Shown: positions 1-31,811 of the stretch, piece by piece
Position numbering within the stretch: position 1 is the first letter of the stretch
Layout of the letters: every line of letters begins with the position of its first letter
DNA from: Actinomycetes bacterium
GTDB lineage: Bacteria; Actinomycetota; Actinomycetes; Propionibacteriales; Propionibacteriaceae
Assembly (NCBI GenBank): GCA_009785885.1
Contig: WQUE01000068.1
Span: forward strand, 1-31,811
DNA: 31,811 nt
Reading direction: 5' to 3'
Program-made: the position numbers and the translations under genes
The notes under the pieces: model-generated
Seen by the model: the letters and a program-made list of their open reading frames with translations, nothing else
Databases searched by the model: none
What the model was told of the DNA's origin: nothing

Positions 1-196
1 CGGCCGCCATGATCTTCTCCCGCAGCGCCACGCCCCGGTGGTGGATGAGGTTCTGCGCCGACCGGTCCTGCACCGACCACCCCGCCCGCGTCAGTTGGGC
101 GTCGATCAGCACCCGCGCCCGCTCCTCGGGCGTCAAGCGCGCCGACACGTCGCTTTCCGGCATCACAGGGTTCAGCCTATCGAGGTCACCAGTCAT
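1..196 (-). CDS. hsdR: Type I restriction-modification restriction subunit (HsdR), N-terminal fragment running off the left edge
   Basis: Hand translation from ATG 196 (alternative ATG 163): MTGDLDRLNPVMPESDVSARLTPEERARVLIDAQLTRAGWSVQDRSAQNLIHHRGVALREKIMAA, with no stop. The pattern resembles, from memory, actinobacterial EcoAI/EcoEI-type HsdR N-termini. Not in the ORF track. Confidence 0.6.
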   Translation of the reverse strand, partial: MTGDLDRLNPVMPESDVSARLTPEERARVLIDAQLTRAGWSVQDRSAQNLIHHRGVALREKIMAA

Positions 197-233
197 GAGC
201 CGGATGGACCCCGGGACGCCCGCGGCGGGTAGC

Positions 234-1322
<1,089 letters not shown>

Positions 1323-1451
1323 CCTGGCCACCTCGTTGTCGGGATGCGAAACGTTGCCGCGGGTTTTCTGTCGTATTCGTTGGCGAGAACGCCTTGGCCG
1401 GGTTCCGTAGAGTACATGCGGAAAGCACACACGCGTGAAAGAAGGTTCCCG

Positions 1452-2348
1452 ATGGCAGCAGCGGATGTCCGGCCGCCCCGGGATCTGCGGCGCACGATGC
1501 TCGCAGACATGATGGCCTCCCAGGCGCTCGACGAGGAGGGCATGCTCCTGGCGAAGCAGGGGTCCCTCGACCTGTGGGCACCGTGCCGCGGGCAGGAGGC
1601 CGTGCAGGTCGGGGTGGCCCATGCCACGGCCGACTTCACGATCGTGCCTTCCTACCGCGAGACCGCACTCGCGCTGGTGCGTGGCGCCCGGCCCGAGCAG
1701 ATCGTCGCCCACTTGTCGGGCCGCACCTTCTGCGGCTGGGATCCCCGCGCCCTGCGCCTGTTCCCGTTCGCCCTGGTCCTTGCCAGCCAGCTGCTTCCCG
1801 CCGTCGGCTACAACCTCGGGACGCGCCTGCGCGGGCACGAGGAACCGGTGGCCGTGTTCTTCGGAGACGGGGCAAGCAGCGAAGGGGACGTCGCGGAGGC
1901 GTTCAACCTCGCGGCGGTGGAACGCGCCGGGGTGCTGTTCTGCTGTGTGAACAACGGCTGGGCCATCTCCAAGCCTTCCGACGACCAGATGCGGACGAGC
2001 GTGGCGGAGCGTGCCGCCGGTTTCGGCATCCCGTCCATCCGGGTCGACGGCCGCGACCCCGAGGACGTCTGGCTGACCTGCACCGCGGAGGCGGGGCACG
2101 TTCGGGCGGGGGAAGGGCCGCGCCTCATCGAGTTCATCACCGACCGGATCCTGAGCCACACGAGCAACGACGCCCAGGAGGCCTACCGCACGCCGGATGA
2201 CATCGCCACGTCCCTCGCCGGCGACCCCGTCGCCGCCTACCGGGACCGACTATCGGCCGAGGGCAGCATCGATCCGGCCTGGCTTGGCGACATCACGCAG
2301 CGGACGCGGGCCCTGCGGGCCGAACTGGCGAGGGAGTACACGCGATGA
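1452..2348 (+). CDS. ThDP-dependent 2-oxoacid dehydrogenase E1 alpha subunit (PdhA/BkdA family)
   Basis: GQEAVQVG, PSYRE, ThDP motif FFGDGASSEG...NNGWAIS, SHTSND..YR. ATG 1452 follows GAAAGAAGG. Confidence 0.9.
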   Translation: MAAADVRPPRDLRRTMLADMMASQALDEEGMLLAKQGSLDLWAPCRGQEAVQVGVAHATADFTIVPSYRETALALVRGARPEQIVAHLSGRTFCGWDPRALRLFPFALVLASQLLPAVGYNLGTRLRGHEEPVAVFFGDGASSEGDVAEAFNLAAVERAGVLFCCVNNGWAISKPSDDQMRTSVAERAAGFGIPSIRVDGRDPEDVWLTCTAEAGHVRAGEGPRLIEFITDRILSHTSNDAQEAYRTPDDIATSLAGDPVAAYRDRLSAEGSIDPAWLGDITQRTRALRAELAREYTR

Positions 2349-3325
2349 GCGGCATCATGGGCACCGGGCTCGCGGCCGGCATCAACGGCACGCTGGCGGA
2401 GCTGCTGGAGTCCGACGAGCGCGTCGTGCTGCTGGGCGAGGACATCGGACGCCTCGGGGGCGTCTTCCGCGTGACCCGCGGGCTGCAGGAACGATTCGGC
2501 CCGGAGCGGGTGCGCGACGCGATCCTGGCCGAGTCCGCGATCGTCGGGCAGGCGATCGGCATGGCACTGGCCGGCTTGGTGCCCATGTGCGAGATCCAGT
2601 TCGACGGTTTCAGCTTCCCGGCCGCGAACCAGCTGGTCACCCAGGCGGCGCGCATCGGGCAACGCTGGAACGGACGCGACGATCTGCATCTGGTCGTGCG
2701 CATCCCCTCGGGCGGCGGCACGCGGGCCGTCGAGCACCACGCCGACTCCAACGAGGGCGTCTTCGCCGCCGTGCCCGGGCTGCGCGTCGCGTACCCGTCC
2801 ACGGTCGAGGACCACCGGGACGTCCTCGCCGAGGCGCTGGCCCTTCCCGGTCCCGTGCTCGTCTACGAACCCATCCCGCTCTACTGGAAACGTTCCCGGG
2901 CGCTGCCCGACGCGGTGGCGCCGCGCAACCGGACGTCGGCGCGCGTGCTCCGTCCGGGACGCGACGCGACGCTGGTCACCTACGGGGCGATGACCCGGAC
3001 CGCCCTCGACGCGGCCGACGCGCTCGCCGAGTCGGTGGACGTCGAGGTCCTCGATCTGCGGTGGCTCTCGCCCCTGGACGAAGACGGCATCCTGGCGTCC
3101 GTGCGACGGACGGGGCGGCTGGTCGTCGCGCAGGAGTCGTCGCCGACGCACGGGGTGGGCGCCGAGGTCGCTGCGCTGGCGGCCGAGCGGGCGTTCGATG
3201 CCTTGCGCGCGCCCGTCCGGCGGCTCGGGGCGCCCCACCGGCCGCCACCCCCCGCCGACGTCGAGGCGTCGATCCGAATCCAACGCGACGACATCGTCCA
3301 GACGATCCAGGAGGTCATGGCATGA
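2345..3325 (+). CDS. 2-oxoacid dehydrogenase E1 beta subunit (PdhB/BkdB family)
   Basis: GEDIGRLGGVFRVTRGL, DAILAESAIVG, EIQFDGF, EHHADS, DLRWLSPLD. ATGA overlap with E1 alpha. Confidence 0.92.
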   Translation: MSGIMGTGLAAGINGTLAELLESDERVVLLGEDIGRLGGVFRVTRGLQERFGPERVRDAILAESAIVGQAIGMALAGLVPMCEIQFDGFSFPAANQLVTQAARIGQRWNGRDDLHLVVRIPSGGGTRAVEHHADSNEGVFAAVPGLRVAYPSTVEDHRDVLAEALALPGPVLVYEPIPLYWKRSRALPDAVAPRNRTSARVLRPGRDATLVTYGAMTRTALDAADALAESVDVEVLDLRWLSPLDEDGILASVRRTGRLVVAQESSPTHGVGAEVAALAAERAFDALRAPVRRLGAPHRPPPPADVEASIRIQRDDIVQTIQEVMA

Positions 3326-3573
3326 GCGAGACCATCGAGGTGCGCGTTCCGCCGTTCGGGCAGTCGATCGACGAGGCGCTCATCGTCACCTGGCTCGTCG
3401 CACCGGGCCAGGCGATCACGCGCGGCGAGCCGGTCGTCGAGGTCGAGACGGCCAAGGCCACCTACGAGGTGCCGGCCGAGCACGACGGCGTGGTGGAGTC
3501 CCTCCTGGCGGCCCAGGGTCAGATCGTCGACGTCGGCGCCCCCCTGTACCGCCTGACCGTGGAGCCGGCATGA
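3322..3573 (+). CDS. Free-standing lipoyl-carrier domain protein (83 aa)
   Basis: MSETIEVRVPPFGQSIDEALIVTWLVAPGQAITRGEPVVEVETAKATYEVPAEHDGVV, with the lipoyl-Lys motif ETAK. ATGA overlaps at both ends; no E2 catalytic domain. Confidence 0.88.
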   Translation: MSETIEVRVPPFGQSIDEALIVTWLVAPGQAITRGEPVVEVETAKATYEVPAEHDGVVESLLAAQGQIVDVGAPLYRLTVEPA

Positions 3574-4532
3574 GCGCCGGCCTGGTCGACGTGGAGGCGT
3601 GGCTGCCGCCGCACGACGTCCCCAACGACATCTTCACCGGCATCGGGCTGACCGACGAGTGGATCGTCCGCCGCAGCGGCATCGTGAGCCGCGCGTACTT
3701 CGCCGACGACGAGTCGCCCGTGCGGGCCGCGGGCGACGTCGTGCGCCGGCTCGTCACCCGGTGCCCCGACCCGGCCCGGATCGGGGCGCTGCTCGTCGTC
3801 AGCACGTCGAACGACGCCCGCGTCCCCGGTGCCGCCCAGATCATCGCGGAGGACGCCGGCCTCGGGCACACCCTGCTCACGCTCGACCTGAATGCGGCCT
3901 GCAACGGGTTCGTCTACGCACTGGCCGTCGGGCTCGCGCTCGTCGAGTCGGGCACGGTGGACGAGGCTGTCGTCTGCGCCATGGAGGCCATGTCGCGCCT
4001 CACGAACATGGCGGACCGCCAGTCGGCGTTCCTGTTCGGCGACGGTGTGGGCGCGGTTCGTCTTGCCGCCCGGCCCGGTTTCGTCGCCTCGCGCGCCGTC
4101 GCGGGCAGCGACGCCACATTCGCGTCGCTGATGACGATGGACGCGGACGGGCTGGTGCTTCGCGGCATCGAGGTGTACAAGCACGCGATCACCCGCATGA
4201 AGGAGTCCCTCGCTGCCGTCGTGGATCAGACCGACCCGGCACCCGTCGTGGTCGTGCCCCACCAGGCCAACGGACGCATCCTCGACGAGGTCCGCCGGGG
4301 GCTGCCCGGTCCAGGGCTGCGCCTGGTGAACCGCATCGAGCACATGGGGAACACCTCGTCGGCGTCGATCCCGTTGGCGTTCGCGGCCGAACTGGACGAC
4401 GGGGCGATTCCGCGGAGCGGCCGTCTGGCCACGGTGGGCTATGGGGCGGGCGAGGCGTGGGGCGCGGTGTCCTGCCACTACGCCATCGACCACGAGGCGC
4501 CGGTTGGGCCGTTCCCGCCATCCGCCGGGTAG
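3570..4532 (+). CDS. 3-oxoacyl-ACP synthase III (FabH/KAS III family)
   Basis: TDEWIVRRSGI, DLNAACNGF (Cys), FLFGDG, VPHQAN (His), MGNTSSASIP (Asn). ATG 3570 overlaps the lipoyl-domain stop. Confidence 0.9.
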   Translation: MSAGLVDVEAWLPPHDVPNDIFTGIGLTDEWIVRRSGIVSRAYFADDESPVRAAGDVVRRLVTRCPDPARIGALLVVSTSNDARVPGAAQIIAEDAGLGHTLLTLDLNAACNGFVYALAVGLALVESGTVDEAVVCAMEAMSRLTNMADRQSAFLFGDGVGAVRLAARPGFVASRAVAGSDATFASLMTMDADGLVLRGIEVYKHAITRMKESLAAVVDQTDPAPVVVVPHQANGRILDEVRRGLPGPGLRLVNRIEHMGNTSSASIPLAFAAELDDGAIPRSGRLATVGYGAGEAWGAVSCHYAIDHEAPVGPFPPSAG

Positions 4533-4600
4533 CCTGGAACGCCGCGGCATAAGCTTGTGGGCGGAGCGTTCGTGCCCGCATGACGTGAGGAGTCCCATCG

Positions 4601-5053
4601 GTGATCGACATCAACAACGAGTCCGGGATACCGGCCGACGAGCAGGATCTCGTGCGGCTGGCCGGCTTCGTGTTGCGGACCCTGCGCATCCACGCGCAGG
4701 CCGACCTGTCGATCCTGCTGGTCGACGAGGCGACGATGGCGTCGTACAACACCGAGTTCATGGACCACACCGGTCCGACCGACGTGTTGAGTTTCCCGAT
4801 GGATGAGCTGCGCCTGCCCGCCGCCGACGAGCCGCCGCCCCGGGGGATGCTGGGCGATGTCGTGCTGTGTCCGGCCGTGACCGCTCGCCAGGCCGCCGAG
4901 AACGGCCGCAATCCCCGTCAGGAAGCCGAATACCTGCTGATCCACGGCATCCTCCACCTGCTGGGCTACGACCACGCCGCCCCGGCCGAGAAGGCGGTCA
5001 TGTTCGCGATGAACGACCGCCTGGCGGCCGCATGGGCGGCCGCGCGGCATTGA
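4601..5053 (+). CDS. ybeY: rRNA maturation endoribonuclease YbeY
   Basis: GPTDVLSFPMD, GDVVLCP, HGILHLLGYDH. GTG start after GAGGAG. Confidence 0.95.
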   Translation: MIDINNESGIPADEQDLVRLAGFVLRTLRIHAQADLSILLVDEATMASYNTEFMDHTGPTDVLSFPMDELRLPAADEPPPRGMLGDVVLCPAVTARQAAENGRNPRQEAEYLLIHGILHLLGYDHAAPAEKAVMFAMNDRLAAAWAAARH

Positions 5054-5061
5054 GGACGGCG

Positions 5062-6372
5062 ATGACACAGACCGAATGGATCCATCTCGGCGTGGCCCTG
5101 GCGCTCGCCGTGATCGCCATGCTGCTCGTCGCCTCCGAGGCGGCGATGGCGGTCATGTCGCGACCGCGGGCCGCCGGGCTCGTCGCGGCGCACGTCCGGG
5201 GAGCCGACAAAGTGGCGGACATCGCCGCCGATCGTGCCCCCTTCATCAACACCTCCATGCTGGTCCGCCTGGTCTGTCAGGTGCTCGTGACGTTGCTCGT
5301 CGCCGGGGTCGTGTTCGACCACCTCGACGTGCTGTGGCAGCGCCTGTCGGTGACCGGGGCGGTGATGGTGCTTGTCTGGTTCATCGCCTGGGGCGTCGGC
5401 CCGGCCACGCTGGGGCGCCAGCACGCCGACACCGTCGCGCTGCGCTCGGCCGGGGTGCTCGGCGGGCTCACGACCGTGCTCGGTCCGGTGGCGCAGTTGC
5501 TTATTCTCATCGGCAACGCGGTCACACCCGGCAAGGGCTATGCGGAGGGCCCGTTCTCCTCGGAGGCCGAGTTGCGGGAGATGGTGGACATGGCCGAGGC
5601 GTCCTCCGTGATCGAGGAGGGCGAGGCCGACATGATCCACTCGGTCTTCGAACTCGGCGACACGCTGGCGCGCGAGGTCATGGTGCCCCGCACCGACGTC
5701 GTCTACATCCAGGCCGGCAAGACGCTCCGGCAAGGGCTGTCGCTGGCGTTGCGCAGCGGCTTCAGCCGCATCCCCGTCGTGGGGGAGAATCTCGACGACG
5801 TGCAGGGCCTCCTCTACCTGAAGGACGTCCAGGGCCGCATCTTCGCTGCGCCCGGGTCCGAGCAGCGCGAAACGGTCGGCATGCTCGCCCGACCGGCCGT
5901 GTTCGTCCCGGACTCGAAACCGGTGGACGAGCTTCTGCACGACATGCAGCGGCGCCGCAGCCACCTCGTCATGGTCGTCGACGAGTTCGGCGGCACGGCC
6001 GGGCTCGTCACGATCGAGGACATCCTGGAGGAGATCGTCGGCGAGATCACCGACGAGTACGACGCGGAACCGGTCGGCGCTGCGGCCCTGGACGACGGCG
6101 GCACCGAAGGCTACCGGGTCGGCGCCCGCATGCCTCTCGACGAGTTGGGCGACCTGTTCGACGAGGAACTGGACGAGGACGACGTCGAGACGGTCGCCGG
6201 GCTGATGGCCAAGCAGTTGGCGATGGTGCCGATCCCGGGATCGACCGTCGACTGGCAGGGTCTGCGCTTCACCGCGGAGGATTCGGCCGGGCGGCGGCAC
6301 CGGATCGAGACGATCACCGTACGCCGCCTTTCACCCGAGGATGAGGACACGGACGACGATGCCGCACAGTGA
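5062..6372 (+). CDS. HlyC/CorC (CNNM) family membrane protein with tandem CBS domains
   Basis: Hydrophobic N-terminus with ASEAA, AREVMVPRTD, SGFSRIPV, VVDEFGGTAGLVTIEDILEEIVGEITDEYD. Usual position between ybeY and era. Confidence 0.9.
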   Translation: MTQTEWIHLGVALALAVIAMLLVASEAAMAVMSRPRAAGLVAAHVRGADKVADIAADRAPFINTSMLVRLVCQVLVTLLVAGVVFDHLDVLWQRLSVTGAVMVLVWFIAWGVGPATLGRQHADTVALRSAGVLGGLTTVLGPVAQLLILIGNAVTPGKGYAEGPFSSEAELREMVDMAEASSVIEEGEADMIHSVFELGDTLAREVMVPRTDVVYIQAGKTLRQGLSLALRSGFSRIPVVGENLDDVQGLLYLKDVQGRIFAAPGSEQRETVGMLARPAVFVPDSKPVDELLHDMQRRRSHLVMVVDEFGGTAGLVTIEDILEEIVGEITDEYDAEPVGAAALDDGGTEGYRVGARMPLDELGDLFDEELDEDDVETVAGLMAKQLAMVPIPGSTVDWQGLRFTAEDSAGRRHRIETITVRRLSPEDEDTDDDAAQ

Positions 6373-7312
6373 CCACCGCCCCGCCGACGGCGGGACGTTC
6401 CGCTCCGGGTTCGTGTGCCTGGCGGGACGCCCCAACGCGGGCAAATCGACGCTCACGAACGCCCTCGTCGGCGGGAAGGTCGCGATCGCCTCGTCGAAGC
6501 CGCAGACGACGCGCCACGCGATCCGCGGCATCCTCACCCGGACGGACGCGCAGCTCGTCCTCATCGACACGCCGGGCCTGTCCAAGCCGCGCTCGCTGCT
6601 CCAGGAACGCCTCAACGACCTGGTGCGCGGGACGTGGGGCGAGGTGGACGTCATCGGCGTGTGCCTGCCCGCCGACCAGCGGGTCGGGCCGGGGGATGAG
6701 TACCTCGTCGGGCAAATCGCCGCGCTCGGCGCGCGCCGTCCCGCGCTGGTGGCGCTGGCGACGAAGTCCGACCTCGTGTCGGGGGAGCGCCTGCGACGCC
6801 ACCTGCTGCGCATCGAGGCGATGCAGGAGGCGCAGGGTGTGAGCTGGGCCCACATCGTGCCGTGCTCGGCCGTGACGGGCACCCAGGTCGACGAGGTCGC
6901 GGATGTGCTCATCGGCCTCCTGCCGCCCGGCCCCGCGTACTACCCGGATGGCGAACTGACCGACGAGCCGGAAGAGGTGCTGATCGCCGAGCTCATCCGC
7001 GAGGCGGCCCTGGAGCTCGTCCGCGACGAGCTGCCGCACAGCATCGCCGTGACCGTGGACGAGGTGCGCCCCCGCGAAGGGCGGCCCGCCGACCGGCCGC
7101 TGCTGGAGGTGTTCGCGTCGCTCGTCATCGAGCGCGAATCCCAGAAGCACATCATGGTCGGCGCCCAGGGGAGCCGCATCAAGCAGATCGGCACCGACGC
7201 CCGGTCCGCGATCACGGCGCTCCTCGGTGTTCCCGTGCACCTGGACCTGCGGGTCAAGGTGATCAAGGAGTGGCAGTCCGACCCCAAGGCGCTGCGGCGT
7301 CTCGGATTCTGA
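6359..7312 (+). CDS. era: GTPase Era
   Basis: GRPNAGKSTL, PQTTR, DTPG, TKSD, ELPHS and a C-terminal KH region. Start is ATG 6359 or 6341. Confidence 0.95.
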   Translation: MPHSDHRPADGGTFRSGFVCLAGRPNAGKSTLTNALVGGKVAIASSKPQTTRHAIRGILTRTDAQLVLIDTPGLSKPRSLLQERLNDLVRGTWGEVDVIGVCLPADQRVGPGDEYLVGQIAALGARRPALVALATKSDLVSGERLRRHLLRIEAMQEAQGVSWAHIVPCSAVTGTQVDEVADVLIGLLPPGPAYYPDGELTDEPEEVLIAELIREAALELVRDELPHSIAVTVDEVRPREGRPADRPLLEVFASLVIERESQKHIMVGAQGSRIKQIGTDARSAITALLGVPVHLDLRVKVIKEWQSDPKALRRLGF

Positions 7313-7392
7313 CCCGGCGGCGGCACGAGTTTTTCGCATCCGGCGCGGACGTTGCCGCCCCGGACGTTTCTGTTCGTCACCGGCCGTCGTCT

Positions 7393-7414
7393 GGTGAGGT
7401 CGTTCACCTTTTTT
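7393..7414 (+). terminator. Possible intrinsic terminator after era
   Basis: GGTGAG-GTCG-TTCACC hairpin (one G-U pair) followed by TTTTTT. The stem is short. Confidence 0.4.
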
Positions 7415-7501
7415 CTGCGCCAGGCGGGCACGCGAAACACGGCATTATCGGCGATGGCATGAACAACAACACGCGCATGATGGTTCGGGGCATTCTTCCT
7501 G

Positions 7502-7530
7502 TTTACATCACTGGATCGGAGCGGTAACGT
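7502..7530 (+). promoter_or_regulatory. Housekeeping-sigma-type promoter of the eut operon
   Basis: TTTACA (7502-7507), 17 nt, TAACGT (7525-7530); predicted TSS about 7537. Confidence 0.6.
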
Positions 7531-7596
7531 GTGATCCTGTCCGCGAGGCTGCGGACGGTATCGGCGAAGCCGTATCGACGAGGAGGTTCGTGACGC

Positions 7597-8250
7597 ATGA
7601 TCGATAATCCCCTGAAAAGTGCCGTTTTGAGCATGAAGATCATTCCGCGGGTCGACGAGGACCTGAAAGGGCACCTCGGCCTGCCCGCCGCGCACCAGGC
7701 GATCGGCCTGTTTACAGCAGATTGCGATGATGTCGCGTACACCGCCCTGGACGAGGCGACCAAGAAGGCGGACGTCACGGTGGTGTACGCGAAGTCGTTC
7801 TACGGCGGGGCCGCCCGCGCGAACACCAAGCTGGCCGGTGAAATCATCGGCGTGATTTCGGGGCCCAATCCGGCGGAAATCCGGGCGGGCCTGGACACGA
7901 TTTGCGACGTCATCGACAACCAGGCCTGGTTCTTCAGCGCCAACGAGGACGACACGATCTGCTACTACGCCTATTGCATCTCGCGCAGCGGCTCCTACCT
8001 TTCCGCGATCGCCGGTGTTCCCCAGGGAACGGCGATCGCGTATCTCATCGCGCCGCCGGAGGAAGCGGTCTATGGCCTGGATGCGGCCCTGAAGGCGGCC
8101 GATGTCACGCTCAGCGCGTTCTACGGGCCGCCCAGCGAGACCAACTTCGGGGGCGGCCTGCTGACCGGCGAGCAGAGCGCCTGCAAGGCGGCCTGTGCGG
8201 CGTTCGCGGATGCCGTCAAGGCTGTCGCGGCAAACCCGACCGAGTACTGA
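7597..8250 (+). CDS. eutL: Ethanolamine utilisation microcompartment shell protein EutL (BMC-T)
   Basis: TADCDDVAYTALDEATKKADV, YAKSFYGGA, SRSGSYLS, AYLIAPP, PPSETNFGGGLLTGEQSACKAAC. SD GGAGGT. Confidence 0.93.
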   Translation: MIDNPLKSAVLSMKIIPRVDEDLKGHLGLPAAHQAIGLFTADCDDVAYTALDEATKKADVTVVYAKSFYGGAARANTKLAGEIIGVISGPNPAEIRAGLDTICDVIDNQAWFFSANEDDTICYYAYCISRSGSYLSAIAGVPQGTAIAYLIAPPEEAVYGLDAALKAADVTLSAFYGPPSETNFGGGLLTGEQSACKAACAAFADAVKAVAANPTEY

Positions 8251-8257
8251 GGGCGCC

Positions 8258-8473
8258 ATGGATGCCATCGCAATGGTCGAGACGCGCGGCCATCCCGTCG
8301 CAGTCGGGGCGGCGGGCGCAAGGCCGGACGAGGCGGACCCGGCCGGGCTGTCGGTGTACGAACTGCGCACCCGGGTGCGGGGGATCCCGGGGCTGGGCCT
8401 GAGCGGCGCCGACGTCCGCGTGATGCGCCGGGCGGACCTGATCGCGCTGCTGCGGCAGGGCCAGGGCCGGTAG
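8258..8473 (+). CDS. 71-aa protein: BMC-hexamer-like N-terminus joined to the helical tail seen on some BMC proteins; possible internally deleted shell gene
   Basis: MDAIAMVETRG resembles EutM/PduA starts (MEALGMIETRG). The tail LSVYELRTRVRGIPGLGLSGADVRVMRRADLIALLR resembles, from memory, Firmicutes EutK-like C-terminal domains. The BMC core is absent. Confidence 0.55.
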   Translation: MDAIAMVETRGHPVAVGAAGARPDEADPAGLSVYELRTRVRGIPGLGLSGADVRVMRRADLIALLRQGQGR

Positions 8474-8489
8474 AGGAGAGGAGCACGAC

Positions 8490-9323
8490 ATGGTGGCGGG
8501 GGCGACCGAGGCGCTGGAGCGCACCGTGGCGTCGTTGAGGCAGACGACGCCAGGTGCCCCGGTGTGCTGCGGGGTGGATCTCGGCACCGCCTCGATCATC
8601 GTCGTCGTCCTCGGGGAGGGCGGCGTGCCGCTGGCCTGCGAGATGGAGCCCTGCCGGGTCGCCCGCGACGGGCTCATCGTCGACCATCTCGGGGCGATCC
8701 GCATCGTGCGGCGGCTCACGGACCGTCTGCGCGAGCGCCTCGGGGCCGATCTCGGCCCGGCGGCCATCGCCGTCCCCCCGGGCACCGTGCCCGCCAGCGC
8801 GTCCACCCACCGGCACGTCGCCGAGGCGGCCGGGCTGGAGGTGACGGCGGTGCTCGACGAACCCACGGCGGCCAACGCAGTGCTCGGCCTCGTCGACGGC
8901 GCCGTGGTCGACATCGGCGGCGGCACGACCGGACTGTCGGTGTTCAAGGGATCCCGGGTGATGTACGTCGCCGACGAGGCCACCGGCGGAGTGCACATGA
9001 ACCTCGTCCTCATGGGCCGTCTGGGCATGACGTTCGAGCAGGCCGAGGCGTACAAGGTCGATCCGGTGAACGCGGACGACGTGCGGCAGGCCGTGCGTCC
9101 CGTCGCCGAGAAGATGGCGAGCATCGCCGCCGATCATCTCGCGGGCTGCCCGGTGGACCAGGTGTGGCTGGTCGGAGGCACGGCCGGGTTGGCGGGGATC
9201 GAGGAGGTCTTCGCGGATGCCTTGGGCGCGCCGACGGCGAAACCACCGCATCCCATGATGGTGACCCCGCTCGGCATCGCCCGGTCGGTGTTGCGGTCCT
9301 GTGGCGAGGCGGTGGCCGCGTGA
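8490..9323 (+). CDS. eutJ: Ethanolamine utilisation protein EutJ (actin/Hsp70-like ATPase)
   Basis: GVDLGTASI, RDGLIVDHLGA, LDEPTAAN, VVDIGGGTTG, DEATGGVH, EQAEAYK, LVGGT, TPLGIA. Confidence 0.92.
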   Translation: MVAGATEALERTVASLRQTTPGAPVCCGVDLGTASIIVVVLGEGGVPLACEMEPCRVARDGLIVDHLGAIRIVRRLTDRLRERLGADLGPAAIAVPPGTVPASASTHRHVAEAAGLEVTAVLDEPTAANAVLGLVDGAVVDIGGGTTGLSVFKGSRVMYVADEATGGVHMNLVLMGRLGMTFEQAEAYKVDPVNADDVRQAVRPVAEKMASIAADHLAGCPVDQVWLVGGTAGLAGIEEVFADALGAPTAKPPHPMMVTPLGIARSVLRSCGEAVAA

Positions 9324-10750
9324 AGGACGTGCTCACCTCCGTCGGGATCGACATCGGGACGACGACGTCCCAGGTCGTGTTCTCCCACATCACGATCGAG
9401 GATCTCTCCAGCGGGTTCACCGTGCCGCGCGTCGAGATCGTCGACAAGGAGATCGTCTACCGGGGCGACATCTGTTTCACGCCGCTGACCTCGCCGACCA
9501 CGATCGACGCGGTCGCGTTGCGTGACCTGGTCACGCGCGCGTACGACCAGGCCGGCGTGGCGCCGGGCGAGGTCAAGACGGGCGCGGTCGTGATCACCGG
9601 GGAGACGGCCCGCAAGGAGAACGCCGCGGAGGTGCTGGCGCACCTGTCGGACCTGGCGGGGGATTTCGTCGTGGCGACGGCGGGGCCGACGCTGGAGAGC
9701 GTCATCGCGGGACGCGGGGCCGGCGCCGATGCGGCGTCGAAGCGGCTGGGCTCCACGGTGGCGAACTACGACATCGGCGGAGGCACCAGCAACTTCGCGC
9801 TGTTCGACCGTGGTGCCCCGGCCAGCGCCGGCTGCCTCGACATCGGAGGACGACTGGTCCGCATCGACCGGGCGCGCGGCGCCATCACCTACGTGGCTCC
9901 GAAGATCGCCCGCCTGTGCAACGACGCGGGCATCCGGTGCGCTGTCGGCGACGTGGCCGACCTCGCCCGCTTGCGTCGCGTGGCGCGTGCCATGTGCGAC
10001 CTGCTGGAGATGAGCCTGGGTCTGGCGCCGAAGTCGGCGTTCTATCCCACGATCCTCACCGAACCGGGGCACGACGTGATGCTCCCGAAGCCGATCGGGC
10101 ATCTCATGTTCTCCGGCGGGGTTGCCGACTGCGTGCGGGACGCCAGTCGTGAACCGTTCGCGTACGGCGACCTGGGTGTGCTGCTCGGCGCGGCGATCCG
10201 GGACTCGGCGGGGCTGTCACGGATCCCCCGGCTGGACGCCGCCGAGACGATCCGTGCGACCGTCGTCGGTGCGGGCACGCACATCACGGAACTGTCGGGG
10301 TCGACGATCGAGTACGACGCGTCCCTGCTGCCGATCAAGAACGTGCCGATTCTCAAGCTGTCCCGCGACGAGGAGGCGGACCCCGCGGCCATGGGCACCT
10401 CGATCCGCGACCGGCTGGGTTGGTTCGCCGCGGACGGCCCGGCTGCGCCCGTCGCCATCGCCTTCGCCGGACCGGCCAGCCCAACGTTCGCCCGGGTCCA
10501 GGAGTTGGCGCGCGTCATCGTCGAGGCGATGGCGCCACGCGTCGCCGAGGGGGCACCCGTGATCGTCGTCACCGAGTCGGACCTGGCGAAGGTCCTGGGG
10601 CAGTCGCTGCGCGCCCATCTGGGCGCCCGGCACGGATTCATCTGTATTGACGGCATCGCGGTGGAGGGGGGTGACTACGTCGATATCGGCGCACCCGCCG
10701 CGGCGGGGGTCGTCTTACCCGTCGTGGTGAAGACCCTCGCTTTCCGATGA
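9320..10750 (+). CDS. eutA: Ethanolamine ammonia-lyase reactivating factor EutA
   Basis: SVGIDIGTTTSQVVFS, GAVVITGETARKENA, GDFVVATAGP, NYDIGGGTSN, FSGGVAD, ETIRATVVGAG. GTG start overlaps the eutJ stop. Confidence 0.93.
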   Translation: MKDVLTSVGIDIGTTTSQVVFSHITIEDLSSGFTVPRVEIVDKEIVYRGDICFTPLTSPTTIDAVALRDLVTRAYDQAGVAPGEVKTGAVVITGETARKENAAEVLAHLSDLAGDFVVATAGPTLESVIAGRGAGADAASKRLGSTVANYDIGGGTSNFALFDRGAPASAGCLDIGGRLVRIDRARGAITYVAPKIARLCNDAGIRCAVGDVADLARLRRVARAMCDLLEMSLGLAPKSAFYPTILTEPGHDVMLPKPIGHLMFSGGVADCVRDASREPFAYGDLGVLLGAAIRDSAGLSRIPRLDAAETIRATVVGAGTHITELSGSTIEYDASLLPIKNVPILKLSRDEEADPAAMGTSIRDRLGWFAADGPAAPVAIAFAGPASPTFARVQELARVIVEAMAPRVAEGAPVIVVTESDLAKVLGQSLRAHLGARHGFICIDGIAVEGGDYVDIGAPAAAGVVLPVVVKTLAFR

Positions 10751-10781
10751 AGCGTTCGATCAAGCAAAGGAGTGAAGGACA

Positions 10782-12167
10782 GTGAAGCTCAAGACAACGC
10801 TGCTGGGCAAGACGTACGCCTTCCGCGACATCAAGGATGTCCTGGCGAAGGCCAACGAAGTCAAGTCCGGCGACCAACTCGCCGGCATCGCCGCGGAAAC
10901 CGCGCAGGAGCGCGTCGCGGCCAAGGTTGTGCTGGCCGATCTGCTCGTCGGCGACGTGCGCAACGCCCCGGTCGTGCCGTACGAGGACGACGAGGTCACC
11001 CGGATCATCCAGGACGACGTGAACGAGCGCATCTACGACTCCATCAAGAACATGACGATGGCCGAGCTGCGTGAATACATCCTCGACGATGCGACGACGA
11101 CCAACGATGTGCGGCGGCTGTCGCGCGGCTTGACGAGCGAGGTCGTCGCCGGGGTCGCCAAACTGATGAGCAACCTCGACCTGATGCTCGGCGCGAAGAA
11201 ATGCGTCGTGCAGGCCCACTGCAACACGACGATCGGCGGCGAAGGCGTGTTCGGGACGCGGTTGCAGCCCAACCATCCCACCGACGATCCGGACGGCGTG
11301 CTGGCCGAGGTGATGGAGGGTCTGGCCTATGGGGTGGGCGACGCGGTGATCGGGCTGAACCCGGTCGAGGATTCGGTGGCGAACACGACGCGCATCCTCG
11401 ACCTGTTCGCCGATTTCCAGGACACCTGGAACGTGCCCACGCAATGCTGTGTCCTCGCGCACGTCACCACGCAGATGGCGGCGATCGAGGCCGGTGCGCG
11501 CTCGGATCTGATCTTCCAGTCGATCGCCGGGTCGCAACTCGGCAACGAGGCGTTCGCGGTCACCGGCCGCGTGCTGCAGGACGCGCGGGACCTCATGGCC
11601 TCTCGCGGGGGATCCACCGGCCCGAACGTCATGTACTTCGAGACGGGCCAGGGTTCGGAGCTCAGCTCCAACGCCCACCACGGCGCCGACCAGGTGACGA
11701 TGGAGGCGCGCTGCTACGGCTTCGCGAAACGGTTCCAGCCGTTCCTGGTGAACACCGTGGTCGGATTCATCGGCCCCGAATACCTGTACGACTCGACGCA
11801 GGTCACGCGCGCGGGCCTGGAGGACCACTTCATGGGCAAGCTCACCGGCGTCCCCATGGGCTGCGACGCGTGCTACACGAATCACACGAAAGCCGACCAG
11901 AACGATATCGAGAATCTGGCGGTCCTGCTCGTCGCGTCCGGCTGCAACTACGTGATGGGTGTGCCCCACGGCGACGACATCATGCTCATGTACCAGTGCA
12001 CGGGGTATCACGAGGCCGAGAGCCTGCGGGCGCTGTTCGGCAAGACGGCGATCCCCGAATTCGAGAAATGGATGGTCGACATGGAGCTGATCACGCCGGA
12101 GCGCAAGCTGACGGACCGGTTCGGCGACGCCTCCATCTTCCTGACCGAGCGGCAAGGAGCACGCTGA
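10782..12167 (+). CDS. eutB: Ethanolamine ammonia-lyase large subunit
   Basis: LAKANEVKSGDQLAG, RLQPNHPTDD, MYFETGQGSELS, NTVVGFIGPEYLYD, LEDHFMGKL, GCDACYTNH. Confidence 0.97.
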   Translation: MKLKTTLLGKTYAFRDIKDVLAKANEVKSGDQLAGIAAETAQERVAAKVVLADLLVGDVRNAPVVPYEDDEVTRIIQDDVNERIYDSIKNMTMAELREYILDDATTTNDVRRLSRGLTSEVVAGVAKLMSNLDLMLGAKKCVVQAHCNTTIGGEGVFGTRLQPNHPTDDPDGVLAEVMEGLAYGVGDAVIGLNPVEDSVANTTRILDLFADFQDTWNVPTQCCVLAHVTTQMAAIEAGARSDLIFQSIAGSQLGNEAFAVTGRVLQDARDLMASRGGSTGPNVMYFETGQGSELSSNAHHGADQVTMEARCYGFAKRFQPFLVNTVVGFIGPEYLYDSTQVTRAGLEDHFMGKLTGVPMGCDACYTNHTKADQNDIENLAVLLVASGCNYVMGVPHGDDIMLMYQCTGYHEAESLRALFGKTAIPEFEKWMVDMELITPERKLTDRFGDASIFLTERQGAR

Positions 12168-13021
12168 TGAACGAAGACGATATCGCACGGCTCGTCCGGG
12201 AAGTCCTGGCGGACATCACCGCCCGAAACGCCGTCCCGGCGGATGCCGCATCGCCGGGGGAAGGCGATGAGGCGCCCGACGTCACGGCAGTCACCACGAG
12301 GGACGAATTCCACGTGCCCCATCCGGCGAACCGGGAGGGCTATCTGGCGATGAAGCAGTCCACCGTTGCGCGGCTGGGCGTGTGGCGGGCCGGACCGCGC
12401 TACAACACGTATTCGATGCTGCATTTCCGGGCCGACCACGCGACGGCCCAGGACGCGGTGTTCACCGATGTCGATCCCGGCTGGGTCACCGGGCAAGGGT
12501 TCATCGCCGGCCAGTCCTTGTGCCACAGCAAGGACGAATTCCTCACCCGGCCCGATCTGGGACGCAAGTTGAACGACGAGACGCGCGACCTGTTCCGCCG
12601 GGAACTCACCCGCTCGACGGTGACCATCATGGTCGGGGACGGCCTGTCCAGTTCGGCGATGGTGAACGTGCCCGAAATCCTGCCGGCCGTGAAGCAGGGC
12701 CTGCAGGGGTTCGGGATCGAGGCCGGCCCGGTGGCCTACGTCAAGTATTGCCGGGTCGGCGCCATGGATGACGTCGGGCAGCTGATCGGGTCGGATGTCG
12801 TCCTGCTGCTGATCGGTGAGCGCCCCGGGCTGGCGACGGGCGAGTCGATGAGCGCCTACATGGCCTACCAGCCGCGCCCGGACCGCCCGGAGAGCTGGCG
12901 CACCGTCGTGTCGAACATCTACCGCGGCGGCACGCCGCCGGCCGAGGCCGGCGCGCACATCGCCACCCTGCTCAAACGGATGCTCGACGAGAAGATTTCC
13001 GGCGTCGACCTCAAGCTGTAG
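12167..13021 (+). CDS. eutC: Ethanolamine ammonia-lyase small subunit with N-terminal encapsulation-peptide-like helix
   Basis: ARLGVWRAGPRY, FRADHATAQDAV, FLTRPDLGRKL, GDGLSS, LIGERPGL, ESMSAYMAY, VSNI. TGATG coupling to eutB. Confidence 0.95.
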   Translation: MNEDDIARLVREVLADITARNAVPADAASPGEGDEAPDVTAVTTRDEFHVPHPANREGYLAMKQSTVARLGVWRAGPRYNTYSMLHFRADHATAQDAVFTDVDPGWVTGQGFIAGQSLCHSKDEFLTRPDLGRKLNDETRDLFRRELTRSTVTIMVGDGLSSSAMVNVPEILPAVKQGLQGFGIEAGPVAYVKYCRVGAMDDVGQLIGSDVVLLLIGERPGLATGESMSAYMAYQPRPDRPESWRTVVSNIYRGGTPPAEAGAHIATLLKRMLDEKISGVDLKL

Positions 13022-13047
13022 GCGCGCCCCGACCCAAGGAGTTGACC

Positions 13048-14493
13048 ATGGACATGCTGGATCCGGATCTTGCCTCGGTGCAGGAGGCGCGCACGTTGAT
13101 CCGTGCCGCCACCGCCGCCCAGGCGACGCTGGCCACGTTCTCGCAGGCACAGGTGGATGCGATCTGCGCCGCGATGGCGCGAGCCGGGACCGAACACGCC
13201 GAGGAACTCGCGCGGATGGCCGTCGACGAGACGGGCATGGGGCGCGTCCCCGACAAGACGATCAAGAACCGGTTCGGGTCGGCGACCGTGTGGGAGGCGA
13301 TCGCCGACGTCCCCACCGTGGGCGTCCTCGCCGAGCATCCGGACCGCGGCGTGACCGAGGTCGGCGTGCCCATGGGCGTGATCGCGGGCATCATCCCGAC
13401 GACCAACCCCACATCCACCGCGATGTTCAAGGCGATCATCGCGGTCAAGGCGGGCAACGCGATCGTCATGTCGCCACATCCCGGCGCGAAGGCGTGCACC
13501 CTGGCGGCGACCGCGATCGTTGCCCGTGCCGGCGAGGCCGCCGGGGCACCGCCCGGCCTCGTGGCGTGCCTCGCCCACCCGACGATGGCGGCGACGCACG
13601 AGGTGATGACCCATCCGGACGTCGCGTTGATCCTCGCCACGGGCGGGGGTGCGATGGTGAAGGCGGCCTACTCGTCCGGCAAACCGGCGCTCGGTGTCGG
13701 GCCGGGGAACGGCCCCGCGTTCATTGAGCGGTCCGCGGACATCCCGGCCGCCGTGCGGCGCATCATCGACTCCAAGACGTTCGACAACGGGACGATCTGC
13801 GCCTCGGAACAGTCCGTCGTGACCGAGGACGCGATCCGCGGCGACGTGATCGCCGAATTCGAACGCCAGGGCGGGTTCTTCCTCGACGGCCCCGCCAAGG
13901 ACGCCGTCGGCGCGATCCTCATGCGGGCAACCGGCACGATGAACCCGGCGATCGTCGGACAGACCGCGCCGCGCATCGCCGAGATGGCGGGCGTCGCGGT
14001 ACCTTCGGGCACGCGGGTGCTGCTCGGCGTGGAGACGAACGTGGGCCCGGCCTTCCCGTACTCGCGGGAGAAGCTGTGCCCGGTGCTCGGCTTCTACTCC
14101 CGGCCGGACTGGCGCAGCGCGTGCGACCTGTGTCTCGACATCCTGCGGCACGAGGGGGCCGGGCACACCATGTCGATCCACTCCCGCGACGAGGACGTCA
14201 TCCGCGAGTTCGGGCTGCGCAAGCCGGTGTCACGGCTGCTCGTCAACACGCCGGCCGCGCTCGGCGGCGTCGGGGTGACCACCGGCCTGCAGCCGTCCCT
14301 CACGCTCGGCTGCGGCGCCGTCGGCGGGAACGCGTCGGCCGACAACATCGGGCCGCTGAACCTGCTCAACATCCGGCGGGTCGCCCGTGGGTTGCGCGAA
14401 CTGGACGACGTCCGGACCGGCACCGAACCGCGCCGCGAGGGCGGCGACGTGGAGCGGGTCGTGCGACTCGTCCTCGCGCAACTGGGCCGGTGA
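13048..14493 (+). CDS. eutE: CoA-acylating acetaldehyde dehydrogenase EutE
   Basis: AVDETGMG, IPTTNPTST, ATGGGAMVKAAYSSGKPALGVGPGN, KTFDNGTICASEQ, EKLCPVL, TLGCG. Start at ATG 13048 after AAGGAG. Confidence 0.9.
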   Translation: MDMLDPDLASVQEARTLIRAATAAQATLATFSQAQVDAICAAMARAGTEHAEELARMAVDETGMGRVPDKTIKNRFGSATVWEAIADVPTVGVLAEHPDRGVTEVGVPMGVIAGIIPTTNPTSTAMFKAIIAVKAGNAIVMSPHPGAKACTLAATAIVARAGEAAGAPPGLVACLAHPTMAATHEVMTHPDVALILATGGGAMVKAAYSSGKPALGVGPGNGPAFIERSADIPAAVRRIIDSKTFDNGTICASEQSVVTEDAIRGDVIAEFERQGGFFLDGPAKDAVGAILMRATGTMNPAIVGQTAPRIAEMAGVAVPSGTRVLLGVETNVGPAFPYSREKLCPVLGFYSRPDWRSACDLCLDILRHEGAGHTMSIHSRDEDVIREFGLRKPVSRLLVNTPAALGGVGVTTGLQPSLTLGCGAVGGNASADNIGPLNLLNIRRVARGLRELDDVRTGTEPRREGGDVERVVRLVLAQLGR

Positions 14494-14600
14494 CTCCCGC
14501 CCGCACTGCGAGGTCACCCGCATCCCGCCCACGCTCGCGACAACCGACTGGCGGACCGGCGCCGGCCACACACCACGTCCCATCCACCGGAAGGACCGTC

Positions 14601-14852
14601 ATGGACAACGAACAGCTGGTCGCCACGGTGACCAAGATCGTCATCGAGCGCTTGGCGCACCCCGCATCGGGCGTGCCCCATCACCGTATCGGCACTCCCG
14701 GTGTCGTCGATCTGTCGGGCCGGAAGGTCGTGGGGGAGCGCGACGTCCGCGACCTGGGGTCCGGCGTCGTCGTCAAGGTCGGCCCGCGGGCGATCGTCAC
14801 GGCCCTGGCGGCGGATCTCGTCCGCAGTCGGGGCGGCACGATCGCCCGCTGA
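14601..14852 (+). CDS. 83-aa eut-associated protein: encapsulation-peptide-like N-terminus plus a module resembling the EutQ N-terminal region
   Basis: MDNEQLVATVTKIVIERL ... RKVVGERDVRDL...AIVTALAADLVRSRG. SD-like GAAGGA; GC3-rich codons. Confidence 0.65.
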   Translation: MDNEQLVATVTKIVIERLAHPASGVPHHRIGTPGVVDLSGRKVVGERDVRDLGSGVVVKVGPRAIVTALAADLVRSRGGTIAR

Positions 14853-14874
14853 AACCGGCGGTCGGGCACATGAC

Positions 14875-15057
14875 ATGAGAGGTGGCACAGGCGCATGGAT
14901 ACTCGCCGTCGTCTTCTTCGCGAGCGGCGCGACGATGCTGAAGCGGGCCTCCGCCCCTGGCGCGGTCCGCCGGGTCGGTTTCGGCTACTTCATGCTGCTC
15001 CTCGGCGTCCTGGTCTGCCTCTACTGGATCGTCGACGGATGGGGAGCCGGCGGCTGA
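14875..15057 (+). CDS. Hypothetical 60-aa membrane protein with two hydrophobic segments
   Basis: WILAVVFFASGATML and VGFGYFMLLLGVLVCLYWIV; GC3-rich codons; no clear SD. Confidence 0.45.
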   Translation: MRGGTGAWILAVVFFASGATMLKRASAPGAVRRVGFGYFMLLLGVLVCLYWIVDGWGAGG

Positions 15058-15135
15058 GAGGGGGCTGAATCGCCCCGGGTCAGCCGGGCGGTGGGCAGTG
15101 GCGCCCACGACGGACACGACACTCAAGGAGGAGAA

Positions 15136-16383
15136 ATGGCTTCGGTCAGTCAGATCATCATCTACATCATGCTGGCGTTCATGGTCGTCGGCGTTATCGA
15201 CAAGGTGTTCTTCAATAACCGGTGGGGGTACGGCGAGAAATTCGAGGAGGGCATGTCGGCGATGGGCGTCCTGGCGCTGGCGATGGTCGGCATCATGTGC
15301 CTGGCCCCGGTGCTGGGCGCATGGCTGCAGCGACCGGTGGGGGCGGTGTTCGGACTTGTCGGCGCCGATCCCGCCATGTTCGCCGGGTCGCTCCTGGCGA
15401 ACGACATGGGCGGTTTCCCGCTCGCCGGGGCGATGACGTCCGATCAGGGCGTGCATGTGCTGTCGGGCCTGTTCATGGGCTGCATGATGGGCGCCACGAT
15501 CGTGTTTTCGATCCCGGTGTCCCTCGGCATCATCGACAGGGAGGACCGCCCGTTCCTCGCCCGGGGCATGCTGGCCGGTTTCATCTCGATCCCGTTCGGG
15601 GTGTTCCTGGCGGGTGTGCTGTACATGATCAGCTACAACGGCACGGTCGACGGGGCAGCCCATCCGCTGTCGTTCGGCAAGATTCTGGTGAATCTGGTGC
15701 CGTCCGCCGTGCTGGCGATCCTGCTCGCGGTCGGGCTCGCGCTGATCCCGAATGGCATGATGAAGGGCTTCAACGTGTTCGCGGTGTTCATCTCCGGGGC
15801 GATCACGTTGATGCTGGCGCTCGCGATCGTCAACAAGCTGGGCCTGCTGCTAGGGCCGGCCGGGGCGGACGGGAAATCGCTCGTCAGCTGGATCCCGTTC
15901 GTCGGCGTGGACGGGGCGGGCGGAGCGCGTCAGATGGCCCCGATCGGTCCCCAGTTGGAGACGTGCGGGATCATCGCGATCACGCTCGCCGGAGCGTTCC
16001 CGTTCGTGCACTTCGTCAGCACCGTGCTCTCCAAGCCTGTCGGTGCCCTCGGCCGGCTCCTGGGCGTGAACCAGGCAGCCGCGACCGGCATGATCGCTGC
16101 CTTGGCGAACAACATTCCCATGTTCGGCACGCTGAAGACTTTTGACAACCGGGGCAAAGTGCTGGCCGTGGCGTTCTCGGTGTGTGCATCGTTCGCGCTC
16201 GGCGACCATCTCGGCTATGCCGCCGGGGTGGCCCCGGATGCGATTTTCGCCATGGTCGTCGGGAAGATCGCCGGCGGCATCATCGGCATCGTCGTGGCGA
16301 TGCTGCTCGCGGTGCGGGGCCTCGAGGTCGTCCGTGGCGCGGCCGGGGGCGTCGTCGCCGCCGCCGATGCCGGAGCGGCCTGA
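15136..16383 (+). CDS. eutH: Ethanolamine permease EutH
   Basis: QIIIYIMLAF, FEEGMSAMG..ALAMVG, MFAGSLLANDMGGF, MGATIVFSIPV, ANNIPMF, ALGDHLG. SD AAGGAGGAG. Confidence 0.93.
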   Translation: MASVSQIIIYIMLAFMVVGVIDKVFFNNRWGYGEKFEEGMSAMGVLALAMVGIMCLAPVLGAWLQRPVGAVFGLVGADPAMFAGSLLANDMGGFPLAGAMTSDQGVHVLSGLFMGCMMGATIVFSIPVSLGIIDREDRPFLARGMLAGFISIPFGVFLAGVLYMISYNGTVDGAAHPLSFGKILVNLVPSAVLAILLAVGLALIPNGMMKGFNVFAVFISGAITLMLALAIVNKLGLLLGPAGADGKSLVSWIPFVGVDGAGGARQMAPIGPQLETCGIIAITLAGAFPFVHFVSTVLSKPVGALGRLLGVNQAAATGMIAALANNIPMFGTLKTFDNRGKVLAVAFSVCASFALGDHLGYAAGVAPDAIFAMVVGKIAGGIIGIVVAMLLAVRGLEVVRGAAGGVVAAADAGAA

Positions 16384-16517
16384 CGGGCTGTCTCGCTACT
16401 CGGACGGAGTGAGGCCCGGGCCATTCCTGCTGTCGATGCGCCGGGCCGGGGGCCTGAAGCCCATGTCTGTCGTGCCCGATGGTCCGCGGGCGGTCGGACT
16501 GGGGCACAATGAGAGGC

Positions 16518-16835
16518 ATGGACACGGGTCCGGGCACGGGTCGGCCGACCGAATCAGGTACGGCCGTACTGGAACGCCCCGCACCGGTGAAGCACCTGGC
16601 CCATCCGTGGCAGACGGTTGTCTGGAACGACCCGGTGAATCTCATGACCTACGTGACCTACGTGTTCTCGACCTACTTCGGCTATCCGCGCGACGAGGCG
16701 GAACGGCTGATGATGCTCGTGCACACCGAAGGCCGTGCGATCGTGTCGCGCGGCGGCCGGGAGCAGATGGAGCGGGACGTGAACGCCCTCCACGAGTACG
16801 GCCTGTGGGCGACCATGGAGCAGGTGGCGCCATGA
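16518..16835 (+). CDS. clpS: Clp protease adaptor ClpS
   Basis: PWQTVVWNDPVNLMTYV, LMMLVHTEG, LHEYGLWAT. Start is 16518 or 16509. Confidence 0.93.
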   Translation: MDTGPGTGRPTESGTAVLERPAPVKHLAHPWQTVVWNDPVNLMTYVTYVFSTYFGYPRDEAERLMMLVHTEGRAIVSRGGREQMERDVNALHEYGLWATMEQVAP

Positions 16836-17443
16836 GCCGTTGCCGTTGCGGCCCCAACGTCCTGCTGACGCAACTCGATCCCGACGAGTTGGTGCTGCTG
16901 GGTCAGCTGATCGAGGCCTTGCGTCGCGCCGTCGCGAATCCGGTGCTCGGGGGACGCCTGCCCGAGGTCGTGGTCGCCGAGCCCGGTAGCGACGACGAGC
17001 AGCTGGCCTGGTTGGCCGCCCAGTTCGCCGCGCCCGGCGGGGACGGTCCCGGGGCGGGCGACCTGCCCGATCCGGCGCTGCGGCGGCTGTTCCCCGACCC
17101 GTGCCCGACCGACCCGGAGGTGTCGGCGGACCTGCGCCGTCTGACGCTGACCGAGCAGCGCCAGGCCAAGATCCGGGCTTCCCAGACGGTGCTGGACGAC
17201 ATGACATCCGTGGACGCCGCCGGCGTCATCCCCGTCCAGCCCGACCGGGCCGTCGACTGGATGATGACGCTCACGGCGGTGCGGCTGCTGCTCGCCGCCC
17301 GGATGGGCATCGAGAAGGACGAGGACGAGGAGGCCATGGAGCGCCTGGCCGAGGACGACCCGGACTACTGGGCCTACACGGTCTACATGTGGCTTGGCTG
17401 GTTGCAGGAGTCGATGCTCGACTGCCTCATCGACCTCGACTGA
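16832..17443 (+). CDS. DUF2017-like actinobacterial protein
   Basis: DPALRRLFPDP, LRRLT..Q..AK, WMMTLTAVRLLLAARMG, VYMWLGWLQE. ATGA-coupled to clpS, its usual neighbour. Confidence 0.75.
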   Translation: MSRCRCGPNVLLTQLDPDELVLLGQLIEALRRAVANPVLGGRLPEVVVAEPGSDDEQLAWLAAQFAAPGGDGPGAGDLPDPALRRLFPDPCPTDPEVSADLRRLTLTEQRQAKIRASQTVLDDMTSVDAAGVIPVQPDRAVDWMMTLTAVRLLLAARMGIEKDEDEEAMERLAEDDPDYWAYTVYMWLGWLQESMLDCLIDLD

Positions 17444-17600
17444 GCCGGCCGGGACTGACGGATCCCGGGCCCACGAGAGCACTTGGCTGCCCGAGCTTTC
17501 CTGAATGAGCCGAGTTCTGACGGCTCCCGGGGTGCCTGCGGCGTTGTCGGTGGAGCGAAGCGGGGGAGAGAACGGCGTGGGCGTCTAGACTGGGGCGTCT

Positions 17601-19106
17601 ATGACTGCGCAGAAGATGCCCGTGATCCCTCCCGCCCGTACCCGCGTCGCGCCGTCGCCGACCGGCGATCCGCACGTCGGCACGGCCTATCAGGCCGTGT
17701 TCGATCTGGCGTGGGCCCGTGCGACCGGCGGCGCGTTCGTGCTGCGCATCGAGGACACCGACCGGGCCCGCGAGGTCGAAGGCTCGGAGGCGCAGATCTA
17801 CGACTGCCTCGACTGGCTCGGCCTGACCCCCGACGAGGGGCCTCGCACCGGTGGACCCGTCGGACCATACCGCCAATCGGAACGCCTGGACCTGTACCGC
17901 CGCTACGCCGAGGAACTCGTCGCGGCGGGCCACGCGTACCACTGCTGGTGCACGCCGGAGCGGCTGGCGGACTTGCGCGCCGAGCAGGCGGCGGCCAAGA
18001 CGGCCAAGACGGGCTACGACCGGTGCTGCCTCGGCCTGACCCGCGACGAGCGTGCGCGGATGCCCGGCTTCGCCGAGACGCCCGTGATCCGGATGCTCGT
18101 GCCGGACGACGCCCCGGGCGAGTTCACCGACCTGATCCGGGGGGACGTGAAGACACCGTTCCCCGACGACCAGGTCATCCTGAAGGCCGACGGTTTCCCG
18201 ACCTATCACCTCGCGGTCGTCGTCGACGATCACCTGATGGGCATCACGACAGCCGTGCGCGGCGAGGAGTGGATCTCCTCCACGCCCAAGCACCTGTTGC
18301 TGTACCGCTGGCTCGGCTGGACGCCACCCGCGTTCGCCCACATGCCGCTGCTGCGCAACGCCGACAAGTCGAAGATCTCCAAGCGGAAGAACCCGGCAGC
18401 GCGGCTCGCCTGGTTCCGTGAGGCGGGCTACCTGCCGGAGGCGCTGGTGAACTTCCTGGAACTGCTCGCCTACCCGGGTGTCCACCCCGACACCGAGGTG
18501 CAGACGTTCGCCGAGTTCATGGGCGCGTTCGACTGGGCGAAGGTGAACACGACCGGGCCGATCTTCGACCTGACGAAGCTGGACTGGCTGAACGGCGCCC
18601 ACATCCGGGCGCTGGCCGACGACGATCTGGCCGCCCGTATCATCGCGTACTGGGACGAGACCGGCCAGACGTTCCCCGCGACGGGCCGCCTCGATCCTGC
18701 CCGGGTCGTCCGGGAGGCCGTGCCGATCATGAAGGAGCGCCTGACGACGCTGGCCGACGCCTACCCGATGATCGACTTCCTGCTCGCGCCCGACGACGAC
18801 CTGACACTGGAGGACGAGGCGCTGGCCGGCCTTCCCGGGGACACGACCGACGCGCTGGATGCCGCGGTCACGGCGCTGGCGGGCGTGGACGACTTCACGG
18901 CGGAGGCCGTCCAGCAGGCGTTGCGGACGGCGCTGGTCGAGGGTCTGTCGCTGAAGCCGAAGGTGGCGTTCGCCCCTGTGCGCGTGGCGATCACCGGCCG
19001 GCGCGTCAGTCCGCCGCTGTTCGAGTCGATGGCGATCCTGGGCCGGGACGCGTGCCTGGCCCGCCTGCTGGCGCTGCGCGCCAAGACGGTCGTCACACCA
19101 TCCTGA
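17601..19106 (+). CDS. gltX: Glutamate--tRNA ligase
   Basis: RVAPSPTGDPHVG (HIGH-like), LRIEDTD, GPYRQSER, PTYHLA, RGEEW, KISKRK (KMSKS-like), SPPLFESM. Confidence 0.95.
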   Translation: MTAQKMPVIPPARTRVAPSPTGDPHVGTAYQAVFDLAWARATGGAFVLRIEDTDRAREVEGSEAQIYDCLDWLGLTPDEGPRTGGPVGPYRQSERLDLYRRYAEELVAAGHAYHCWCTPERLADLRAEQAAAKTAKTGYDRCCLGLTRDERARMPGFAETPVIRMLVPDDAPGEFTDLIRGDVKTPFPDDQVILKADGFPTYHLAVVVDDHLMGITTAVRGEEWISSTPKHLLLYRWLGWTPPAFAHMPLLRNADKSKISKRKNPAARLAWFREAGYLPEALVNFLELLAYPGVHPDTEVQTFAEFMGAFDWAKVNTTGPIFDLTKLDWLNGAHIRALADDDLAARIIAYWDETGQTFPATGRLDPARVVREAVPIMKERLTTLADAYPMIDFLLAPDDDLTLEDEALAGLPGDTTDALDAAVTALAGVDDFTAEAVQQALRTALVEGLSLKPKVAFAPVRVAITGRRVSPPLFESMAILGRDACLARLLALRAKTVVTPS

Positions 19107-19434
19107 TTTGGGAAACACCCCCAGGACATGGCACGATAGAGCGGTTGCTCTGCGGGAGGCTGCGCCTCGCCTGGGGAACCGGTACGGTCGCGCGATCGTC
19201 CGGGGACAGGCGGGTGGGTCGGTTTTCCGCAGTCCCCTCCGCAAGGGGAGCGTCCGGACGGATGCCCCGTTGGTTGGTGGGGCACTCCGTCACCGGGGTC
19301 TCGACACGCCTACTGCGGCGTGCACAGGTCCCACCGGGCGCGACACGCCCGACCGCGGGGGTCGAGCAACATGAGCTTGGCAAGGTCATATGCCTCGCGA
19401 AACGGCCTGTTTCGCGTGGTGATGGTGTTGCCAT

Positions 19435-19452
19435 CCAGGCCGGGGAACCGGC
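19435..19452 (+). promoter_or_regulatory. Bulged-hairpin motif in the rpsJ leader (copy 1 of 3)
   Basis: CC-A-GG-C[CGGG]G-AA-CC-GG; near-identical to the rplN leader element. Confidence 0.45.
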
Positions 19453-19476
19453 AGACGTGACGAAAGAGGATGGGCG

Positions 19477-19788
19477 ATGGCTGGACAGAGGATCCGGATC
19501 AGGCTTCGCGCCTACGACCATGAGGTCATCGATAGCTCGGCGCGCAGGATCGTCGATACGGTCACCCGCACCGGCGCGAAGGTGGCCGGCCCCGTGCCGC
19601 TGCCCACCGAGAAGAACGTGTGGTGCGTCATCCGTTCGCCGCACAAGTACAAGGACAGCCGCGAGCATTTCGAGATGAGAACGCACAAGCGGCTGATCGA
19701 CATCCTCGACCCCACGCCGAAGACCGTCGACTCGCTGATGCGGCTCGACCTGCCGGCGGGCGTCGACATCGAGATCAAGCTCCCGTGA
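19477..19788 (+). CDS. rpsJ: 30S ribosomal protein S10
   Basis: [41 protein letters not shown]. Confidence 0.99.
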
Positions 19789-19802
19789 GGCAGGTGCGGA
19801 CG

Positions 19803-20459
19803 ATGGAACGCAAGGTGAAGGGTCTGCTGGGCACGAAGCTCGGCATGACGCAGGTGTGGGACGAGGCCAACCGCGTCGTCCCCGTGACGGTGATCCAGGC
19901 GGGCCCCTGCGTGGTGACGCAGGTGCGCACGCCGGACGTCGACGGTTACGCGGCCGTCCAGCTCGGCTTCGGCCGGGTCCGGGCCAAGGCCGTGACGAAG
20001 CCGGCGCTCGGCCACTTCGAGCGCGCCGACGTGACCCCGCGCAAGCACCTGTTGGAGCTGCGCACGACGGACGCCAGCGAGTACACGCTTGGCCAGGAGC
20101 TCACGGTCGAGGGCACGTTCGCTCCGGCCGAGTACGTCGATGTGATCGGCGTGACCAAGGGCAAGGGCACGGCGGGCGTCGTGAAGCGTCACGGCTTCGG
20201 CGGTCTGCGGACGACGCACGGCGTCCACCGCAAGCACCGCGCGCCCGGCTCGATCGGCGCCTGCGCCACGCCGGGCCACGTGTTCAAGGGCATGCGCATG
20301 GCCGGCCGGATGGGCGCGGTGCGCCAGACCGTGCAGAACCTCATCGTGCACGCGGTCGACGCCGAGCGCGGGCTGTTGATCGTGCGCGGGGCCGTCCCCG
20401 GTGCGAACGGCTCCCTCGTGGTGGTCCGCAACGCCGTGAAGAAGGGTGATCTGGCATGA
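19803..20459 (+). CDS. rplC: 50S ribosomal protein L3
   Basis: [35 protein letters not shown]. Start at ATG 19803. Confidence 0.98.
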
Positions 20460-21643
20460 ACGAGACGAAGACGGTGACGGCGCTCACGGCCGACGGCGCA
20501 CCGGGTGCGAAGATCGATCTGCCGGGCGACCTGTTCGACGTGCAGACGAATGTTCCGCTGATCCACCAGGTCGTGAACGCGCAGCTGGCCGCGGCCCGGC
20601 AGGGGACGCACGCCACGAAGACGCGGGCCCAGGTGTCCGGCGGCGGCGCGAAGCCGTGGCGCCAGAAGGGCACGGGCCGGGCCCGCCAGGGCAGCCGCCG
20701 CGCCCCGCAGTGGAAGGGCGGCGCCGTCGTGCACGGCCCGCAGCCGCGCAGCTATGCCCAGCGGACGCCCAAGAAGATGATCGCCGCGGCCCTGTTCGGT
20801 GTGCTGTCCGACCGGGCCCGCGAGGATCGCATCGTCGTCCTCGAATCGTTCGTCGCCGGCGAGGTGCCCTCGACGCGGAAGGCCGTCGCGGCCTTGGCGT
20901 GCGTGCAGGAACACCGCAACAAGCTGGTCGTGCTCGACCGGGGCGACTTCATCGGCTGGATGTCGGCCCGCAATCTGCCCGATGTGCACGTGATCGCGGC
21001 CGACCAGCTGAACGCGTACGACGTGGTCTGCTCCGATGTGGTCGTGTTCACCAAGGCGGCGCTGGAGGACTTCGTCGGCACGCCGGTGGACGCCGCGGAG
21101 GGGGCCGAGGCCGATCCGGTCGTCGAGGTCGCGGAGGTGAAGGCCGGCAAGAAGGCCGCCAAGGCCGAGGTTGCGGCGGACGAACCGGTGGAGGCCGCGG
21201 AGGCTGAACCGGAGGCGAAGGCCCCGAAGAAGGCCGCCAAGGCCGAGGTTGCGGCGGACGAACCGGTGGAAGCCGCGGAGGCTGAACCGAAGGCGAAGGC
21301 CCCGAAGAAGGCCCCGAAGGCCGCCATGTCCCCGGAAGAGGCCGAGGCGAAGGCGGCCAAGAAGGCCGAGAAGTTGGCGTCCGCCGAGACGGAGACCGAC
21401 GAGGTCGCCCAGGCGAAGGTCGACGAGCATCCGTACGGGCCGCACTCCTACGTGGGTGAGGACGTGCCGGAGGGCTTCGACATCAAGGGCAACGCCGATT
21501 CGATGAAGTACCACACGCCCGAGTCGCCGTACTATTCGCGCACGGTGGCCGAGGTGTGGTTCGACAGTGTGGAAGCCGCGGAGGCGGCCGGGTTCGCCGG
21601 CGCGCACGGTGACGCGGGCGCCGACGAGGAGGATGACAAGTGA
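20456..21643 (+). CDS. rplD: 50S ribosomal protein L4 with long low-complexity linker and extra C-terminal domain
   Basis: [33 protein letters not shown] core, then an Ala/Glu/Lys linker and [25 protein letters not shown]. Confidence 0.97.
21149..21304 (+). repeat. In-frame 78-bp tandem duplication (two copies) inside rplD
   Basis: 21149-21226 and 21227-21304 differ at 2 of 78 positions; unit [21 protein letters not shown](E/K)AKAP. Confidence 0.95.
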
Positions 21644-21948
21644 GCGACGTGAGGATTCCCGATCCGCGCGACATCCTGTTGGCGCCGGTCGCCAGCGAGA
21701 AGAGCTACAACCTGCTGGATCAGAACAAGTACACGTTCCTCGTGGACCCGCGGGCGAACAAGACGCAGATCAAGATCGCGGTCGAGCAGGTGTTCGGCGT
21801 CAAGGTCGTCAGCGTCAATACGTTGAACCGCCTGGGCAAGCGGCGCCGCACCAAGTACGGCTGGGGCAAGCGTCCCGACCGCAAGCGTGCGATCGTCAGC
21901 GTGGCCCCAGGCCAGCGCATCGACCTCTTCACCGCTCCGGCGGCCTGA
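21640..21948 (+). CDS. rplW: 50S ribosomal protein L23
   Basis: [29 protein letters not shown]. Confidence 0.97.
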
Positions 21949-21970
21949 TCGGGAAGCGAAGGAATAAACG

Positions 21971-22807
<837 letters not shown>

Positions 22808-22829
22808 GTGAGAGGGTGAGTGCGCGAAT

Positions 22830-23111
22830 ATGCCACGCAGTCTGAAGAAGGGCCCGTTCGTGGACGGCCACCTGGCCAAGAAGGTCGATGCCCAGAACGA
22901 GGCGGGGACGCACAACGTCATCAGGACGTGGTCGCGCCGCTCCATGGTGGTGCCCGACATGCTCGGCCACACCATCGCAGTCCATGACGGGCGCAAGCAC
23001 GTGCCGGTGTTCATCACCGAGTCCATGATCGGCCACAAGCTCGGGGAGTTCGCCCCGACGCGGACATTCCGTGGCCACGTGAAGGACGACAAGAAGGCGC
23101 GGCGGCGCTGA
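22830..23111 (+). CDS. rpsS: 30S ribosomal protein S19
   Basis: [31 protein letters not shown]. Confidence 0.99.
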
Positions 23112-23142
23112 TGAGCCTCGAGGATAAGGGACGAAGTCGGAT

Positions 23143-23679
23143 ATGAGGAACGAAGAGAACAGGCCGTCCGCGCGGCGGACCCGGCTGCTGGGGACACGCC
23201 CCGGAGCGTTCGCGGTCGCCCGCTACGTGCCGGTGAGCGCCACCAAGGTGCGCCGCGTCGTCGATCTGGTGCGCGGCATGAACGCGCAGGCTGCCCTGCC
23301 GGTGCTGCAGTACGCGCCGCAGGCCGCCGGCGAACTGGTGCGCAAGGTCGTCGAGTCGGCGATTCAGAACGCCGAGGAGAACGAGGGCCTTGCCGCCGAG
23401 GAGCTCGTGATCACGCGGGCGTTCGTCGACGAGGGTGTGACGTTGCGCCGCATCCGGGCCCGCGCGAAGGGCCAGGCCAGCCGCATCCTGAAGCGTGGCT
23501 CGCACATCACGATCGTGGTGGAACCCCGCGAGGAGGCACCGGCTCCGAAGGCTTCCGCGGCGAAGGCCGTGGCATCCAAGGTGTCCGACACCAAGAAACC
23601 CACCGACAAGAAGCCCGCCAAGGGCAAGGGCGCCGGCAAGGCCGCGTCCGAGCAGAACACGAGTGAGAAGGAGGCCTGA
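23143..23679 (+). CDS. rplV: 50S ribosomal protein L22 with Lys/Ala-rich tail
   Basis: [39 protein letters not shown]. Confidence 0.97.
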
Positions 23680-23681
23680 GC

Positions 23682-24503
23682 GTGGGACAGAAGATCAACC
23701 CGAACGGCTTCCGGCTCGGCATCAGCACGGACCACAGGGCGCGTTGGTACGCCGAGAAGCAGTATGCGGCGCTGGTCGGCGAGGATGACAAGATCCGTCG
23801 CTACCTGACGAAGACCCTGGAGCGTGCCGGCATCAGCTCCATCGAGGTCGAGCGCCGCAGTGAGCGCGTCACGATCTACCTGTACGCCGCCCGCCCGGGC
23901 ATCGTCATCGGCCGCAACGGCGCCGAGGCGGAGCGGGTGCGCGCCGAGCTGGAGAAGCTGACGGGCAAGCAGGTGCAGCTGAACATCCTCGAGGTGAAGA
24001 ACCCCGAGATCGACGCGCAGCTCGTCGCGCAGGGCGTCGCCGAGCAGCTGGGCGCCCGCGTGGCGTTCCGCCGCGCGATGCGCAAGGCCCAGCAGACGGC
24101 GATGCGTGCCGGCGCCCAGGGTGTGCGGATCCGCTGCTCCGGACGTCTCGGCGGCGCCGAGATGAGCCGGGCCGAGGGCTACCGCGACGGCCGGGTGCCG
24201 CTGCACACGCTGCGGGCCGACATCGACTACGGCTTCCACGAGGCCAAGACCACGTTCGGACGCATCGGCGTCAAGGTGTGGATCTACAAGGGCGACATCT
24301 CGGGCAACCGGGCGGAACGCGCCGCCCAGAAGGCCGCCCGCGACGCGGCCGCACCGGGACGTCCGCGCCCCGAGCGCCGTCGTCCGGCCCGGGGCGACCG
24401 TCCCGACCGTCCGGTCCGGGGCGGACGCCGCCAGCAGGCCGCCGATCAGGCCGCCGCCGCCGAACAGGCGGGCGCTGCGCTGACTGAGAACGCAGGAGCG
24501 TGA
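23682..24503 (+). CDS. rpsC: 30S ribosomal protein S3
   Basis: [44 protein letters not shown]. Confidence 0.99.
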
Positions 24504-24506
24504 GAC

Positions 24507-24926
24507 ATGTTGATTCCTCGTCGTGTGAAGCACCGCAAGCAACACCACCCGTCGCGCACAGGCATGGCCAAGGGTGGTACGCGTCTCGCCTTCGGTGAGT
24601 ACGGCATCCAGGCCCTGGAGCCGAGCTACCTGACGAACCGCCAGATCGAGGCGGCCCGTATCGCCATGACGCGTTACATCCGCCGTGGCGGCAAGGTCTG
24701 GATCAACGTGTACCCGGACCGTCCGATGACGAAGCACCCGGCGGAGTCCAGGATGGGTTCCGGCAAGGGCAGCCCCGAGTGGTGGATTGCCAACATCAAG
24801 CCGGGTCGCGTGTTGTTCGAGCTGGCCGGCGTGCCGGAGGACGTGGCCCGCGAGGCCATCCGTCTGGCGATCCACAAGCTGCCGTTCAAGGCGCGCTTCA
24901 TCAAGCGGGAAGTGGGTGAGATCTGA
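24507..24926 (+). CDS. rplP: 50S ribosomal protein L16
   Basis: [31 protein letters not shown]. Confidence 0.99.
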
Positions 24927-24927
24927 C

Positions 24928-25176
24928 ATGGCCAAGAACAAGTCTGCCTCGGCCACCGAACTGCGGGGGCTGTCCCGCAAGGAACTCGACGAGCAGGTGG
25001 TCACGCTCAAGCAGGAGCTGTTCGGGTTGCGTTTCCAGGCGGCCACGGGCCAACTGGAGAACAACGCCCGGCTGCGCGCGGTGCGCAAGGACATCGCGCG
25101 GATCTACACGATCATCCAGGAACGCACCCTGGGCATCGTCGTCGATCCTGACAAGGAAGAGGAGAAAGCCGTATGA
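24928..25176 (+). CDS. rpmC: 50S ribosomal protein L29
   Basis: [26 protein letters not shown]. Start at ATG 24928. Confidence 0.97.
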
Positions 25177-25439
25177 GCGACACCGCCCAGCGCGCCGGAC
25201 GCAAGGTCCGTGAGGGATACGTCGTGTCCGACAAGATGGACAAGACGGTCGTGGTCAAGGTCGAGGACCGGGTGAAGCACCCGCTGTACGGCAAGGTCAT
25301 GACGAAGTCGATCCGGCTGAAGGCCCACGATGAGGCCAATGAGGCCGGCGTCGGCGACCGCGTGCAGATCATGGAGACCCGGCCGATGTCCTCCGCGAAG
25401 CGGTGGCGGATCGTGTCGATCCTCGAGAAGGCCAAGTAA
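25173..25439 (+). CDS. rpsQ: 30S ribosomal protein S17
   Basis: [29 protein letters not shown]. Confidence 0.98.
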
Positions 25440-25507
25440 ACCCAAGACCATGGCCGGGGCGACCAGCGCCGGCCCAACCCCTGGGTGACCAGGAGTCCAC
25501 CAACAAG

Positions 25508-25541
25508 TTCCGCCAGGCCGAGCGAATCGGAACCGGCGGGG
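25508..25541 (+). promoter_or_regulatory. Bulged-hairpin motif in the rplN leader (copy 2 of 3)
   Basis: TTCCGCC-A-GG-CCGA[GCGAA]TCGG-AA-CC-GGCGGGG, ending just before SD AAGGAG (25543). Confidence 0.55.
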
Positions 25542-25553
25542 CAAGGAGAAGAC

Positions 25554-25922
25554 ATGATCCAACAGGAGACCCGGCTGAAGGTCGCCGACAACACGGGTGC
25601 CAAGGAACTCTTGTGCATCCGGGTGCTCGGCGGCTCGAAGCGGCGCTACGCCTATCTCGGCGACACGATCGTGTGCGCCGTGAAGGACGCCATCCCGGGC
25701 GGCAACGTGAAGAAGGGCGAGGTCGTGCGGGCCGTCGTGGTGCGCACCTCCAAGGAGCATCGCCGCGTGGACGGCTCCTACATCCGCTTCGACGACAACG
25801 CCGCCGTGATCGTGCGTCCCGACGGGGAGCCGCGCGGCACGCGCATCTTCGGGCCGGTCGCCCGTGAGTTGCGCGAGAAGAAGTACATGCGCATCGTGTC
25901 CCTGGCGCCGGAGGTGATCTGA
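25554..25922 (+). CDS. rplN: 50S ribosomal protein L14
   Basis: [37 protein letters not shown]. Confidence 0.99.
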
Positions 25923-25923
25923 C

Positions 25924-26304
25924 ATGGCCGGTTTCCGAATCCGCAAGGGCGACTCCGTGAAGGTGATCGCGGGCGATGACAAGGGCGTGGTCGGCGACGT
26001 GCTGGCGATCTATCCCGAAACCGGGAAGGTCAAGGTCAGCGGCGTCAACCTGATCCGTCGCAACGTGAAGGACCGCTACGACCCGCGGACGGGCCGCACG
26101 ATCAAGGGTGGCCTGATCAGTTCCGAGGCGCCGATCGACGCGTCGAACGTCCAGCCGGTCGTGCGCAACGACAAGGGTGACCGTGTGGTGACCCGGGTCG
26201 GCAGCGAGCGCGCCGAGGCGACGAAGACCCGTCCGGACGGTTCGACGTATGCCGGGACCCGTGGTACGCGCGTCGCGCGCAAGACCGGGAAGGAGATCCG
26301 ATGA
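25924..26304 (+). CDS. rplX: 50S ribosomal protein L24
   Basis: [25 protein letters not shown]. Confidence 0.95.
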
Positions 26305-27002
26305 GTACCCAGTCGACAGCGACGAAGGCCACCAAGGCACCGAAGGCGGAGGCCAAGGCCGCCCTCGAGGTGGCGGAGTCCGCGAAGGCCGCGTCCGGGG
26401 CCACGCCCCGGCTGAAGCAACGCTACCGCGACGAGATCATGCCGGCCCTGCAGAAGGAGTTCAACTACTCGAACCCGATGCAGGTCCCGGGCCTGTCGAA
26501 GATCGTCGTGAACATGGGTGTCGGCGAGGCGGCCCGCGACTCGAAGATCCTCGATGGCGCGATCCGCGACCTGACGGTGATCACCGGCCAGAAGCCGACG
26601 GTGACGAAGGCTCGCAAGTCCATCGCCCAGTTCAAGCTGCGCGAGGGGCAGACGATCGGGGCGCACGTGACGCTGCGCGGCGATCGCATGTGGGAGTTCG
26701 CGGACCGGCTGCTGACGCTGGCCCTGCCGCGCATCCGTGACTTCCGGGGCCTGAACTCGAACCAGTTCGACGGGCACGGCAACTACACATTCGGCTTGTC
26801 CGAGCAGGTCATGTTCCTGGAGATCGACCAGGACAAGATCGACCGGACCCGCGGCATGGACATCACGTTCGTGACGACGGCAACCGACGACGTGCATGGC
26901 CGGTTCCTGCTGAAGGAACTGGGCTTCCCGTTCAAGGCCGTGGACGACGCCAAGGTGGTCAAGCGCGTGCGGCACACCGGCAAGCCGGGCAAGAGGAAGT
27001 AG
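26301..27002 (+). CDS. rplE: 50S ribosomal protein L5
   Basis: [40 protein letters not shown]. Confidence 0.99.
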
Positions 27003-27011
27003 GAGATCGAG

Positions 27012-27197
27012 ATGGCGAAGACTGCTCTGAAGGTGAAGCAGGCCCGCAAGCCGAAGTTCGAGGTGCGCGCCTACACGCGTTGCCAGCGGTGTGGCCGGCC
27101 CAAGTCGGTCTACCGCAAGTTCGGCCTGTGCCGCATCTGCCTGCGCGAGCTGGCGCACGCTGGCGACCTGCCCGGCGTGACGAAGTCCAGCTGGTGA
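27012..27197 (+). CDS. rpsN: 30S ribosomal protein S14 (zinc-binding type Z)
   Basis: RCQRCGR...[17 protein letters not shown]. Confidence 0.98.
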
Positions 27198-27276
27198 ACC
27201 CTCGCCGCCAAGCGCGGCACCCTCCCAACTCCATAGCTTCACCGGGTGCGCACCAGTGGCGCACACGATCCGACGA

Positions 27277-27317
27277 CACTGCAGGTCCATAGCCCACCGG
27301 GCGCGGAAACCGCCGTG
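27277..27317 (+). promoter_or_regulatory. Bulged-hairpin motif in the rpsH leader (copy 3 of 3), resembling the S8 site of 16S rRNA helix 21
   Basis: GC-A-GG-TCC...GGA-AA-CC-GC with inner GCCC/GGGC hairpin, just upstream of GAAAGAGG. Confidence 0.5.
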
Positions 27318-27336
27318 AGAAAGAGGCTGATAAGCC

Positions 27337-27744
27337 ATGACAATGACCGATCCGATCGCGGACATGCTGACACGTCTGCGCAACGCCAACCAGGCGTATC
27401 ACGACCAGACGAGCATGCCGCACAGCAAGATGAAGGCCGGCATCGCCGAGATCCTGAAGCGGGAGGGCTACATCGCGGACTACACGGTCCGTGAGCCCCG
27501 CGAGGGTGAGGTCGGCAAGACGCTGACCATCACCTTGAAGTTCGGGATGCAGCGCGAACGCTCCATCGCGGGGCTGCGGCGCATCAGCAAGCCGGGCTTG
27601 CGCGTGTACGCGAAGTCGACGGCGCTGCCGCGCGTGCTGGGCGGCATGGGTATCGCGATCATCTCCACCTCGCAGGGGCTGATGACCGACAAGCAGGCAC
27701 ATGAGCAATCCGTGGGCGGCGAAGTCCTCGCCTACGTGTGGTGA
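27337..27744 (+). CDS. rpsH: 30S ribosomal protein S8
   Basis: [38 protein letters not shown]. Confidence 0.99.
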
Positions 27745-27762
27745 GGACGGAAGGAGACCAAG

Positions 27763-28302
27763 ATGTCACGAATCGGCAGACTTCCGATCGCTGTTCCCGC
27801 CGGCGTCGCCGTGACGATCGATGGGCGTCACGTGAGCGTCAAGGGCCCGAAGGGCACGCTGGAGCGCACGCTCGCCGAGCCGATCACGATCGCGCAGGAG
27901 GGCGACCAGTTGGTCGTCTCGCGTCCGGACGATGAGCGCCGCAGCAAGTCGCTGCACGGCCTGTCCCGTACGCTCGTCGCGAACATGGTGACCGGCGTCA
28001 CGAACGGGTACGATCGCCAGCTTGAAATCGTCGGCGTGGGTTACCGCGTGATGGCGAAGGGCCCGGACCGGCTGGAGTTCGCCCTCGGCTTCTCGCACCC
28101 GGTGTTCGTGGACGCGCCCGAGGGCATCACGTTCACCGTCGAGTCGAACACCCGGTTCACGATCCACGGGATCGACAAGGAACAGGTGGGCGAGCTTGCG
28201 GCCAACATCCGCAAGATCCGCAAGCCCGAGCCGTACAAGGGCAAGGGTGTGCGCTATTCGGGCGAGCGCGTGCGCCGCAAGGTTGGAAAGGCTGGCAAGT
28301 AG
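27763..28302 (+). CDS. rplF: 50S ribosomal protein L6
   Basis: [28 protein letters not shown]. Confidence 0.99.
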
Positions 28303-28304
28303 TC

Positions 28305-28688
28305 ATGGCAATCTCATTGACAGTGCGCAAGAATCTGGCGCCACGCGAGGCTTCGCGGGTGCGCCGCCAGTTGCGCGGCCGGAAGCGCATCGCCGGCACG
28401 CCGGAGCGTCCCCGCCTGGTCGTGACGAAGACCGCCAAGCACACGCTGGTGCAGGTCATCGACGATACGGTGGGCCGCACGCTCGTCTCGGCGTCCACGA
28501 TGGAGGCCGACCTGCGCGCCGCTGCGGGCGACAAGAGCGCCCTGGCCGCGAAGGTGGGGGAGCGGATCGCCCAGCGTGCGAAGGACAAGGGCATCGACCA
28601 GGTCGTGTTCGACCGGGCCGGTCATCAGTACCACGGACGGATCGCGGCGCTCGCCGACGCGGCCCGCGCGGCAGGCTTGAGCCTGTGA
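28305..28688 (+). CDS. rplR: 50S ribosomal protein L18
   Basis: [34 protein letters not shown]. Confidence 0.98.
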
Positions 28689-28713
28689 CTCGGACGAGGA
28701 AAGGGAACTACGC

Positions 28714-29337
28714 ATGAGTGGATCACAGCGCCGGGGGGCCCCGTCCGGGACCGGCGGTGAGCGCCGCGGCCGGGACGACCGCCGTGGCGGCCAGCAGTCG
28801 CAGGGCGGCGAGCGCGAGAAGAGCCAGTACCTGGAGCGTGTCGTGGCGATCAACCGCGTCGCGAAGGTCGTGAAGGGCGGGCGCCGGTTCAGCTTCACCG
28901 CGCTGGTCGTCGTCGGCGACGGCGAAGGCATGGTCGGAGTCGGCTACGGCAAGGCCAAGGAGGTGCCCACCGCGATCGCGAAGGGTGTCGAGGAGGCCAA
29001 GAAGCACTTCTTCACGGTGCCGCTGGTGCAGCGGACCATCCCGCATCCCGTCCAGGGCGAGAAGGCGGCCGGTGTCGTGATGCTCCGTCCGGCGGCGCCC
29101 GGCACCGGCGTGATCGCCGGCGGCTCGGCCCGCGCCGTCCTGGAGTGCGCGGGCGTGCAGGACGTGCTCGCGAAGTCGCTTGGTTCGGCCAACGCGATCA
29201 ACGTGGTGTACGCCACGGTTGCGGCTCTGCAGCACTTGGAGGAGCCGGCGGCGATCGCCAAGCGGCGGGGCCTGCCGATCGAGGATGTCGTGCCGGCGGC
29301 GATCCTGCGGGCGCAACGCGAGGAGGCGACCAAGTGA
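28714..29337 (+). CDS. rpsE: 30S ribosomal protein S5
   Basis: [33 protein letters not shown]. Confidence 0.99.
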
Positions 29338-29516
29338 GCCAGATCGTTGTCAAGCAGTGCAAGTCCGCGATCGGCGAGAAGCCGGCCGCCCGGGCGACGC
29401 TCCGTGCGCTCGGCCTGAAGAAGATCGGCGACGAGGTGGTGCAGGAGGACGTGCCCAGTATCCGCGGCATGGCCAAGGCTGTATCCCACCTGGTCAGTGT
29501 GGAAGAGGTGAAGTGA
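29334..29516 (+). CDS. rpmD: 50S ribosomal protein L30
   Basis: [31 protein letters not shown] 29334 overlaps the rpsE stop. Confidence 0.95.
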
Positions 29517-29517
29517 G

Positions 29518-29964
29518 ATGACGCTCAAGGCGCATCATCTGCGGCCGGCTCCCGGGGCCCACACCCCGAAGACCCGCGTTGGACGCGGCGAGGGCGGGCA
29601 TGGCGGCAAGACGGCCGGCCGCGGCACGAAGGGTAGCGGCGCGCGCAAGAACGTGCCCGCGAACTTCGAGGGCGGCCAGATGCCGATCCACATGCAGATG
29701 CCGAAGCTTCGTGGCTTCTCCAATCCGTTCCGGGTGGCGTACCAGCCGGTCAACCTGGTCAAGCTCGCGGCCTTGTTCCCGCAGGGCGGAACCGTGGGGG
29801 TGGACGACCTGGTCGAACTGGGTGCCGTCCGGGCCGGACGTCTCGTCAAGGTGCTCGGTGACGGCGACCTCGCCGTGAAGCTCGACCTCACGGTCGATGC
29901 CTGTTCGGCGGCGGCGAAGGCCAAGATTGAGGCGGCCGGAGGTTCGGTGACGCTCGGCGAGTGA
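29518..29964 (+). CDS. rplO: 50S ribosomal protein L15
   Basis: [39 protein letters not shown]. Confidence 0.99.
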
Positions 29965-29985
29965 GCCGGCGGCCGCGTCCGACTC

Positions 29986-30018
29986 GGACGGGGGTGGGCC
30001 ATGGGCTCACCCCCGTTC
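29986..30018 (+). terminator. Strong hairpin after rplO, probable terminator
   Basis: GGACGGGGGTGGGCC-ATG-GGCTCACCCCCGTTC, 15-bp stem with two G-U pairs, followed by ATCATTGTT. Confidence 0.7.
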
Positions 30019-30118
30019 ATCATTGTTCCTTGCCAATGGCGGGTGGGAGGGCCGGCGCTGGCGGCAGGGGGTGCCGGGCGGCTAGGCTGACGTTGGTCTG
30101 CGCGCGAGCCGCGCGCGA

Positions 30119-30191
30119 GGCCCCGTAGCTCAGGGGATAGAGCAGTGGTTTCCTAAACCATGTGTCGGGCGTTCGATTCGCCCCGGGGCCG
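30119..30191 (+). tRNA. tRNA-Arg (anticodon CCT)
   Basis: Cloverleaf: GGCCCCG/CGGGGCC acceptor, GCTC/GAGC D stem, GTGGT-TTCCTAA-ACCAT, GGGCG-TTCGATT-CGCCC. CCA not encoded. Confidence 0.96.
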
Positions 30192-30544
30192 CCGGACGGG
30201 GACTTCGTGCCGTGGGCCGATGGGCCGCCGAATCAACCCGCGCATGGTCTGGTGCATGAAAACGAATCATTCGGTCTTGCTCGTCGTAATGGCAGATTTG
30301 TCCGTCGTATCCGAATTGACCGGAAACAATGCGCTGGTCAGCGCAGAGGCGAGCGAACTTCGCCAGGATCCGGGCAACAAGTTGGGCCAAGTGGTTGATT
30401 CACAGGCATGCAGTCGCTAACATTGATACGAAAGCGGCGCCGCCTGTGGCACGTCTCCTGGGGGTGGGTAGACGGTACACGCCTTACGGGCGGCGTCGCT
30501 TTCGTCGTACCCGCGGTCGGCGTGGCCCGAAGTAGCATGAGGCC

Positions 30545-31657
30545 GTGGACGCGGAGTTCCGGCTGATCGAGGTGCCATCGGGGGCAGACCTGGCTGGGCC
30601 CGCCGCGTGGATGCTTGCGGGCATGGCCGATGTCGAACGGGCGGACAAGCTGGCCGTTTTCGGGCAGGCCGACTTGGCGCGGACGGAGCACCAGTTGGCG
30701 GGGGAGTGGGCGGACTGCCGGTACAGCCGGAAGCGCTGGGTTGTCGCCACCCACGTCGACGCGCCCACCAGGGTGGTCGGTATGGCGCGTCTTGAGCTGC
30801 CCACGTCCGGCAACACCCACCTGGCCGACCTGATGCTCGTCGTCGACCCGGGCTGGCGTCGCGGCGGGCTGGGCGGGCGGCTCCTGGACTGGGCCGAGGC
30901 GACGGCGTTGCAGGCGGGTCGGACCACGTTGCTCACGTATATCGACGCCGGCGTGCCGCTTGAGGGCGGCCCGGTGCTGTCCGCGCCCGAAGGGGGCACG
31001 CTCGCGGGCGACCTGCCGGGCGTGGCGCTGGCCCGTGACCGGGGTTACCGGCTGGAACAGGTGGAGCGGCTGACCGTCCTGGACGTGCCGGTGGGAGCGG
31101 ATGCCCTGGCCCGGGCCGAGGCGCAGGTAGCGGCCCCGCTCGTCGGCTATGAGCTGCACACCTGGGTCGATGGCATCCCGACGGAGTGGCACGGGCGTTA
31201 CGCGGACCTCGTCGCCGAGTTCCTGGCGGCGGCGCCGATGGCCGGCATCGCGGTGGAGACCGAGCCGTGGGACGCAGACCGGCTGAGGGCGCACCTGGAC
31301 AGTGTCCGACGGCAGGGCTTGACCCTGATCGTCACGGCAGCCGAGCACGTCGCGTCCGGACGGCTCGTCGCCTCGAGTGACCTGGCCGGCCACCCCCGGG
31401 GGCTCGATGCGGCCATGCAGGGCATGACCCTGGTGCTGGCCGGCCACCGCGGCCACCGGCTGGGCATGCGGGTCAAGCTGGCGAACCTGCGCACCCTGGC
31501 GCGAGTCCGTCCCGACGTGCGGCGCATCCACACCGGCAATGCGGCCGAGAACGCCCCCATGCTGGCCATCAACGACACCCTGGGCTTCCGGGACGAGGGC
31601 GTTGCGGCCACGTTCCAGAGACGCCTTGCCGCGCCGGACGTGGCCGTGACACGATGA
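30545..31657 (+). CDS. Tandem (two-domain) GNAT-family acetyltransferase
   Basis: VDPGWRRGGLGGRLL (acetyl-CoA motif A) and TLVLAGHRGHRLGMRVKLANL..HTGNAAENAPMLAINDTLGF. TAGCAT -10 lies 6 nt before the GTG, so possibly leaderless. Confidence 0.85.
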   Translation: MDAEFRLIEVPSGADLAGPAAWMLAGMADVERADKLAVFGQADLARTEHQLAGEWADCRYSRKRWVVATHVDAPTRVVGMARLELPTSGNTHLADLMLVVDPGWRRGGLGGRLLDWAEATALQAGRTTLLTYIDAGVPLEGGPVLSAPEGGTLAGDLPGVALARDRGYRLEQVERLTVLDVPVGADALARAEAQVAAPLVGYELHTWVDGIPTEWHGRYADLVAEFLAAAPMAGIAVETEPWDADRLRAHLDSVRRQGLTLIVTAAEHVASGRLVASSDLAGHPRGLDAAMQGMTLVLAGHRGHRLGMRVKLANLRTLARVRPDVRRIHTGNAAENAPMLAINDTLGFRDEGVAATFQRRLAAPDVAVTR

Positions 31658-31737
31658 GGGCCGGCGGCGTGCGCGTCCTCTCGCGACCGCCGATTTCCCC
31701 TGCTTTGGTCCCGCACGGTAGAGTAGCGGATGCTCTT

Positions 31738-31810
31738 GCGCCACTAGCTCAACTGGCAGAGCAGCAGACTCTTAATCTGCGGGTTCAGGGTTCAAGTCCC
31801 TGGTGGCGTA
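31738..31810 (+). tRNA. tRNA-Lys (anticodon CTT)
   Basis: GCGCCAC/GTGGCGT acceptor (G-U first pair), GCTC/GAGC, GCAGA-CTCTTAA-TCTGC, CAGGG-TTCAAGT-CCCTG. The window ends 1 nt later. Confidence 0.96.
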
Positions 31811-31811
31811 C

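Follow-up and report, generated by a model that had tools for sequence, protein, structure and literature searches.

Between phoH and ybeY, within a phoH-ybeY-corC-era operon of a termite-gut actinobacterial MAG, the window (the whole stretch of 31,811 nt that was analysed) carries four genes encoding an E1 alpha subunit, an E1 beta subunit, a stand-alone lipoyl carrier and a KAS III. We propose that these genes are a translationally coupled unit, acquired horizontally, and a trimmed copy of an actinobacterial module in which an acyl group would be relayed from a 2-oxoacid through the lipoyl carrier to the KAS III; taken as a whole, this reading has in our view about an even chance of being correct. 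The module itself probably dispenses with the usual E2 and supplies chain building with starter units derived from keto acids.

The four reading frames are intact and open on the + strand. As originally predicted, they are joined by three ATGA start/stop overlaps, at exactly 2345, 3322 and 3570, and their ThDP, lipoyl-Lys and Cys-His-Asn motifs were all located and found to be intact. E1 alpha is likely to start at 1452: its alignment with the Micromonospora homologue begins at this point, and upstream lies a purine-rich stretch resembling an RBS. The GDG..NN ThDP motif of this subunit spans residues 138-168 (nt 1863-1955). E1 beta aligns end to end with the PDH E1 beta structures 1ik6 and 3duf, and the two subunits form an alpha/beta pair of the heterotetramer type found in 2-oxoacid dehydrogenase complexes. 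The predicted lipoylation site of the carrier, Lys45, sits in an ETAKA motif (codon at nt 3454-3456) and is invariant across 10 aligned module homologues. The best NCBIfam matches of the carrier are the lipoyl ends of E2s; the protein consists of the Biotin_lipoyl domain only and lacks the subunit-binding domain and PF00198 core that complete the E2 architecture. In the KAS III, Cys111 (codon 3900-3902), His231 (4260-4262) and Asn261 (4350-4352) align with C112, H244 and N274 of E. coli FabH, and R249 aligns as well. All four proteins score below the NCBIfam equivalog cut-offs. Pfam and genome profile searches bore out the predicted lack of an E2 catalytic domain and of an E3 in the cassette. 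A promoter and terminator scan around the cassette found nothing.

Table. Cassette genes, inserted segment and flanking genes in the window.
Feature	Coordinates	Strand	Evidence and remarks
phoH, upstream flank of the insertion	9..1322	+	Pfam PhoH, 319 bits
Inserted segment with the cassette, 3.28 kb	1323..4600	+	phoH and ybeY of G001 and G004 have no such segment between them
E1 alpha, ThDP-binding subunit, 299 aa (start likely)	1452..2348 (ORF open from 1344)	+	PF00676 (E1_dh), 171 bits
E1 beta, 326 aa	2345..3325	+	Transket_pyr (PF02779) and Transketolase_C (PF02780)
Stand-alone lipoyl carrier, 83 aa	3322..3573	+	Biotin_lipoyl (PF00364), 72 bits
KAS III (FabH-like), 320 aa	3570..4532	+	ACP_syn_III and ACP_syn_III_C
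ybeY, GTG start, downstream flank	4601..5053	+	Pfam YbeY
CNNM/CBS/CorC gene, 3' of ybeY	5053-6372	+	CNNM, CBS and CorC_HlyC domains
era	6341-7312	+	Era-type GTPase and KH domain

In the closest relatives of the host, the same-genus genomes G001 and G004, the phoH stop overlaps the ybeY start and no cassette lies between them. The assembly across the cassette is sound. One Logan contig from the source run covers positions 1140-4979, and identical pieces occur in a second termite-gut sample, including one (4392-4881) that crosses the junction of the KAS III gene with ybeY. Joints 1276/1283 to 4602 were seen in two termite-gut runs. The best match of all four cassette proteins is the module of Micromonospora lutea (59-72% identity; 65.5% for E1 alpha and 71.7% for E1 beta), and the cassette genes would therefore have moved as a unit.

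The KAS III belongs to a clade of at least about 120 protein clusters with 42-63% identity, which is split from housekeeping FabH with an SH-aLRT support of 100 and a branch length of 3.1. Within this clade the window protein is sister to a Micromonospora group, so that by tree position and by identity to M. lutea the window proteins fall in the module's own clades. Twelve other contexts from the clade were inspected, taken from Micromonospora, Streptomyces, Luteococcus, Nocardia, Millisia, MAGs and metagenomes. In 11 of these 12 unrelated contexts the KAS III is accompanied by E1 alpha, E1 beta and a lipoyl-only protein of 81-95 aa; the remaining one, a contig of 4 kb, is too short to tell whether E1 and lipoyl genes are present and shows only an ACP. 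The four genes thus stay together in 11 contexts, and the relatives add a fifth: an adjacent ACP is present in all 12. Relatives have this gene after the lipoyl gene and before that of the KAS III. In Luteococcus the gene order is different and a PPTase is included. An E2 core was found in none of the 12 module contexts. The lipoyl protein is thus no recently truncated E2, since it measures 81-95 aa in 11 of the 11 contexts that show its gene and has no E2 core nearby. Most of the inspected contexts adjoin NRPS/PKS genes and have genes for beta-carbon-processing enzymes after them; the accessory genes encode an MDR (ER/CCR-like), an SDR (FabL/FabG-like) and a MaoC dehydratase. We found no published description of the E1 alpha-E1 beta-lipoyl-ACP-KAS III module in the literature searched. 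The dynaplanin paper and the armeniaspirol ArmJKL/RevRST pathway both proved unrelated. A related-locus search of genome contigs returned distant FabHs only.

The original prediction had taken the four genes for a minimal form of the system. The tree and the junction of the lipoyl gene with the KAS III gene point instead to a derived, ACP-deleted copy of the five-gene module. The window has four of the five module genes, and no ORF separates its lipoyl gene from its KAS III gene. In M. lutea, the 9 nt GTGGAGCCG, which include GGAG, stand before the KAS III start and within the ACP gene; the lipoyl gene of the window has the same 9 nt as its end. Since every other member has an ACP and the lipoyl gene of the window finishes as the ACP gene of M. 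lutea does, the loss appears to be derived. The MDR gene is missing from the window copy as well. A homology search of the source genome detected no homologue of the module ACP, MDR or PPTase, and only generic similarity to the TE, MFS and PKS of the M. lutea cluster.

Because the window copy lacks both ACP and MDR and is so far unique, it could be inactive. It may be a non-functional or decaying biosynthetic fragment that landed between phoH and ybeY after losing its ACP, its MDR and its assembly-line partners. It is indeed the only ACP-less copy among the 13 contexts, the 31.8-kb window holds no NRPS or PKS gene, and in a class-wide sample the module occurred in just 1 of 400 other genomes. 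Against such a fragment stand the four open frames with intact catalytic motifs and the lack of excess changes at conserved sites: 6 of 82 highly conserved positions are changed in the window, the same as in sister sequences. Moreover, the three ATGA couplings and the RBS before the KAS III gene have been kept, the GC3 of the cassette matches that of host genes, and the same sequence was recovered from the second sample. Judged by its sequence, the cassette shows no decay, and we consider a dead fragment quite unlikely.

For the relay we propose the following steps. By homology, E1 alpha/beta would decarboxylate a 2-oxoacid on ThDP and reductively acylate Lys45 of the 83-aa carrier. The PDB and NCBIfam matches do not separate pyruvate from branched-chain substrates. 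The KAS III would then accept, at Cys111, the acyl group of the S-acyl-dihydrolipoyl arm and condense it with malonyl-ACP into a 3-oxoacyl-ACP, as its Cys-His-Asn triad and Arg249 suggest, and a housekeeping Lpd would reoxidise the carrier. The direct transfer from lipoyl to Cys is what we infer from the conserved association of the genes and the constant lack of an E2 core. The E1, the lipoyl carrier and the KAS III are found together in two gene orders; of the enzymes that handle thioesters, the KAS III is therefore the sole one conserved where the E2 core would be expected, as had been predicted. The prediction that the system primes chain synthesis is likewise consistent with the accessory ER-, KR- and DH-type genes, which imply a condensation product on the ACP. 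Prediction of a complex between the KAS III dimer and the lipoyl carrier gave 0.00, the tool's no-verdict value, which speaks neither for nor against an interaction.

An acyl-CoA primer would also be compatible with this KAS III. The CoA-contacting residues of E. coli FabH, W32, R36 and R151, show little or no variation across the clade, so that a route through acyl-CoA is possible: a housekeeping E2 core would convert acyl-lipoyl to acyl-CoA in trans, and the cassette would amount to a precursor supply plus a FabH. The source genome (G000) does encode PF00198 E2 cores, on other contigs (C223 and C92). However, an E2 core normally serves the lipoyl domains tethered to it, and the lipoyl domains of a host E2 would make a private lipoyl-only protein superfluous. 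The inspected module contexts, moreover, lack an E2 core although an E1, a lipoyl protein, an ACP and in some cases a PPTase are encoded there. We therefore regard the acyl-CoA route as unlikely.

Several KAS III-like enzymes are acyltransferases. The KAS III could accordingly be an E2 surrogate that only transfers the acyl group from the lipoyl arm to a phosphopantetheine carrier, yielding an acyl-ACP starter for a PKS or NRPS without condensation. In one relative the PKS that follows the module lacks a loading module, its first domain being a KS, and the source genome has an NRPS contig (C229) and a PKS contig (C21) which might receive such a starter. Yet C229 and C21 are unlinked contigs and C229 has an atypical GC content. 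Transferase-type relatives of KAS III usually alter the triad, whereas the Cys-His-Asn decarboxylation/condensation triad is invariant in 120 clade members, and partners of the ER, KR and DH types point to a product with a beta-keto group. A transacylase without condensing activity thus seems very unlikely.

The closest known systems to the proposed lipoyl-to-KAS III relay are QncN/QncL/QncM of quinocarcin, their naphthyridinomycin counterparts and SclQ1-4 of scleric acid. They share with the module an E1-alpha-like ThDP subunit and an E1-beta-like subunit, a lipoyl group and, as regards the module relatives, a dedicated ACP; they too are located in NRPS-type clusters, encode no E3 and send a ThDP-derived acyl group via lipoyl to a carrier protein rather than to central metabolism. 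QncL and SclQ4 are fusions of the lipoyl domain with a catalytic E2 acyltransferase domain (PMC6335953). The module, by contrast, has a free-standing lipoyl protein with a KAS III as its conserved partner. The window copy furthermore has neither the lipoyl-E2 fusion nor the dedicated ACP nor an NRPS context.

The component enzymes resemble well-known families. By sequence, the E1 subunits are ordinary members of the PDH/BCKDH type (best PDB matches: a Thermus 2-oxoacid dehydrogenase, Geobacillus PDH and Pyrobaculum E1 beta) and the lipoyl domain is of the E2 type, but the subunit-binding domain, E2 core and E3 of those complexes are missing from the cassette. The KAS III has the ACP_syn_III domains, thiolase fold, Cys-His-Asn triad and ACP-docking residue Arg249 of FabH and of secondary-metabolism KAS IIIs such as ZhuH and RevR. 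It is not an orthologue of housekeeping FabH: it shares 29-38% identity with actinobacterial FabH, scores below the NCBIfam FabH cut-offs, lies in the phoH-ybeY operon and belongs to a separate long-branch clade. In the contexts examined, members of this clade were never in a fab operon and, unlike FabH, ZhuH and RevR, were linked to E1 and a lipoyl carrier, not to an acyl-CoA source. A lipoyl domain tied to E1 instead of an E2 core is also known from alphaproteobacterial PDH E1 beta (NCBIfam NF008854), positions 2-78 of which are matched by the window carrier. There, however, the lipoyl domain is part of the E1 beta chain itself, and the transfer is left to a normal E2 and E3.

If the KAS III does draw its primer from the lipoyl carrier, the lipoyl and phosphopantetheine swinging-arm systems, both classical, would meet in a new kind of hand-over, and fatty-acid or polyketide chains could start from keto acids independently of CoA. 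As the module is found beside NRPS/PKS genes in Streptomyces, Micromonospora, Nocardia and other actinobacteria, with at least about 120 protein clusters, it would explain the supply of starter units for a set of apparently uncharacterised clusters and offer a compact engineering part. The window adds an evolutionary twist: a module stripped of its ACP has settled in a housekeeping operon, and the genome around it lacks fabH.

With the module ACP deleted, the acceptor in the window copy must be another carrier. Housekeeping AcpP, from a fabD-acpP-fabF operon that in this host contains no fabH (the gap between fabD and acpP is 48 nt), is the simplest candidate; a carrier of the NRPS or PKS on other contigs would be the alternative. 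Apart from the cassette KAS III, the assembly, which is 79.6% complete, contains no ACP_syn_III_C match. The host could supply in trans an Lpd (one above the cut-off, on contig C222, and none in the cassette), lipoylated E2s and LipB/LplA-family genes. The cassette might thus have been domesticated: co-transcribed with a constitutive phoH-ybeY-era operon, it would start housekeeping fatty-acid synthesis from 2-oxoacids via lipoyl, KAS III and malonyl-AcpP, without acyl-CoA or E2, in a small host whose fab operon would have lost its fabH. We hold this extension to be doubtful. Two near-complete relatives (G010 and G013) have no fabH, no KAS III and no cassette, so that a missing fabH needs no replacement. 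As a sign of adaptation to AcpP, a shift of the window KAS III towards the surface residues of housekeeping FabH was looked for; with 8 such sites compared to 5-9 in other members, it is not significant. Two residues of the window KAS III do stand out: P243 and K214, the latter being D/E in the clade and K/R in FabH.

The cassette lies in a MAG of 2.13 Mb (354 contigs, 79.6% completeness, ~70% GC), on contig C68, and the same DNA is present in two termite-gut metagenome runs. The S10 protein of the window belongs to a 90%-identity cluster with Cutibacterium among its members, and the host is therefore tentatively placed as a probable Propionibacteriaceae-like actinobacterium. The three ATGA overlaps claimed in the original prediction were all found, at 2345, 3322 and 3570, as were the ThDP motif, the lipoyl Lys45 and the Cys111/His231/Asn261 triad. 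The four cassette proteins are all divergent, and none reaches the NCBIfam equivalog cut-offs.

Features of the window around and downstream of the cassette
Feature	Position	Strand	Remark
phoH	9-1322	+	upstream flank of cassette
E1 alpha	1452-2348	+	cassette gene 1; ORF open from 1344
E1 beta	2345-3325	+	cassette gene 2
Lipoyl protein	3322-3573	+	cassette gene 3; 83 aa
KAS III	3570-4532	+	cassette gene 4
ybeY	4601-5053	+	downstream flank of cassette
CNNM/CBS/CorC gene	5053-6372	+	
era	6341-7312	+	
Ethanolamine-utilisation locus, then clpS, gltX, S10 ribosomal operon	downstream of era	+	
Tandem-BMC-domain shell protein	7597-8250		
EutJ-like protein	8490-9323		
EutA	9320-10750		
EutB	10776-12167		
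EutC	from 12164		
Aldehyde dehydrogenase	13051-14493		
EutH	15133-16383		

Two genomes of the same genus, G001 and G004, are the closest (YbeY 72-73% identical), and in both of them phoH and ybeY overlap at their stop and start. In the window the two genes are separated by 3.28 kb (1323-4600), and ybeY has a GTG start with its own GGAG in front. Judged by this comparison, the cassette is an insertion between phoH and ybeY. The window assembly across the cassette is credible, because one Logan contig of the source run covers 1140-4979, a second sample, taken in a different study, contains stretches of E1 alpha and of KAS III with identical sequence together with 4392-4881 across the KAS III/ybeY junction, and low-depth contigs in both termite-gut runs join ~1276-1283 (phoH end) to 4602 (ybeY start), as cassette-free relatives would give. 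The matching sides of these joints are short (22 nt), and they are only a hint that such relatives coexist with the carrier strain in the same community. A sequence scan found no promoter-like or terminator-like site around the cassette, and read-through with the phoH-ybeY operon is predicted as likely.

Among genomes of the genus, family and order, the cassette KAS III has no closer match than housekeeping FabHs (28-38% identity). A large protein collection places it in a distinct family, in which the closest homologue is from Micromonospora lutea (63%); metagenomic proteins match at ~60%, and ~110 further clusters at 42-54% come from Streptomyces, Embleya, Kitasatospora, Actinoplanes, Nocardia, Millisia, Luteococcus and MAGs. 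Eleven of the 12 other contexts examined contain a five-gene module of E1 alpha, E1 beta, a lipoyl-only protein (81-95 aa), an ACP (80-92 aa) and KAS III, in that order in all but Luteococcus, where it is ACP-KAS III-MDR-PPTase-E1 alpha-E1 beta-lipoyl. The twelfth context is a 4-kb contig reading PKS(KR-ACP-TE)-ACP-KAS III-MDR up to the contig end. NRPS or type I PKS genes directly adjoin most of the 12. Frequent genes after the module are an MDR remotely similar to PKS ER domains and crotonyl-CoA reductases, and a FabL/FabG-like SDR; in Nocardia a MaoC dehydratase follows. In some MAGs and metagenome contigs (loci L027/L028 and L076) an SDR follows the five genes. At L027 a tautomerase and a ThDP-dependent enzyme resembling acetolactate synthase come after them as well, and NRPS/PKS genes are absent within 9 kb, so that the module also occurs outside assembly-line clusters. 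It is rare, with one further carrier among 400 genomes sampled across the class. In the KAS III tree, a long, fully supported branch separates the module family from housekeeping FabH, and the window copy branches as the sister of the Micromonospora sequences (SH-aLRT 95). The M. lutea module is the best match for all four cassette proteins (65.5, 71.7, 59 and 62.7%).

Homology marks E1 alpha/beta as an ordinary ThDP decarboxylase, which would reductively acylate a lipoyl-lysine, and sequence matches do not tell apart its possible 2-oxoacid substrates. The carrier belongs to the E2-type lipoyl domains, and its Lys is invariant among aligned homologues. The idea that KAS III stands in for the E2 core is backed by comparative genomics beyond a single locus: the module always has its own lipoyl protein, and an E2 catalytic domain occurs in none of the 12 other contexts. 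KAS III is therefore the only conserved enzyme that could unload the acyl-dihydrolipoyl arm, an inferred step after which it would condense the acyl group with malonyl-ACP. Its condensation triad is complete, it has Arg249, which docks ACP in E. coli FabH, and a beta-ketoacyl-ACP product would fit the ER-, KR- and DH-type neighbours. The hand-over from lipoyl to KAS III would be the central step of the module and is so far putative; a caveat to direct transfer is that the module clade conserves W32, R36 and R151, the residues that bind the CoA nucleotide in E. coli FabH. The host genome encodes Lpd, lipoylated E2s and two LipB/LplA-family genes, and so can presumably supply lipoylation and reoxidation of the carrier. 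The nearest described logic is that of QncN/QncL/QncM and SclQ1-4, in which a dedicated ACP is charged with a C2 unit for an NRPS by two E1-like proteins and a fused lipoyl-E2 (PMC6335953); the module, in contrast, has KAS III in place of their E2 catalytic domain. No description of an E1/lipoyl/ACP/KAS III module was found in a full-text search of literature outside subscription journals. The module is of real interest for enzymologists and natural-product researchers.

The minimal four-gene form originally claimed does not hold as a type, since the 11 five-gene contexts add an ACP gene and the window copy, the sole ACP-less one among the module contexts examined, appears ACP-deleted. The last 9 nt of its lipoyl gene, GTGGAGCCG, directly precede the KAS III start; M. 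lutea has these 9 nt at the end of its ACP gene, immediately ahead of KAS III, and a different end to its lipoyl gene. This shared junction, together with the KAS III tree, points to an in-frame deletion that would have removed the end of the lipoyl gene and nearly all of the ACP gene but spared the KAS III ribosome-binding site. No homologue of the module ACP, MDR or PPTase was found in the host genome. The KAS III sequence itself bears no sign of decay: 6 of 82 highly conserved positions are changed, equal to sister sequences, and the GC3 of the cassette is host-like.

The fab operon of the host (contig C101, 15345-18003) reads fabD, a 48-nt gap, acpP and fabF, without fabH, and five relatives have fabD-fabH-acpP-fabF. 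The cassette KAS III is the only one in the assembly by protein and Pfam searches (79.6% complete). It would thus be possible for the cassette, devoid of a private ACP and embedded in a housekeeping operon, to prime FAS II via AcpP. However, two near-complete relatives (G010 and G013, 95-98%) have neither fabH, nor any KAS III, nor the cassette, so that this family seems to include members that initiate without FabH. These genomes, the incompleteness of the MAG and the KAS III docking surface, which has no more than an anecdotal change (K214), weigh against a strong reading of FAS II priming. Other clients could be encoded on C229, a 21-kb contig with four ORFs and NRPS modules only (GC 74.4% against 70.5 +/- 1.7% for the genome, ~2 SD above the mean), and on C21, a PKS contig with NMO-type ER, KS, AT, ACP, KR and a second KS; both could instead be binning noise.

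Elsewhere in the window, an ethanolamine-utilisation locus (7597-16383) lies directly 3' of era. A single shell gene is visible, with no pentamer or small hexamer shell gene seen in the window. Ribosomal protein L4 (20456-21643) carries a C-terminal extension of ~185 aa without Pfam match, made of a Lys/Ala/Glu-rich stretch with a duplicated ~25-aa unit, followed by a compact ~55-aa tail.
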